A stretch of 64,000 bases of DNA. It comes from Candidatus Ghiorseimicrobium undicola (GTDB lineage Bacteria; Omnitrophota; Gorgyraeia; Ghiorseimicrobiales; Ghiorseimicrobiaceae). The notes beneath the pieces were generated by a model, which made no database searches, was not told the origin of the DNA, and saw only the letters and a program-made list of their open reading frames with translations. The stretch spans positions 3,238-67,237 of the forward strand of contig PCWA01000084.1 in NCBI GenBank assembly GCA_002796125.1. The letters run 5' to 3'. Of this stretch, positions 1 through 64,000 are shown piece by piece (the stretch's first letter is position 1; every line of letters starts with the position of its first letter). A program made the translations under genes and the position numbers.

Positions 1-756
1 GCACATAATATTATCCAAAACTTTGGGATTAAAACTTTCTTTCAGTAATTTAAAATAGTTTTCATATTCTCCGTTTAAATTAAGATAATCTTTGAACCGG
101 TTTATGGGCACATTGGTAATGGTAATAAGCCGGCTAAATTCTATGCCGTATTTTCCTCTTAACATATGTTTATAATCTTTTTCCAATTTTTCCTGCTCAG
201 GCGGCAGATACGCCCCTTTAGGGTTATATACCAAGTCCAGGCTAAGCCCCTTTTCCAAGGCAAACCCCGCCTTATTTAAAACCTGCAACGCGGCTATGCT
301 CTTATCAAATACCCCCTCGCCTCTTTGATAATCAATATTTTCTTTTAAATAACAAGGAAGGGAACAAATAAGATGAACCCGGTATTTCTTAAAAAAGTCC
401 GGCAGGTGCTTTTTGCCTTCCTCAAATAGAACCGTCAAGTTCGAGCGCACTATAACCTCATCGGCCAATGGACGGGCCGAGGCAACAAAATAATCAAAAT
501 TTGGGTTGAGCTCGGGAGCGCCTCCGGTGATATCCAGCGTTTTTATTTTGTGCCGTGAAAGAAAAGACAGGACATCATCCACGATTTTTCTTGGCATTAT
601 CTTCGCCCCGCCCGGAGAAGCCCCGACATGGCAATGCAGGCAGCTCTGGTTACAAAGATTGCCCATATTTACCTGCAAGGTAGCAAGCTTGTCTCTTCTT
701 AATAATGAGCTATAATCCAAATCGTATTTTTCCATAGTTGATAAGAAGGCATTCAT
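1..756 (-). CDS. Radical SAM protein, ArsS-like (TIGR04167 family); N-terminal part only, C-terminus lies beyond the window start
   Basis: Minus-strand ORF starts at the ATG at 756-754, preceded by AGGAGG. The translation MNAFLSTMEKYDLDYSSLLRRDKLATLQVNMGNLCNQSCLHCHV carries a CxxxCxxC radical SAM motif. It is not in the ORF track because it runs off the window. Confidence 0.55.
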   Translation of the reverse strand, partial: MNAFLSTMEKYDLDYSSLLRRDKLATLQVNMGNLCNQSCLHCHVGASPGGAKIMPRKIVDDVLSFLSRHKIKTLDITGGAPELNPNFDYFVASARPLADEVIVRSNLTVLFEEGKKHLPDFFKKYRVHLICSLPCYLKENIDYQRGEGVFDKSIAALQVLNKAGFALEKGLSLDLVYNPKGAYLPPEQEKLEKDYKHMLRGKYGIEFSRLITITNVPINRFKDYLNLNGEYENYFKLLKESFNPKVLDNIMC

Positions 757-776
757 TTATTCCTCCTGCGTATTTA

Positions 777-1451
777 TCAAATTTTATTCTTCAATTTCTT
801 CTTTTGAAGATATTTTTGAAGATAAAACACGCCCGCGAACAATAAAATCGCAACACCTATCACCCAGAAATTTTTCGGGTTAAATAAAACCTTTATAAGA
901 GATGAGCCAAAAAAGACGAATGCAAAAGATACCGGCATTATGCCGAGCAATGTGGCAAAAAAATAATCGCGGAACTTAACACGGGTCAGGCCCAAGCTTA
1001 AATTCTGTATATCCCAAGCAACATTAGGGATGAGCCTGATTAAAAAAACAGTTAAAAACCCGTGTTTTTCTATTTTTTCATCAAGGCGGGCAATTCTTCC
1101 TTTAAAATACTTGCGGAGTAGTTCCCTGGCAAAATATCTGGCTAAGAAAAACTCAACCGTGGAAGAAATATTGGCGGCAATTTGAACGTATAAAAACCCT
1201 AAAGCCGCCCCCCAGACTACTCCAGCGGCAGCCGATAAAACCCCGGCAGGAAAAAATATCAATGGGCGCAATAAATATACCGCTATATAAACAACCGGAC
1301 CCCATGCCCCCAGCGATTCTACGTGGCGCCTGAATTCTTCTTCGGAAATATTGGAAAAATCTATATTAAGAAAACGGAGTAAAAAAAATACGCAAAACAA
1401 AACTGATAAAATAAGCGCAAATCTAAACCAAAGACTTTTTATTGGCTTCAT
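777..1451 (-). CDS. TVP38/TMEM64 (DedA-related) family membrane protein
   Basis: 224 aa with multiple TM helices; conserved LLRPLIFFPAGVLSAAAGVVWG and LIRLIPNV motifs typical of the family. Confidence 0.65.
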   Translation of the reverse strand: MKPIKSLWFRFALILSVLFCVFFLLRFLNIDFSNISEEEFRRHVESLGAWGPVVYIAVYLLRPLIFFPAGVLSAAAGVVWGAALGFLYVQIAANISSTVEFFLARYFARELLRKYFKGRIARLDEKIEKHGFLTVFLIRLIPNVAWDIQNLSLGLTRVKFRDYFFATLLGIMPVSFAFVFFGSSLIKVLFNPKNFWVIGVAILLFAGVFYLQKYLQKKKLKNKI

Positions 1452-1462
1452 GCGCTTTCTCC

Positions 1463-2896
1463 TTATCTTTTCTTTATTATATTAAGGACGAATTTTATCA
1501 ACGGATTATCAGCCATAGCTATTAACGGCTTAGCCGCGGTTTTCTTGACAATCTCAGAAAGCGTCGGGTATATAAAAAGTACTTCTGCTATCTTGGATAG
1601 CTTTATGTTGAAGGATTTGGCAATAAGCAGGCCTTGCATAATCTCAGAAGCAGAACTGCCTGTAATATGGGCGCCTAATATGTATCCTTTTTTATCGGTT
1701 ATAATTTTAATCAAGCCGTTTTTTTCCGAGTCCGTAACCGCGCGGTCCGATACGCCGTATTCAGATTTATATATTTTGATACCGCGGTATTTTTTTTGCG
1801 CCTCTTCTTGTATCAAGCCTAAATGCGCAACCTCAGGATCTGTAAATGTTGCCCATACAATATTATCATAGCTTACTCTCTGCCAGGCGATGCGCCTAAA
1901 AAGCGCGTTACGCACGCATATACCCGCCTGATAAGCCGCCACATGGCTGAATTGATAAGGGCCTGCTATATCGCCGCAGGCAAAAATATTTTTATTGGTT
2001 GTCTGAAGGTATTTATTTACAATCAGGCCTTTTTTGTCATGCTTAACATTGGCCTTGTCTAAAGATAATCCTTCTAAATTAGGGGCCCGGCCCACGGCTA
2101 CTAAAATATTTTCCGCAGATATTTCCTCTCTCCTCCCATCACCACTCTCAATAATAACCGTGACTAAGTTATCCTTTTTATATACTTTTACCGCCTTTTT
2201 ACCTGCCAATATTTCTACACCTTCTTGCTTCAAAGAATTTTCTAAAACTGACGCTATCTCTTTATCTTCGCGGAATAATATCCTCTCCAGCATTTCGACA
2301 ACATGTACTTTAACCCCTAACCTGTTTAAGGCCTGAGATAGCTCGATACCAATCGGCCCACCTCCCAAAACTATCAGGCTTTTCGGCAAAACATCCAAAT
2401 CAAAGATATTCTCGTTGGTAAGATATCCTGCCTTATCCAGCCCTTCTATCGGCGGTATAGCAGGATGGGAACCAGTGCAGATTATAAATTTTTTAGCGCT
2501 AAATTTTTGATTATTAACTTCAACGGTATTTTGATTTATGAATTTCACAGGCCCAATAACTACCTTAATCCCTCTTTTCTCAAAGAGCTCATTAGGGTGA
2601 TGTGTGGACACCTCATGGACTATATCCCGTACGTGCGGCATAACCCCTGCCGTATCCAATTTTATACCCTTAGATAAATTCAGCCCGAATAATTCAAACC
2701 TATTGATTAAATTAGCCACATGCGCTGACTTAAGGAGTGCCTTGGAGGGTACACAGCCAAACCAGGTGCAGTCTCCGCCAAGCCTGGTTTTTTCAATAAG
2801 GCAGGCTTTGGCTCCGAGGGCGCTGGCAACGCTTACGGCGAATAAACCTCCTGCCCCGCCGCCGATAACTATAATATCAAAATTTTCATGGCGCAT
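1463..2896 (-). CDS. Pyridine nucleotide-disulfide oxidoreductase (dihydrolipoamide dehydrogenase / mercuric reductase-like flavoprotein)
   Basis: 477 aa; N-terminal FAD fold IIVIGGGAGG; redox-active CTWFGCVPSK (Cx4C); C-terminal dimerisation domain. Confidence 0.75.
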   Translation of the reverse strand: MRHENFDIIVIGGGAGGLFAVSVASALGAKACLIEKTRLGGDCTWFGCVPSKALLKSAHVANLINRFELFGLNLSKGIKLDTAGVMPHVRDIVHEVSTHHPNELFEKRGIKVVIGPVKFINQNTVEVNNQKFSAKKFIICTGSHPAIPPIEGLDKAGYLTNENIFDLDVLPKSLIVLGGGPIGIELSQALNRLGVKVHVVEMLERILFREDKEIASVLENSLKQEGVEILAGKKAVKVYKKDNLVTVIIESGDGRREEISAENILVAVGRAPNLEGLSLDKANVKHDKKGLIVNKYLQTTNKNIFACGDIAGPYQFSHVAAYQAGICVRNALFRRIAWQRVSYDNIVWATFTDPEVAHLGLIQEEAQKKYRGIKIYKSEYGVSDRAVTDSEKNGLIKIITDKKGYILGAHITGSSASEIMQGLLIAKSFNIKLSKIAEVLFIYPTLSEIVKKTAAKPLIAMADNPLIKFVLNIIKKR

Positions 2897-2908
2897 TATT
2901 GATTCTTA

Positions 2909-4048
2909 TTAGTTTGCTATTACGCACAGCCGCTCTTTCTTCGCCTCAATCGCGCTTAAGAGCGCGTCAAAGGATTTTTCAAATGCGGCCAGGCCGCCTC
3001 TAAGCAAATCAGCGCACACATCATTTATTCCGATACCTGCCTTCTCCAGAGCGCTGATTATATTATCGGCACAGAAAACATCAGAAGTCAATGCTTCTTT
3101 AACACTGCCGTGCCCTAAAAACGCTTCCAGTGTATTCTGCGGCAGAGTATTTACCGTATTTTTGGCAATAAGCTCTATTACGTATTTGATGTCGCGATAA
3201 GCAGGGTTTTTGGTACTGGTAGAGGCCCATAAAACTCTTTGCGGGTTAGCGCCCTTGAGAGAGATATTTTTAAATTGCGCGGAAGAGAATATTTCAGAAT
3301 AATTTTTATAAATAAACGCGCAATTTGAAACCGCTGCCTTACCCTTAAGCTTTAGTAAATTATCCTTATCACTCCCGGCAGGCTTATCTCTTGCTAATTC
3401 GTCTAACCTGTCATCAATAACTGTATCAATACGGCTGACAAAACAGGAAGCAACAGAGCGTATCTTGTTTGCGTCTGAATTGCTCTTTAAGTATCTATTT
3501 ATGCCCCTGATATAAGCGTTGGCAGTATTCACATATTGCTTAAGTGAAAATATAAGCGTTGCGTTAACATTCATTCCGCAGGCAGTCAATTCTTCAATTG
3601 CGCTAAAACCTTCTTCGGTAGCAGGAACCTTTAACATTAAATTTGGCCGGGCGACTTCTCTCTGCAGTCTTTTCCCCTCTTCTATGGTCTGGCCTTTATC
3701 ATATGCCAATTTAGGATTGATTTCCAAGCTGACATACCCGTCAAGGCCTCCTGTATCTTTAAAAACAGGCATAAAGATATCCGCCGCATCCCGGATATCT
3801 TGAATAGTTAAACAATCATAAATCTCAAAAGCCGACTTGCCTGACCTGCAAAGATTATAGATCGCCTGATCATAGTCGCTTCCTGAATTTATGGCTTTTT
3901 CAAAGATCGCCGGGTTGGAAGTTAATCCCCTTAGCCCTAAGCCGATTAATTCCTCTAATTTCTTAGTCTCAATTAAAGAGCGGCTTATATAATCAAGCCA
4001 GGCGCTTTGGCCAAAATTTGCCAGTTGCGTAATTTTTGTATTATCCAT
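2909..4048 (-). CDS. tal: Transaldolase (long actinobacterial-type)
   Basis: 379 aa; LMLKVPATEEG active-site region and overall transaldolase architecture. Confidence 0.75.
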   Translation of the reverse strand: MDNTKITQLANFGQSAWLDYISRSLIETKKLEELIGLGLRGLTSNPAIFEKAINSGSDYDQAIYNLCRSGKSAFEIYDCLTIQDIRDAADIFMPVFKDTGGLDGYVSLEINPKLAYDKGQTIEEGKRLQREVARPNLMLKVPATEEGFSAIEELTACGMNVNATLIFSLKQYVNTANAYIRGINRYLKSNSDANKIRSVASCFVSRIDTVIDDRLDELARDKPAGSDKDNLLKLKGKAAVSNCAFIYKNYSEIFSSAQFKNISLKGANPQRVLWASTSTKNPAYRDIKYVIELIAKNTVNTLPQNTLEAFLGHGSVKEALTSDVFCADNIISALEKAGIGINDVCADLLRGGLAAFEKSFDALLSAIEAKKERLCVIAN

Positions 4049-4078
4049 TTCATCCTTCCTTTCAGATTTTTTGTTTTT

Positions 4079-4750
4079 CTATCTTAAATCATAATAAAAT
4101 TTCTTTAAGGCAACAGTAGAAAAACCTAAGATAAAACCCAGGCCTAACAGCCAGTTTATAAAGGTGGTTTTTAATATGCCCTGGCGTTCCCAGCGCCTGG
4201 GCGAAGAAAAAACCCTTTTATTCAAAAGGCATAACCTCCCCTGCCTTTTGAGTTTTCTCGAAAATAAAACATCCTCAAATAAATCCACCTTGTCAAAACC
4301 GCCGAGTTTTAAAAAAATATCCTTGCGCACAAAAACAGCCTGATCGCCATAAAATATTTTAAAAATCCCTGCCCGTAGGTTACCGGAAGACTCTATTAAC
4401 CGGTAAATAAGCTTACCAGAATTTATGCGCTGGGAAAAAGCCCCGCCGATAAAACCTTTAGCAATAGCCCGTTCGGCCGCCTCCAGTGCGCCAGCTTCCA
4501 ATGCACAATCAGCATGTAGGAATAATAATATCTCGCCTTGAGCAGACTCTCCACCTTTATTCATCTGCCCGGCCCTGTTCTTTTCTGATTTTATTATTGC
4601 AACGGGATAGGCGCCGGCAATTTTAATAGTATTATCGGGGCTTCCTCCATCTACCACAATAACTTCTATGTTCTTGTTTAATGAAATATTTTCGAGAACT
4701 GCTTTTGTGGCTGCTTCTTCATTGTATGTGGGAATAATAATGGAAATCAT
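4079..4750 (-). CDS. Family 2 glycosyltransferase (small, C-terminal membrane anchor)
   Basis: 223 aa; N-terminal MISIIIPTYNEE GT-A motif, DGGSPD, C-terminal hydrophobic segment. Confidence 0.65.
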   Translation of the reverse strand: MISIIIPTYNEEAATKAVLENISLNKNIEVIVVDGGSPDNTIKIAGAYPVAIIKSEKNRAGQMNKGGESAQGEILLFLHADCALEAGALEAAERAIAKGFIGGAFSQRINSGKLIYRLIESSGNLRAGIFKIFYGDQAVFVRKDIFLKLGGFDKVDLFEDVLFSRKLKRQGRLCLLNKRVFSSPRRWERQGILKTTFINWLLGLGFILGFSTVALKKFYYDLR

Positions 4751-4794
4751 TATTATTAAAGGCCTAATTTAGGATGATACGGCACAACTATTTA

Positions 4795-5835
4795 TTACCT
4801 GTCTTTTTTAATATAATTACTATAGTTAGTGCTCAACTCTTTAAGGCTGTCCGAGCCGAATTTCTCCAAGAAAGCATTGGCTAATTCAAAGGCAATTACC
4901 GCCTCGGCAACTACAGAACATGCTTCTACCGCGCATGTATCATAACGCTCAACAGCTGCTTTGGAGGCTTTTTTATTTAGCATATTTACGGAAGGAAGCG
5001 CGTTGCCTACCGTTGATATTGGTTTCATGCAGGCACGGATTACGAGCGGCTGGCCGTTAGTCACGCCGCCTTCTAACCCGCCCGCATTATTAGTTTTGCG
5101 GTAAAAATTATGTTTTTTATCATAATATATGGCATCATGGACGCCTGATCCAAACTGACCGGCATAGCCAAAGCCCAATCCGATCTCAACCGCTTTAACT
5201 GCCGGTATTGACATTACTGCCGCAGAAAGCCGCCCATCAAGACGCCTGTCACAATGAACATAAGAGCCTAGCCCTATAGGCAGATTGAATGCCCTAACTT
5301 CAAATACTCCGCCTAAAGTATCTTTGTTTTTTTTCGCTTCATTAATTTTACGCTTTATGTCCGAATAATTATAAACACCGCCGATCTGGCAAATACTGCT
5401 ATTTATTTTTATTTTAAACTCCGCAAGCAACATTTTGCATATTGCCCCTACCGCCGTGCGCGCGGCAGTTTCACGGGCGGACGCACGCTCCAAAACACAC
5501 CTTATATCATCAAAACCATACTTAAGAACACCTGCCAAATCAGCATGCCCCGGCCGGGGAGAATAAACAGCCGGTAGTTTTTCTATTTTATAATCCTTAT
5601 TTTTTATTAAAACCGCGATGGGGCTGCCTATAGTTTTATTCCCTTTTACGCCGGAGAGAATCTCCGCCCTATCCCTTTCTATTTTCATTCTGCCGCCGCG
5701 CCCTGCGCCGCCCTGCCTGCGAATAAGCTCTAAATCTATTTTTTTGACATCAAGGTTTAATCCGGAAACCATCCCTTCTAAAATAGCTACTAAACCTTTA
5801 CCGTGAGATTCGCCCGCGGTTAAAAATCTTAACAT
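4795..5835 (-). CDS. aroC: Chorismate synthase
   Basis: 346 aa; MLRFLTAGESHGKGLVAILEGMVSGL N-terminus and RSSARETAARTAVGAI signature. Confidence 0.9.
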   Translation of the reverse strand: MLRFLTAGESHGKGLVAILEGMVSGLNLDVKKIDLELIRRQGGAGRGGRMKIERDRAEILSGVKGNKTIGSPIAVLIKNKDYKIEKLPAVYSPRPGHADLAGVLKYGFDDIRCVLERASARETAARTAVGAICKMLLAEFKIKINSSICQIGGVYNYSDIKRKINEAKKNKDTLGGVFEVRAFNLPIGLGSYVHCDRRLDGRLSAAVMSIPAVKAVEIGLGFGYAGQFGSGVHDAIYYDKKHNFYRKTNNAGGLEGGVTNGQPLVIRACMKPISTVGNALPSVNMLNKKASKAAVERYDTCAVEACSVVAEAVIAFELANAFLEKFGSDSLKELSTNYSNYIKKDR

Positions 5836-5848
5836 AGCAACCCCTTTT

Positions 5849-6622
5849 TTAATATCCGTAAAATAACAATTTAATTATCGCGTTTCCATAAAAAAGCGAT
5901 AATACGGCTCCCAAAGACAAAAATGGACCATAGGGAATCAAATGGCCTTTCTTTTGAATTAAAACTATAATCCCGAATATGGCTCCGAAAAACGGCGCAA
6001 TAAAAAAAGCGACTATTGCCAATTTCCACCCTAAAAAGGCGCCAATTGCCGCCATCAGCTTAACGTCGCCGAAACCCATAGCATCTTTTCTAAACAACAG
6101 CGTCCCTATTAATCCAATAAGGTAAGTAAGCAGGCTGGCGGATAACGCCCCAATAAAAGAATAGAATATGCCTTCTATCCGCGAAACAACCCCATCCTGC
6201 ATTTCGGGAAAAATAAAACTCAAAATTAAGCCTAAGGCCAACCCGCCGAGAGAGACCTCATCGGGAATAATACGGTATTTAATATCAACGAAGCTGGCTA
6301 TCAAAAGCAGGCTGAAGAATAGCGCGTATATAAAAAAATCTGCCGTTAACCCGTAGTATCTAAACAGACCCAAAAAAACTGAGGCTGTTATCAATTCCAC
6401 GATAAAATACCTGGCAGGAATACTCATATTGCAATATCTGCATCTGGCGCGCAGTAAAATATAACTTACCAAAGGGATATTATCATACCACTGAATTTTA
6501 TTATTGCAGCATGGGCACCTCGAGCCGGGCATTACAATTGATTCCGCCTTGGGCATACGGTATATGCAAACATTCAGGAAACTACCCACGATAGAACCAA
6601 AAATAAATATAAAAATACTCAT
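5849..6622 (-). CDS. pilD: Prepilin peptidase (A24 family, type IV leader peptidase/N-methylase)
   Basis: 257 aa polytopic membrane protein; N-terminal Cys tetrad CPCCNNK...CRYC; GFGDVKL catalytic motif. Confidence 0.85.
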   Translation of the reverse strand: MSIFIFIFGSIVGSFLNVCIYRMPKAESIVMPGSRCPCCNNKIQWYDNIPLVSYILLRARCRYCNMSIPARYFIVELITASVFLGLFRYYGLTADFFIYALFFSLLLIASFVDIKYRIIPDEVSLGGLALGLILSFIFPEMQDGVVSRIEGIFYSFIGALSASLLTYLIGLIGTLLFRKDAMGFGDVKLMAAIGAFLGWKLAIVAFFIAPFFGAIFGIIVLIQKKGHLIPYGPFLSLGAVLSLFYGNAIIKLLFYGY

Positions 6623-6981
6623 GAATTAGAAGAAGAATTTACATATTGAGCGATTTTCTGCCTGTCCAGCTCTTCAATTTTTAAGAATTCAAATCCTATA
6701 TCAAACCTTTTTCTAGTTTCCGATTCAACCTTAAACTCATTTTTCCAGAGCGTCTTCGCCCAAGCTAAAATCGGCAAAGAGCTGCCGGGCAGATAAATTT
6801 TTAATTCCACCTGCGAGCCGATTTCTATATCCTCATAAACTATAAGGCAGATACCTCCGGCGCTGATGTTTTTAACCTGGCTTGCTTTCACCGCTTCGCT
6901 GTTTGCCAGCTTATAATCAGCAACAACCGCGTAATGGCGCGGAAATTTTCTGCGCTCTCTTTTAGAAGCATCATCAAGCAT
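6619..6981 (-). CDS. PilZ domain protein (c-di-GMP binding)
   Basis: 120 aa; RRKFPR (RxxxR) and NISAGGI (D/NxSxxG) motifs. Confidence 0.7.
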   Translation of the reverse strand: MLDDASKRERRKFPRHYAVVADYKLANSEAVKASQVKNISAGGICLIVYEDIEIGSQVELKIYLPGSSLPILAWAKTLWKNEFKVESETRKRFDIGFEFLKIEELDRQKIAQYVNSSSNS

Positions 6982-7023
6982 CCTTATCCTCCCCGAATTA
7001 ACTTTTTATCCGCTCTGAGTAAA

Positions 7024-7542
7024 TCAGGCGGAAAGATTGTTTCGCGCGCCGAATACGTAATTGGCTATTACCTGGCGGTCTCTTTCATCAATCTTTATAA
7101 ACTCAATACCTACTTCAAATCTAATGCGATTGTCATCCCCAACGATAAAATCATCCTTCCAGACAACCCGGCCTTCAGCAAGCAAAGGAAAATCCTGCTC
7201 AGGCAAATAAATATTCAGTTTTAATTGCGAGCCGATTTCTATATCCTCATAAACTATAAGGCAGATACCTCCGGCGCTGATGTTTTTAGTATTGCCTGAT
7301 TCGGACGAATCTTTATGCACAATCTTATAATCTACGAGCACTGACAAATTGAGGCGGGAAAATTTCCGCTTTTCTTTAAAATCATCAGCTGGCATATTTT
7401 CAACCTCCTTATTGACTTTTACTTTACCAATAGCATTAAGGTAGTCAATATTTCGCTTATGTTTTGCGGAATTTTTACCATTACCATTAGTTGTACAAAG
7501 CTCAGCAAGATTATCTTTGGCTTCGGCAAAACTTGGCACCAT
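7024..7542 (-). CDS. PilZ domain protein, paralog of the upstream gene with an N-terminal extension
   Basis: 172 aa; EKRKFSRL and NISAGGICLIVYEDIEIGSQ. A 62-bp DNA stretch is identical to the adjacent PilZ gene. Confidence 0.7.
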   Translation of the reverse strand: MVPSFAEAKDNLAELCTTNGNGKNSAKHKRNIDYLNAIGKVKVNKEVENMPADDFKEKRKFSRLNLSVLVDYKIVHKDSSESGNTKNISAGGICLIVYEDIEIGSQLKLNIYLPEQDFPLLAEGRVVWKDDFIVGDDNRIRFEVGIEFIKIDERDRQVIANYVFGARNNLSA

Positions 7543-7544
7543 AA

Positions 7545-8480
7545 CTATTTTTTATTCAACGCCGTATTTAATGCCCCGCGCATTATATCAATTGTGTCAA
7601 CGGACAGGCTCTTGCCTAGCCACAATGCAAAAGCATCCACCCCCTGATATAACAGCATACCATCCCCAGCCTTAGCAGGCAACCCTAAAGATTGGGCATC
7701 TTTAATTAATTGCGTCTTTCTATTATAGACCACATCATAGACATATAATTCTTTATGCAGCAAACTCTTATCTATCGGCGATGGATCAGCGTCTTTCATC
7801 CCGGTAGGCGTAGCGTTAACCAATAGCTGGCAAGATGTTATCTTTTCGGATATCCGGCTATTATCTCTGATGAATTCCAACTTTCCTTTTAGGTAAAAAA
7901 ATTGCGAAAAATGTTTTTCCGCCGCTTCTATCGCCGCTTGATTAATATCATTTACATATATTTTTTTAATTCCTCTCTGCTTCCAAGTTAATGCTGCGAT
8001 AATCGCCCGGCCTGCTCCTCCGCAGCCGATAAGCATTACGCTCCTGCCGCTTGTCTTAAACTTCAAATCCCTATCCAGAGATTTTAGGAATCCCGGGGCA
8101 TCCGTGTTCCAATAACGCAACATATGCTTATCTCTTCTGATGGTATTAACTGCTCCGGATAATCTAACATAGTGCAAATCTTCCTTTTTGGTCAGCTTAT
8201 CTACGGAGAATTTTTCTTCCAAAATCTCCCTAGCTCTTACTTTATACGGAATAGTAATATTAAAACCCGAGATGTCTCCTGCGCGAATGCTTCTACCCTC
8301 AACATCCTCAAATTCTTTATCCGGCTCCATCAGGAAACTAATTAATTCTTCCGGCTTTACTTCAAACAAACGGTATTCTGCATTGATGCCTAAATGCGCG
8401 AATGCCGCGTTATGCATTAGTGCCGATAAGCTGTGCTTCACCGGGTATCCGATTAATCCGTATATTTTATTCCTGGCCAT
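7545..8480 (-). CDS. aroE: Shikimate dehydrogenase (with an internal insertion)
   Basis: 311 aa; YGLIGYPVKHSLSALMHNAAF N-terminus; NTD and GxGGAGRAI NADP motif; LVNATPTGM. Confidence 0.8.
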   Translation of the reverse strand: MARNKIYGLIGYPVKHSLSALMHNAAFAHLGINAEYRLFEVKPEELISFLMEPDKEFEDVEGRSIRAGDISGFNITIPYKVRAREILEEKFSVDKLTKKEDLHYVRLSGAVNTIRRDKHMLRYWNTDAPGFLKSLDRDLKFKTSGRSVMLIGCGGAGRAIIAALTWKQRGIKKIYVNDINQAAIEAAEKHFSQFFYLKGKLEFIRDNSRISEKITSCQLLVNATPTGMKDADPSPIDKSLLHKELYVYDVVYNRKTQLIKDAQSLGLPAKAGDGMLLYQGVDAFALWLGKSLSVDTIDIMRGALNTALNKK

Positions 8481-8504
8481 CTTTATCTAATGGTTTAGCT
8501 TAAT

Positions 8505-8951
8505 TTATTTCTTTTTAATTCTTAATATCTTAAAAAACTGCTTCCAATGCCCGTCATCAAAATAGGTAAAAGGATAAGGAAAACGCATGCCGAGCGCTTC
8601 TTTGATTTCATCTATGGTAAGCTGGGTACTATACGGAGGGATTCTTTCTCCCTGGCTGAAAAGCTCAGGATATATTTTATAAATAATCTGCCAAAAATCC
8701 TGCCACTCATCAACAGTAAAATTATCAAAAACCGGAGCCAGCTTTACTTTTAACTCAATCTTTTTATTTTCAATTCCGTAAAATGCTGTCCGGTCGGGAA
8801 AAGCACTGTAGATAAGATTATCTCTTCTGACTTTTAAGTTTGTTGTGAGGTCAATATAGTCCTGCTTAAGATTTGCCCTGAAGAAAAAAATAAGGCAGGT
8901 GGCGAGAAAACCCAATAACAGCCATAGTCTAACAACTAATCTTTGGTTCAC
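8505..8951 (-). CDS. Hypothetical membrane-anchored protein
   Basis: 148 aa; GTG start; N-terminal TM helix; no recognisable domain. Confidence 0.4.
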   Translation of the reverse strand: MNQRLVVRLWLLLGFLATCLIFFFRANLKQDYIDLTTNLKVRRDNLIYSAFPDRTAFYGIENKKIELKVKLAPVFDNFTVDEWQDFWQIIYKIYPELFSQGERIPPYSTQLTIDEIKEALGMRFPYPFTYFDDGHWKQFFKILRIKKK

Positions 8952-9002
8952 CCCGCTCTTCCTTTCTTATGCTGCCCCATCCCTTAGGAAGGGCGGGGTT
9001 CA
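8947..9002 (-). repeat. Long-range hairpin pairing the leuA 3' end with the SD+GTG start of the downstream gene
   Basis: Minus strand AATGAACCCCGCCCTTCC TAA..24 nt..GGAAGAGCGGGGTGAACC. The arms are imperfect inverted repeats and the GTG is the start of ORF 8505..8951. Confidence 0.55.
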
Positions 9003-10516
9003 TTGCGGAACTCTTTCGAAGAAAACTTGTTTATCGCGTTTATATAAGCTTTTGCTGAAGCTTCTATTATATCGGTAGAAGCAGCCCTGGCGCTGATAAT
9101 ATCATTCTTTATGCGGATTTTAATAGCCACTTCCCCTTGCGCGTCTTTGCCTGCGGTAACGGAATGTATGGAATAATCAACCAGCCTGCCTTTAAGGCCG
9201 GTAATCTTATCTATCGCCTTATAACAGGCATCAACAGGGCCATCACCGGAAGATTCCGCCTGAAAATTTTTTCCTTTTCTTTTTAATCTTACCCAGGCTT
9301 CAGGCACTGCTCTAAAGCCGCTGTTTATCCTGAAATCATCCAGCTGCCAAATAGGGCTACTGACCCTAATTTCATCTTCAACTATGGCAATCAGGTCTTC
9401 ATCAAAAATCTGCTTTTTCTTGTCGGCCAAGCTTTTAAAAAGCTCAAAAGCGCGCGCGAGCTGCACCTCGCTTAACTTTATCCCTATTGCCTTGAGCCTC
9501 TCTTTTAACGCGTGCCTGCCGGAATGCTTTCCTAAAACAAGCCCTGTTTCATAAAACCCTACATCCTGCGGGCTGATAATCTCGTAAGTACTCCTCTTCT
9601 TCAAAACTCCATCCTGATGGATACCTGATTCATGCCTAAAAGCGTTTGCCCCCACGATTGCCTTGTTGGGAGCAACGGTAAAACCGGTAAGCTTACTTAC
9701 CAGGCGCGAGGTTTTATAAATCCTGGCACTCTTTATAGCGGTAGAAAGCCCGCCAAACAAATCCGGCCTGGTTTTTAAAGCCATCACTATTTCTTCCAGG
9801 GAGGCATTACCTGCTCTCTCGCCTATGCCGTTTATGGTACATTCAATTTGGCGGGCGCCATTTTTTACGGCAGAGAGCGAATTGGCTACAGCAAGCCCCA
9901 AGTCATCATGGCAATGCACCGATATAACCGCCTTATTTATATTAGGCACATTATTTTTTATTGCGGCTATTAAGGAACCGTACTCCTGCGGTTCTGAATA
10001 TCCCACAGTATCGGGGATATTAACGGTTTTAGCGCCCGCCTTAATTACTGTCTCTACCACGCGGAATAAAAATTCTGGATCGGTACGAGAAGCATCCTCA
10101 GGAGAAAACTCGACATCGCCTACCAGCTTAGAGGCATATTTAACGCTATCGCAAGAAAGACGGACAATCTCATCTTTGGCTTTTTTTAATTTATATTTCA
10201 TATGTATCTTAGATGTGGCAAGAAATACATGTATCCGCGGACGATGCGCCTTCTTTAATGCCTCATAAGCCGCGTCTATATCTTTTTTTAATGCGCGCGC
10301 CAGGCCGCATATGGAAGATTTTTTAACGGCGGCAGCCACGCTTTTAACCGACTGAAAATCCCCTTTTGAAGAAACAGGAAAACCTGCCTCAATTACATCT
10401 ACGCCTAATTCACTCAGGGCGCCTGCAATCTGAATTTTCTCTTCCTTATTAAGGCTTGCCCCGGGCGCCTGCTCACCGTCTCTTAATGTTGTGTCAAAAA
10501 TTATCACTTTATCCAT
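8984..10516 (-). CDS. leuA: 2-isopropylmalate synthase (LeuA/CimA family)
   Basis: MDKVIIFDTTLRDGEQ N-terminus (ATG at 10516 is the likely true start; the ORF track extends to a TTG at 10543). HxH metal motif and C-terminal LeuA dimerisation domain. Confidence 0.85.
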   Translation of the reverse strand: MDKVIIFDTTLRDGEQAPGASLNKEEKIQIAGALSELGVDVIEAGFPVSSKGDFQSVKSVAAAVKKSSICGLARALKKDIDAAYEALKKAHRPRIHVFLATSKIHMKYKLKKAKDEIVRLSCDSVKYASKLVGDVEFSPEDASRTDPEFLFRVVETVIKAGAKTVNIPDTVGYSEPQEYGSLIAAIKNNVPNINKAVISVHCHDDLGLAVANSLSAVKNGARQIECTINGIGERAGNASLEEIVMALKTRPDLFGGLSTAIKSARIYKTSRLVSKLTGFTVAPNKAIVGANAFRHESGIHQDGVLKKRSTYEIISPQDVGFYETGLVLGKHSGRHALKERLKAIGIKLSEVQLARAFELFKSLADKKKQIFDEDLIAIVEDEIRVSSPIWQLDDFRINSGFRAVPEAWVRLKRKGKNFQAESSGDGPVDACYKAIDKITGLKGRLVDYSIHSVTAGKDAQGEVAIKIRIKNDIISARAASTDIIEASAKAYINAINKFSSKEFRNEPRPS

Positions 10517-10529
10517 AATATTTTCAGCA

Positions 10530-10564
10530 ATTACACAAAACAAGCATTGCTTGTTTTGTGTAAT
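10530..10564 (-). repeat. 35-bp perfect palindrome between the hypothetical gene stop and the leuA start
   Basis: attacacaaaacaagca t tgcttgttttgtgtaat. A related copy lies upstream of metK. Confidence 0.6.
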
Positions 10565-10569
10565 TTTGA

Positions 10570-12501
10570 TTATAACCCTTCAACCGGGGTAAAAAAATCA
10601 AATTCGAAAAAACCATCCTCATACATGGAACTGGCGCCCATAACATTAACATCTTTTAAAACATTTAACACATCAACAGCATTCCGCATGTTTTTCCTGA
10701 TTTCTTTTTCTTTTAAATTATTCGCAAGAGAATTATTCATTGAACTAAATATTGCTATCATCGGCTCAATGTATTGCTTGGGATTAATATAAAAAAGCCC
10801 GTTAAACTCAGGATGCAATTTTGTTCTAATCTGGGAAAATTTTACGCTATCTACCAGGCTTAATAATTTCTTATTATACACGTTTATTATTTTTCTCAGA
10901 AGCGGTTGATTAGTACCTACTATCAAATAGTTGCCCAGGAAACAGTATGAGGGAGATAAAACATCATCGCTAAACATAGCCGGTAAAGTACCGGTATTCT
11001 GCATTTTTAACCCATGTATGCTAATGCCAGAATAGTCATCAACCGTATAAATAAGCATATCCGGAACTTTTTGTTCTTCTGTATCCGGCCCCGCCCCCTC
11101 CTGCACGGCCGGTAATTTTTGTTCCCTTGGCTTTGCCTGGCCACCCGCCTGAAGTTTCGCCTGGGCATTGGCTAAATCAGCTATTCTTTGCCAAAGTCCA
11201 GACAATAAAACATCTATCTTATCTTTGTCTTTTGTATCCGCATAAACAAATAATTCCGGAAAATTTAAATTAATCGGCCCGGCCCTGCCTTGCTCTAGCG
11301 CAAGCGGTATACTTATGGCTTTAAACCCGGCTAAAGTAAAACCGTAATCTTTCCCTAAAAAAGGCAAGAAATCATTTTCCAAATCAAAACCCAGGAATGA
11401 ATTCAATTGCTCAATAATCTTATCCGGGCTATACTCCTGCGCATTAATTTTTTCATTACTTGCGGCCTTATTAAGCACCGCCCCATTAATGACGCCTGAC
11501 ATACTCTTTTTAAAATAGGCAAACAATGATTTCGCCTGGCCGTAATTTCCTCCGGAAAATAAAGCAACATCTAAAGGGATAAATTTTAACGCCTCCAGAT
11601 TAGCATCGTTTATGCCTTCCCAAATAGTTTTTATCTCCGGGTCCTCTATGCTCTCGAGATCTAGATAAGCCCAGCCTTTTAAATAAATACCCTCATTAAA
11701 ATCAACCGTTAAAAAATAATTCTTAAACGGCGTGAGTTTCTCCTGAGCTTTATATATGGCTTTCATGTCCTGGCTTAAGTTTTTTGCCAGCTGATAAAAT
11801 TTACTCACATCATAATATAGCCATGCGCGCCAGCTGCCGGAAAACCTGCTTTTAACTCTTAAAAATCCTGGATCGCTGGAAATACTACCCTCAGAATCTG
11901 CGCCTATTAAATCTATGGCTTTTTCCAGCCTGCCCCTGGCATTACTTATTATAAGCACATCGCCTATGATGGAATAGGCAAACTCATGCCGTAAACCTTC
12001 ATGCTTAACAATAGAAACATCGAAACCTTTATATTTATTCCTTGTAATTAGTTTATCCTTCTGAATTTTGGAATTAATCTTTGCCAGCGACTCTTTAAGC
12101 GCAACCGAATTATCTATCCTGCTTAAGAGAACGATATCAACATCCGGCCTTTCAAACTTGGTATCTTCAGAATATACAGATAAAAAAACCTCCTTGCCTA
12201 AAACATCCATCAGGTCTTTTTCGCTAAGCCAATTTGCCTGCTCCTTTATTTTCCCAAAAGTATCATTATCCTTAAACATAAGAAGCTGCGCCAGGCCGGA
12301 GTAAACATCCGTGCCTTTTATCTTATCCCAGGAGCTTTTTAAATCATCCGCGGCAACATATATCAATCCTCCCGAAGGAGCTAAATCGGCAAGATTTTCC
12401 ACCTGAACCGGCGGCTTGGATAAACGCAGATAATAAAAAGCGGCTGTTAAAATTATAATAACGCCGCCGAGCAAAATGATAAGCTTTTTATTATTTCTCA
12501 T
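10570..12501 (-). CDS. Large hypothetical secreted/membrane-anchored protein (possibly DUF3352-like)
   Basis: 643 aa; N-terminal signal-anchor LIILLGGVIIILTAAFYYL; no catalytic motifs. Inserted between ilvC and leuA. Confidence 0.45.
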   Translation of the reverse strand: MRNNKKLIILLGGVIIILTAAFYYLRLSKPPVQVENLADLAPSGGLIYVAADDLKSSWDKIKGTDVYSGLAQLLMFKDNDTFGKIKEQANWLSEKDLMDVLGKEVFLSVYSEDTKFERPDVDIVLLSRIDNSVALKESLAKINSKIQKDKLITRNKYKGFDVSIVKHEGLRHEFAYSIIGDVLIISNARGRLEKAIDLIGADSEGSISSDPGFLRVKSRFSGSWRAWLYYDVSKFYQLAKNLSQDMKAIYKAQEKLTPFKNYFLTVDFNEGIYLKGWAYLDLESIEDPEIKTIWEGINDANLEALKFIPLDVALFSGGNYGQAKSLFAYFKKSMSGVINGAVLNKAASNEKINAQEYSPDKIIEQLNSFLGFDLENDFLPFLGKDYGFTLAGFKAISIPLALEQGRAGPINLNFPELFVYADTKDKDKIDVLLSGLWQRIADLANAQAKLQAGGQAKPREQKLPAVQEGAGPDTEEQKVPDMLIYTVDDYSGISIHGLKMQNTGTLPAMFSDDVLSPSYCFLGNYLIVGTNQPLLRKIINVYNKKLLSLVDSVKFSQIRTKLHPEFNGLFYINPKQYIEPMIAIFSSMNNSLANNLKEKEIRKNMRNAVDVLNVLKDVNVMGASSMYEDGFFEFDFFTPVEGL

Positions 12502-12552
12502 AGCCGTTCTCCTTATTCAGGCGAGGGAATCTAACGTTTCATCCAAGGCATC

Positions 12553-12647
12553 CAATTCGGCCGTAAAGGCCGAATTGTCCCGCAGCCTATCAGGGTAAAT
12601 TTCAAAGAAATTTACCCTGATGTTTAGGCAAGGGAATTTAGTGATTT
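12553..12647 (-). repeat. 5'-leader element, truncated variant copy D (leader of the 643-aa hypothetical gene), flanked by a 12-bp direct repeat
   Basis: Minus strand attcccttgcctaaacatcagggtaaatttctttgaaatttaccctgataggctgcgggacaattcggcctttacggccgaatt. The direct repeat atccaaggcatc occurs at 12541-12552 and 12648-12659. Confidence 0.7.
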
Positions 12648-13633
12648 ATCCAAGGCATCATCTCCCTCAGCCTCTTACCTACCTCCTCTATCGGGTGTTT
12701 ATCGCCCTCTTCCATCAATTTATTAAACAATGGCCTGCCCTGTTCGTTCTCATTAATCCACTCGCGGGCAAATTTACCGTTTTTAATTTCGCGAAGCATC
12801 TTCTGCATTTCTTTTCTCGTCTTTTGAGTTATTATTCTCGGTCCTCTGGTTAAATCCCCATAACATGCAGTGTTTGAAACACGCCTACGCATGCCTGATA
12901 TGCCGGTTTCCTGAATTAAATCAGTAATTAATTTTAATTCATGCAAAACTTCAAAATAGGCGATTTCCGGCTGATATCCCGCCTCTATCAAAGTATCAAA
13001 ACCTGCTTTGATAAGCTCGGTTACGCCGCCGCATAAAACCGCCTGTTCGCCGAAAAGATCCGTTTCTGTTTCTTCGTCAAATGTTGTTTCTATTACCCCC
13101 GCCTTTGTACCTTTTATTGCCTTGGCGTAAGCAAGCGCAACCGCTTTGGCATTACCGCTTGCATCCTGATGAATAGCCAAAAGGCATGGCACGCCCTTGT
13201 CTTCCTCATACATCCGCCTGACCAATGCACCCGGGCCTTTAGGCGCCACCATAATCACATCTACTTTTTTAGGCGGTTTAATCTGCTTAAAACGAATATT
13301 GAAACCGTGGGAAAAAACCAAAACTTTTCCTTTTTTAAGATAAGGCTTGATGGATTCGTTATAAACTTTTGCCTGGAGATGATCTTGAGTCAAAACCTGT
13401 ATAATATCCGCTTTTATTGCCGCCTCTTGAGCAGATACCGGGCTAAACCCGTCTTCTTCTGCCTGTTTAAAATTTTGCGTACCGGAAAGTTCAGAAACCA
13501 CCACATTAATACCGCTGTCGCGAAGGCACAGGCTCTGGCCCCTGCCCTGAATTCCGTAGCCGATAATCGCCACTGTCTTATCTTTTAATAAATTTAAATC
13601 CGCATCATTATCGTAGTAGATTTTTAAAGCCAT
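12638..13633 (-). CDS. ilvC: Ketol-acid reductoisomerase
   Basis: 331 aa; [17 protein letters not shown] Rossmann region and C-terminal KARI domain. Confidence 0.9.
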
Positions 13634-13676
13634 TGCTTTTCTCCTCCCGGTTGAAAAGTTTACAGTTAACTATGAA

Positions 13677-14150
13677 CTATTTTATAATCGCTATCCTGCC
13701 CGTCCTAACCAATTCCTTTATGCCGAAAGGCTTTATTTCTTTCAGGAAATTCAGGGCCGTATGCTGATCGCTGCATATTTCAATAACCGCGTAAGAATCC
13801 TTAGTTTCCAAAATTTTAGCGCCGAATTCCTTTGCTAATTTATCAATGTCTTTTTTATTTTCTTTTGTAAAATTAACTTTAAAAAGCATGAGTTCGCGGT
13901 CAAAGAAATCCTTGCCCGTTAAATCAACGACAGTAATAACATCTATTAATTTATTAAGCTGTTTCTTTATCTGGTCAAGAATTCTTTCGTCTTTTGCGTC
14001 AACCAGCAAAGTCATGCGCGAAACAGAAGGGTCTTCTGTTTCTCCAACGGCCAAAGATATAATATTAAAGCCGCGCGCGCTGAATAACCCGGAAATACGC
14101 GCCAAAACTCCAAACCTGTTTTCCACCAACGCCTGTATTGTATGCTTCAT
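13677..14150 (-). CDS. ilvN: Acetolactate synthase small (regulatory) subunit
   Basis: 157 aa ACT-domain protein; overlaps ilvB by 4 nt. Confidence 0.85.
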
Positions 14151-15808
14151 GCCATTCCACCCATCATTCTGTTTATTGCCTCCCCGGCAGGCACCATCGG
14201 AAAAACATTTTCTTCCGGCTCGACAATAAAATCAATCAAAACAGTGTTATCTATCGATATCGCCTTCTTTATCGCTGCAGCCACTTCTTCCTTTTTACTA
14301 ACACGGATACCAACCGCTCCATAGCTTTCAGCGAGCTTTACAAAATCAGGATTAATAAGTTTTGTTTGAGAATATCTGCGGTGATAAAATAACTGCTGCC
14401 ATTGTCTAACCATGCCCAGATATCCGTTATTCAATATTGCTATCTTAACCGGCAGCCTATTATTTACGGCTGTAGCCAACTCCTGGATATTCATTTGAAT
14501 AGAACCGTCCCCGGCTATATCAAACACCAATTTATCGGGCCTGCCGATTTGCGCTCCAATCGCGGCCGGAAAACCGTAACCCATAGTCCCCAAGCCTCCG
14601 CTTGAAATAAAAGTACGCGGTAAGCTGTATTTATACCACTGCGCCGCCCACATTTGGTTTTGGCCGACTTCCGTGGTAATTATAGCATCTCCTTTGGTTA
14701 ATTCATAAATCTTCTCCAATACAAATTGCGGCCGTATTTTATCGTCATTTTTATAACTTAACGGGTGTTTTTCTTTCCAATCAAAAACCTGCTTTAACCA
14801 ATCCTTACTCTCGCACGGATTAACCAGCTTATTTAGCTCGCTTAAAATATTTTTAGCATCCCCGACTATGGGAACATCAACTTTTACGTTTTTACTAATA
14901 GAAGAGGGGTCTATATCTATATGTATTATTTTCGCATGAGGCGCGAAAGCGTCAATACGCCCGGTCACCCTGTCGTCAAACCTTGCTCCTACGGCAATTA
15001 TCAAATCTGATTCCATTATGGCATAGTTGGCATAAGCCGTACCATGCATGCCGAGCATGCCTAAAGATAGATTATTTCTTTGATCAAAACCTCCCAAACC
15101 CATAAGGGTCGTCGTCACGGGAGCGTTTATTTTCTCAGACAGCTCTTTTAATTCATTATTCGCTCCGGAAATAATTATGCCTCCGCCTGCGTAAATTATA
15201 GGGCGCTTCGATTTGGCGATTAGCTTTACGGCTTTTTTAATCTGCCCGGGGTGCCCAAAATAAGTAGGATTGTAACTTCTGATGCGGCAAGTTTCAGGAT
15301 AGACGAAATCATGTTCAGCATTCTGTACATCAACAGGCAAGTCTATCAATACCGGCCCGGGCCTGCCGGTTGATGCGATATGAAAAGCCTCTTTTATGAT
15401 ACAAGCCAAATGCTTTACATCCTTTACCAAATAATTATGCTTGGTAATCGGCCGTGTTATGCCTGTAACATCCGCTTCCTGAAAAGCATCATTGCCTATT
15501 AACGTAGTCTTAACTTGCCCGGTAAAAGCAACCATGGGGATAGAATCCATGTATGCCGTCGCAATCCCCGTAATAAGATTGGTCGCTCCCGGGCCGCTTG
15601 TAGCAAGGCAAACGCCGGTTTTTCCGGTTACGCGGGCATAACCGTCTGCGGCATGGGCTGCCGCCTGTTCATGTCTGGTTAAAATAAACCTTATCTTCGC
15701 GTCATAAAGCTTATCGAATATAGGAAGGACAACCCCTCCCGGATAACCAAACATTACCTCAACATTTTCTTTAATTAAAGATTGTACGAATATCTCTGCG
15801 CCAGTCAT
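14147..15808 (-). CDS. ilvB: Acetolactate synthase large subunit (ThDP-dependent)
   Basis: 553 aa; [26 protein letters not shown]-terminus; GDG ThDP motif. Confidence 0.9.
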
Positions 15809-15811
15809 TTT

Positions 15812-15926
15812 AATGAGCCCACAACTTACGGAGGCGAAGCCGACGTAAGTTGTATGGGCGAATTAATCCCGCAGCCTATCGGGTAAATATCGAAGAGATT
15901 TACCCGATGCTTAGGCAAGGGATATT
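15812..15926 (-). repeat. 5'-leader structured repeat element, copy A (between ilvD stop and ilvB start)
   Basis: Minus strand atcccttgcctaagcatcgggtaaatctcttcgatatttacccgataggctgcgggattaattcgcccatacaacttacgtcggcttcgcctccgtaagttgtgggctcatt, followed by aaaATG of ilvB. Confidence 0.8.
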
Positions 15927-17579
15927 TTATTCCACAATCGCTCCCGTACTCGCCGAAGTCACCATTTTAGCATAACGGGCGAGATAACCGCCGGTTATCT
16001 TAGGAGGAATTATTTTAAAGGTTTTTCTGCGCTTCTTTATTTCTTCCTCGCTTAATAACAGGTTAAGTTTCCTATTGGGTATATCGATTTCTATTTCATC
16101 GCCTTCTTTTACCAAAGCAATAATTCCGCCGGCTGCAGCCTCCGGAGAAATATGCCCGATGCACGGGCCTTTTGTCCCGCCGGAAAATCTACCGTCCGTA
16201 ATTAAGGCGACGTCCTCTGCTAATCCCAAACCCACAATCGCGGATGTGGGTGCCAGCATCTCACGCATCCCAGGCCCGCCCTTTGGCCCCTCGTAGCGGA
16301 TAACCACACAATCGCCTTTCTTGATATTTTCGCCCAGTATATCCTTCATCGCCTCTTCTTCCGAATCGTAAACGCGGGCGCGCCCCTTGAATTTCATCAT
16401 TTTAGCGGATACGGCGGATTGTTTTACTACTGCGCCATCAGGCGCAAGATTACCGAATAATACCGCTATGCCCCCTTCTTTACGGTAAGCATTCTCTTGC
16501 CTACGTATGACATTATCATCAACAATAACAGCTTCATCGGCAATCTCTTTTATAGTCTTGCCGCTTAATGTCATGGCATTATGTAGCTTATTTTCTAATC
16601 TTTTTAATACCGCGGGTATTCCCCCGGCATACTCCAAATCTTCCATCATATGTTCTCCGGCGGGCTCTATACAGCAGATATTCGGAACTTTCTTGCTTAA
16701 CTTATCAAATGTTTCAAGCGGTAAATCTATGCCTGCTTCATGAGCTATCGCCTTAATATGCAAAACTGTATTGGTTGAACCCCCTAAAGCCATATCAACC
16801 ATTATGGCATTTTCAAAAGCCGCTTTTGTCATTATATCGCGCGGCTTTATGTTATTATGTACAAGCTCCACTATCTTTTCGCCTGATTCCTCGGCTATTC
16901 TTTTTTTCTTGGCAAGCACAGCTAATGAGGTAGCGCAGCCGGGCAAAGACATTCCCAGGCTTTCGGTAACGCATGCCATGGTATTTGCCGTATATAACCC
17001 TTGGCATGAACCGGCGCCGGGACAAGCTTCCTGTTCAAGGCAACTGAGTTCTTTCTCAGAAATTTCGCCTTTTTTTGCGCGCGCCAAAGCTTCAAATGTA
17101 TCATGCACAAAAGCAAGTTTTTTCTGCATCAGGCGGCCGGAAAGCATAGGGCCGGCGGTCACGACTATCGTCGGTATATTCAGCCGCGCCGATGCCATAA
17201 GCATACCGGGAGTAATTTTATCGCAATTCGTAAGGCATACCATCGCGTCAAAGGCATGAGCCTGCACCACTGTCTCAAGAGAATCGGCAATAAGCTCACG
17301 GGAAGCAAGCGAATAATGCATGCCCGCATGGCCCATGGCAATACCGTCGCATATACCGGGAATTCCCACAAAGAAAGGCGCGCCTCCGGCAGCGCAAATT
17401 CCCCGCTCTATAAACCTTTCCAAATCACGCATGCCTACATGGCCGGGAATTATATCGTTATAAGATGTCGCGACTAAAATAAACGGCTTATCAAGCGTTT
17501 TTTTTCTGATCCCCGTGGCATATAAAAGAGCGCGATGCGGAACCCGCTCTATGCCTTTTTTAATCCTGTCTGAACGCAT
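15927..17579 (-). CDS. ilvD: Dihydroxy-acid dehydratase
   Basis: 550 aa; ILVD/EDD family with CDKITPG Fe-S ligand region. Confidence 0.9.
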
Positions 17580-17712
17580 ATTTTTGCTCCTTAATCATCC
17601 CGCTTTCAACAGAAAGCCTAACTTACTCCTGGCGTAAACGCTTGTAGATTTCTTCTCGTAAGAGAAGAAATCTACTGCGCGCGCTTCGGAGCTAATCCCG
17701 CCTTCGGCGGGA

Positions 17713-19023
17713 TTAATCCGCCCCTGATGCGTCTATCTCTCCGGAATGAGAGTTGATATCCGGCTTTATATATACGGGCTTAATATATCTTTCGATAAGA
17801 TCTTTGCTGCCTGCAATGTTGAGCTTTTTAAATAAAAATTCAAATTTTTCTTCCAGCTCTTTCCCTATTCTTTCAAGTATATCATCGCCGAGATTCGTAA
17901 GTTCTTTTTTAAATGGCCCAAGCGCTTTTTTACGCGTTTTGTAAATAAATTGGTCTTCTGTTTCTGTCTCTTTTTTCTCAGACGCCAGATTCTCCTTAAG
18001 CCATGAATATATCTTATCTCTTAGACTTGCCGGAAAATGCCTGCTTTCAAAAATCATGTTCTGGAACTGAGTTGCTAAATGCACTTCCAGAGTCTCAACC
18101 TCCGGGAATTTACCAAAAGCATCGTCAGGCAAAGTTGATGCCCCGTGCTGTACCGCCCCGCCCATGCCGTATTTTGCGCGCGCGAGTTCCGATAGAGTTC
18201 TTAACGTTTCAAAATCAAGTTTAACCTTGGCGATACTGCCGTCAGGCAAAACCACCCCTCCGTGCGAAGTACCTGTCTGAACGCTTACCTTGCTAATGCC
18301 ATCAAGCCTGCCTGTCAACTCGTTATAACCAGACATAAAAGCTTCTAATTCTTCCGGGGTAGAGTTTGCGGTCCCTACTTCGCCTATCTCTCCTCCTATT
18401 GATACGGTAACACCCTTTGGCTGTATGCTCCGGATATATTTGGTAAGTTCAGCACACGACTCATAATTTAAGTGCTGTTCTTCTTTTTTATCCGGCTTGC
18501 TTAAATCTACCAAAGTAGAAGAATCTATGTCTATATTATAAAAACCTGAATCAACGGCTTCTTTGATTAACAGCTTAAGGCCATCTAATTCTTTTTTGGG
18601 GTTTTCTTTGTATTTTTTGGGATTTACTTGGGTATGGTCTGCCTGCACGAATATAGGCCCTCTATAACCCTCTTTTACGGCAGCGGCTAAACAAACCCCG
18701 CAATATTCTACCGGGCGCTGATCAGTATAGCCCATTTCGGATTTGGCAATTTCAAATATAAAAGCTCCGGCATTATTTTTCTTGGCGACCCTGATAATCG
18801 CACGCGCCAAAATATAAGTTAAGCCGCGTAGATTAATCGCCGGGACGGTAAATCCTGAAAATTCATTTCTGCCTCGCGCTTTATAAAAATCATGGATAGA
18901 AGCCGGATAAACCCCGGCATCTTTGGCCGCCTGCCAAATTTTTAAAAAATAATCTTTCTTTTTATTTATATCACCTTCTAAAATCAGATTTTTTACCAAA
19001 ACATCGATATTGTTACCTGCCAC
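17713..19023 (-). CDS. fba: Class II fructose-bisphosphate aldolase (long form)
   Basis: 436 aa; VQADHTQ and GTSHGGV class II aldolase motifs; GTG start preceded by GAGGAGG. Confidence 0.75.
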   Translation of the reverse strand: MAGNNIDVLVKNLILEGDINKKKDYFLKIWQAAKDAGVYPASIHDFYKARGRNEFSGFTVPAINLRGLTYILARAIIRVAKKNNAGAFIFEIAKSEMGYTDQRPVEYCGVCLAAAVKEGYRGPIFVQADHTQVNPKKYKENPKKELDGLKLLIKEAVDSGFYNIDIDSSTLVDLSKPDKKEEQHLNYESCAELTKYIRSIQPKGVTVSIGGEIGEVGTANSTPEELEAFMSGYNELTGRLDGISKVSVQTGTSHGGVVLPDGSIAKVKLDFETLRTLSELARAKYGMGGAVQHGASTLPDDAFGKFPEVETLEVHLATQFQNMIFESRHFPASLRDKIYSWLKENLASEKKETETEDQFIYKTRKKALGPFKKELTNLGDDILERIGKELEEKFEFLFKKLNIAGSKDLIERYIKPVYIKPDINSHSGEIDASGAD

Positions 19024-19037
19024 CTTAATACCTCCTC

Positions 19038-19160
19038 AATGAGCGCATAACTTACGGAAGCTCTGAAAGAGCGACGTAAGTTATTTGCGCGAATTGATCC
19101 CGCAGCCTATCGGGTAAATTTCGAATAAATTTACCCGATGCTTAGGCAAGGGATATATTT
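19038..19160 (-). repeat. 5'-leader structured repeat element, copy B (fba leader)
   Basis: Minus strand atcccttgcctaagcatcgggtaaatttattcgaaatttacccgataggctgcgggatcaattcgcgcaaataacttacgtcgctctttcagagcttccgtaagttatgcgctcatt, followed by gaggaggtattaaGGTG of fba. Confidence 0.8.
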
Positions 19161-19221
19161 TACAACTCAATGAGCACATCCGCCACAGGCGGATGAGTAC
19201 GAATTGATCTTCATTAATTAT

Positions 19222-20208
19222 TCAAGTTAGTATATTTATCAGACGGTAAAAATTATCTACTTTTAAATCCTTTTTCTTAATTGCCTCTCTAACCGGTATA
19301 ACGTTTATTTCACCGTTAACTATTCCCGCGGCCTTGTCATATTGGTTGTTGAGCAATAGATCTACCGCGGCAGAGCCAAGCCGGGTGGCTAAAATCCTGT
19401 CTTTAGCCGTAGGTATCCCGCCTCTCTGTATATGCCCCAATACCACCACGCGGGTTTCAAGCCTGGTAATCTTAGTGATTTTTGCTGCTATTGCCTGCGC
19501 CTTCGCCGCGCCTTCGGCCACAATGATTATCCAGCTTATCTTTCCCTTTAACCTTCCTTTTTTAATACGTTCACAGATTTTCCTAAGATCAAACTTCAGC
19601 TCGGGGACTAAAACATCTTCAGCGCCTCCGCCCAGAGCGGATTCTATGGCGATAAACCCGCAATCCCTACCCATGACTTCTATAACAAAAATCCGCTCCA
19701 TGGAAGTACAGGTATCGCGTATCTTATCTATCGCATCAAGGGCAGTGTTAACTGCTGTATCAGAACCAATAGTCGCATCCGTCCCCCTGATATCATTATC
19801 AATCGTTCCGGGAATGCAGGCGCAGGGGACTTTCCATTCGGAAAATAAAAGATGCGCGCCGTGATAAGAACCATTGCCGCCAATAACAACCAGCGCGTCT
19901 ATGCCATGCCTTTTTACAGTCGCGGCTGCTTTTTTTCTTCCTTCCCTAGTAAAGAACTCTTTGCATCTTGCGGTTTTTAAAAGCGTACCGCCCTTATTTA
20001 TAACATTAGATACCGAACGATGACTTAAAGAGATAATGTCATCGTCAATCAAGCCCTGATAGCCGCGCATAATACCGGCCACTTCCAACCCGTTATGCGA
20101 TGCATAACGCACCACGCTCCTTATTGCGGCATTCATGCCAGAGCCATCGCCGCCGGAAGTCAAAACCCCTATTTTTTTAATAGGCGTTTTTAATTTTGAA
20201 TTTTTCAT
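19222..20208 (-). CDS. pfkA: ATP-dependent 6-phosphofructokinase
   Basis: 328 aa; GVLTSGGDGSGMNAAIR, IGGNGS and GxxDND motifs. Confidence 0.85.
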   Translation of the reverse strand: MKNSKLKTPIKKIGVLTSGGDGSGMNAAIRSVVRYASHNGLEVAGIMRGYQGLIDDDIISLSHRSVSNVINKGGTLLKTARCKEFFTREGRKKAAATVKRHGIDALVVIGGNGSYHGAHLLFSEWKVPCACIPGTIDNDIRGTDATIGSDTAVNTALDAIDKIRDTCTSMERIFVIEVMGRDCGFIAIESALGGGAEDVLVPELKFDLRKICERIKKGRLKGKISWIIIVAEGAAKAQAIAAKITKITRLETRVVVLGHIQRGGIPTAKDRILATRLGSAAVDLLLNNQYDKAAGIVNGEINVIPVREAIKKKDLKVDNFYRLINILT

Positions 20209-20225
20209 TTTAACTTTTTAATTCT

Positions 20226-21503
<1,278 letters not shown>

Positions 21504-21595
21504 TTAAAATTAAAAATGCAAAACCAAAATTAAAAATTTAAATTTGATTTTTGAATTATAGTTTTACATTTTACACTTTAAATTTTATATTTCTA

Positions 21596-22759
21596 TTACG
21601 CTTCTTTGGCTAAAATCTTCGCTTTATCCGTCCTTTCCCAGGTAAAACCTTCGCCGCTTCTGCCAAAATGGCCGTAGGCGGCTGTTTTTTTATACCTCGG
21701 CTTAAGCAAATCAAGGCTGCTAATTATTCCCTTAGGAGTTAGCTGGAAATGCTTACGGATTAGTTTTATGAATTTTTCTTCCGATATATGGCTGGTACCG
21801 TAAGTTTCCACCATTATCGAAAGCGGATCGGCCTTGCCTATAACATAGGCCAGCTGTATTGAACAGGTTTTGGCTAATTTTGCCGCAACTATGTTTTTGG
21901 CTATATAACGGGCCATATAGGCGGCTGACCTATCAACTTTTGTCGGGTCCTTGCCGGAAAAAGCGCCTCCTCCATGAGAAACCGTTCCGCCATAGGTATC
22001 AACAATAATTTTTCTGCCGGTCATGCCCGTATCCGACTGCGGCCCTCCAATAACAAATTTACCCGTCTGGTTTATATAGTATTTGGTAGCTTTTGTTAGA
22101 TAATCCTTCAATACCGGTTTGGCCACTTTATCAATTATCTCCTGCCGCGCTTTTTGGGTAATAAACTGCCCTGACCTGTCCAGGACATCCTCTGTATGCT
22201 GGCTTGCGATAACAACCGAATCCACCATTTTTGGCTTATTGTTTTCGTATACTACAGTAACCTGGCTTTTACCGTCCGGGCCAAGATAATCCAAAATACC
22301 TTCCTTGCGTACCTGGGCAAGACGCTCGGAAAGCCTATGCGCTAAATATATAGGCAAGGGTATAAGTTCCGGCGTCTCATCACAGGCATAACCAAACATC
22401 ATTCCCTGATCTCCGGCTCCTCCGGTATCAACCCCCTGGGCGATATCCGGCGATTGGTTATGTATGGCATTTAGTATCGAACATGTCTCATAATCCAAGC
22501 CGTATTTGGGATGCGTGTACCCTATGTCCTTTAAAACGCCTCTTACTAAATTCTGAACATCCACGTAGCCGGTTGTCGTTATTTCACCGCCGACAATCGT
22601 AAGGCCCATGGTAATATATGTTTCGCAGGCCACTCTGCCTGTGGGATCCTGTTTTAAAACATCATCAAGCACCGCATCAGAAATCTGGTCGCAGACCTTA
22701 TCCGGATGCCCCTCGGTAACCGATTCCGAACTAAATAACCGTAAATGCGCTTTCTTCAT
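21596..22759 (-). CDS. metK: S-adenosylmethionine synthetase
   Basis: 387 aa; [24 protein letters not shown] and [16 protein letters not shown] signatures. Confidence 0.9.
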
Positions 22760-22795
22760 TCATTCCTCCCGTGAGTAGTGCTTTATTAAGCACGG

Positions 22796-22830
22796 ATTAC
22801 ACATTTTAAGCAATGCTTGTTTTGTGTAAT
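22796..22830 (-). repeat. Related imperfect palindrome between the nucleotidyltransferase stop and the metK start
   Basis: attacacattttaagca a tgcttgttttgtgtaat. The right arm is identical to that of the 10530-10564 copy. Confidence 0.55.
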
Positions 22831-22838
22831 TTTACTTG

Positions 22839-23633
22839 TTATTTCTTTTTTGCCCCGATTCTTAGAAAACGCGTAAATAAGCTATCAGCATCTTTATAAG
22901 AATCTATATCTCCTATATCATACCAATGACCGCGGAAAACATGAGCAAAAACTGATTCTTTTGGATAAAGCCATTTTATATAATTACCGGAGGCGTCTTT
23001 CTTATCCAAGCTTTTCATCTGGGTTAAATATTGGCGGATAAGCATTAATTTTTCTGCCGGCAAATAGTAAAGGCACATAGCAACTAATGTAGAGTTCGGA
23101 ATATTTGGTTTTTCCTGAAAATCAACCACCTCAGCCTTATTATCTATGGCTACTACGCCGTATTTTGCTGCCTGCGCGGAATTCTTAATATCAAACAAGC
23201 CGATAGTAACCTGCGGCTTATGACCTATAGAATAATTTATGAAATCTTCGAGGCCCCATGTAAAAAGGTTATCTCCTCCCAGTATCAAAAGGTCATTTTT
23301 AAGTTTTTGATTTTTTATAACAAATTCTATATCTCCTATAGCGCCTATGCGGGAACTTTCAGTTTTAGTGCCGTCATTTATAACCGTAATAACCAATCCA
23401 TTCTTTTTGAAATCACTATTTTGCTCTAAATCTTTTGCCCAGGATTTGAAGTGTCCGTAAAATTTATCATTAGTCACAACAAATATCTCATCAAGTAATT
23501 TGATTGATTTTAGATTATCAATTATATAATTAATTATCGGCCGGCCGGCTATCCTAAGCAGCGGTTTAGGAGTATTCTCTGTAAGCGGATACAGCCTTGT
23601 TGCGTAACCCGCCGCTAAAACTAATGCTTTCAT
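22839..23633 (-). CDS. Sugar-1-phosphate nucleotidyltransferase
   Basis: 264 aa; MKALVLAAGYATRLYPLTENTPKPLL nucleotidyltransferase N-terminus. Confidence 0.7.
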   Translation of the reverse strand: MKALVLAAGYATRLYPLTENTPKPLLRIAGRPIINYIIDNLKSIKLLDEIFVVTNDKFYGHFKSWAKDLEQNSDFKKNGLVITVINDGTKTESSRIGAIGDIEFVIKNQKLKNDLLILGGDNLFTWGLEDFINYSIGHKPQVTIGLFDIKNSAQAAKYGVVAIDNKAEVVDFQEKPNIPNSTLVAMCLYYLPAEKLMLIRQYLTQMKSLDKKDASGNYIKWLYPKESVFAHVFRGHWYDIGDIDSYKDADSLFTRFLRIGAKKK

Positions 23634-23668
23634 TCCGCTATTCCTCCCCTGTGCCGCTATTCATATCT

Positions 23669-24496
23669 CTATAAAGGTATCGCGGCTTTTAACTCTGCCT
23701 TATCTGCCATAAAACACGAATCATAATTATATCTATGCGGATCGTTAAGAAAACTTAACTTATTACTTTGCTCTATGGTATCGTATAATGGGATATCAAA
23801 CAATAAACCCAAATCTTTCATATCCAATCTAGGGCGCACAATTCTAACTTTTGGCAATTGTTTAAAAAATTCATTATTAACAAATCGGAATTCTCCCTCG
23901 TTATTGGTGATAAAATAGGCCGCGCCTCTTGACTGTTTATATTGGGAATAATCCGGCCTGCAGTCTGATGATATCCAATTAGCAACCACTAAAGGGAAAT
24001 CCGCAGAAGGATTTACCAGAATGTGGCCATAATCAGGCAAAACCATTATCTTCTCTTTCGCCTTAGCCTTAACCAATACGATATCTTCTATCTTAGAAAA
24101 ATCATCTTTTTGCGGCTTTTGCATCAGGCATAACGCTTCTCCCCAGAGAACTTCATAAATTTCAGGATAATGCTGATTATGGTAATGACCGCTGGTTTTG
24201 ATAAATTCATCACCAAGGAAGCCGCCTCTGATAATGGTTATATCGTATCGCAGGCGGTTGGCGGTAATTTTTTCTTTATCTTTTAACTTGCATAACCCCC
24301 GATACATATAATAAAGTTCCCGGGGCGCATCTATCTTTTTATCCAGGAGCACGCCTTTCATCTCTTGGATGGTGCGTATATCCGGCTCAATCTTTAAAAC
24401 ATCATCCGCGCATGTCAGCTTTAAGCTGTTTAAGTCTAATCTGACGCTTAAGCCGGAATTTTTAAACAAATTTATCATAACCCTATGACTGCTCAA
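23669..24496 (-). CDS. Cupin-fold sugar-phosphate isomerase (archaeal-type glucose-6-phosphate isomerase-like)
   Basis: 275 aa; TSGHYHNQHYPEIYEVLWGEA cupin metal-site-like motif. Functional call is tentative. Confidence 0.35.
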   Translation of the reverse strand: MSSHRVMINLFKNSGLSVRLDLNSLKLTCADDVLKIEPDIRTIQEMKGVLLDKKIDAPRELYYMYRGLCKLKDKEKITANRLRYDITIIRGGFLGDEFIKTSGHYHNQHYPEIYEVLWGEALCLMQKPQKDDFSKIEDIVLVKAKAKEKIMVLPDYGHILVNPSADFPLVVANWISSDCRPDYSQYKQSRGAAYFITNNEGEFRFVNNEFFKQLPKVRIVRPRLDMKDLGLLFDIPLYDTIEQSNKLSFLNDPHRYNYDSCFMADKAELKAAIPL

Positions 24497-26243
24497 TAAT
24501 CTTATATACCTCAGGGGCTAATTCTTTTAATTTTTTATTGCTGAACTCATCGACCTCCTTGCCGGTAGAAAGATCCAAAGCCGCCTCTGTTATTTTTCTC
24601 GCGTCATCCATATTGATACAACGGACTAATTGTTTTATCGGCAAGATCATCCTTGACGGCATACTGAATTCATCCAGCCCCATACCTAAAAGAATTAAAG
24701 CGAACATCGGATCTCCGGACATTTCTCCGCACATCCCCACCCAAATATTATTACGATGCCCGGAGTCTATTATATTCTTAATCAGGCGCAATACCGCAGG
24801 ATGAGACGGCTCGTAAAGATAAGCCACTTTCTCATTAGTCCTGTCAACAGCAATAGAATATTGTATAAGGTCATTGGTTCCTATACTAAAAAAGTCAGCT
24901 TCTTTAGCAATTAAATCTGCGGTTATCGCAGCTGAAGGAACTTCAATCATCGCGCCGACTTCCATATCTTCATCGAAAGCGATTTTCTTCGCGCGCAATT
25001 CATTTTTTACGTCTTCAAGCATCTGGTTGGCCTGGCGCATTTCCTCAACCCCGGAAATCATAGGATACATTATCTTAATCTTGCCGTGGATAGATGCGCG
25101 TAACAATGCCCTGAGCTGCACTTTAAATATATCCGGGCGGGCAAGGCAAAATCTTATAGCCCGCCAGCCTAAAAAGGGAAGCATATCACGCGGTACTTGC
25201 AGCTGTGAAATAAATTTGTCCCCCCCTAAATCCAGCGTCCTGATAATAACAGGATAAGGCTGCATCTTCTGCGCAACAAACTTATACGCCTCATAATGCT
25301 CTTCCTCGGAAGGAAGATCCCGCCTGTTCATATAAAAATACTCTGTCCTGTATAAACCTATTCCTTCCGCCCCATGCTCCAGGACAAAAGGTATTTCTTC
25401 CGGCAGCTCTATATTTGCCGCCAATTCTACGAGCCTGCCGTCTATCGTCTGAGCAGACAAGCTTTTTAAAGATATAAACGCTTCATCCTGGGCCTTGATT
25501 TTTTGTCTTGCCTGGTTATATTGGGCGATTGTTTTTTCGTCCGGGTTAATGATTACTACCCCGGAAATGCCGTCAATAATTATCGTGTCGTCTTCGCCTA
25601 TCTTGGAAGTTGCCACTTCCACGCCGACGACAGCGGGAATCTCAAATGATTTAGCCATAATCGCCGTATGAGAAGTCTTGCCTCCTACATCTGTTACAAA
25701 CCCAATAATATTCTTACGGTGCATCGCGGCCGTATCAGAAGGAGAAAGGTCGTGAGCGACCACGATAACCGGCTCCTGAAAGTCAGACAAGCTTTTTTTC
25801 TTCTTCCCGCAAAGGATCCTCATTACTCTTTTACTAACATCATTAATATCGGCTATGCGCTCCCTTAAATATTCATCCTCCATGCGGGAGAAAACATTGA
25901 TGTATTTTTTGATAACTTCATGAAAAATATATTCAACGTTAACTTTTTCTTTTTTAACGCGGGATATAACTTCTTCAATAAGCATCCTATCCTCAAGGAC
26001 TAAAAGATGCGCGTCAAATATCTGGGCCTGCTCCTGATTAAGCTCAGCAGAAACCTTTTTCTGGAGAGCTATCAATTCCTTATGTGTCTGTATCAGGGCT
26101 TCTTCAAAACGTACGATTTCACCGGCAATATCAGCTTCTGAAATGCTCCTTTTGGAAACACTGATTTCCTCCCTGCCCAAAATATGAACCGGCCCTATAG
26201 AAATACCGCTGGAAGCCGGGATACCTTTTAATATTTCATTCAT
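24483..26243 (-). CDS. ptsI: Phosphoenolpyruvate-protein phosphotransferase (PTS Enzyme I)
   Basis: 586 aa; GGKTSHTAIMA phospho-His region and PEP-utilising domain. Confidence 0.9.
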   Translation of the reverse strand: MNEILKGIPASSGISIGPVHILGREEISVSKRSISEADIAGEIVRFEEALIQTHKELIALQKKVSAELNQEQAQIFDAHLLVLEDRMLIEEVISRVKKEKVNVEYIFHEVIKKYINVFSRMEDEYLRERIADINDVSKRVMRILCGKKKKSLSDFQEPVIVVAHDLSPSDTAAMHRKNIIGFVTDVGGKTSHTAIMAKSFEIPAVVGVEVATSKIGEDDTIIIDGISGVVIINPDEKTIAQYNQARQKIKAQDEAFISLKSLSAQTIDGRLVELAANIELPEEIPFVLEHGAEGIGLYRTEYFYMNRRDLPSEEEHYEAYKFVAQKMQPYPVIIRTLDLGGDKFISQLQVPRDMLPFLGWRAIRFCLARPDIFKVQLRALLRASIHGKIKIMYPMISGVEEMRQANQMLEDVKNELRAKKIAFDEDMEVGAMIEVPSAAITADLIAKEADFFSIGTNDLIQYSIAVDRTNEKVAYLYEPSHPAVLRLIKNIIDSGHRNNIWVGMCGEMSGDPMFALILLGMGLDEFSMPSRMILPIKQLVRCINMDDARKITEAALDLSTGKEVDEFSNKKLKELAPEVYKIIEQS

Positions 26244-26499
26244 TATTGCTCACAATCTTTTCCAGTTCTAAAATTGCCTCTTGGCAATCGCGGCCTACCG
26301 CCTCAACAATAATTTCTGAATTCTTAGTCGCGCCTAAGGTAAGAATGCCCATAATAGACTTGCCGTTTACAGTTTCGCCTTCTCTCGATACTGTTATTTG
26401 GGAATCAAATTTATTGGCGATCTGCACGAAAAGCGCCGCAGGCCTAGCGTGTAAACCCTGCTTATTCTTAACTACAATTGTTTTTTTTACTGATTTCAT
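26236..26499 (-). CDS. ptsH: Phosphocarrier protein HPr
   Basis: 87 aa; GLHARPA with His15 and GKSIMGI Ser46 region. Confidence 0.85.
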   Translation of the reverse strand: MKSVKKTIVVKNKQGLHARPAALFVQIANKFDSQITVSREGETVNGKSIMGILTLGATKNSEIIVEAVGRDCQEAILELEKIVSNNE

Positions 26500-26503
26500 A
26501 TTC

Positions 26504-26600
26504 GTAGGTTACGAACACCCGCCCATTCCATTAAGGGCGGGGTGTAGTAGGTTACGAACACCCGCCCATTCCGCTAAGGGCGGGGTGTACGTAGATTACT
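26504..26600 (-). repeat. Tandem 43-nt GC-stem hairpin repeat (2.2 copies) between yvcK stop and ptsH start
   Basis: gtaggttacgaacacccgcccattccNNtaagggcggggtgta occurs twice in tandem plus a partial third unit. Each unit folds as cacccgccc / gggcggggtg. Confidence 0.7.
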
Positions 26601-26603
26601 TTT

Positions 26604-27926
26604 TTATTTTTGTTCGGCAAGGGCTATGATCATTTTAGCAAGTTTTTTGGAATCATGTCTAACCAAATCCCCCAACTCAGCCATATCATCTTCTATAACC
26701 TTAAAGCCGGCCCTTCTAATCCTCTCAGAATCGTTTTTTATAGCGAATGATTCTTCTTCTTTATACTTTTCCAATAAATCCGCTGGTATTGGAGCGGTAT
26801 TCATAATGCAATAATCAACTATGCGCGCTTTTGAATGTGTAATTACGGCATTTAAATGGTCAAAGGCAGAATAATTGTCTGTTTCGCCACGCTGGGTCAT
26901 AATATTACATACATACACTTTTAAAGCGCTGGAGGCGACAAGCGCATCCTTAATCTCTTTAATTAAAAGATTCGGTATTATGCTTGTATACAGGCTGCCC
27001 GGGCCCAAAATGATAATTTCGGCTTCAAGAATCGCTTTCACTGCCTCGGGAGTAGCCCTAACATCGGAAGGTTTTAAAAATACGTTTCTAATAGGAACGC
27101 CTTTTTTAGGAATCTGCGCCTCGCCTTCTTCGTGAGTACCGTCCTTATAATTGGCCGCCAAACTAACCCTGTTTAAGGTGGAAGGAATAACCTGCCCGCG
27201 GATTGCCAATATTTTACTGGATTCCTTCACCGCTTTCTCAAAATCCCCTGTTAATCTGGTCATTGCCGTAATAAATAAATTTCCAAAACTATGCCCCTCT
27301 AATTCAGAGCCTTCTTCAAACCTAAACTGGAATAAATCCCGCATCATAGGTTCGGCTTCAGCCAAAGCAACCAAACAGTTGCGTATATCCCCTGGGGGCA
27401 GAATCCCAAACTGCTGCCTTATCCTGCCCGAACTTCCCCCGTCATCGGCAACCGTCACTATAGCAGATATATTGTTTGTATATTCCTTAAGCCCATGCAA
27501 AAGCGTGGACAGCCCGGTCCCGCCGCCTACAGCCGTAATCTTTGGCCCGTGCGTTAAATATTTTTTTTCATAAATTATATCTACTAAACCTTTTCCTTCC
27601 CCTTTATCTTTCTGAGGTAAAAATAATCTTATAATAAAAACAAATAATTCTTTTACGCCTCTAAAAATTAGATATATTCCCAAGGCAATAATTAAAGTAT
27701 CGGTCGTTTTCCCCAAAGTTAATTTCTCCGTAAAAAATCTTGCCGCCCCCAGGCGGGATGCGCCAAAAATAGTCAGAATAACGCCAATGGCAGATAAAAC
27801 AACCCAACGCTTTATTCCCATGCCTGGGAAAAGCCATTTTAAAAATGTATTGCGTATCCCCTGCCTTACTGGAGAAAATACCAAAGTTAAATAACTACGG
27901 AAAAGCGCCCTAAACTTTTTTTTCAT
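26604..27926 (-). CDS. YvcK/GlmR-like gluconeogenesis factor (UPF0052, CofD-like) with N-terminal membrane anchor
   Basis: 440 aa; AVGGGTGLSTLLHGLK P-loop-like motif of the YvcK family, preceded by a ~110-aa extension with two predicted TM helices. Confidence 0.7.
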   Translation of the reverse strand: MKKKFRALFRSYLTLVFSPVRQGIRNTFLKWLFPGMGIKRWVVLSAIGVILTIFGASRLGAARFFTEKLTLGKTTDTLIIALGIYLIFRGVKELFVFIIRLFLPQKDKGEGKGLVDIIYEKKYLTHGPKITAVGGGTGLSTLLHGLKEYTNNISAIVTVADDGGSSGRIRQQFGILPPGDIRNCLVALAEAEPMMRDLFQFRFEEGSELEGHSFGNLFITAMTRLTGDFEKAVKESSKILAIRGQVIPSTLNRVSLAANYKDGTHEEGEAQIPKKGVPIRNVFLKPSDVRATPEAVKAILEAEIIILGPGSLYTSIIPNLLIKEIKDALVASSALKVYVCNIMTQRGETDNYSAFDHLNAVITHSKARIVDYCIMNTAPIPADLLEKYKEEESFAIKNDSERIRRAGFKVIEDDMAELGDLVRHDSKKLAKMIIALAEQK

Positions 27927-28380
27927 CTTCTTGTTGTATAATTTTTAGAATTGCCTTTTCATCTTCCGCTGATTTTAAATTATCGCGGAAATATTTATCC
28001 TTTAAAAGGCGGGAAATACGCGCAAGCGCCTTAAGATGAGGCCCGGCCGAATCCTGAGGAGCTAAAAGCAAAAAGAATATGTAAACCAACTCTCCATCCA
28101 GCGATTCAAAATCTACGCCACGTTTAGAGATGCCAATGGCGGCTATAAGCTTATTAACGCAATCGCTTTTTGCGTGAGGGATACCAACCCCCTGTCCGAT
28201 AGCGGTAGAACCTAATGCCTCCCTGTTTTTCAATAATTCAATAAGCTTATTCTTATGTTTTTTATCTACTTCCTGGCTATTAATCAATAAATCTACAAGT
28301 TCTTTTATGACACTGTTTTTATCCGTGGATTTTATATTGGCTGTTATCGCTTTACTTGAAAGAAAATCCATAATCTTCAT
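27910..28380 (-). CDS. ptsN: PTS EIIA (fructose/nitrogen-type, PtsN-like)
   Basis: 156 aa; GVGIPHAKSD phospho-His motif of EIIA-Ntr/Fru. Confidence 0.75.
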   Translation of the reverse strand: MKIMDFLSSKAITANIKSTDKNSVIKELVDLLINSQEVDKKHKNKLIELLKNREALGSTAIGQGVGIPHAKSDCVNKLIAAIGISKRGVDFESLDGELVYIFFLLLAPQDSAGPHLKALARISRLLKDKYFRDNLKSAEDEKAILKIIQQEDEKKV

Positions 28381-28446
28381 TATTGCTCCTCCCTGAAAAA
28401 TGTAGAATTATGCTTTTAATTCTGCATTTTAGATTCTTAATTTTAA

Positions 28447-28519
28447 AGCGGGAGACGGGCTTCGAACCCGCGACAACAACGTTGGCAACGTTGTGCTCTA
28501 CCAACTGAGCTACTCCCGC
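28447..28519 (-). tRNA. tRNA-Gly (anticodon GCC)
   Basis: Minus-strand GCGGGAGTAGCTCAGTTGGTAGAGCACAACGTTGCCAACGTTGTTGTCGCGGGTTCGAAGCCCGTCTCCCGCT. Cloverleaf with GTTCGAAG T-loop; no encoded CCA. Confidence 0.85.
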
Positions 28520-28631
28520 AAATTATTAAAAAGAGAAATTCTGACAAATCAAAAATTTATTGCCACCTAATTTCTAATCTCGATTTTCCAGTAAAATTCG
28601 CCTTAGATTCAATACAGCTTCAACCATCTAA

Positions 28632-28715
28632 TGCCGCGAGAGAGAGTTGAACTCTCAAGTCCTTGCGGACATTAGGTCCTAAGCCTAACGCGTATGCCAA
28701 TTCCGCCACCGCGGC
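28632..28715 (-). tRNA. tRNA-Leu (anticodon TAG), long variable arm
   Basis: Minus-strand GCCGCGGTGGCGGAATTGGCATACGCGTTAGGCTTAGGACCTAATGTCCGCAAGGACTTGAGAGTTCAACTCTCTCTCGCGGCA. The D-arm matches the canonical Leu GGCGGAATTGG; the ORF 28620..28808 is spurious. Confidence 0.8.
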
Positions 28716-28881
28716 AAATTTTTTAAAATCGCGTATGCCAATTCCGCCATCCGCCATTTTGTCAATAGCGCATAACGCATTGAAAATAGAAAATTGAGTA
28801 GACCGCAATTAAACTTATTATCTATTTTTTAATTTCTATTGCTCAATTGCTCTACAAATTTTTGCAGAGCAAAAATTTATG

Positions 28882-28954
28882 TGAGCCACCCGCGACTCGA
28901 ACGCGGCACACCCACCTTAAAAGGGTGGTGCTCTACCGGATGAGCTAGTGGCTC
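28882..28954 (-). tRNA. tRNA-Lys (anticodon TTT)
   Basis: Minus-strand GAGCCACTAGCTCATCCGGTAGAGCACCACCCTTTTAAGGTGGGTGTGCCGCGTTCGAGTCGCGGGTGGCTCA. Confidence 0.85.
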
Positions 28955-28993
28955 TTTAATAAACTTAAAAATTTAGAATAATTCCCCGCTTAC

Positions 28994-29554
28994 TCAAGAC
29001 CCGGATAACTCTTTTTCTTTTTCTTCGAGAATTTCATCTATACTGGCGATATATTTATCGGTCAATTTTTGAATATTGTCCTGGGCCGCAAACCTCTCAT
29101 CTTCAGAAATAACTTTATCTGCCTCTAATTTTTTGATTGCTTCATTGGCGTCGCGCCGTATGGTGCGTAGTGAAATCCTGCCGTCCTCAGCCATTTTTTT
29201 AACTACTTTTGCCAATTCTTCACGCCTCTCTCTAGATAACGGCGGGAAAGACAAGCGGATAAGCTTGCCATCATTAGAAGGCGTAATGCCCAAATTTGAT
29301 TTAAGCACTTCTTTTTCTATTTCCGGTATTACGGAAACATCCCATGGCTGTATCGTCAAAAGATGCGCCTCAGGCACCGAAATGGTAGCAAGCTGTTTAA
29401 GCATGGTAGGGGCATCATAATAATTAATTCTTATTCCTTCTACTAAAGCGGCTGTGGCACGGCCTGTCCTTACTTCGTTAAAATATCTCTTGGTGGATTC
29501 CAAAGCTTTCTTCATCTTATCTTCCGCATTATGAATTGTTTCCTTCAGTCTCAT
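28994..29554 (-). CDS. frr: Ribosome recycling factor
   Basis: 186 aa; RRF family. Confidence 0.9.
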   Translation of the reverse strand: MRLKETIHNAEDKMKKALESTKRYFNEVRTGRATAALVEGIRINYYDAPTMLKQLATISVPEAHLLTIQPWDVSVIPEIEKEVLKSNLGITPSNDGKLIRLSFPPLSRERREELAKVVKKMAEDGRISLRTIRRDANEAIKKLEADKVISEDERFAAQDNIQKLTDKYIASIDEILEEKEKELSGS

Positions 29555-29574
29555 ATACGCCTCGCTTTCCCCCC

Positions 29575-30288
29575 TTATTTAATAACCGTTCCTACCCTAT
29601 CCCCTAAAATGACCTTCTTAATATTGCCGGTTTTAGTCAAATTAAATATAATTATGGGCAAATTATGATCCATGCATAAGCTTATCGAAGTGGCATCCAT
29701 GACCTTAAGGCCTTTTCGTAAAACGTCTATATATTTTAATGAGCCGTATTTTTTCGCGGACTTATCTTTTAACGGATCAGCTGAATATACCCCGTCAACT
29801 TTTGTGGCTTTAAGTATCGCATCTGCGTGTATCTCCATCGCCCTGAGTGCCGCGGCAGTATCGGTAGTAAAATAGGGATTGCCCGTACCGGCTACAAATA
29901 TTACAACGCGCTTTTTTTCCAAATGTCTTATAGCTTTTCGTTTTATGTAGGGCTCGGCAACTTGATGCATCGCGATAGCTGTTTGTACCCGCGTAGGAAC
30001 ACCTGTCTTCTCTAGCGTATCTTGCAAGGCAAGGCCGTTTATAACCGTAGCAAGCATGCCCATATAGTCTGCTACCGACCTATCCATATTAAAAATTTTT
30101 GAATCTGTCCCCCCACGAAAAATATTCCCGCCGCCCACAACCAAGGCAACCTCTACGCCTAAGTCAACTATGTCTTTTATCTGCCTGGCAATAGAAAAAC
30201 AAATACCCTGATCTATCCCGTGGTGCTTATCTCCCTGGAGGGCTTCTCCGCTAAGCTTTAATACTATTCTTTTATATTTAGCTTTCAT
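29575..30288 (-). CDS. pyrH: UMP kinase
   Basis: 237 aa; [12 protein letters not shown]-terminus and amino-acid kinase fold. Confidence 0.9.
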
Positions 30289-30338
30289 AAACCCATTTTT
30301 AAAGTTTAAAACCGGTATATTGAAATTCTAACTTTATC

Positions 30339-30854
30339 TTATTCTCCCAGCTGATATCTGGTAAACCTGCGAATAACTATATTCTCGCCTATTTTACCGA
30401 TAAGAGAAGCAAGATAATCGTTAATTGTCATGCTTTGGTCTTTGATAAACGACTGCTCCAGTAAACACATGTGCTTATGAAGCTCCCTTGCTTCCTCTTC
30501 CGGAATATCCTGGTGCATTTCTTCTTTCTTTATATATTTCGGGTCCATGGCAGCTATCTGCATAGCCACATCTTTTACAAACTTTTGAAACTCTTCATTC
30601 TTGGCTACGAAATCAGTTTCGCAGTTAACCTCAACTAAAACCCCGATTTTACCCTGCGCGTGTATATAAGATTCAACCTTACCCTGCCTGGCGGCTCTGC
30701 TTGCTTTCTTAGCCGCTAATTTCGCTCCTTTTTGGCGCAGCAGATCCAAAGCCCGTTTCATATCGCCTTTGGCTTCCTCCAACGCCTTCTTGCAATCAAT
30801 AACCCCGGCAGATGTAGCCTGCCGTAACTCTTTTATTAAATCATTTAAACTCAT
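30339..30854 (-). CDS. tsf: Elongation factor Ts (short form)
   Basis: 171 aa; N-terminal UBA-like LIKELRQATSAGVIDCKKALEEAKGDMKRALDLLRQKG. Shorter than the typical 200-280 aa. Confidence 0.8.
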   Translation of the reverse strand: MSLNDLIKELRQATSAGVIDCKKALEEAKGDMKRALDLLRQKGAKLAAKKASRAARQGKVESYIHAQGKIGVLVEVNCETDFVAKNEEFQKFVKDVAMQIAAMDPKYIKKEEMHQDIPEEEARELHKHMCLLEQSFIKDQSMTINDYLASLIGKIGENIVIRRFTRYQLGE

Positions 30855-31756
30855 TTCTTTGCTCTCCGTTTCGTATCATCACTCTTGCCCGGCTTTTCTT
30901 CTTGCGGCTTAAGGCGCCCTTTGGGTTTCAGGCTACGGGTATCTTTCTTGTCCTCAAGCTCAATTTTCTCTTCGTATTCTTCTACTGTTTCTTCTTCTGC
31001 TTCCACAGGCGCGCTGCTTCCAAGGGCCTTATCTTTTTCTTCCTTAACCAGCTCCTTACCCAAATAATCCAGGAAACGTTTCCTTCCCTCTATAACACTA
31101 TCTGCCACAACAGCAGTGATAAATTTAATGGATTTTACAGCATCATCATTGCCCGGGATCGGGTAAGAGATATTATCCGGATTAGAATTAGTATCCACGA
31201 TGGCGCATATGGGTATGGACAATTTGCTTGCTTCTTTTACAGCAATTTCTTCCGATTTGACATCTATGATAAATAACGCCTTAGGCAGGCGTTCCATATT
31301 TAAAATACCCTCAAAATTCTTTTTTAACTTCTCCATTTCTTTCTCCAGGCGGAATACCTCCTTTTTCTTGAACTTAGAAAAGGTCCCGTCTGTCTTCATG
31401 GTTTCCAGATCTTTATAGCGCTTTATGCTCTTTTTTACAGTCTCGAAATTGGTAAGCAATCCTCCCAGCCAGCGATGAGTAATATAAAACGTGCCCGCCC
31501 TCTCAGCTTCGCTTTTTATTACATCGCGGGCCTGCCGTTTTGTGCCTATAAAAAGAACACTTCCGCCGCCAGCCGCAAGATCGGTAAAAAAATCCTGCGC
31601 CTGTTTTATGGCCTCCGAAGTCTTCTCTAAATCAATTATATGTATACCGCTTTTTTTACCAAAGATATACTTCTCCATTTTGGGATTCCAACGCCTTGTC
31701 TGATGCCCGAAATGAACCCCAGCTTCCAGCAACTTTTTAATTAACTCCATTGACAA
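30851..31756 (-). CDS. rpsB: 30S ribosomal protein S2
   Basis: LLEAGVHFGHQTRRWNPKM signature. The ORF-track start is a TTG; an ATG two codons downstream (31750) is an alternative start. Confidence 0.9.
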   Translation of the reverse strand: MSMELIKKLLEAGVHFGHQTRRWNPKMEKYIFGKKSGIHIIDLEKTSEAIKQAQDFFTDLAAGGGSVLFIGTKRQARDVIKSEAERAGTFYITHRWLGGLLTNFETVKKSIKRYKDLETMKTDGTFSKFKKKEVFRLEKEMEKLKKNFEGILNMERLPKALFIIDVKSEEIAVKEASKLSIPICAIVDTNSNPDNISYPIPGNDDAVKSIKFITAVVADSVIEGRKRFLDYLGKELVKEEKDKALGSSAPVEAEEETVEEYEEKIELEDKKDTRSLKPKGRLKPQEEKPGKSDDTKRRAKK

Positions 31757-31931
31757 CTTATTTTCCCCCTTTCAATCGCTACAATATGCTTGGCTATCAG
31801 TAGATTATTAAAATTGCCGAGAGCGGCAATTGTTGGCCGTATAAGCCCGGAAAGAATAAACAATAATAATTCTTTTTTAATCGTTATTTTCTGTGCCTCG
31901 CACTGTATCTATATAAAAATTCTGAAGTTAT

Positions 31932-31959
31932 ATTTTAACATAAATTCAATTTCTTGCAA
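31932..31959 (-). promoter_or_regulatory. Candidate sigma70-type promoter for rpsB-tsf-pyrH-frr
   Basis: Minus-strand TTGCAA-16 nt-TAAAAT, ~170 nt upstream of rpsB. Confidence 0.35.
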
Positions 31960-31971
31960 GAATTTTTACTG

Positions 31972-33771
31972 TTATTCGGCTTGCGCGTTCTGCAGGCTGT
32001 ACATCTTGCGATACAGGCCGTCACGGGAGAGTAATTCCTCGTGCCTGCCGGATTCAACTATCTCACCGCCGCTTACGACAACAATTTTTGAGACGTTCTT
32101 TACGGTGGAAAGCCTGTGCGCTACCACAAAAACCGTCCTATCGCGCATCAGCACATCTATGGCTTCCTGTACTATTTTTTCCGCATGCGAGTCCAGCTGA
32201 GAAGTCGCCTCATCTAAAAGTAAAATAGGCGGATTCTTCAGTATCGCCCGGGCGATAGCTATCCTTTGCTTCTCGCCTCCGGAAAGCTTAAAACCCCTAT
32301 CGCCTATTATCGTCTCGTATTTATCAGGCATGTTCATAATGAAATCATGAGCGAAGGCCTGCCTGGCAGCCCGTTCAATTGCTTCTATGCCCAAATTAAT
32401 ATTACCGTAAGCTATATTAGCTTTTACGCTATCATTGAATAGAATGGTTTCCTGAGTTACTATGCCTATTTTATTACGCAAAGAGGAAATTTTTAAATCT
32501 TTTATATCTATGCCGTCTATTAAAATCCTGCCTTTATATGGGTCGTAAAAACGCAAAAGCAAATCAAGGAATGTGCTTTTTCCTGCTCCTGAGGGCCCCA
32601 CAATAGCCGCGATTTCTCCGCTTTTTACTTTTAAGCTTATATTTTTCAAAATATCCCTATCCTCATACTTAAACCACACGTTCTCAAATTCAACACCTGT
32701 TTTTATCCCGGCCAGTTCCAGCGCGTCTTTTTTTTCCGTTATGATTGGAACCGTATCCAGCACTTCATAAATACGCCCGTTGGCAGCGAGCGCCTGCTGC
32801 AATAAGCTGTTTACCTGGCTAAGTTTTTTAAACGGACGGATTGTAGATAAAATTGAACCTAAAAACAAAGCAAAGACACCGAAAGATAGCTCACCCTTAA
32901 TTACTTCCTGGCCGGCAAAATAAAAAACAAACAAACCGGCAGCCGCTCCCACAAGCTCTGTGCCCGGGCTGAGTAAAAGCATCCGCTTGGCCGATTTCAT
33001 CGTAAGCTTATAAAAATCCCTGTTCTGGCTGGTAAACTTATTCAGTTCATAATCTTCCATGGCGAAAGCTTTAACAATGCGCACTCCGGAAATCGTTTCA
33101 AATAATAAAGAATTTATATCCGCCATTTTTTCCTGCGATTTTAGGGATATTTTACGTAATTTCTTTCCTACTTTTAATATCGGCAGTATAATCAAAGGCA
33201 GCACCACGAAAGATAAAATCGCCAGCTTTAAATATATAAAAAAGGCGACGCTTACAAAAACTATTACCTGAAACATCTGGTAAACCAAGTCGTAAATTCC
33301 GTATGAAAGCGCATTTTCCACCATTTTTACATCATTGGTAATCCGCGAAATGAGTTCACCGCTGCGCTTCTTACTGTAATAATCTAAAGAAAACGTCTGA
33401 AGTTTAGCGTATATCTTTCCGCGTATATCTTTTATGACTTTCTGGCCCACGTCAGTCATTAAATAAGACTGCAGGAAGCCGAATATTGCTTTAAGAACCA
33501 GCAGAATCAATACTATCGGTACCATTATATTAAGCAAAGCAAGCGGTTCAAGGTTGTTTATTTTTCCTATGAAATCATTGAGGAACGGGGGGATTTTAGC
33601 CGGAATTATTATCGGCTTATTTGTCATAACCTTATCGGACAAAGGCACAAGCATGCCTAATGAAACCCCGTCAAACAAGGCTGAGACAACCATGCAAACA
33701 ACAGCCGCGCCGAATATGCCAAGGTGCGGCTTTAAGAATTTCAGCAATCTTTTATATTCATTGCAAAACAT
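31972..33771 (-). CDS. ABC exporter, fused permease/ATPase (MsbA-like lipid/multidrug exporter)
   Basis: 599 aa; six-TM domain, then GPSGAGKST Walker A, LSGGEKQRIAIARA signature, ILLLDEATS Walker B. Confidence 0.8.
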   Translation of the reverse strand: MFCNEYKRLLKFLKPHLGIFGAAVVCMVVSALFDGVSLGMLVPLSDKVMTNKPIIIPAKIPPFLNDFIGKINNLEPLALLNIMVPIVLILLVLKAIFGFLQSYLMTDVGQKVIKDIRGKIYAKLQTFSLDYYSKKRSGELISRITNDVKMVENALSYGIYDLVYQMFQVIVFVSVAFFIYLKLAILSFVVLPLIILPILKVGKKLRKISLKSQEKMADINSLLFETISGVRIVKAFAMEDYELNKFTSQNRDFYKLTMKSAKRMLLLSPGTELVGAAAGLFVFYFAGQEVIKGELSFGVFALFLGSILSTIRPFKKLSQVNSLLQQALAANGRIYEVLDTVPIITEKKDALELAGIKTGVEFENVWFKYEDRDILKNISLKVKSGEIAAIVGPSGAGKSTFLDLLLRFYDPYKGRILIDGIDIKDLKISSLRNKIGIVTQETILFNDSVKANIAYGNINLGIEAIERAARQAFAHDFIMNMPDKYETIIGDRGFKLSGGEKQRIAIARAILKNPPILLLDEATSQLDSHAEKIVQEAIDVLMRDRTVFVVAHRLSTVKNVSKIVVVSGGEIVESGRHEELLSRDGLYRKMYSLQNAQAE

Positions 33772-33901
33772 GAAATAGCCCTCTCCAGAATTAAACTTTC
33801 CCTCTTAAAATAACAATATAAGTTTTATACTATAGCACCGCCTTATTATATAGTCAAGGAAAGTTTCCTGAGCGGTATCCTGCTGGATACGCAACCTTAA
33901 G

Positions 33902-33930
33902 TTGACTTTTGCATAACCATCTGATATCAT
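33902..33930 (+). promoter_or_regulatory. Candidate sigma70 promoter giving a near-leaderless mRNA for the Gfo/Idh/MocA gene
   Basis: TTGACT (33902-33907), 17-nt spacer, TATCAT (33925-33930); the ATG lies 8 nt downstream (33938) and there is no SD. Confidence 0.4.
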
Positions 33931-33937
33931 TTTAGCT

Positions 33938-34855
33938 ATGGATAAAATTAAAGTCGCGGTTATCGGGGCAGGCAGGCTTGGCGTAATACATGCCCGCATA
34001 TATAAAGAAATACCCCGGACGGAGTTAACCGGCATATGCGATATAGACCGCCTGCGCGCAGATAGCGCGGCAAGAACTTTCGGCGTAGCGGCATACTACG
34101 GCCATCAGGAGCTTTTCGGCAAGGTAGATGCCGTAAGTATTGCTGTTCCCACAGAGCTTCATTATAAAATAGGCCGTGATTTTTTAAATAGTAATATCCA
34201 TACGCTGATAGAAAAACCTTTTACCATTAATGTCAGGCAGGCGGATTCTCTCATAAAAACCGCAAAACATAAGAAACTTATCCTTCAAGTAGGCCATGTC
34301 GAGAGGTTTAATTCTGTGTTTGCCGCCACGCGCCAAATTATAAAAGAAGCGAAATTCATAGAATGCCACCGGCTGAGCCCGTTTCCCAACCGCTCGCTTG
34401 ACGTAGGCGTAGTGTTAGACCTAATGATACACGATATTGATATAGTGCTCGGCCTGGTAAACTCAGGCATAAAACACATTGAAGCCGTAGGAGTAAAAGT
34501 ACTCACTAAATTTGAAGACATTGCCAACGCCAGAATCACCTTTAAAAACGGCTGCGTCGCCAATTTAACCGCGAGCAGGATTTCCGATGAAGTAATGAGA
34601 AAAATCAGGATATTCCAAAAAAACACATATATATCGCTTGATTATAAAGACGCCCAGGCATCGGTGTATAAAAAAGAGGCCTCTCAAATAATCAAACAAG
34701 ACCTGCCTATAGAAAAAGAACAGCCGCTACAAAAAGAACTTGCGGCTTTTATTGATTGCATTATCACTAAAAAAGAGCCTCTGGTTTCCGGCGAAGTCGC
34801 CCGCGAAGCATTAGCCGTTGCTTTAAAAATCCAGAAACAAATATGGCGCAGATAA
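33938..34855 (+). CDS. Gfo/Idh/MocA family NAD(P)-dependent oxidoreductase
   Basis: 305 aa; MDKIKVAVIGAGRLGVIHARIY Rossmann N-terminus and EKP motif; overlaps lpxB by 13 nt. Confidence 0.75.
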   Translation: MDKIKVAVIGAGRLGVIHARIYKEIPRTELTGICDIDRLRADSAARTFGVAAYYGHQELFGKVDAVSIAVPTELHYKIGRDFLNSNIHTLIEKPFTINVRQADSLIKTAKHKKLILQVGHVERFNSVFAATRQIIKEAKFIECHRLSPFPNRSLDVGVVLDLMIHDIDIVLGLVNSGIKHIEAVGVKVLTKFEDIANARITFKNGCVANLTASRISDEVMRKIRIFQKNTYISLDYKDAQASVYKKEASQIIKQDLPIEKEQPLQKELAAFIDCIITKKEPLVSGEVAREALAVALKIQKQIWRR

Positions 34856-36003
34856 ACTCAATACTCAATACTCAATACTCAAAACACATTATTGTCGTTT
34901 GTGGCGAGCCGTCCGGTGATTTAAACGCCTCCCTTTTAGCTGAAGGCTTGAAAAAACTTAACCCCGAAATCAAAATCAGCGCGATAGGCGGCGAGCTCTT
35001 GCGCAAAGCGGGCGCTGAAATATTCTTTGATATCGCCGGGATCTCGGTAATGGGCATATTTGACGTTATAAGAAGACTTCCAAAATTCTTCGCTTTAAAA
35101 AAGCTCATCTTAAAAAAAATTGCTGAAGAAAAAATTGACGCGATAATACTGTTAGATTTTTCCGGTTTTAACCTGCGCCTTGCCAAAGCAATCAATAAAA
35201 AAATACCGGTCATATATTATATCAGCCCACAGGTCTGGGCATCGCGTCCGGGAAGAATCGCAACAATAAAAAAATATATCTCAAGAATAATTGTGATTTT
35301 TAAATTTGAGAAGGAATTTTATAAGAAATACGGCGTGGACGCGGAATTTGTCGGCCATCCGCTACTAGATATCGTAAAACCTATTCAAGAGAAAAATGAA
35401 TTTCTGAAGCGCTGCGGACTCTATGAAAACAAAGCCACTATAGCCCTCCTGCCGGGATCCCGTAAATCCGAAGTAAAAAATATTCTGCCCATAATGGCAA
35501 AAAGCGCCGAACTCATCAACCAGAAAATGCCTAATCTACAATTCGTTATCGCCCGCTCGCATAATGTTGAACTAAATATTTATAAAGAAATTATTGATAA
35601 TTTTAAAATAGATGCCGCTATTATTGAAGGCAGGACTTATGATTGTTTAAATATCGCGGATTTTGCGCTGGTCTGCTCAGGCACAGCCACACTAGAAACT
35701 GCTATAATGCAAAAACCTTTTGTGATAGTTTACAGAATGAATTTGCTTAATTACTTACTCTACCGCCCACAGGTAAAACTACCCTATATCGGAATGGTAA
35801 ATATCGTAGCGGGTAAAAAAATCATCCCTGAATTTATCCAGTTTAACACTAATCCGGAAAAAATTGCCGAAACCGTTTTAGGCATTTTGTCCGATGAAAC
35901 AAAACTCTCCCAAATAAAAAAGGGCCTAAGCGAAACCTCTTTTCTTTTAGGCCCTTCAAATGCCGCGGCAAGCGCGGCAGGGATAATATTAAACCAATTC
36001 TAG
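34843..36003 (+). CDS. lpxB: Lipid-A-disaccharide synthase
   Basis: 386 aa; IIVVCGEPSGDLNASLLAEGLKKL aligns to the LpxB N-terminus. GT-B fold. Confidence 0.85.
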   Translation: MAQINSILNTQYSKHIIVVCGEPSGDLNASLLAEGLKKLNPEIKISAIGGELLRKAGAEIFFDIAGISVMGIFDVIRRLPKFFALKKLILKKIAEEKIDAIILLDFSGFNLRLAKAINKKIPVIYYISPQVWASRPGRIATIKKYISRIIVIFKFEKEFYKKYGVDAEFVGHPLLDIVKPIQEKNEFLKRCGLYENKATIALLPGSRKSEVKNILPIMAKSAELINQKMPNLQFVIARSHNVELNIYKEIIDNFKIDAAIIEGRTYDCLNIADFALVCSGTATLETAIMQKPFVIVYRMNLLNYLLYRPQVKLPYIGMVNIVAGKKIIPEFIQFNTNPEKIAETVLGILSDETKLSQIKKGLSETSFLLGPSNAAASAAGIILNQF

Positions 36004-36042
36004 TTTAGAACCGATCCCGACCCCGCGTCGGAACAGGTCAAA

Positions 36043-38076
36043 TCAATATTCTCTTAACCGGCGGTAAAAAGAAGATTTGGTATAAGAGGGGCAATTTTCA
36101 TCTGGATTATCATCGTAGTTATAATCGCGGTTATCATCCGCGTCAGGTAAAAGGCGCGATAAATCCGTATCCAGCTTAGAAAATACACTTGTAGGGGTTA
36201 AAAAGCGCGAAAGCTTATTAAAGGTGGATATGCCGTGGTTATGCGATTCGTTATGCATAGACAGGTAGAGATTTGTTTTTGCGCGCGTAACTGCCACATA
36301 AAGAAGCCGGCATTCTTCTTCAATCGCTTCTTCATCGTCTAAGGCATAGCTTACGGGCAGGCTGCCGTCACATAAACCTATAATAAAAACATTTTCCCAT
36401 TCCAAGCCCTTGGCAGAATGGATAGTGGATAAAACAACTGGCAGCTCATCATTGGCCTGCTTGGCGCCCATCTCAGACATTGAGCGCTGCGGCGGCTCAA
36501 GAGCGACAAAATCGGCCAGGAATTCCGAAAGATCTCTGTATTCTTCGGCTATCTGTGAAAGCACCTTTAAATCATCCGCCCTTCTCTGATAATCATCAAA
36601 CTTTTTTTTCATAAATGGATAATAGAAATCTACCGCCTCATCCACCATGTTAGAGACAGTCTTATCGGAACTGATAACGCCGATTAGGTCTAAGAGGCTT
36701 TTTAAATCAGAGTAAAATTTTTTCTTTTTAAAATATTCAAGGTCCGGATTAAGATTACCGCTCTTTAACAATTGTGCCAAAACTTTCTCCGCCGTAACAG
36801 GCCCAATACCTTCAAAAAACGATAAAACCCTGTGCCATGACAAATCATCGCGAAAATTGTAAGCTATCCTTAAAAAAGCCAAAGTATCCTTTACGTGCGC
36901 TGTTTCAATAAAGCGTATGCCGCCGTAAACTATAAAAGGTATATTTAATTTAGCCAGCTCCACCTGCAGCGGCAGTGATAAATGATTAGAGCGGTATAAT
37001 ACGCCGATTCTGTTTAAAGACATCCCCTCATCGTAAAGCTGTTTAATCCGACGGGCTACCCAAGAAGCCTCATCGTAGGCATCCCTGAAAAATAAAAGCT
37101 TCGGCTTATCCAACCCTTTACGTACAGCATAAAGAACCTTGGTATATTTTTGATGTTCTTCTTCTATTATACCGTTGGCAAGATCCAATATCGGCTGAGT
37201 AGAACGATAATTTTCCTCTAAAGTTATTATCTTGGTATGCCTAAACTGCTTGGGGAAATTAAACATATTTTTATAATACGCCCCCCTGAAGCTGTATATG
37301 CTCTGGGTGTCATCGCCCACCACTAAAACATTCTCGTGTTCTTTGGATAAAAGATATACGATTTCCCCCTGTATCTTATTTGTATCCTGAAATTCATCTA
37401 CCATTATGTATCTGTACTTAGAAGAAAGGTCCCGCCTTATAGTTTCTTCTTCCAGGGCAATTTTTAAATAGAGAAGCATGTCGTCATAATCAATCAGCCC
37501 CCGCTCTATTTTATATTTTATGTAGGCATCTTTTAATTCTTCGATATCCCTGTAAATATTTAAAAATTGCGCGTATTCCCGCTCGATAACTTCAAAGATT
37601 TTTTCCGACCGGTTAAATGACATGCTTATAATTGCCCGTAAAGTATCTTTTTTGGGGAAACGCTCTTTCTTGTCGCGGAAACCCAGCTTTGATGCCAGCA
37701 ACGACAACGCTTCCTCGGCATCCGACTCGTCAATAAAAGAAAATACCTTACTAAAGCCTAATTTTTTATGATAACGCTGTATTACTTTGTAAGCGAAAGA
37801 ATGGAAAGTCCCTCCATCTACTTTTTTACATTTTATATTATGCGTGGATGCGCGCTCAAGCATTGAGCGGGCGGCCTTACGAGTAAAGGTAAGAAGAAGA
37901 ATTTTTTCCGGCTCAACATTATTAAGCACTAAATTTAAAACACGGTATTCAATAACGCGCGTTTTACCCGTACCGGCGCCTGCAACCACCAAAACAGGGC
38001 CATCCAAAGTAGTCACCGCCTCTTTCTGCGCGTTATTTAAGGGCAATTCGTTTGTATTAATCAGGTCTCTTTTCAT
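36043..38076 (-). CDS. UvrD/PcrA/Rep-family ATP-dependent DNA helicase
   Basis: 677 aa; [10 protein letters not shown] Walker A, DEFQDTN motif II, VTRAK motif VI region. Confidence 0.8.
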   Translation of the reverse strand: MKRDLINTNELPLNNAQKEAVTTLDGPVLVVAGAGTGKTRVIEYRVLNLVLNNVEPEKILLLTFTRKAARSMLERASTHNIKCKKVDGGTFHSFAYKVIQRYHKKLGFSKVFSFIDESDAEEALSLLASKLGFRDKKERFPKKDTLRAIISMSFNRSEKIFEVIEREYAQFLNIYRDIEELKDAYIKYKIERGLIDYDDMLLYLKIALEEETIRRDLSSKYRYIMVDEFQDTNKIQGEIVYLLSKEHENVLVVGDDTQSIYSFRGAYYKNMFNFPKQFRHTKIITLEENYRSTQPILDLANGIIEEEHQKYTKVLYAVRKGLDKPKLLFFRDAYDEASWVARRIKQLYDEGMSLNRIGVLYRSNHLSLPLQVELAKLNIPFIVYGGIRFIETAHVKDTLAFLRIAYNFRDDLSWHRVLSFFEGIGPVTAEKVLAQLLKSGNLNPDLEYFKKKKFYSDLKSLLDLIGVISSDKTVSNMVDEAVDFYYPFMKKKFDDYQRRADDLKVLSQIAEEYRDLSEFLADFVALEPPQRSMSEMGAKQANDELPVVLSTIHSAKGLEWENVFIIGLCDGSLPVSYALDDEEAIEEECRLLYVAVTRAKTNLYLSMHNESHNHGISTFNKLSRFLTPTSVFSKLDTDLSRLLPDADDNRDYNYDDNPDENCPSYTKSSFYRRLREY

Positions 38077-38624
38077 GAATTTGAAGCCGCGTAGCGGGCA
38101 AGGGTATCTACTTCTATGTTTACGAATGAACCGGTATTTTTGTACTTAAGAATTGTATTTTTAAGAGTGTAGGGAATAATATATACGGAAAATACGCTTG
38201 TCCGAACCTCAACCACGGTGAGGCTTATGCCGTCAATGGCTATAGAGCCCTTGCGCGCGATATATTTGCTTAAACCTTTTGGGATAGTAATTTCAAAGCA
38301 TAAATTATTGCCGGTGAAGGTTTTCTTGCGGATTAAACCCTTTGCATCAATATGCCCCAAAACAAAATGGCCAGAGAGCCTATCGCCTATTTTCAACGAA
38401 CGCTCAAGGTTTACGGCATCGCTTATTCCCAGCTCCCCCAGATTGCTGACATCCATTGTCTCCTGCATAACTTCAAAAGATAAATAATCTTTATCTTTTT
38501 TAATTACGGTAAGGCAGGCGCCGTTTACGGCGATGCTATCCCCTGGCTTTGTATTTTCTAAGACGGCTTTAGCCGTTACTTCCAAAAGAGTAAAATCCCC
38601 TCTTCTGCTTATTTTCTTAACCAC
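38073..38624 (-). CDS. ribE: Riboflavin synthase alpha subunit
   Basis: 183 aa; two lumazine-binding repeats (SIAVNGACLTV, SIAIDGISLTV). Confidence 0.85.
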   Translation of the reverse strand: MVKKISRRGDFTLLEVTAKAVLENTKPGDSIAVNGACLTVIKKDKDYLSFEVMQETMDVSNLGELGISDAVNLERSLKIGDRLSGHFVLGHIDAKGLIRKKTFTGNNLCFEITIPKGLSKYIARKGSIAIDGISLTVVEVRTSVFSVYIIPYTLKNTILKYKNTGSFVNIEVDTLARYAASNS

Positions 38625-38638
38625 GCCTAATTCTTCGA

Positions 38639-39736
38639 TTATGCCGGTAAAAATTTTACATCTCCCTCTATTAATAAATCTTCTCCGATTTTTTTCGTTT
38701 CAATATTATTTAATTTTATAACTTCATCTATGCCGCCGACTCCTTTACCGGACACCGAACTAACCGCATTTTTTCCTCCGATAATTTTTGGAGCGGTAAA
38801 AAACATCGCGTAATCCACAAGCTTTTCGTCAAACAATGAGCCGATTAATTCTCCTCCGCCCTCAACCAATATCTTAGATATTTCTAGCGCCGCAAGCTCC
38901 CTCATCATCTGCCGCAGATGAACTTTTCCCGACTTTCGCTCTACGGTTATGACCTGCGCGCCTTTTTTTATTAATTTTACCGCTTTATTATCCGTTATTT
39001 TCTTAGCCGTTACAATAATTATTTTACCGTCAATAAAAATATTTGAATTAATTGGTATTTTAAGCTTGGTATCCGCGATTATTTTTATATTCTTGCTTGT
39101 ACCGGAAAGACGGGGGTTATCTTTTAAAATAGTATTAACCCCTACCATAATCGCGTCAAAATTGCTTCGCAATTTATGGGAAAAATCACGCGCGGGTTTC
39201 CCAGTAATCCATTGAGAATTAAAATTACGCGTAGCAATCTTTCCATCAAGGCTTTGGCCAGCCTTAACGCAAATATAAGGCATTTTTTGCCTGGTATATT
39301 TCATAAAAACTTTATTCATTTTCCGGCATTCAGTTTGGCGGATACCTGTTTTTACCTTAATCCCTGCCCTGCGCAATAAATTAATGCCTTTGCCGTTATT
39401 TAACGGATTCGGATCCCTCATCCCCACGATGACTTCTTTGACTCCGCTTTCTATAATCTTATCAGTACACGGCGGGGTTCGCCCAAAATGACTGCATGGT
39501 TCAAGGGTTATGTATAAAGTCGCGCCTTGTACCCGTCCGGCGGCTTTATTTAAAGCAACAATCTCCGCATGGGCTGCGCCTGTTTTTTTGTGAAAACCTG
39601 TAGCAATAATTTTATTGTTTTTTACGACGACTGCGCCGACATAAGGATTAGGGCGCGGATCTTTAGCTTTTAAGGCAAGGCTAAGCGCCTTACGCATATA
39701 AAATGAATCAGGCCCCTTTTTAACTGGGTTTAGCAT
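38639..39736 (-). CDS. ribD: Bifunctional diaminohydroxyphosphoribosylaminopyrimidine deaminase / 5-amino-6-(5-phosphoribosylamino)uracil reductase
   Basis: 365 aa; HAEIVAL and PCxxC CMP/dCMP-type deaminase zinc motifs; C-terminal RibD reductase domain. Confidence 0.9.
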   Translation of the reverse strand: MLNPVKKGPDSFYMRKALSLALKAKDPRPNPYVGAVVVKNNKIIATGFHKKTGAAHAEIVALNKAAGRVQGATLYITLEPCSHFGRTPPCTDKIIESGVKEVIVGMRDPNPLNNGKGINLLRRAGIKVKTGIRQTECRKMNKVFMKYTRQKMPYICVKAGQSLDGKIATRNFNSQWITGKPARDFSHKLRSNFDAIMVGVNTILKDNPRLSGTSKNIKIIADTKLKIPINSNIFIDGKIIIVTAKKITDNKAVKLIKKGAQVITVERKSGKVHLRQMMRELAALEISKILVEGGGELIGSLFDEKLVDYAMFFTAPKIIGGKNAVSSVSGKGVGGIDEVIKLNNIETKKIGEDLLIEGDVKFLPA

Positions 39737-40565
39737 CTTTTAATTGTTCAACCGTAGAATAGGGGACTTTTACTTTTCCTAATGGATTCTGCGGCTTAAT
39801 ACTACCGTGATAATCCGAACCGCCTGTTTTTATCAAACCGAATTTATCGGCTATTGCCCGGTAATGTTCAATGGCCGAAGGTGAATATTCAGGATAATAC
39901 ACCTCAAGCCCGCCTAATCCAAAGAGACTAAAATCACCTATTAAATCATCATTATTTAAAGTATGCGGATGGGCAAGCACCGGCACTCCTTTTGCTTCTA
40001 AAATCAATTCTATTGCGCCTTTAGGATCAAGTTTAAATCTGGATACGTAGGCAGGGCAATTTTCGCCTATATATTTATCAAAAGCTTCATAGAAACTGGA
40101 AACGTATCCTTGAGAATGCAATGCCCTTGCCAGATGCATCCTGCCAACAGTTGCCGCACCGGCTATCTCAAATACTTTATCGGCTTCAATAGGAATATTT
40201 AAAGAATTAAGTTTTTTTACCATTTCCAGCATCCGAACTACCCTGTCCTGGCGGATCTCTGCCAACTTATCTATAAGGTATCCGTTATTGTAATCAATAA
40301 AAAAACCTAAAATATGCACCTCGATATTATTTCCTTCGGCGCTTAGCTCCAAAGAAGGCACTATCTCAACACCGCTGGCGCCTGCCTCTTTCGTCACCGG
40401 TAACACTCCATCAACGGTATCATGGTCGCATATGGCTATAGCTGAAAGCCCGCAGGATTTAGCAACCTTTACTATCCTCTCGGGGGTATCAGTACCGTCG
40501 GAAAAAACAGTATGGGTATGAAGATCGGCGAATTTCAATCTGTTCTCGCTTTCCAAAGAGTTCAT
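39720..40565 (-). CDS. PHP-domain metal-dependent phosphoesterase embedded in the rib operon
   Basis: 281 aa; FADLHTHTVFSDGTD...ICDHDTVDG PHP motifs. Overlaps ribD by 17 nt and nusB by 4 nt. Confidence 0.7.
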   Translation of the reverse strand: MNSLESENRLKFADLHTHTVFSDGTDTPERIVKVAKSCGLSAIAICDHDTVDGVLPVTKEAGASGVEIVPSLELSAEGNNIEVHILGFFIDYNNGYLIDKLAEIRQDRVVRMLEMVKKLNSLNIPIEADKVFEIAGAATVGRMHLARALHSQGYVSSFYEAFDKYIGENCPAYVSRFKLDPKGAIELILEAKGVPVLAHPHTLNNDDLIGDFSLFGLGGLEVYYPEYSPSAIEHYRAIADKFGLIKTGGSDYHGSIKPQNPLGKVKVPYSTVEQLKDAKPS

Positions 40566-40981
40566 TTATCTTTAGGGGATTCTTTTTTAATCTTATCCAA
40601 AATGCCGTTAACGAACTTTCCGGAATCTTTATCACCGTACTTTTTGGCAAGCTCTATTGCTTCGTTTATGGAAACTTTGGGGGGGATATCTTCTAAAAAC
40701 AAAAGCTCAAAAGTAGCCAGGCGTAAAATATTTCTGTCAATTACCGCCATCCTGCTTATCTGCCAATTCTTGGCAAAAGATATGATTTTTGCATCTATCG
40801 CCTGTAAATTCTCAGCAACTCCTTTAACTAAAATATCTACAAAATCAACCAGGCTTTTATCGCTGTCGGCTTCAAAATTTAACCAGAAGCTATCAACTGC
40901 ATCCTTTAGGTTTTGCCCTGCTATATCAACCTGATAAAGAATCTTTAAGGCGCACTCACGCGCCTGAGTTCGCTTTCTCAA
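40562..40981 (-). CDS. nusB: Transcription antitermination factor NusB
   Basis: 139 aa; [20 protein letters not shown] NusB N-terminus. Confidence 0.85.
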
Positions 40982-41442
40982 ATCAACTCCATCACATTCG
41001 CCATTTCTATGGCATTAAGCGCGGCCTGCGCGCCTTTGTTGCCGTCTTTTGTACCGGCGCGTTCAATGGCCTGTTCAATGGTGTCGGCGGTAATTATGCC
41101 GAATGTAACCGGAAGGCCGCTGTTTAAAGAAACACTGGCTATCCCTTTGGTTGCTTCTGAAGCGATATATTCAAAATGCGGCGTCGCGCCTCTTATAACC
41201 GCCCCCAAACATATCAATGCATCAAATCCTTTTGATTTGGTTAATTTTGCCGCCGCCACAGGTATTTCAAAACAGCCCGGAACCCACACAACTTCAATGC
41301 CGGATTCTTTCGCGCCATGCCTTAAAAGCGTATCCAAACACCCGCTTAAAAGCTCCTTGGTAATAAAATCGTTAAAACGAGATATAACTATAGCAAATTT
41401 TTTATCTTTTGCCAATAGTTGTCCTGAAATTGTCTTTACCAT
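40978..41442 (-). CDS. ribH: 6,7-dimethyl-8-ribityllumazine synthase
   Basis: 154 aa; [14 protein letters not shown] and [15 protein letters not shown] motifs. Confidence 0.9.
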
Positions 41443-41509
41443 ATACCCCCCCTTCTATTTTTTAACATATTGCCCTCTGCAGGGAACGGTCGCGACCGCT
41501 CCCTACCCC

Positions 41510-42703
41510 TCACAACAAATGCCCCAGCTTATCTTTCTTCGTCTGTAGGTACTTTTTATTTATCGGATTCGGCTTGATATCTATCGGCACCCTCTCTGCA
41601 ATTTTAATGCCGTATCCCTCCAGGCCGACTATCTTCCTGGGATTATTTGTCAGAAGCCGTACTTCATGTATGCCTAAATCTACCAGCATTTGAGCGCCTA
41701 TCCCATACTCGCGTAAATCAGCCGCCAAACCTAACGCGTAATTGGCATCTACCGTATCCAGCCCTTTGTCCTGCAAAGAATACGCGCGTATTTTATTTAC
41801 AAGGCCAATGCCTCTGCCTTCCTGGTTCATGTATAAAATAACGCCGCATCCTTCCGCGTTTATTTTCTGCATAGCATATTTCAACTGCAGGCCGCAGTCA
41901 CATCTTTGGGAAGCAAATACATCACCGGTAAGACACTGGGAATGTACCCTGACTAAAACTTTTTTATCTTTGACTTCTCCCATAACCAATGCCAGATGAT
42001 GGCTGTTATCGATCAGGGACTCATAAGCAACAAGTTTAAAATTACCGTATCCCGTAGGCAGAACGGTTTCAGCCGTATGCGCGATTAATTTTTCCGATTT
42101 TCTGCGGTATTCTATTAAAGAAGCGATGGTGCCGATTTTGAGATTAAATCTTTTGGCAAATTCTATTAATTGCGGTGTCCGCGCCATCGTGCCGTCATCA
42201 TTCATGATTTCGCATATTACCCCGGATGGATAGAGGCCGGCAAGCTTTGCCAGGTCCACGCTTGCCTCGGTATGGCCGGCCCTTACTAATACACCGCCCT
42301 TTCTTGCCTTTAAAGGAAAAAGATGCCCGGGACGTGATAAATCTTCCGGCTTTGTTTTAGGGTTGATTAAAGTTTGTATGGTTTTAGCCCGGTCGTATGC
42401 GGAAATCCCTGTGGTAATCCCGTGTTTGGCATCGGTCGAGATCATCCAGGCGGTTGAATATGCATCAGGAGCGTGGGAAGAAGAATGCATAGGGTGAAGA
42501 TTTAATTCATGTAATCGCTCTTCTTCCATGGCAATACAAATCAGGCCGCGGGCATGCTTAGTCATAAAATTAATGTCGTCCGGCCTGACTGAAGATGCCG
42601 CGATAATTAAATCTCCTTCATTTTCGCGGTCTTCATCATCAATAAGTACAGCCATCCCACCCTGTTTTATATCTTCTATTATTTCCGGAATAGCGTTAAG
42701 CAT
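41510..42703 (-). CDS. ribBA: Bifunctional 3,4-dihydroxy-2-butanone 4-phosphate synthase / GTP cyclohydrolase II
   Basis: 397 aa; N-terminal DHBP synthase (DREDENEGDL) and C-terminal GCHII with the CxC...C zinc site. Confidence 0.9.
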   Translation of the reverse strand: MLNAIPEIIEDIKQGGMAVLIDDEDRENEGDLIIAASSVRPDDINFMTKHARGLICIAMEEERLHELNLHPMHSSSHAPDAYSTAWMISTDAKHGITTGISAYDRAKTIQTLINPKTKPEDLSRPGHLFPLKARKGGVLVRAGHTEASVDLAKLAGLYPSGVICEIMNDDGTMARTPQLIEFAKRFNLKIGTIASLIEYRRKSEKLIAHTAETVLPTGYGNFKLVAYESLIDNSHHLALVMGEVKDKKVLVRVHSQCLTGDVFASQRCDCGLQLKYAMQKINAEGCGVILYMNQEGRGIGLVNKIRAYSLQDKGLDTVDANYALGLAADLREYGIGAQMLVDLGIHEVRLLTNNPRKIVGLEGYGIKIAERVPIDIKPNPINKKYLQTKKDKLGHLL

Positions 42704-42712
42704 AGTTTACCT

Positions 42713-42962
42713 CAAAAAAAAATCCCGAAGATTCTCTTCGGGATTAAACAAATAAAGCTCTCTAAAATATTCCTCTGGCTTATGCCAAACCGATGGCTTT
42801 ATCTTCTCTCATCTAGACTTTACTATTGGCTCTGGAATCGCACCAGCTCTGTCCTGCTTTTTTAGCAAGACTCGTAGGCTTTCATCCGGCGTTAAAGGAA
42901 GCGCCGATGTGCGCATGCTGCGCAACTACCAGTCGGGAATTACACCCTGCCCCGAAGATTCA
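42713..42962 (-). promoter_or_regulatory. FMN riboswitch (RFN element) with intrinsic terminator, controlling the ribBA operon
   Basis: The minus-strand leader reads ...TCTTCGGGGCAGGGTGTAATTCCCGACTGGTAGT...GCCAATAGTAAAGTCTAGATGAGAGAAGATAA, a match to the conserved FMN aptamer core. It is followed by the hairpin AATCCCGAAGAGAATCTTCGGGATT plus T9 (42713-42745), then GAGG and the ribBA ATG. Confidence 0.85.
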
Positions 42963-42965
42963 ATA

Positions 42966-42993
42966 ATTATACCGCAAATATAAAATTAGTCAA
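42966..42993 (-). promoter_or_regulatory. Sigma70 promoter of the riboflavin operon
   Basis: Minus-strand TTGACT-16 nt-TATAAT immediately upstream of the riboswitch 5' end. Confidence 0.55.
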
Positions 42994-43020
42994 GAAAAAC
43001 ATATTAGGTCAATAAAAATA

Positions 43021-43029
43021 TGTTATAAT
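43021..43029 (+). promoter_or_regulatory. Extended -10 promoter (TGtTATAAT) giving a leaderless mRNA for the CinA-CTD gene
   Basis: TGTTATAAT ends 6 nt before the ATG at 43036; no SD. Confidence 0.4.
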
Positions 43030-43035
43030 ATTTTC

Positions 43036-43512
43036 ATGAAAGCAGAAAAGCAAATCGCGCAAATTATGACAAAAAGACAAAAAACCATTGCTGTGGCAGA
43101 ATCCTGTACCGGCGGGCTGCTCTCCGATTTCCTAACCAATATTCCGGGAAGCTCTAAATTTTTTTATCTAGGCATTACAGCATATAATAATAAATTTAAA
43201 ACATCGCTCTTGAGAGTGCCTTCAGGCACCCTTACAACTAAAGGTGCTGTATCCAAAGAAACAGCCACGGCTATGAGTAAAAATATCCGCGCTATTGCAG
43301 GCACCTCATTAGGCTTAAGCATTACCGGCATAGCAGGCCCGGCTGGCGCCAGCAAAACAAAACCAGTAGGGTTAGTATACATAAGCTTATCTTCGCAAAG
43401 TAAAAACATTTGCAAAAGGTTCCTCTTTAAGGGAAACAGAATTTCCATAAAAAAACAGGCGGCCTACGCCGCCCTAAATTTGCTATTAGCTGAAATCAAG
43501 CAATCCGTGTAA
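43036..43512 (+). CDS. CinA C-terminal domain protein (PncC-like nicotinamide-nucleotide amidohydrolase family)
   Basis: 158 aa; AVAESCTGGLLS motif of the CinA C-terminal domain. Confidence 0.75.
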   Translation: MKAEKQIAQIMTKRQKTIAVAESCTGGLLSDFLTNIPGSSKFFYLGITAYNNKFKTSLLRVPSGTLTTKGAVSKETATAMSKNIRAIAGTSLGLSITGIAGPAGASKTKPVGLVYISLSSQSKNICKRFLFKGNRISIKKQAAYAALNLLLAEIKQSV

Positions 43513-43544
43513 TCATTTTTAAAATCTGTGTAATCATATTTAAA

Positions 43545-44111
43545 ATGCGTACTTTTATCGCCATTGAACTTTCCAAAGAACTACAGAATAAACTTAACTT
43601 CTTGGAGGATAAGCTAAAGCATAACTCTGCCGATGTCAAATGGGTAAAACCTGAAAATATCCATCTTACCTTAAAATTCTTGGGGAACACCGGTGAAGAA
43701 AAATTAGAACCCATTAAAAAAATACTTGATAATTTAGCGGTAAGATTTAAAAAATTTAGCCTAGAAATATCCGGCTTGGGGGCCTTCCCCGGTTTAAAAT
43801 CTCCTCGCGTAATCTGGATAGGATCAAATGTTATAAATGATAATCAGAATATTATCTTAAATATGGTTAAAATACTAGATGAGGAATTAGAAAAATTGGG
43901 CTTTCCCAAAGAAAAAAAACGTTTTCATGCGCATGCCACTATAGGAAGGGTGCGCTCATCAAAAAACATGCAAATATTAAAGGAAAGCCTTGAGAAAAAT
44001 ATTAAATTTAAGGCGGGAATCTTGGAAGCAAATAAAATCTCTCTTATTCAAAGCACCCTTACGCCTTCGGGATCAATCTATACCCCTATCCATACCGTAA
44101 AATTAACCTAA
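43545..44111 (+). CDS. thpR: RNA 2',3'-cyclic phosphodiesterase (2H family, LigT/ThpR)
   Basis: 188 aa; two HxT/S motifs (HLTLKFLG and HAHATIGRV). Confidence 0.8.
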   Translation: MRTFIAIELSKELQNKLNFLEDKLKHNSADVKWVKPENIHLTLKFLGNTGEEKLEPIKKILDNLAVRFKKFSLEISGLGAFPGLKSPRVIWIGSNVINDNQNIILNMVKILDEELEKLGFPKEKKRFHAHATIGRVRSSKNMQILKESLEKNIKFKAGILEANKISLIQSTLTPSGSIYTPIHTVKLT

Positions 44112-44561
44112 AATATTTGCTGCCGATAGCAGCTGTAAAATAACATTCGTATATAGGGCGGCAAGCACGTCATCCAAAACGACACCCGCGCTGCCTCCCA
44201 AAGCTTCGACTTTTCTCATCGGCCATACCTTTACTATATCAAAAAACCTGAAGAGAATAAATCCTGAAACAACATAAGCCCATTTAAAAGGCAGAAACAT
44301 AAATGCAATAAACATCCCCGCCATTTCATCCAGGACTATATGCGAAGAATCTTTTTTGCCTAACAGCTTCTCGGCTTTGCCGGAAACCAAAAAAGCCGCC
44401 AGTAGAAAAAGTAATGTTGCAAGAATGTAGCATAAATAATTGCCGCGGATAAAAAGATAAATTATTAAAGCAACGATGCTTGCCGCAGTCCCCGAAGCCG
44501 GTAAATGCCCCAGGCCGAAAAAAATCGCCGAGTATTTAATCAGTTTTTCTTTGGAATTCAT
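44103..44561 (-). CDS. pgpA: Phosphatidylglycerophosphatase A
   Basis: 152 aa membrane protein of the PgpA family. Confidence 0.7.
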   Translation of the reverse strand: MNSKEKLIKYSAIFFGLGHLPASGTAASIVALIIYLFIRGNYLCYILATLLFLLAAFLVSGKAEKLLGKKDSSHIVLDEMAGMFIAFMFLPFKWAYVVSGFILFRFFDIVKVWPMRKVEALGGSAGVVLDDVLAALYTNVILQLLSAANILG

Positions 44562-45154
44562 TATAATTTCATGAGGTTTTTATTTCTTGAAATAAAAGAC
44601 AACCCGGAAATCACTGTCAAGCTGAGAGTAATACCCATAAGAATAGTTATGCCGCAATAGCTGTAAAACTCTATATCATTATTCCATGCTGAATGTTCCA
44701 GCATAAGCTCTTTAGCTATCAAAAATAACAATATTACAAATATTGTCACCATCTGGGAAACCGTTTTGTATTTACCGGCTTCTTCGGCGGCAAGCACCCT
44801 GCCTTGTTTTAAGGCAATGAGCCGGAATCCGGTAATAAATGACTCCCTTGCGACAATAATTATAACCATCCATGCCGGTATGAGCTGCATCCCCACAAAA
44901 GCCATAAAAGCGCCCAGCACCAATATCTTATCCGCGATTGGATCCATGAGCTTTCCGAAATCCGAAACTATATTGTATTTTCTGGCAAGCCTGCCGTCGT
45001 AGAGATCAGTCAAAGAAGCCAAGGTGAATAATAAAAACGCGCTAATTCTGGGGAGCAAACCCTCCAGAAAAAGAAATATCATAAAAATAAAAGTGAGTAT
45101 TATTCTTAAAGTCGTCAACTGATTAGGAAGCCGCTTTTTCTCCCACAAGGTCAT
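44561..45154 (-). CDS. pgsA: CDP-diacylglycerol-glycerol-3-phosphate 3-phosphatidyltransferase (CDP-alcohol phosphatidyltransferase)
   Basis: 197 aa; LPNQLTTLRI N-terminus and DGxxAR...G...D...D CDP-OH transferase motif (DLYDGRLAR...DPIADK). Confidence 0.75.
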   Translation of the reverse strand: MTLWEKKRLPNQLTTLRIILTFIFMIFLFLEGLLPRISAFLLFTLASLTDLYDGRLARKYNIVSDFGKLMDPIADKILVLGAFMAFVGMQLIPAWMVIIIVARESFITGFRLIALKQGRVLAAEEAGKYKTVSQMVTIFVILLFLIAKELMLEHSAWNNDIEFYSYCGITILMGITLSLTVISGLSFISRNKNLMKL

Positions 45155-46379
45155 ATTCGTATCCTTCGCTTATCTTAGCTCTCATTATATCCCCCGGCCT
45201 TAGCCGGTCTTTTGATTTTATAAAAACAGCGCCGTCTACTTCCGGCGCGTCAAACCTTGACCTGGCAAGATAAATATTATCTTTTTCTTTTTCATCTATG
45301 ATTACCTCCATAGTGCTTCCGACTAACTTCCGGTTAACCCCTTTGGCTATCTCTTGCTGCTTACTCATTAAAATATCAAAACGCTTTTTTTTGAGCGCTG
45401 ACGGGATTTGGCCCGAAAAATCATAAGCTGCCGTGCCTTCTTCGCGGGAATAGATAAACGCCCCAAGCCTTTCAAAACGCGCCAGTTCCATAAAATCAAG
45501 CAGCTCATCGAATTCTTTATCCGTCTCTGAAGGAAAACCTACAATGACCGCGCTACGTATGGCTGCGTTGGGGATTTTTCTTCTTATGCGTTTTAGCAAA
45601 GAAATAATATCCCGTTTGCTTATACGCCTGTTCATAAGTCTCAAGATTCTATCATTAATATGCTGTATCGGCATATCAATATAGCTGCAGATTCTCTCTT
45701 CGTTATTAATTAACTCCAGTAATTCGTTACTGATGCGCGATGGATTTAAATAGAGAAGGCGCAGCCACCTTATATTTTTTGTTTCGCTTAAAATTCTGCG
45801 GATCAGGCGCAAAAGGCCAAGGTTATCATTTTTATCCAAGCCGTAACAGGTAATATCTTGTCCGATAATATTCAGTTCTTTTACGTTTTTCTCATCCAGA
45901 ATACGCGCCTCATTTAGAATATCCTCTTCATTCCTGCTTATAAACTTACCTTTTATTTTAGGGATGACGCAAAAACTGCAATGATTAAAACATCCTTCGC
46001 ATATTTTAAGGTAGGCATAATGAAACGGAGTCAACAGGGTATCGCCGTAAATACCCTCTAACCCAATACGCCCCATAAAAGCATCTACCTCTTTAAATTC
46101 TTTTATGAGTTCCTTAGAGTAGCGTTGAACAAGACACCCGTAAACAAGTATCTTTTTGAGGCTCCCCTTCTTTTTAAGCTCTATAGCATCCAGAATAAAA
46201 CCGATCGACTCTTCTTTTGCCTCCTCTATAAAAGCACAGCTATTTATAATGAGTATCTCGGCGTCTTTAATATTATCTACAAATCTTACGGATTTTTTCT
46301 TTAATGCATTGGCTATGGCTTGCGAATCCACCAGATTGCGCGGGCAACCTAAAGTTAAAATATGTACTTTGGAGGACAT
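45123..46379 (-). CDS. rimO: Ribosomal protein S12 methylthiotransferase RimO (MiaB family radical SAM)
   Basis: 418 aa; N-terminal MTTase domain ILTLGCPRNLVDSQ, radical SAM CEGCFNHCSFC, C-terminal TRAM. Confidence 0.8.
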   Translation of the reverse strand: MSSKVHILTLGCPRNLVDSQAIANALKKKSVRFVDNIKDAEILIINSCAFIEEAKEESIGFILDAIELKKKGSLKKILVYGCLVQRYSKELIKEFKEVDAFMGRIGLEGIYGDTLLTPFHYAYLKICEGCFNHCSFCVIPKIKGKFISRNEEDILNEARILDEKNVKELNIIGQDITCYGLDKNDNLGLLRLIRRILSETKNIRWLRLLYLNPSRISNELLELINNEERICSYIDMPIQHINDRILRLMNRRISKRDIISLLKRIRRKIPNAAIRSAVIVGFPSETDKEFDELLDFMELARFERLGAFIYSREEGTAAYDFSGQIPSALKKKRFDILMSKQQEIAKGVNRKLVGSTMEVIIDEKEKDNIYLARSRFDAPEVDGAVFIKSKDRLRPGDIMRAKISEGYEYDLVGEKAAS

Positions 46380-46380
46380 A

Positions 46381-47145
46381 TTACTTTATCTTAATAGAGC
46401 CGTCTTTGCTGATAACCATGCTTTTGATAGGTTGTTTCTTTTTACCAAGGGGAGGAAGGGCTTTACCGTTTACTTCTAAATCTACGCTTCCGGCGCTGCC
46501 TAAAGATAATTCAATCTCATTTTTTGCAGACCAGCTTTCCACATAATCTTTCTTCAGGCGCCTCTGGAACACCAAAATGCCATCAACTTTAACCTGAACA
46601 TAAGTGGCTTCCTTTGCTTTTATGGTTAATTTTATGCCGTCGGCGCTTAGGGCTTTTTTATGCTCAATGATTCCGGCCTGAGCCGGCTCATTAGCTGCGG
46701 CCTTTGGTTCTAACGCCTTAGAATCCGCAACAGCTTCGACAGGGGGCCTTTCTTTGTTTTTAGCGCCAAAATGTTTTACAAGCGCGGAAAAAGAAAAAAT
46801 AATCACAACACCTATAAATACAGCGGATATAACACCTACGTTTAAGCGCGGCAAGGCCATGGGTTGTTTCTGTCTAATCTCCGAAGCTAACGCGCCTGCC
46901 GCTTTTTTTTCCTGGGAAGGAAAAATATTTCTATAGGCATCCAATATTTGCCCGGCATCAAGATTTAAATATTTCGAATAAATTTTAAGATAACCCTTAA
47001 GATATACGGGATTTATTTTACTTATCCTATCCGATTCTATGTCTATCAGGATTTCTTTGCATATTTTTGTTGCCTGATGCGCTAAATCCAAAGTTATGCC
47101 TTTTTTTTCGCGTGTCTGTTTTAATAACGTACCTAAATATTCCAT
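46381..47145 (-). CDS. RodZ-like cytoskeleton protein (HTH_XRE + TM + DUF4115)
   Basis: 254 aa; N-terminal helix-turn-helix, a single TM helix, C-terminal beta-rich domain. Confidence 0.6.
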   Translation of the reverse strand: MEYLGTLLKQTREKKGITLDLAHQATKICKEILIDIESDRISKINPVYLKGYLKIYSKYLNLDAGQILDAYRNIFPSQEKKAAGALASEIRQKQPMALPRLNVGVISAVFIGVVIIFSFSALVKHFGAKNKERPPVEAVADSKALEPKAAANEPAQAGIIEHKKALSADGIKLTIKAKEATYVQVKVDGILVFQRRLKKDYVESWSAKNEIELSLGSAGSVDLEVNGKALPPLGKKKQPIKSMVISKDGSIKIK

Positions 47146-47160
47146 ATATAATACCGGTTA

Positions 47161-49380
47161 TTATTCACCTGATTCTTCCGCGCCGATCCCTAAATTTTTC
47201 TTAAGATATTCATTCCTATCAACCAGTATTTTACGCGGCCTGCTGCCCTCATACGGCCCTACAAGGCCTTCCTGTTCCATGGCGTCAATAATCCGGGCGG
47301 CGCGAGTATAACCCAGCCGCATACGCCTCTGCAAAATTGAAACGGACGCCTGATTGCTTTCCATAATAACCCGCACTGCATCATCAAAAAGTTCATCTTT
47401 TTCTATATCGCCATACGCTCCTGATGCTTTATCCTGCCCCCTGAGAATATCTTCGCTGTATACCGGTTCGCTCTGTGATTTTATAAAACTGACTACGCGA
47501 TCTATCTCCGAATCTTTCAAATATCCACCCTGGATTCTGATTAATTTTGCCTGGCCGGGTTTTAAAAAGAGCATATCTCCGTTACCCAAAAGCTTATCCG
47601 CTCCGTTTGCATCAAGCACGGTGCGGGAATCTACCTTGGAAGCAACCTTAAAAGAAATACGCGCGGGAAAATTCGCTTTAATTACACCGGTAATTACATC
47701 TACAGACGGCCTTTGTGTCGCTAATATAAGGTGGATTCCTACGGCACGCGATAACTGCGCAAGGCGGGTTATGGCATTCTCAATCTGATTCTGCGCAACC
47801 GCCATAAGATCGGCTAATTCATCTACAACCACTATAATATAAGGAAGTTTATCCGCGCCCCGCGAATTATAAGATTCTATATTACGCACCCCTTCTTTAG
47901 CTAAAATCCTGTAGCGCTCTTCCATTTCAGATACTACCCAGTTAAGCGCGGCAGATACTCTCTTGGCATCGGTAACAACCGGAGATAATAAATGCGGCAG
48001 GCCGTTATAGCATGCCAGCTCCACCATCTTTGGATCAATCATTAATAACTTCAATTCATTCGGCGCAAGGCGGTACAACAAAGACATAATAAGACAATTA
48101 ACACATACGGTCTTTCCCGAGCCTGTGGCTCCGGCTATCAAAAGATGCGGCATCTCCCCTAAGTTGGCGACTATGGGCTTTCCCGCCGTATCCTTGCCTA
48201 AAGCCAGCATAAGCTTGGAAGACGGCTTTAAGAATTCGCCGGATTGGATTACCTCCTTAAAATATACCGAGCCTATCTGCACGTTGGGAACCTCAATGCC
48301 CACCCGGCTCTTGCCCGGTATAGGAGCAACAATTCTAACGGATTGCGCTTTCATCGTAAGCGCGATATCATCCGACAAGGCTACGATTTTCTGAACTTTA
48401 ACTCCGGGCGCCGGCTCAAGCTCATAGCGTGTTATTGCAGGGCCACGCTCTATGTCCGTAACACGTACCGAGATACCAAAATCGGATAAAGTTTCCTCCA
48501 GGATTCTGGCGTTGGCAGTCAAATCCTCCTTTATAGTTTTATCTTTACTTATCAGCGGCGGCTCCTCCAGCAAATCTAAAGAAGGGAGCTGATAGTTTTC
48601 GTCTTCTGTTTTAATAACTTTAATTTCCTGTTTGGGTTTTACTTTTTCTTTATCGCGGTTTATGATAGAAAGCCGGGGATGAGAACTTTCAACAGGCGCC
48701 TGTTTTTGCGGCTTAGGCATATCCGGCTTTTTCTCCATAGCCGGCTTCGACTGCTTAAGAGGCTGCCTGACTTTAATTTCTCTTGGTTTTCTGCCTAAAT
48801 CGATATTTCTTAGTTTTTTAAAACCGTTGGCGAATGATTCTTTGAACGCGCGCGACGATTTGTTCAGCTTATCAAAAAAACCTACCAGTATCGGATATAA
48901 TAAAAATTCACCCAGCAAAAGGCCGGACAAAAGCATAAAAGTAAACATTATTACATACGCGCCCACATTGCCGAAATAAAGGCGGGTAAAATGAGCTATC
49001 CTGTCGCCTATCACCCCTCCTGCCTCAAATGATTTTGCGGAAAATATAAGGCCGAGTAAAGAGCTCACAGATATAATCAAAATACAAAAAGCCACAATCT
49101 TAGCGCTATTAAAAAAATGTTTCCTATGGCGCATCTTGCTTATACCGAAGAAAGCCAACACAAGGGCCAAAAGATAACTTGCCCAGCCGACGACTGAAAG
49201 CAGGCCAAAGGCAAGATAAGCGCCTGCGCCGCGAATAAGATTTTTAGGAGGTATATTAGGATGTGAAGTTAAAAATGGCAGGTCTTCTTTATGGTAGGAA
49301 AAAAGGCTTGCTAAAATAAGAATTACACCGGCAAATATCGCTATTGCCAATATTTCATCCAGTAGGTCGTTCTTTTTCAC
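47161..49380 (-). CDS. ftsK: DNA translocase FtsK
   Basis: 739 aa; N-terminal TM helices, GATGSGKT Walker A, C-terminal gamma winged-helix domain. GTG start. Confidence 0.9.
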   Translation of the reverse strand: MKKNDLLDEILAIAIFAGVILILASLFSYHKEDLPFLTSHPNIPPKNLIRGAGAYLAFGLLSVVGWASYLLALVLAFFGISKMRHRKHFFNSAKIVAFCILIISVSSLLGLIFSAKSFEAGGVIGDRIAHFTRLYFGNVGAYVIMFTFMLLSGLLLGEFLLYPILVGFFDKLNKSSRAFKESFANGFKKLRNIDLGRKPREIKVRQPLKQSKPAMEKKPDMPKPQKQAPVESSHPRLSIINRDKEKVKPKQEIKVIKTEDENYQLPSLDLLEEPPLISKDKTIKEDLTANARILEETLSDFGISVRVTDIERGPAITRYELEPAPGVKVQKIVALSDDIALTMKAQSVRIVAPIPGKSRVGIEVPNVQIGSVYFKEVIQSGEFLKPSSKLMLALGKDTAGKPIVANLGEMPHLLIAGATGSGKTVCVNCLIMSLLYRLAPNELKLLMIDPKMVELACYNGLPHLLSPVVTDAKRVSAALNWVVSEMEERYRILAKEGVRNIESYNSRGADKLPYIIVVVDELADLMAVAQNQIENAITRLAQLSRAVGIHLILATQRPSVDVITGVIKANFPARISFKVASKVDSRTVLDANGADKLLGNGDMLFLKPGQAKLIRIQGGYLKDSEIDRVVSFIKSQSEPVYSEDILRGQDKASGAYGDIEKDELFDDAVRVIMESNQASVSILQRRMRLGYTRAARIIDAMEQEGLVGPYEGSRPRKILVDRNEYLKKNLGIGAEESGE

Positions 49381-49466
49381 CCCGCTCTTCCTTTTTTTAT
49401 AACAATAATCCCTATCTCTTCTTAACAGCTTAAGTTATCTAATAATAAACAGGAGAGCGGGGTTCA
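49376..49466 (-). repeat. Long-range hairpin pairing the pnp stop region with the SD+GTG start of ftsK
   Basis: Minus strand AAATGAACCCCGCTCTCC..66 nt AT-rich..GGAAGAGCGGGGTGAAAAAG. Same motif pair as at 8947-9002. Confidence 0.55.
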
Positions 49467-51551
49467 TTTCTCAGCTTGCTTTTTACTTAAATTTACCCTA
49501 CCTAACTCGTCTATTTTTATAACTTTTACTTGTATCTTATCTCCGACCTTAACCACCTCATTTGGATCTTTTATGAACTTGTCGGAAAGCTCGGATACAT
49601 GCACAAGCCCCTCTTTATTAGGCAATATTTCGCAAAAAGCTCCGAAATTCATAATACGTTTTACTACACCGCTATAAATTTTACCTACCTCGGGCACTGC
49701 GGTTATCCCTTTTATCTTCTCTATGGCTCTTTCAGATGCCTGCGCGTCTACTGAACTTACCAGTACCCTGCCGTCATCTTCTATATCAATGGTAACGCCG
49801 GTTTCTTCAATTATCTTCCTGATAGTTTTACCTCCCGGGCCTATCAATTCACCTCTTTTTTCCGGATCAATCTGCAAAACATGAATACGGGGGGCAAATT
49901 CCGAAAGATTCTCCCTGGGCTTGTCAATTGCCTGCTTCATTTTGTCCAGGATGACAAAACGAGCTTTCTTTGCCTGCATAATAGATTTCTCCAATATTTC
50001 AAACGAAATCTCTCTTATTTTCAAATCCAACTGCACGGCAGAAATGCCTGCCTTGGTTCCGGCTATTTTAAAATCCATATCGCCGAAATGATCCTCCAGG
50101 CCATTGAGGTCAGTAAGAATAGCATACTTATCATTTTCGGTTACCAAGCCCATGGCGATACCGGCTACAATATCCCTTATGGGCACTCCGGCATCCATTA
50201 AAGATAAGGCAGAAGCGCATACGGTCGCCATGCTTGAAGAACCGTTAGATTCAAGTATTTCGGATACCACCCTTACGGTATAAGGAAATTCATCTTTCGA
50301 AGGCATTAAAAATTTAAGCGCTTTTTCTGCTAACGCGCCATGCCCTATCTCGCGCCTGCCGGGGCCTCTCACAGGCTTAACCTCGCCTACGCTGAAAGGA
50401 GGAAAACTATAATGAAGCATAAATGATTTGGATGTTTCTCCTTCCAAAGACTCAATCATCTGCTCATCAGAGGCCGTACCCAATGTAGTTATGGCAAGAC
50501 CTTGAGTCTGCCCCCTGGTAAAAAGCCCTGAACCGTGCGTGCGCGGCAGGACTCCCACCTCGCAGCTAATCGGCCTTATGTCTTCATAATTCCTGCCGTC
50601 TACGCGCTTGCCCTCTTTTAATATAAATCTCCTGACTTGTTCCTTTTCCGACTCGATAAGCGCGAGCTTCACGTCACCGACTGCTACCTCCGGCGCCTCT
50701 TGAGCGAACTTTTCCACCAACGATTTAGAAAGGAGGCTTATTTCCTCTTCCCTCTTTTCTTTATCTGGGATAGAACACACTTCAATTAATTTATTATATG
50801 AAAGCTCTTTTACCTCATCCACAAGGGCAGTATCTATCTTTTTTAGGCTAAATTCACCTTGGGGCCTGCCGAGGCGTTTCTTAAACTCTTCCTGCAGAGC
50901 TATTATGCTCTGGATATGTTTATGTCCAAATTTTATGCCTTCAATAATTTTTTCCTCGCTTAACTCCTTCGCTTGTGTTTCAAGCATAATAATACCGGTT
51001 TTAGTACCGGCTACCACCAAATCTAACTCGCTTTTTTCCAACTCCTTATATGTCGGGTTTATGATAAAATTATCATCTATAAGGCCTACGCGCGCCGCGC
51101 CTATAGGGCCCAAGAAGGGAATCCCTGAAATAGACAAAGCGGATGATGCGCCGATAACCGCCAGTATATCCGGGTCATTTTCACCGTCACTGGAAAGAAC
51201 CAGCCCCATAACCTGTATCTCATTAACAAAGCCTTTAGGAAAAAGCGGGCGTATCGGCCTGTCTATCAAGCGGCAAGTAAGAATTTCGCTTTCAGACGGC
51301 CTGCCTTCTCTTTTGAAAAAACCACCCGGGATCTTTCCGGCGGCATAGGTTTTTTCTTTATATTCCACTGTCAAAGGCAGAAAATCTATGCCTTCCCTTG
51401 CCTCTTTGGAAACACAAGCAGTAACAAGCACGACTGTGCCGCCGTATGTAACGATAACGGCGCCGTCTGCCTGCTTGGCTAATTTACCTGTTTCTAAAAA
51501 TAAGTTCTGGCGGCCAAAAGATGTTTGGACGCTTACAATATCGCTATGCAT
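49464..51551 (-). CDS. pnp: Polyribonucleotide nucleotidyltransferase (PNPase)
   Basis: 695 aa; two RNase PH domains plus KH and S1. Confidence 0.9.
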   Translation of the reverse strand: MHSDIVSVQTSFGRQNLFLETGKLAKQADGAVIVTYGGTVVLVTACVSKEAREGIDFLPLTVEYKEKTYAAGKIPGGFFKREGRPSESEILTCRLIDRPIRPLFPKGFVNEIQVMGLVLSSDGENDPDILAVIGASSALSISGIPFLGPIGAARVGLIDDNFIINPTYKELEKSELDLVVAGTKTGIIMLETQAKELSEEKIIEGIKFGHKHIQSIIALQEEFKKRLGRPQGEFSLKKIDTALVDEVKELSYNKLIEVCSIPDKEKREEEISLLSKSLVEKFAQEAPEVAVGDVKLALIESEKEQVRRFILKEGKRVDGRNYEDIRPISCEVGVLPRTHGSGLFTRGQTQGLAITTLGTASDEQMIESLEGETSKSFMLHYSFPPFSVGEVKPVRGPGRREIGHGALAEKALKFLMPSKDEFPYTVRVVSEILESNGSSSMATVCASALSLMDAGVPIRDIVAGIAMGLVTENDKYAILTDLNGLEDHFGDMDFKIAGTKAGISAVQLDLKIREISFEILEKSIMQAKKARFVILDKMKQAIDKPRENLSEFAPRIHVLQIDPEKRGELIGPGGKTIRKIIEETGVTIDIEDDGRVLVSSVDAQASERAIEKIKGITAVPEVGKIYSGVVKRIMNFGAFCEILPNKEGLVHVSELSDKFIKDPNEVVKVGDKIQVKVIKIDELGRVNLSKKQAEK

Positions 51552-51557
51552 TAAGCC

Positions 51558-51836
51558 TCACTTTCGTAGATTAAGTTTCTGGATGGTTTCTTCGTATTTT
51601 TTGCTATCAGATTTTTTGAGGTAATCAAGGAGCCTGCGGCGCTTGCCTACCAGAGTCAGCAGTCCTCGGCGGGAACTATGGTCTTTCCCATGTTGTTTAA
51701 AATGGTCGGAAAGGCTGTTTATCCTTTCCGTAAGAAGAGCTATCTGCACAGAAGCCGAACCAGTATCTTTTGCATGTACCTTAAAATCACTTATTACTTT
51801 TTGTTTTTTATCTTTTGTTACAGTCAAAATATTCAC
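51558..51836 (-). CDS. rpsO: 30S ribosomal protein S15
   Basis: 92 aa; [26 protein letters not shown] signature. Confidence 0.9.
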
Positions 51837-51854
51837 CTCCTCATTAATTTTATT

Positions 51855-51883
51855 AGTATACCGCTGCTGGCGCTTAAAGTCAA
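51855..51883 (-). promoter_or_regulatory. Candidate sigma70 promoter for rpsO-pnp
   Basis: Minus-strand TTGACT-17 nt-TATACT, followed by GAGGAGG and the rpsO start. Confidence 0.45.
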
Positions 51884-51900
51884 GCGAAAAGGCAACAAAC

Positions 51901-54831
51901 CTAACGGCTAACCCTGATTATTGCCGAAGGACATATTTGGTTATAAGCGCAATAACTGCATGTCAAATATTTTGGCTTGGCGGTAAAATCAACCCCGCGT
52001 ATGCCGCCGGCCGCCTCTTTTATTATATCTATTGTTTTTTCAAGGTCTTCGTCTGTCTTTTTCGCGCGCCCTATCAGGGCTGATTCCAGAAAATATAATT
52101 CTACGGCTTGAGGAAGTACGCCGTTAATACTTTTATACGCTAAAGCATAAATAGAAAGCTGAAGGCTTTCTTTTGCTTTTTTATCCGCGTCTTTCTGTTT
52201 TTTGACTTCCGAGGTTTTAAAATCAATAATTACCGCTTCGCCTGTTTCCAGGATATCAACCCTATCCCACCTGCCGTTTACTTTGTTATTATCTACAAAA
52301 AACGAAAATTCCTTTTCCATATAAGTTGGTAATATTGTTTTTTTAGATTCCTGGCTAAAAAACCTCCTGAGGGCAAGATATGCCGAGTTTCTTCGTTCTT
52401 CTATATGCTTACGGGAAAAAAATCCTTCCGGCCTGAAAGCGTTATCGAAAATATTCAACAAATCGCTTTCGGTTATTGCTATGTTATTAGACCTTGACTG
52501 ATAATATCTAAGCACGGCATCATGCATGGCTTTTCCGTAAAGTACCGTGTGATGCTCCATTATTGGCACGCGTAAAATATGCACGTATTTATATTTCAAG
52601 GGGCAACTCATGTAATCATCTATCTGGTAATAGCTTAAATTAAGAATTGCTTCTTTTCTTACGGCTTTCGCCAAGGGAAGCGGCTTTATTCTCGCTAAAG
52701 GAGCATTGCGCTTTATCGCTTCAAGTGAAGATGCCTTTTTAACCTCTATTTTAGCTTTCTCTTCTGTGCCTAATGCCTCAAAAATAAACCGGCTTATTTT
52801 TCTCGTCTTTTTACCGCCGTAGTCCTGGCTTGAGGTAAGGAATAATTCTTTCCTTGCCCGGGTCATGCCGACATAAAAAAGCCTGCGTTCTTCCTGAGCA
52901 TGAAAGTCGCCGCTAGGTAATATATCCTTGATTAATTCATCCGGTAATTCTATTGTCTGCGCCCGCTTCGGCCAAGGGAAACGCCCCTGCACCAGGCCCA
53001 CCATAAATACTACGTTAAATTCCAGGCCCTTTGCCTTGTGCACAGTTAAAACCGCTACCGCCGGTACATCCAAATCCGGCTCGGCCATCGCCGGGTCATC
53101 TCCCACCTCCATCAGTAAACTCAAGTGCTCGACGAAATTAACCACCCTGTCTTCCCGGGTTAATATTTCGTAGTTGCTTACGATATCGAAAAATTTGGCA
53201 ATATTACTGATTTTTTCCTCATTTTCTAAACTGGGATTTTTGGTAAGCGAAGAGATAAAACCGGTTTGCGTAAGAAATAAATAAAGCAGGCGCCCGGTAG
53301 GCATATTCTTTGAATGTTCAAGATATCTTTCTATGTCCTGCATGAACTTATTTATCGTTTCTTTTGTCTGATTGCTTAAGCCGTTGAATTGTTCATTTCC
53401 CAAATCATAGCGTAATGCCGCAAATAACGATATATTCTTACGTTTTGCATAATGCATCAGCAGGCTTAAATCCGCCATATCCACAGAATAAATTTCTGAA
53501 CTTAGAAGATAATACAAGCTTAAACTATCCTCTATATTGGCTGTTAACTTCAGAAAAGATATGCAAAGGCGTATTTCCTTGCGGGAATAAAGCCCCTGAC
53601 TGCCGCTAAAACGCCATGGAACACCCAGCATATTTAAAGATCTTAAAAATGGATCGGCATCGCTATTAGAGCGTACAAGTATGGCAAAATCCGAATATTT
53701 ATATTTTTTCTTTTCCGATTTTTCTTTTATTAATCTCGCCACATAATCAGCTTCTGATGAAAGCGTATCAAAGTTAAAATGTTCTACCGCTTTTCCTTTT
53801 TTCGCCAGCCCTATCAGGCGCTTATTTATATCGCTCTGCACCTCAAAACGGTCGGGATTATTGTGCTGAATAAGCTGATAGGCCGAATCAAGAATTTTCT
53901 GTGTCGAGCGGTAATTTTTTATTAAGGTAATTTTCTCTGATTCTGGGTATGTTTTGATAAAATTAATTATATTGCTGTAGGCAGCGCCCCGGAAGCGATA
54001 AATGCATTGGTCATCGTCTGCAACGACGGTAATATTTTTCGCTTCCCCGGCTAATAATTCCAGCATTTTAAACTGCGCGAAATTTGTATCCTGAAATTCA
54101 TCGATTAATATATATTTAAACTTGTCACGGTAGCGCCCCAAAACAGACGGGCGTTTTCTTAAAAGCTCCAAGGCCATATAAAACTGGTTACCGAAATCAA
54201 TTTTTCCTTCCTGTATTAATAATTCCTGGTATTTTTTGAAACATGAAGAAAGTTCTGTGTGCTTAAGCGCTTCTTCTCTTAATATACCGTCATTTGATTC
54301 ACCGGCTTTTTCGCGCAGGCGCGCCGTATAAGCCGTATATTCATCCACGGAAATATCTTCATCCTTTAGCCGGCTGAAATAAGTTAAAATCGCCTCAATA
54401 AACTTGGTGGGATTACCCAGCGGCCGAAAATAAGAAATATCGAACTCGAAAAGATGTTCTCTGAAAAATATAGCCGCCTCCGGCCGCGTTAACACCTTAA
54501 AATCAGGGCTAAGACCCAATGTTAGAGCGTTATCCCGCAAAATCCTGTCGCCGAAAGAATGAAAAGTAGATATCCAGATATCGGTATAGCCGTAAGGAAC
54601 AAGTAAATCCACCCTTTCTTCCATTTCATTGGCTGCTTTATCCGTAAAAGTAAGGGCCAGAATTTCATCTTGCCGTGTTTTTTCCCTATCCAGAAGATAA
54701 GCAATTCTTCGCGTAATAACCGAGGTTTTGCCTGTGCCGGCCCCAGCGATTATCAAAAGAGGGCCTTTATCATGTGTAACCGCCTGTTTTTGCTGGGGAT
54801 TTAAACCTTTAAGAATATCTGCCATAATCAA
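51901..54831 (-). CDS. UvrD-family helicase fused to a C-terminal PD-(D/E)XK (RecB/Cas4-like, Fe-S) nuclease domain (AddA-like)
   Basis: 976 aa; [10 protein letters not shown] Walker A and DEFQDTN, then a nuclease domain ending with the Cys cluster [10 protein letters not shown]. Confidence 0.75.
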
Positions 54832-54967
54832 TTAATTAGTTAACGCTGAAAAAGCTATCCTATGCATTACGTATTGTAGTTGCTTGATTTATCAAGCCCA
54901 ATAAATTGGGCAACTACAGAGGTTTTTCAGTAAAAACTAAGGTTGCGTAAAATAAATTGTGTAAATT

Positions 54968-55145
54968 GCGGCGGATTAGCATGGCCGGCTTGGCCCGATT
55001 TCTCGCAGGGGCGCGCAATTTTCCCCGGTGTGGAAAATCGCGCTCCGCTACTCGGCCTCGCTCTGGCCGACAGGTAATCAAAGGCCAACCATGCCCGCTC
55101 GGCCTGCGTTAGGCCCTGCTCAAAATCAGGCCAAGGCGGCAGGTG
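54968..55145. other. GC-rich (~60% GC) structured non-coding block; candidate ncRNA or long structured 5' leader
   Basis: No ORF of 60 aa or more in any frame across 54832-55359. Stacked hairpins include gcgcgcaattttcc/ggaaaatcgcgc, cggcc-tcgctct-ggccg, ggccaacc..cggcc and gccctg..caggc. Confidence 0.35.
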
Positions 55146-55187
55146 AATTTAGGCAATTTTTAGTATACTACAAAAACTAATTATATC

Positions 55188-55215
55188 TTGACAATCTTTT
55201 GTTTTCAAGTATACT
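55188..55215 (+). promoter_or_regulatory. Sigma70 promoter upstream of rpmB
   Basis: TTGACA (55188-55193), 16-nt spacer, TATACT (55210-55215). A divergent TTGTCA / TAGTAT pair sits on the other strand. Confidence 0.45.
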
Positions 55216-55244
55216 GTTACAAATAAAATTAACAATATAATTGT

Positions 55245-55356
55245 ATCCCTTGCCTAAACATCGGGTAAATCTCTTCGATATTTACCCGATAGGCTGCGGG
55301 ATTAATTCGGCCATAAAACTTACGTCGGCTCCGCCTCCGTAAGTTGTGGCCTCATT
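55245..55356 (+). repeat. 5'-leader structured repeat element, copy C (rpmB leader)
   Basis: atcccttgcctaaacatcgggtaaatctcttcgatatttacccgataggctgcgggattaattcggccataaaacttacgtcggctccgcctccgtaagttgtggcctcatt, followed by aaaATG of rpmB. Confidence 0.8.
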
Positions 55357-55359
55357 AAA

Positions 55360-55590
55360 ATGCCTAAAAGTTGCAAAATATGCGGAAAAACAGCAGTCTA
55401 CGGTAATAAAATTACCAGGCGAGGTATGGCAAGAAAAAAAGGCGGTGCCGGCCGTAAAATTACCGGTATAGCCCGCCGCTGTTTTACGCCAAACCTACAG
55501 AGAATAAAAGCCGTAATCTCAGGGAAAACCGAAAGAATTTACGCCTGCACAAAATGCATCAAAGCAGGCCTGGTCAGTAAAAAAATATAA
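55360..55590 (+). CDS. rpmB: 50S ribosomal protein L28
   Basis: 76 aa; bL28 zinc-ribbon type (CKICGK...CTKC). Confidence 0.85.
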   Translation: MPKSCKICGKTAVYGNKITRRGMARKKGGAGRKITGIARRCFTPNLQRIKAVISGKTERIYACTKCIKAGLVSKKI

Positions 55591-55656
55591 TCCTGCCAAG
55601 ACTAACCATTGAGATTCCCGCTATATTCAAAATAGCCCAGATCTATACGAATAGGC

Positions 55657-57366
55657 TTAGATAGACGGCTTAATGCTGACTAATTTAAGCTGTATGGCAC
55701 GCCTATCATCGCAAGATATCCCGTTGGCACGCATCCCCCAGGAATCTATAGACGGGGTATAGGCCAAATCTAATCTTTCGGAATTTTCCACAAGATCAGC
55801 CATATTGCTCATTCCAAACCCAACTACCGGATAGGTAATTTTACCGTCAGAGGCCCAAAATTTGATTGTACCCTTGCCTAAAATTTTCGGCCTGCCCTTA
55901 ACAATAAGATTACAGGAAGAAAATACCGGCAGGGGATTTCCTCTGCCAAAGGGCATAAGGCCTTCGAGAGCGGATACAAATTTAAAATCTAATTCCTCCA
56001 AACCGAGTTCTGCTTCAATATCTAAAACCGGAACCATCTCGCAGGAAGCCAGTTCTTCTCTGGCTATTTTATTTATTGCCAGGCGGAATTTATCAATATT
56101 TTCTTTTGATATTGTAAGCCCCGCGGCATAAGCATGCCCGCCGTAAAACTCAAGCATATCCTCGCATCTTGATAGAGCGTTTAATATATGAAAATCCCTG
56201 ATAGAACGCGCTGAACCCTTACCCAATGCATCATTGGTTGAAATAATTATTGTCGGCCGGTAAAACCTGTCGCTTATCCGCGATGCTACTATACCCAAAA
56301 CCCCTTCATGCCAGCCCTGATTATCTAAAACTATAACCGTATGTTCTTTAAAATTTATTTCTCTTTGCGCCTTGGCCAGCGCCTCCTCCAATATGCCGGA
56401 TTCTATTGCCTGGCGCTTTTTATTTTCATTATGCAGCCTGACCGCCAGGCCTTCAGCCTGAGAATGAGAAGAGCTAAACAAAAGTTCAAAAGACATATCC
56501 GCTGAGTTCACCCTTCCTGCGGCATTCAATCTCGGCCCTAACATAAAACCTATCATATGCGTATTTATATCTTTGCCTTTAAGCCCGCAAACCTTAATTA
56601 ATTCTTTTATACCCGGCCTCTTAGCCCGGCTTAATATGCCAAGCCCTTCTTTTACGAATATCCTGTTTTCATCTATCAGCGGTACAACATCACAAACCGT
56701 TCCCAGAGAAACCAGGTCTAAATCATCAACAAGATTATCGGCACATAAAAGCCGGCATAACTTATATACCACCCCTACCGCCGCCAGTTCCTTAAATGGA
56801 TAAAGAGAATTCTTTATTTTGGGATTAACTATTATCTTGGCCTTAGGTAAAGTATCCAGCGGTTCGTGATGATCCACGATCATTGTATCTACTCCCAGAT
56901 GATTAAGCATTTCTATCTCGGAAAAATCAGTCATGCCGCAATCAAGGCTCACAAACAAATCTGCTCCCTGCTCTTTGGCTAAAGATACCGCCTCCTTATT
57001 TATCCCGTATCCGTCTTTTACGCGGTGCGGGATATAATGTGTTGGCTCTAATCCAAGCCGCTTAAGAACAGACTTAAAAAGTACACAGGAAGTCACCCCG
57101 TCAACATCATAATCACCGGATATAAATACCTTCTCTTTTTTTGCGGCTGCTTCTTTTAGGCGCCGCACCGCTTTTTCCATGCCGGGGATAAGTAAAGGAT
57201 CATGCATGTCGCTCATTTTAGGCTTTAGAAAAATCTCCGCCTCTTTTACGTTGGTTATGCCCCGATTAATAAACACCTGGGCTAAAACAGGAGAAATATT
57301 CAAAGAATCAGCAAGTGCCTGCCGTAGCAAAAAATCCGGCTTAGCTATGTTCCATTTTTTTTGCAT
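55657..57366 (-). CDS. recJ: Single-stranded-DNA-specific exonuclease RecJ
   Basis: 569 aa; DHH (DYDVDGVTS...DHH) and DHHA1 domains. Confidence 0.9.
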   Translation of the reverse strand: MQKKWNIAKPDFLLRQALADSLNISPVLAQVFINRGITNVKEAEIFLKPKMSDMHDPLLIPGMEKAVRRLKEAAAKKEKVFISGDYDVDGVTSCVLFKSVLKRLGLEPTHYIPHRVKDGYGINKEAVSLAKEQGADLFVSLDCGMTDFSEIEMLNHLGVDTMIVDHHEPLDTLPKAKIIVNPKIKNSLYPFKELAAVGVVYKLCRLLCADNLVDDLDLVSLGTVCDVVPLIDENRIFVKEGLGILSRAKRPGIKELIKVCGLKGKDINTHMIGFMLGPRLNAAGRVNSADMSFELLFSSSHSQAEGLAVRLHNENKKRQAIESGILEEALAKAQREINFKEHTVIVLDNQGWHEGVLGIVASRISDRFYRPTIIISTNDALGKGSARSIRDFHILNALSRCEDMLEFYGGHAYAAGLTISKENIDKFRLAINKIAREELASCEMVPVLDIEAELGLEELDFKFVSALEGLMPFGRGNPLPVFSSCNLIVKGRPKILGKGTIKFWASDGKITYPVVGFGMSNMADLVENSERLDLAYTPSIDSWGMRANGISCDDRRAIQLKLVSIKPSI

Positions 57367-57419
57367 CTAAATTTATTTATCCGTTTTATTAGAATAATTT
57401 TGCCGGAGAAATAAATTTA

Positions 57420-57500
57420 CTCCGAAGCCTACGCAGTAAATTTCGAACCCTCTGGAGTTTTTTAAACTTTAGGAAGAAATTTACAAGTGTTTAGGCAAGG
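57420..57500 (-). repeat. Degenerate copy E of the 5'-leader element in the recJ leader
   Basis: Minus strand ..actccttgcctaaacacttgtaaatttcttcc...ttcgaaatttactgcgtaggcttcggagtaaattt. The ccttgcctaaaca start and gtaaat arms are retained. Confidence 0.4.
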
Positions 57501-57664
57501 AGTTAACTTATATCCTCGGCAACAAACCGTCGGAATGATTTTACCCCGTTAGAGATAAACTGCCGTAGGCGGCTGTCTAATAAAGAATAGTTTATTATCG
57601 CCTTTTGCTTTCATAAACTGCTTTTGCCGCAAATTAAACGCCTCACCGCCATCTCTAACGGGGT

Positions 57665-59314
57665 TCACATCTTTTCCGGCGCCGATAATCCTAAAAGCGA
57701 AAGGCCGTTTTTAAACACTATTTTACAGGCATTGATTAAATCAATGCGCGCGCGGCTTAACTCTAAATTTTCTTCGTCTAAAACTTTATATTTATCATAA
57801 AACTTATGGAATTCGGCGGATAAATCCAATAGATAAGGAACCAGGGGATAGGGATCTAATACAGCAACAGCCGCCTTTAGAATATGAGGGAATTGAACCA
57901 GCTTGCGCATAAGAAATAATTCTTCAGGCTTATCCAATAAAGATAAGCTGCATGTCTTGGAAGCGTAATTCTTGTCCTTTTTTTGCATTATACTGCAAAT
58001 ACGGGCGAAGGCGTATTGTATATAATAAACCGGATTTTCACTAGAGTGCTTTTTAGCCAATTCCAAATCAAAATCAAGATGGCTGGAAAGCCTGCGGTTT
58101 ACAAGAAAGAACCTTGCCGCGTCCTTACCCACTTCGTCAATTACCTGGCGCAGCGTAACATAACTACCCTTCCTGGTTGACATCGGTATGAGCTCACCAT
58201 CACGATATAGAGTAACGAGCTGCGCAATAAGTATAGACAGGCTCTTGCTGTCGTGGCCCAGAGCCGAAACAGCCGCTTTTATCCTGGGAATATAACCATG
58301 ATGGTCGGGGCCCCAGATATTGATAATTTTTTTAAACCCGCGCTGATATTTATCCCTGTGATAAGCGATGTCGGGAGCAAGATAAGTATAAGATTTATCG
58401 CTTTTGATAATCACTCTATCTTTATCATCGGAAAATTCGCTTGATTTAAACCAGGCAGCGCCGTCTTTTTCGTAAATGAAGCCCTTCTTTTTTAGATATT
58501 CTATCGCTTTTTCTATTTTGCCGCTCTTTTCTAACTCGCCTTGAGAATACCATATATCAAATTCAACATTAAAATCCTGCAGGTCTTTTTTTATCCCCTT
58601 AAGTATGGAGTTTACGCCATACTCAGAAATATTTTTGATTTTTGATTTTTGATTTTTGATTTCTTCAGCTATTTCCTTGACATAATCACCCTGATAGCAA
58701 TCCTCCGGAAATTCTACCTGCTCATCGCATAATTCTCTCATGCGCAGTTCGATAGAACGGCCTAATATATTTATCTGATTACCTTCGTCATTAAGATAAT
58801 ATTCCTTTGCTATCTTAAATCCTAAAAATTCCATTATCCGCGAAAGACTATCGCCGACAGCCGCCTGCCGCGCGTGCGCGATACTCAACGGCCCGGTAGG
58901 ATTTGCGCTTACAAATTCAATCTGTACTTTCTCGCCTTTGCCTATATCAAGCTTGCCGTAATTATTGCCTTTCTTTATTATTTCGGATATTTCCGAATAA
59001 AAGTACGAGTTCTTGATAAAAAAGTTTATAAATCCCGGCCCGTCTATCTGAATTTTTTCTATAACAGGAAAAATCCGCAAACTCTTGATTTCTTCTTCTA
59101 TCGCCTTCTTCATTGATTCGGCTATAACACGGGGATTTTTTTTGAAAGCCTTGCTAAGCCGTAAAGCCAGGTTGGAAGATAAATCTCCATGGGCCGGTAT
59201 TTGCGGTATGTCAAGATAGATTTCGCCCAAAATGGATTCGGCGCCTGAAGGAACCTCCCGCGAGGCGGCATGCCTTAAGCATAAAACTATCTCTTCTTCA
59301 AGATTAAACCTCAT
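57665..59314 (-). CDS. argS: Arginine--tRNA ligase
   Basis: 549 aa; class I HIGH-like SANPTGPLSIAHAR and the DALR anticodon-binding domain. Confidence 0.9.
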   Translation of the reverse strand: MRFNLEEEIVLCLRHAASREVPSGAESILGEIYLDIPQIPAHGDLSSNLALRLSKAFKKNPRVIAESMKKAIEEEIKSLRIFPVIEKIQIDGPGFINFFIKNSYFYSEISEIIKKGNNYGKLDIGKGEKVQIEFVSANPTGPLSIAHARQAAVGDSLSRIMEFLGFKIAKEYYLNDEGNQINILGRSIELRMRELCDEQVEFPEDCYQGDYVKEIAEEIKNQKSKIKNISEYGVNSILKGIKKDLQDFNVEFDIWYSQGELEKSGKIEKAIEYLKKKGFIYEKDGAAWFKSSEFSDDKDRVIIKSDKSYTYLAPDIAYHRDKYQRGFKKIINIWGPDHHGYIPRIKAAVSALGHDSKSLSILIAQLVTLYRDGELIPMSTRKGSYVTLRQVIDEVGKDAARFFLVNRRLSSHLDFDLELAKKHSSENPVYYIQYAFARICSIMQKKDKNYASKTCSLSLLDKPEELFLMRKLVQFPHILKAAVAVLDPYPLVPYLLDLSAEFHKFYDKYKVLDEENLELSRARIDLINACKIVFKNGLSLLGLSAPEKM

Positions 59315-59655
59315 AACTTTACCTGTTCCGCGCTTGACCAGAGGCGTTCTAAAGCGTAAAACTCGCGCATATCAGAACGAAAAATATGTAATATAACATC
59401 GGAGGCGTCAAGTAAAACCCAAAGACAGTCATTAAAGCCCTCAAAATGCACAATCGACAATTTGTTTTTTTTAAATTCCTCTGCTATGGCCTCGGCTATC
59501 GTCTCTACCCTTTTTGACGATTCCGCGCTCACAATAACAAAATAATCCGTTATATTAGAAACTTTACCTATATTTAATATAATTATATTCTCGCCCTTTT
59601 TGTCATTGGCGATTTTAGCGGCTAACCTTGCCTTGCCTAACCCATTGATGTCCAA
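59311..59655 (-). CDS. rsfS: Ribosome silencing factor RsfS (Iojap family)
   Basis: 114 aa; DYFVIVSAESSKRV Iojap core. Confidence 0.8.
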   Translation of the reverse strand: MDINGLGKARLAAKIANDKKGENIIILNIGKVSNITDYFVIVSAESSKRVETIAEAIAEEFKKNKLSIVHFEGFNDCLWVLLDASDVILHIFRSDMREFYALERLWSSAEQVKL

Positions 59656-59735
59656 TTCCCCCCCTACAAATAAAAAACAGCGGACAGAATTCCTTTACAA
59701 CTTAATCTGTCCGCTGCCTGAAATCATGCTCAAAA

Positions 59736-59927
59736 TTATTTTTTGCCTAAAATCTTATACATCCCCGTGCCGCAGTCCGGGCATTTACCCTTTACCGCCG
59801 GGCGCCCGTTTTTCATTGTGACTTTCTGCTCATCTTTCATTGTTTTTTTACCTTTGCATTTTACGCAATACCCTTCTTCCATGTTACATCCTCCTTTCAA
59901 ATGCTCATTGCATTTACACTTTATCAC
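59736..59927 (-). CDS. Small zinc-ribbon protein (hypothetical)
   Basis: 63 aa, Lys-rich; CVKCKGKK...KGKCPDCGT gives two CxxC pairs. Confidence 0.4.
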   Translation of the reverse strand: MIKCKCNEHLKGGCNMEEGYCVKCKGKKTMKDEQKVTMKNGRPAVKGKCPDCGTGMYKILGKK

Positions 59928-59936
59928 ACTTTAAGA

Positions 59937-61202
59937 TCAAAGTAAACACTTCTTTTTTATGCCGGATTTATCTTTATCGGAAACCGGCCCTATTACAGCT
60001 AAATTTATTTTTTCATCGCTAAAAATTTTTCCTGCCAGGCGTTTTATATCATCAACATCAACCTTTTCCAATTCTCTGATTATTTCCGCGTGCGTCCTGA
60101 CTTTATCCAGCGAAATCGTCTGCTCCCCCATATAAAACATTTCTTCCATCGTCTGCTCTAAGGCGAAAGTCAGCTGCCCTAGATAAAAATCCTTTGCCCG
60201 CTGAAATTCCGAATCGCTGACATATTCGCTTTTTATCTTATTGAGCTCTTTAAAAATTATTTCTAATGCCTGGCATAATTTATTATTATCAACTCCGGCA
60301 TGAACAATAAAAGCTCCCGTATCGGCCAACTGTTTGAGGTGGCTGCTAATTGCATAAGCCAGGCCTCTTTTTTCCCTCAATTCATCAAAAAGGCGGCTGG
60401 ACATATTAGCCCCTAAAATGATATGAATAAGCATAAGCGCGTGCCTGTCGGGATGGCCGCGCCGCAACGCCTCAAAACCCAGGGCGATATGGCTCTGCTC
60501 GGTATTTTTGAAAAATAAATTAAAAGATTTTTTGCTTTGCTGATTAAATGCGCTAAAGCTATTTTTACTGCCCTTTGACAGCCTGCTTAAATGCCTGGTA
60601 CAAATATTTAAGAATTCTTCATGACTAACATTTCCGGATGCAACCGCCACAATATTAGGCGAAGAATAAAATTTATTGTTAAACGACAGTATATCTTCCT
60701 GTTTTATTTTTTTCACAGTATCAAATGTGCCGGCCAAATTCATGCCCAAGGGATGCCCCGGCCAAAGAAGCTCATCCAGCAATTCATAGACATAGCTCTG
60801 AGGCTGATCACGATACATGCGTATTTCTTCCAGTATAACAAACCGTTCTTTTTCCAGCTCCTTCTTATCTACTAAAGGATTCACCGCCATATCGGAGATT
60901 ATTTCAAAAGATTGCTCCAGATACTTGGGAAGAACCTTGGCCAAATAACAGGTGAATTCTTCTGCCGTAAAAGCATTGAGCGAGCCCCCCACGCCTTCGA
61001 TTAATTGCTTGATTTGCTCGCCGCTAAAACGTTTTGACCCCTTAAAGCACATATGCTCAAGAAAATGCGAGATGCCATTGTTCTTTTTGGTCTCAAACCT
61101 GCCGCCCACACCGAACCATAAACCAAAAGATGCCGACCGCATATTCGGCATATGGCAGGTCACAACCCGTACTCCGTTATCCAATACTGTTTTTTTATAC
61201 AT
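59937..61202 (-). CDS. M16 family zinc peptidase (insulinase-like)
   Basis: True start MYKKTVLDNGVRVV at the ATG 61202-61200; HFLEHMCFKGS inverted zinc motif HxxEH. The ORF-track N-terminal extension to 61385 is read-through of a repeat region. Confidence 0.75.
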   Translation of the reverse strand: MYKKTVLDNGVRVVTCHMPNMRSASFGLWFGVGGRFETKKNNGISHFLEHMCFKGSKRFSGEQIKQLIEGVGGSLNAFTAEEFTCYLAKVLPKYLEQSFEIISDMAVNPLVDKKELEKERFVILEEIRMYRDQPQSYVYELLDELLWPGHPLGMNLAGTFDTVKKIKQEDILSFNNKFYSSPNIVAVASGNVSHEEFLNICTRHLSRLSKGSKNSFSAFNQQSKKSFNLFFKNTEQSHIALGFEALRRGHPDRHALMLIHIILGANMSSRLFDELREKRGLAYAISSHLKQLADTGAFIVHAGVDNNKLCQALEIIFKELNKIKSEYVSDSEFQRAKDFYLGQLTFALEQTMEEMFYMGEQTISLDKVRTHAEIIRELEKVDVDDIKRLAGKIFSDEKINLAVIGPVSDKDKSGIKKKCLL

Positions 61203-61205
61203 TTT

Positions 61206-61479
61206 GTCAGTTAGACAACACTTGCGCAATACCTTATAAGCGCAAGGTGTATCAGTTAGGCAACACTTGCGCAATTTGCCGATCAGGCAACACCGGCGCA
61301 ATTCCTTTAAGCGCCGGGTGACATATAAGCGCGAGATGTAAAAACCCTCAAGGCACGGCGGCGCAATTTCCCAGCACGGAAACACTGGCGCAATACAATT
61401 AAGCGCCAGGTGTTAATTAAGCGCCGGCCGCCTTATAAGCGCGGGGTGTGTCAGTTAGGCGCTATTTATTTAAGCGCTT
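61206..61479 (-). repeat. Array of 4 or more GC-stem/AT-loop hairpins of identical architecture, between trpA stop and the M16 peptidase start
   Basis: Units of the form cacNNgcgc-aatNNNNNttaa-gcgcN'N'ggtg. Stems are acacttgcgc/gcgcaaggtgt (61218-61250), caccggcgc/gcgccgggtg (61290-61320) and cactggcgc/gcgccaggtgt (61382-61413), plus gcgc-tatttatttaa-gcgc (61459-61477). The direct-repeat heads (g/a)caacacNNgcgcaat occur four times. Confidence 0.7.
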
Positions 61480-62260
61480 TTGACAAACCGGCTGCAAAAC
61501 GCCCCGTAACTTTAACTAAATCTTTCTTCCGCGAATTAACGGCTATTACCTTGACAATAGCGCTGCCTACTATAACACCGTCACAAAAAGAAGATAAATA
61601 CCTGACATGCCCGGGTTTTGATATTCCAAAGCCAACGCATACCGGTTTTTTAGTATGCCGTTTAATCAGAGAAATTCTTTTCTTTAAATCGGAGGAGATT
61701 TTTTTCCGCGCCCCGGTTACGCCGGCCAGAGAAACATAATAAATAAATCCGCTGGAAAAAGCAGCTGCCATTTTTATTCTTTTAACATCGCTGGTAGGAG
61801 AAATAAAAAAAATGGTATCCAATTTATTTCCCCTGCTGTATTGCATAAACTCCTTAGCTTCTTCCGGAGGTAAATCAGGAATGATAACGCCGTCTACGCC
61901 CGCGTAAGCCGCTTTTTCCGTAAATAAAGGCAACCCCATTTTGTATATGGGGTTATAATAAGACATAAGGCATAGTGGTATATTAACCTCTTTACGTATA
62001 GATTTTACCAAAGCAATGATCTTTCTAAGGCTTGTTCCTTTGCCTAACGCGCGCTTAGATGCCGCCTGTATCACCGGCCCATCTGCCAAGGGATCTGAAA
62101 AAGGAACCCCCAGCTCGATTATATCAACGCCCTGACGTTCCAGCTCAAATATTAATTTCTTGGTAACCCTAAGGTCGGGGTCTCCTGCGGTAATATAAGC
62201 AATAAAAGCACACCTGCCCTTTTTCTTTAATTCATTGAATTTTCTATCAAGGCGCTTCAT
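61466..62260 (-). CDS. trpA: Tryptophan synthase alpha chain
   Basis: 264 aa; TrpA family ([22 protein letters not shown]). Confidence 0.9.
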
Positions 62261-63441
62261 AGTTTTATTCCCAAAACATCTGCCACCGTATTTACGTCTT
62301 TATCGCCTCTGCCGGAAAGGCAAACTATAATCAAATCGTTTTTCTTAAACCCGCGCCCTGCCCTAACAACATAAGCAAGCGCATGTGCGGACTCCAAGGC
62401 AGGAATTATACCCTCGGTTTTAGATAAAAGCTTAAAAGCTTCAAGCGCCTCCTTATCCGTGGCCGAGGTATATTCAGCCCGTTTTATCTTTTTAAATAAG
62501 CTATGCTCAGGGCCAACCCCGGGATAATCAAGGCCGGCTGATATAGAATGCGCTATCTCAACCTGTCCGTCTTTATCCTGCAGCATATAGCTTAAAGACC
62601 CGTGCAAAACTCCTTTTGAACCGCGGCATAAAGCGGCCGCGTGCTTACCGCTTGATAAACCCAGGCCAGCGGCTTCCACCCCCACAAATTTTGTTTTATC
62701 TTCCAGGAAGGGGTAAAATAGCCCCATGGAATTACTGCCCCCGCCCACACAAGCAACTAAATATGTAGGCAGCTTTCTTTCTTGTTTCAAAATCTGTTTT
62801 TTTGCTTCAATTCCTATTACGCATTGAAAATCCCTTACAATCACCGGATAAGGGTGAGGGCCGGCGGTTGAGCCGATAAGATAATAGGTGTTGTCCACAT
62901 TTGTAACCCAATCCCTTATTGCTTCATTCATAGCGTCCTTAAGCGTGCGGCTGCCTGAAGTAACAGGTAGAACATCAGCGCCAAGCATCTTCATGCGGAA
63001 AACATTTAACGACTGCCGCTTTATATCTTCCTCGCCCATATAAATACAGCATTGAAAATTAAACATGGCGCAGACTGTGGCCACTGCCACTCCATGCTGT
63101 CCGGCCCCTGTTTCGGCAATAATCCTTGCCTTCTTCATATGCTTAGCCAATATAATCTGGCCCAATGTATTATTTATTTTATGCGCCCCGGTGTGCAACA
63201 AGTCTTCCCTTTTTAAGTATATTTTAGCAAGGCCCAATTTTTTGCTTAAATTAGCGGCAAAATATAACGGCGTGGGACGGCCGGCATAATGGGATAGATA
63301 ATAATTTAATTCGCCGCGGAAAGATTTATCTTTCTTGATTTTTCTATATTTTTTTTCCAAATCATCAAGCATCCCCATTAATGTCTCAGGGACAAACCTG
63401 CCGCCGAATTCCTGGAAGTGCCCATATTTATCAGGAAGCAT
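62257..63441 (-). CDS. trpB: Tryptophan synthase beta chain
   Basis: 394 aa; PLP Lys region HTGAHKINN and GGGSNSMG motif. Overlaps trpA by 4 nt. Confidence 0.9.
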
Positions 63442-63464
63442 TTTTCTACCTCGTTAATAAAAGA

Positions 63465-63971
63465 CTACTCGCTTGTATACTCATTCATAACCATATTTAT
63501 ATCACCGAGAAAAAACGGCCCGGATATTTTTACCGGAATGCCTTTATTGGAATTTTCAAACCATATCTTATGCCCCTTTGGAAAACTCTCGGCCAAATAA
63601 GCCATATATTCGCCGGAAGGAACGCTAACAGAAACTTCTTTCGTAAAACGCATAATTAATTTAGATAAAGGCAATGTGACCGTAAAATCACTGCCGATTT
63701 CAAAACCCCCTATTTTACGGAAAAGATAAGTCAATAAAATAACATTTTGAATATTATCATCCTGCTTTATTTTGCGCACGCTGGTACGCTTACCGTTTAC
63801 CCGCGTAATTTTAACAGCATTGTTATCCTGGTCGTATTCTTCCACTATATATATCTTCTTACCCCAATTCTTTATATCCCTTTCTATTCTCAGGGGCAAA
63901 AAAGTATCAATATCGGCAAACATTGTTTCGCGGTCTTTAAAATTGGCTGTGTTTGTTTCAAAAATTATCAA
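63465..63971 (-). CDS. Hypothetical protein
   Basis: 168 aa ORF with a TTG start; no recognisable motifs. The true start may be an internal Met. Confidence 0.3.
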   Translation of the reverse strand: MIIFETNTANFKDRETMFADIDTFLPLRIERDIKNWGKKIYIVEEYDQDNNAVKITRVNGKRTSVRKIKQDDNIQNVILLTYLFRKIGGFEIGSDFTVTLPLSKLIMRFTKEVSVSVPSGEYMAYLAESFPKGHKIWFENSNKGIPVKISGPFFLGDINMVMNEYTSE

Positions 63972-64000
63972 ATGCGCATCTTTATCATTTAGCCTTGTCC

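What the first reader, a model, noticed from the sequence alone, without database searches (positions are those of the whole stretch)
61206..61479. Array of same-architecture GC-stem/AT-loop hairpins with co-varying stems between trpA and the M16 peptidase gene
About 270 bp of non-coding sequence (locally ~50% GC) contains at least four hairpins built to one plan: a stem cacNNgcgc, an 11-12-nt A/T loop that starts aat and ends ttaa, then the stem gcgcN'N'ggtg. The internal NN pair differs between units (tt/aa, cg/cg, tg/ca), always keeping complementarity. Around them are nested longer pairings and four direct repeats of (g/a)caacacNNgcgcaat. The ORF caller read straight through it; the repeated KCCLTD peptide is an artefact. 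The true peptidase start (MYKKTVLDNG) lies just downstream. The spacing is not CRISPR-like and the repeats are not identical, so this is not a CRISPR array. The stem covariation argues for a structured RNA (a long leader of the peptidase mRNA or a 3' trailer of trpBA) or for cruciform DNA, rather than a sequence-specific operator. I cannot assign it to a known element class.
Basis: seen in the sequence. Interest (0 to 1): 0.65.

Follow-up and report, generated by a model that had tools for sequence, protein, structure and literature searches.

The report
Omnitrophota double-hairpin repeat piled before a gene
The hairpin array is a local pile-up of a roughly 45-base two-hairpin repeat that is scattered through genomes of the phylum Omnitrophota, nearly always on the transcribed strand just ahead of a gene's ribosome-binding site; I found no Rfam family and no paper describing it.

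Summary
The region 61203-61481 holds three complete hairpins built to one plan. Two of them are nested inside larger copies, and there are also partial copies. The stems co-vary.

It is not a leader specific to trpA or to the peptidase. The same unit gave at least 119 exact-pattern loci in 61 species-representative assemblies, 54 of them labelled Omnitrophota. The window holds a second site at 26501-26587.

The functional strand is the gene strand, which is the minus strand here. The module is H1 (CACC-NN-GCGC-UUA..AUU-GCGC-N'N'-GUG, with a bulged C), followed directly by hp2, a small hairpin of free sequence, followed directly by the Shine-Dalgarno sequence or the start codon.
- Orientation is about 9:1 sense.
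- The downstream genes are diverse housekeeping genes.
- Copies nest inside each other's loops, and one sits inside a cobalamin riboswitch loop.
- Presence at orthologous genes is patchy. Relatives have trpA and the peptidase gene overlapping by 8 nt with no element, so this array is a lineage-specific insertion that gave trpA a new tail and stop codon.

Best reading: a REP/MITE-like duplicative element that is co-transcribed and folds in the mRNA. It probably affects the stability or translation of the downstream cistron. The mechanism is inferred, not shown.

The parts
61203..61481 (-). The whole inserted array, from just 5' of the M16 start codon to the last codons of trpA
   Evidence: Relatives have trpA and M16 overlapping (..aATGTATAA) with nothing in between. 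The same strain is identical in 6 contigs, and two contigs break inside the array.
61205..61217 (-). hp2 of unit 1 (UGUCUAACUGACA), ending 2 nt before the M16 ATG, with no Shine-Dalgarno sequence
   Evidence: Sequence. General hp2 rule.
61218..61249 (-). H1 unit 1, simple form, free pair type UU/AA
   Evidence: Covariance-model match, 50.2 bits; pattern match.
61250..61262 (-). Degenerate hp2 (UGCCUAACUGAUA) belonging to the nested module upstream
   Evidence: Sequence. It is 90% identical to the copy at 61431-61460 in repeat family D5.
61263..61338 (-). Nested module. Outer H1 halves at 61321-61338 (5') and 61263-61276 (3') enclose the inner H1 (61290-61320, CG/CG) and its hp2 (61277-61289).
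   Evidence: Inner H1 scores 54.5 bits. The same nested architecture recurs in about 20 other loci.
61352..61432 (-). Nested module. Outer, diverged H1 halves at 61413-61432 (5') and 61352-61369 (3') enclose the inner H1 (61382-61412, UG/CA) and its hp2 (about 61368-61381).
   Evidence: Inner H1 scores 48.2 bits. The minimum-free-energy folds recover the outer pairing.
61431..61448 (-). Orphan 5' half of an H1 (CACCCCGCGCUUAUAAGG) with no matching 3' half
   Evidence: Sequence; weak covariance-model half-match at 61421-61442.
61459..61477 (-). Truncated H1-like hairpin (GCGC-UUAAAUAAAUA-GCGC). Its loop supplies the present trpA stop codon (61466-61468) and the last residues KALK.
   Evidence: The C-termini of trpA in relatives differ from this point on.
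61466..62260 (-). trpA (upstream gene)
   Evidence: Pfam Trp_syntA.
59937..61202 (-). M16 peptidase gene (downstream gene), true start MYKKTV
   Evidence: Pfam Peptidase_M16 and Peptidase_M16_C; 421-aa homologues.
26501..26587 (-). Second locus of the same family: two tandem H1+hp2 units with the compensatory stem variant GCCC/GGGC, between a yvcK-like gene and ptsH. hp2 ends 1-2 nt before the ATG.
   Evidence: 34.8 and 33.2 bits; sequence and ORFs. The orthologous junction in L095 is TAGgcATG with no element.
42883..42925 (+). Probable decayed copy (H1-like plus hp2-like) in the divergent ribBA / cinA-like intergenic region, sense to the + strand gene
   Evidence: 16.1 bits, E = 0.015. Weak.

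Best explanation
The array is a local accumulation of a small dispersed repeat family specific to the phylum Omnitrophota. It contains three complete units, two enclosing units and two partial units.

The unit is about 45 nt and is read on the transcribed strand. It has two parts:
- H1 is a 9-10 bp hairpin with conserved sequence, CACC-NN-GCGC / GCGC-N'N'-GUG. It has a bulged C and an 11-12 nt loop, UUA...GGWAUU.
- hp2 follows with no spacer. It is a 4-6 bp hairpin of free sequence, usually with an NNGU tetraloop. It ends flush against the Shine-Dalgarno sequence, or in this genome 2 nt before the AUG.

Shown:
- The unit behaves as a discrete DNA insertion/deletion cassette.
- It is gained and lost between species.
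- It is found inside the loops of its own copies and inside another RNA's hairpin loop.
- It stacks up in tandem.
- Here it was inserted into what was an 8-nt overlap between trpA and the M16 gene, and it gave trpA a new C-terminus and stop codon.

Inferred:
- It spreads by an unknown copy-and-insert process that recognises the conserved H1 hairpin, in the manner of REP or MITE elements.
- It is kept almost only where it is transcribed in the sense orientation just 5' of a translation start.
- There it folds in the mRNA, uncouples the downstream cistron from the upstream one, and most likely shields or processes the mRNA. H1 would be a recognition or 3'-protecting hairpin, and hp2 a 5'-proximal stabiliser next to the ribosome-binding site.
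- That would favour expression of the downstream gene, which is often a highly expressed one.
For: Dispersal:
- Up to 7 strict copies were seen per genome in this truncated sample.
- The covariance model finds 31 further, diverged copies in the 837 kb of pattern-matched loci and 2-3 loci in the 64-kb window.

Folding:
- 97% Watson-Crick pairing at the free NN/N'N' positions, with 6 pair-type combinations.
- Compensatory variants occur at 7 of 9 stem pairs; 98.7% of cells are paired; 0 of 500 shuffles reach this.
- hp2 is present in 93% of 122 unique tails against 7% of shuffles, with 47 different stem arms.
- The base before H1 is A (77) or G (37) of 124 and faces the U after the stem. The G.U option only works on the sense strand.

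Transcribed-strand placement:
- 84 sense against 3 antisense relative to an SD-plus-start within 130 nt. The distance from H1 to the ATG peaks at 22-30 nt, and at 49-54 nt for nested forms.
- An upstream same-strand stop codon lies 0-27 nt away in 46 cases.
- In first-gene cases, sigma-70-like promoters lie 20-54 nt upstream. The distance is variable to the promoter but fixed to the SD.
- Orientation follows the gene rather than GC skew in the 6 discriminating cases.

Cassette behaviour:
- The tuf leader differs between L084 (filled) and L097 (empty) by exactly H1+hp2, inserted just 5' of GGAGG.
- trpA|M16 overlap in L126, L128 and L129, and yvcK|ptsH is empty in L095.
- About 20 nested forms were seen.
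- One full module sits in a hairpin loop of a cobalamin riboswitch.
- In an unbiased check, only about 1 of roughly 45 non-anchor orthologues of module-bearing genes carries it.

Downstream genes: 101 Pfam families among 80 genes, including acpP, rpsF, rplT, rpsG, tuf, hup, dnaK, skp, eno, pfk and glnA.
Against: - No enzyme that could move the element was identified. The only Y1 transposase found (L015) is flanked by unrelated repeats.
- No target-site duplication is visible at the tuf site.
- hp2 differs between copies within one genome, which is unexpected for recent copy-paste.
- H1 sequence is nearly constant across species whose enzymes are only 55-60% identical. Species-specific REP families do not do this, and it hints at a conserved host factor and real function.
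- The RNA-level effect is untested. Predicted accessibility of the SD is not improved by the module: 0.50 native, 0.46 with the module shuffled, 0.55 with it deleted.
- About 10% of copies are inverted (L008/L111, L026, L061).
- One pair of copies lies upstream of an rRNA promoter rather than next to a start codon.
Confidence: 0.55

Rival explanations
1. The module is primarily a host-selected RNA signal rather than a selfish repeat: a phylum-wide 'punctuation' or expression cassette. A conserved Omnitrophota protein (an endoribonuclease, an RNA chaperone, or a NusG/Nus-type factor) recognises H1 through the bulged C and the UUA..AUU loop. It cleaves or binds there, leaving hp2 as a 5' stabiliser flush with the ribosome-binding site. 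This sets the expression of abundant proteins encoded inside operons.
For: - H1 sequence is near-invariant across 61 species, while hp2 keeps only its structure.
- Placement relative to the SD is fixed, while placement relative to promoters is not.
- The strand bias follows transcription.
- Many downstream genes are classic high-abundance genes: tuf, acpP, r-proteins, hup, dnaK, ptsH.
- In nested forms the inner and outer stems usually carry different NN pairs, as expected if correct folding matters.
- The same position before tuf carries a different hairpin insert in L027, which suggests that a hairpin there is what is selected.
Against: - Presence is patchy among orthologues, at about the background rate in the unbiased sample.
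- The closest relatives of the window genome show no copy in 42 kb.
- Copies also occur in places where such a signal has no obvious use: a tRNA-Pro leader, upstream of an rRNA promoter, inside a riboswitch loop, and in inverted orientation.
- Piles of 5-7 units, as seen here, are hard to justify functionally.
- No exact-pattern hits in viral contigs.
Confidence: 0.3
2. It acts as double-stranded or cruciform DNA: a binding or recombination site for a DNA-binding protein, such as a nucleoid protein, an operator, an integron attC-like site or a Xer-like site.
For: - The stem sequence (GCGC, CAC/GTG) is conserved more than a structure-only RNA helix requires.
- Both strands fold, and the + strand has the better z-score in the window: -5.1 against -2.8.
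- One outer pairing in the window is G.T on the + strand.
Against: - Compensatory changes keep the pairing rather than a fixed sequence.
- The two half-sites are not symmetric: there is a conserved bulge, and UUA against AUU at the loop.
- The downstream genes do not form a regulon.
- Position is tied to the SD and not to promoters.
- The flanking genes are syntenic core genes, not cassettes.
- There is no GTTRRRY-type core.
Confidence: 0.07
3. It is an intrinsic terminator or attenuator between trpA and the peptidase gene, or a gene-specific riboswitch-like leader.
For: The hairpins are GC-rich and sit between two genes.
Against: - No U-tract follows any unit on the gene strand, and the terminator scan finds nothing within the array on that strand.
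- Only about 25 nt (hp2 plus SD) separate H1 from the next start, so there is no room for a promoter.
- No Rfam family matches.
- The same unit precedes about 100 unrelated gene families.
- It is absent from orthologous trpA-M16 junctions.
Confidence: 0.04

Closest known systems
REP / BIME (PU) elements of enterobacteria and pseudomonads, with their RAYT transposases (from established knowledge)
   Same: - Short imperfect GC-rich palindromes.
- Many copies per genome.
- Confined to extragenic but transcribed regions, including spacers between cistrons.
- Occur singly or in clusters.
- Known to act as mRNA 3' stabilisers, and to affect translation of the upstream gene when close to its stop codon.
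   Different: - There is no conserved GTAG-type 5' tetranucleotide.
- Units are in direct, nested or tandem arrangement, not inverted pairs (REPIN/BIME).
- Orientation is about 9:1 with transcription.
- Position is fixed against the downstream ribosome-binding site rather than after the upstream gene.
- The unit carries a second hairpin of free sequence.
- One sequence family spans a whole phylum instead of a species or genus.
- No RAYT link was found.
Mycobacterial interspersed repetitive units (MIRU) (from established knowledge)
   Same: - 40-100 bp units.
- Lie in spacers between cistrons of operons.
- Oriented with the operon.
- Variable in tandem copy number between lineages.
- Can supply stop or start signals to the neighbouring genes, as the H1-like loop does here for trpA.
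   Different: - MIRUs are direct repeats, not hairpins with co-varying stems.
- They are not nested.
- They are restricted to mycobacteria.
Small hairpin-forming MITEs that are co-transcribed, such as Correia (Neisseria), ERIC/IRU and RUP/BOX (from established knowledge)
   Same: - Non-autonomous, dispersed and intergenic.
- Fold in the mRNA and change its processing or stability.
- Presence or absence varies between related genomes.
   Different: - Those elements are 100-150 bp, with terminal inverted repeats and target duplications (TA for Correia).
- They insert in either orientation.
- Here the unit is about 45 nt, no duplication is seen at the one clean filled/empty pair, and the unit is strongly oriented.
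5' stabiliser hairpins next to the ribosome-binding site (ompA 5' UTR, Bacillus aprE and ermC leaders) and synthetic insulators such as RiboJ (from established knowledge)
   Same: - Same architecture: a structured element followed by a small hairpin that ends at the ribosome-binding site.
- Expected effect on mRNA half-life and on independence from upstream context.
   Different: - Those are single-gene elements or engineered parts, not a repeated family.
- H1 has no ribozyme signature (no Rfam hit).
- Predicted SD accessibility is not improved by the module.

Membership tests
REP/BIME (RAYT-associated) | Short imperfect palindrome, multi-copy, extragenic | tested here: met
   At least 119 loci in 61 assemblies, and 2-3 loci per 64 kb. 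All are outside coding regions, except where the insertion clipped the 3' end of a gene.
REP/BIME (RAYT-associated) | Conserved GTAG-like tetranucleotide at the 5' foot of the hairpin | tested here: not met
   The unit starts R|CACC and ends GUGU. The flanks show only W-R-R.
REP/BIME (RAYT-associated) | Copies organised as inverted pairs (REPIN/BIME) | tested here: not met
   Copies in one locus are direct, either tandem or nested.
REP/BIME (RAYT-associated) | A RAYT (Y1 transposase) gene flanked by the repeats | tested here: inconclusive
   One Y1_Tnp gene was found in 0.93 Mb of held sequence (L015). It is flanked by unrelated inverted repeats, not by H1. Whole genomes could not be scanned.
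MITE | Terminal inverted repeats plus a target-site duplication | tested here: inconclusive
   The H1 arms could count as inverted repeats, but hp2 lies outside them. No duplication is seen in the tuf filled/empty pair. Only one clean pair was available.
CRISPR array | Near-identical direct repeats separated by unique spacers of regular length | tested here: not met
   Spacings are 45, 27, 65 and 27 nt. Repeats are 71-86% identical and nested. No tandem array is detected.
Integron attC | R''/R' core sites (RYYYAAC ... GTTRRRY) at the 3' ends of mobile cassettes | tested here: not met
   No such cores are in the unit. The flanking genes are syntenic housekeeping genes.
Intrinsic terminator | GC-rich hairpin followed by a U-tract | tested here: not met
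   H1 is followed by hp2 and the SD. The scan finds no terminator inside the array on the gene strand.
Any Rfam family (riboswitch, leader, ribozyme) | Match to a curated covariance model | tested here: not met
   There are no meaningful hits at E up to 10 over 60800-61900. At gathering score, 17 loci that each hold a module gave no family centred on the module. The only overlap is a cobalamin riboswitch that contains a module as an insertion.
Gene-specific cis-regulatory leader | Conserved upstream of one gene family or regulon | tested here: not met
   101 Pfam families among 80 downstream genes. It is absent at orthologous trpA-M16 and yvcK-ptsH junctions.
mRNA processing / stabiliser hairpin | Defined RNA ends or altered half-life at the element | not testable with these tools
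   This needs transcript end-mapping or decay measurements in an Omnitrophota culture or enrichment.

The most novel reading that the evidence does not exclude
Omnitrophota use a phylum-wide, modular RNA 'punctuation' cassette, H1 plus hp2. A dedicated and still unknown protein recognises it to cut or protect polycistronic mRNAs and to set the output of abundant proteins. The cassette propagates to new genes by inserting into purine-rich single-stranded loops and ribosome-binding-site regions. That would make it a mobile gene-expression signal, distinct from REP, MIRU and known leaders.
Probability: 0.25. Interest if true: 0.8.

Novelty: new variant of a known kind. Interest (0 to 1): 0.6.

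Why it matters
Omnitrophota are uncultured or barely cultured ultra-small bacteria, and nothing is known about how they control gene expression.

- **A handle on mRNA organisation.** A 45-nt cassette sits exactly between stop codon and ribosome-binding site in dozens of operons per genome and is conserved in sequence across the phylum. That makes their mRNA organisation directly testable with existing metatranscriptomes and with RNA pull-downs.
- **Annotation and assembly.** The repeat breaks assemblies (contigs L005 and L006 end inside the array). It makes ORF callers read through, giving a 482-aa artefact and wrong starts. It can rewrite the C-terminus of the upstream gene, as it did for trpA here.
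- **A taxonomic marker.** A covariance model of H1 is a cheap marker for this phylum in metagenomes.

Tried and rejected
- **Rfam.** A search at E up to 10 on the region and at gathering score on 17 loci gave nothing relevant.
- **Tandem repeats.** Tandem Repeats Finder found no array.
- **Promoter reading of H1.** There are no sigma-70 hexamers at fixed positions. The loop varies (TTAGCGG, TTATTTG and others) and the stems co-vary. Real promoters lie upstream at variable distance.
- **Terminator reading.** No U-tract follows the hairpins.
- **Anti-SD sequestration.** No conserved complement to the SD was found in the module.
- **'SD-presenting insulator'.** Predicted SD accessibility is 0.50 native, 0.46 with the module shuffled and 0.55 with it deleted. 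This gives no useful support.
- **G.U against A.C counts in hp2 stems, to pick the strand.** The stems are almost all Watson-Crick, so this is uninformative. Position -1/U32 gave the strand signal instead.
- **Conservation of H1 between orthologous pairs as evidence of selection.** Rejected as biased, because both members were found by the same pattern. It was replaced by the non-anchor orthologue test.
- **Replication-strand (IS200/IS605-like) orientation.** Gene direction predicts orientation better than GC skew does, although the two are confounded in most loci.
- **Viral contigs.** No exact-pattern hits.
- **RAYT link.** One Y1 transposase was found, flanked by unrelated repeats.
- **Literature.** The Omnitrophota papers searched do not mention such a repeat, and the general REP searches added nothing.

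Full report
**1. What is in the window**

All local genes run on the minus strand. trpB lies at 62257-63441 and trpA at 61466-62260. An M16 peptidase follows, with its real start MYKKTV at 61202. Between trpA and the peptidase lie about 265 nt.

Read on the gene strand, this spacer contains:
- three complete hairpins of one design, at 61249-61218, 61320-61290 and 61412-61382;
- two larger, partly decayed copies of the same design, whose loops enclose the second and third hairpins;
- an orphan 5' half-copy;
- a truncated hairpin that overlaps the trpA stop codon.

The core pattern occurs 3 times against 0.04 expected by chance. All five GCGCAAT and all seven TAAGCGC words point the same way. 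The 482-aa ORF that runs through the region is an artefact. Six contigs of the same strain are identical here, and two of them end inside the array.

**2. The unit is a dispersed repeat of one phylum**

I scanned one genome per species (GTDB) for ACACNNGCGCAAT-N4-8-TAAGCGCNNGGTG. About 0.3 chance hits are expected. They come from 61 assemblies. 54 are labelled Candidatus Omnitrophota or Omnitrophica, including the complete genome of Ca. Velamenicoccus archaeovorus. The rest are loosely labelled MAGs.

A covariance model of the hairpin finds 31 more, diverged copies in the 837 kb of pattern-matched loci. In the window itself it finds a second site with two units at 26515-26587 and a weak third at 42883. 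That corresponds to roughly one locus per 30-50 kb. Nothing matches in Rfam, in IMG/VR viral contigs, or in the Omnitrophota literature I could search.

**3. Anatomy**

Oriented with the neighbouring gene, the module reads as follows.
- A purine precedes the module.
- H1 follows: CACC-NN-GCGC, then a loop UUA-N4-6-(G)G-W-AUU, then GCGC-N'N'-GUG. One C is bulged.
- hp2 follows with no spacer. Its first base is the U after GUG. It has a perfect stem of 4-6 bp and usually an NNGU tetraloop.
- AAGGAG follows, again with no spacer, then 5-9 nt, then ATG.

Evidence for pairing:
- The two positions left free by the search pattern are Watson-Crick paired in 240 of 248 cells. The types are CC/GG (68), CG/CG (33), UG/CA (9), UU/AA (4) and others.
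- Diverged copies carry compensatory changes at almost every other stem position: GCGU/ACGC, ACGC/GCGU, GCCC/GGGC, GGCC/GGCC, UACC/GUA and CGCC/GGCG.
- On the model-fitted alignment, 98.7% of cells pair, 7 of 9 pairs show double changes, and 0 of 500 shuffles reach this. The alignment is fitted to the model, so this leans towards the structure.
- hp2 is found in 93% of 122 different tails against 7% of shuffles, with 47 different stem arms.
- The base before H1 is A in 77 and G in 37 of 124 copies, and it can pair with the U after the stem. The G.U option exists only on the gene strand, which identifies that strand as the folded one.

About 20 loci show the nested form seen in the window: an outer H1 whose loop holds a complete inner H1 plus hp2. 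The inner copy usually carries a different NN pair from the outer one.

**4. Where it sits**

Of 117 strict copies with enough flanking sequence, 84 have an SD-plus-start within 130 nt downstream in the sense orientation only. Three have one in the antisense orientation only. The distance from H1 to the ATG peaks at 22-30 nt, with a second peak at 49-54 nt for nested forms.

In 46 cases a same-strand ORF stops 0-27 nt before H1, often 0-3 nt. The module then fills the spacer between two cistrons.

Where the gene is first in its operon, good sigma-70-type promoters lie 20-54 nt upstream of H1. An example is TTGACA-16-TATAAT in L041. The module is therefore in the 5' UTR, at a variable distance from the promoter and a fixed distance from the SD.

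Orientation tracks gene direction rather than GC skew in the 6 cases that separate the two.

The downstream genes span 101 Pfam families among 80 genes. Many are abundant housekeeping proteins: acpP, rpsF, rplT, rpsG, rpsT, tuf, hup, dnaK, skp, eno, pfk and type III glutamine synthetase.

Exceptions exist:
- a nested copy in the 5' leader of tRNA-Pro;
- two copies between a gene end and the rRNA promoter;
- inverted copies, for example between tRNA-Thr and rpmG in two species;
- a full module inside a hairpin loop of a cobalamin riboswitch aptamer.

In the window genome, only about 19 of 52 genes have an SD. At both strong loci there, hp2 ends 1-2 nt before the ATG with no SD.

**5. It is an insertion here and a labile cassette in general**

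Relatives of the peptidase at 53-70% identity keep the trpB-trpA-M16 order. In L126 and L128, trpA and the peptidase gene overlap by 8 nt (..aATGTATAA). In L129 they overlap by 1 nt. L127 has an unrelated 108-nt spacer. None has H1 anywhere in 42 kb, searched with filters off.

The window's array was therefore inserted into a formerly overlapping, presumably translationally coupled, junction. The trpA reading frame now ends in the loop of the truncated H1-like hairpin, which gives it a new tail, KALK. The yvcK-ptsH junction is similar: it reads TAGgcATG in L095 and carries two units in the window.

The cleanest filled/empty pair is the tuf leader. L084 equals L097 plus exactly H1+hp2(+AA), inserted just 5' of GGAGG, with no visible target duplication. 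L062 has a nested form at the same spot, and L027 has a different hairpin insert there.

I also ran an unbiased check: orthologues of module-bearing genes that happen to lie elsewhere in the held loci. Only about 1 of roughly 45 carries a module, which is about the background rate. Gain and loss are therefore frequent. The element is not a conserved regulator of particular genes.

**6. Interpretation**

What is shown:
- This is a phylum-specific, dispersed cassette that inserts and deletes as a discrete unit.
- Its hairpins are maintained by pairing.
- It is overwhelmingly found on the transcribed strand, immediately 5' of translation starts.
- It can nest in its own loop and pile up.

What is inferred is how it moves and what it does.

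A purely selfish REP/MITE-like element explains the patchiness, the nesting, the riboswitch-loop copy and the arrays. It does not easily explain four things:
- the zero-spacer juxtaposition to the SD;
- the 9:1 orientation;
- the free but always-paired hp2;
- a single H1 sequence across species whose enzymes are only 55-60% identical.

A purely host-selected RNA signal explains those four features but not the patchiness or the odd contexts. I therefore favour a combined reading. The element is duplicative, and its copies persist where they are co-transcribed and useful or harmless. In the mRNA it uncouples cistrons and probably acts as a processing or stability module: H1 as the recognised hairpin, and hp2 as a 5'-proximal hairpin next to the ribosome-binding site.

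This functional part is inference. The one computational test I could make of the 'exposes the SD' idea gave no real support. I could not identify a mobilising enzyme. The only Y1 transposase seen is tied to a different repeat.

**7. Comparison with known elements, and verdict**

The element works most like REP/BIME elements, MIRUs and co-transcribed hairpin MITEs. It fails several defining REP features:
- it has no GTAG foot;
- it forms no inverted pairs;
- no RAYT link was found;
- its range is a phylum rather than a species.

It is not a CRISPR array, an attC site, a terminator or any Rfam family.

My verdict is a new family and a new variant of the known kind 'small dispersed intergenic hairpin repeats'. 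Its unusual property is a placement tied to the ribosome-binding site and to the direction of transcription. Interest is moderate to high, because existing metatranscriptomes and complete genomes could settle the mechanism quickly.

Noticed in passing
window 26501-26587 (-): A second locus of the same repeat: two tandem H1+hp2 units with the compensatory stem variant GCCC/GGGC, between a yvcK-like gene and ptsH (HPr). hp2 ends 1-2 nt before the ATG, with no Shine-Dalgarno sequence. The orthologous junction in L095 is TAGgcATG.
   Followed up: yes
window 42883-42925 (+): A weak (16-bit), probably decayed copy in the divergent region between ribBA and a cinA-like gene. It is oriented with the + strand gene.
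   Followed up: partly
L126 9047-9207; L127 1326-1544: The closest relatives lack H1. They carry a different conserved, repeat-rich spacer between trpB and trpA (aatgacgaatgactaaatccgaatgacgaat ... attcggatttcggattt). It may be another hairpin element or a trp-related leader.
   Followed up: no
L062 about 4940-5050; L029 about 5960-6070 and 7350-7450; L015 5634-5645 and 6209-6220: A separate large palindromic repeat (GGGGACGGTTCTATTTTT ... AAAAATAGAACCGTCCCC) lies upstream of genes in two MAGs. It resembles the inverted repeats (GGGGGACAGTTCT) that flank a Y1_Tnp (RAYT/IS200-like, Pfam E = 8e-17) gene inserted between ftsW and murG in L015. This looks like a conventional REP/RAYT system, distinct from H1.
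   Followed up: partly
L064 about 1535-1560; L069 about 2130-2190; L115 about 7270-7300: Another small palindrome, CCTGCCTRCCGGCAGGCAGG, lies next to H1 modules in three genomes, including V. archaeovorus.
   Followed up: no
L050 6366-6613: A cobalamin riboswitch aptamer (74.5 bits) tolerates a 47-nt H1+hp2 insertion in one of its hairpin loops.
   Followed up: partly
L094 about 175-275; L114 about 1250-1350: Directly after a module lies a 33-aa, extremely basic ORF (MPCGKKRKRQKIKTHKRKKMRRRLRHLKKRAWG), conserved in two species. It is reminiscent, from memory, of the small ribosomal protein bS22. It is probably missed by annotation.
   Followed up: no
window 62257-64000 and L001, L126, L129: A DUF3108 gene is conserved inside the trp operon (trpC-trpF-DUF3108-trpB-trpA). 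The operon is followed by M16 peptidase, a DUF5679 mini-gene, rsfS and argS in the window and its relatives.
   Followed up: no
window, whole: GC skew is strongly negative along all 64 kb, and 48 of 52 long ORFs are on the minus strand. Only about 19 of 52 starts have a recognisable Shine-Dalgarno sequence.
   Followed up: partly
L005 and L006 (contig ends), window about 61353: Two independent metagenome contigs of the same strain end at the same base inside the array. This shows that the repeat breaks short-read assemblies.
   Followed up: no
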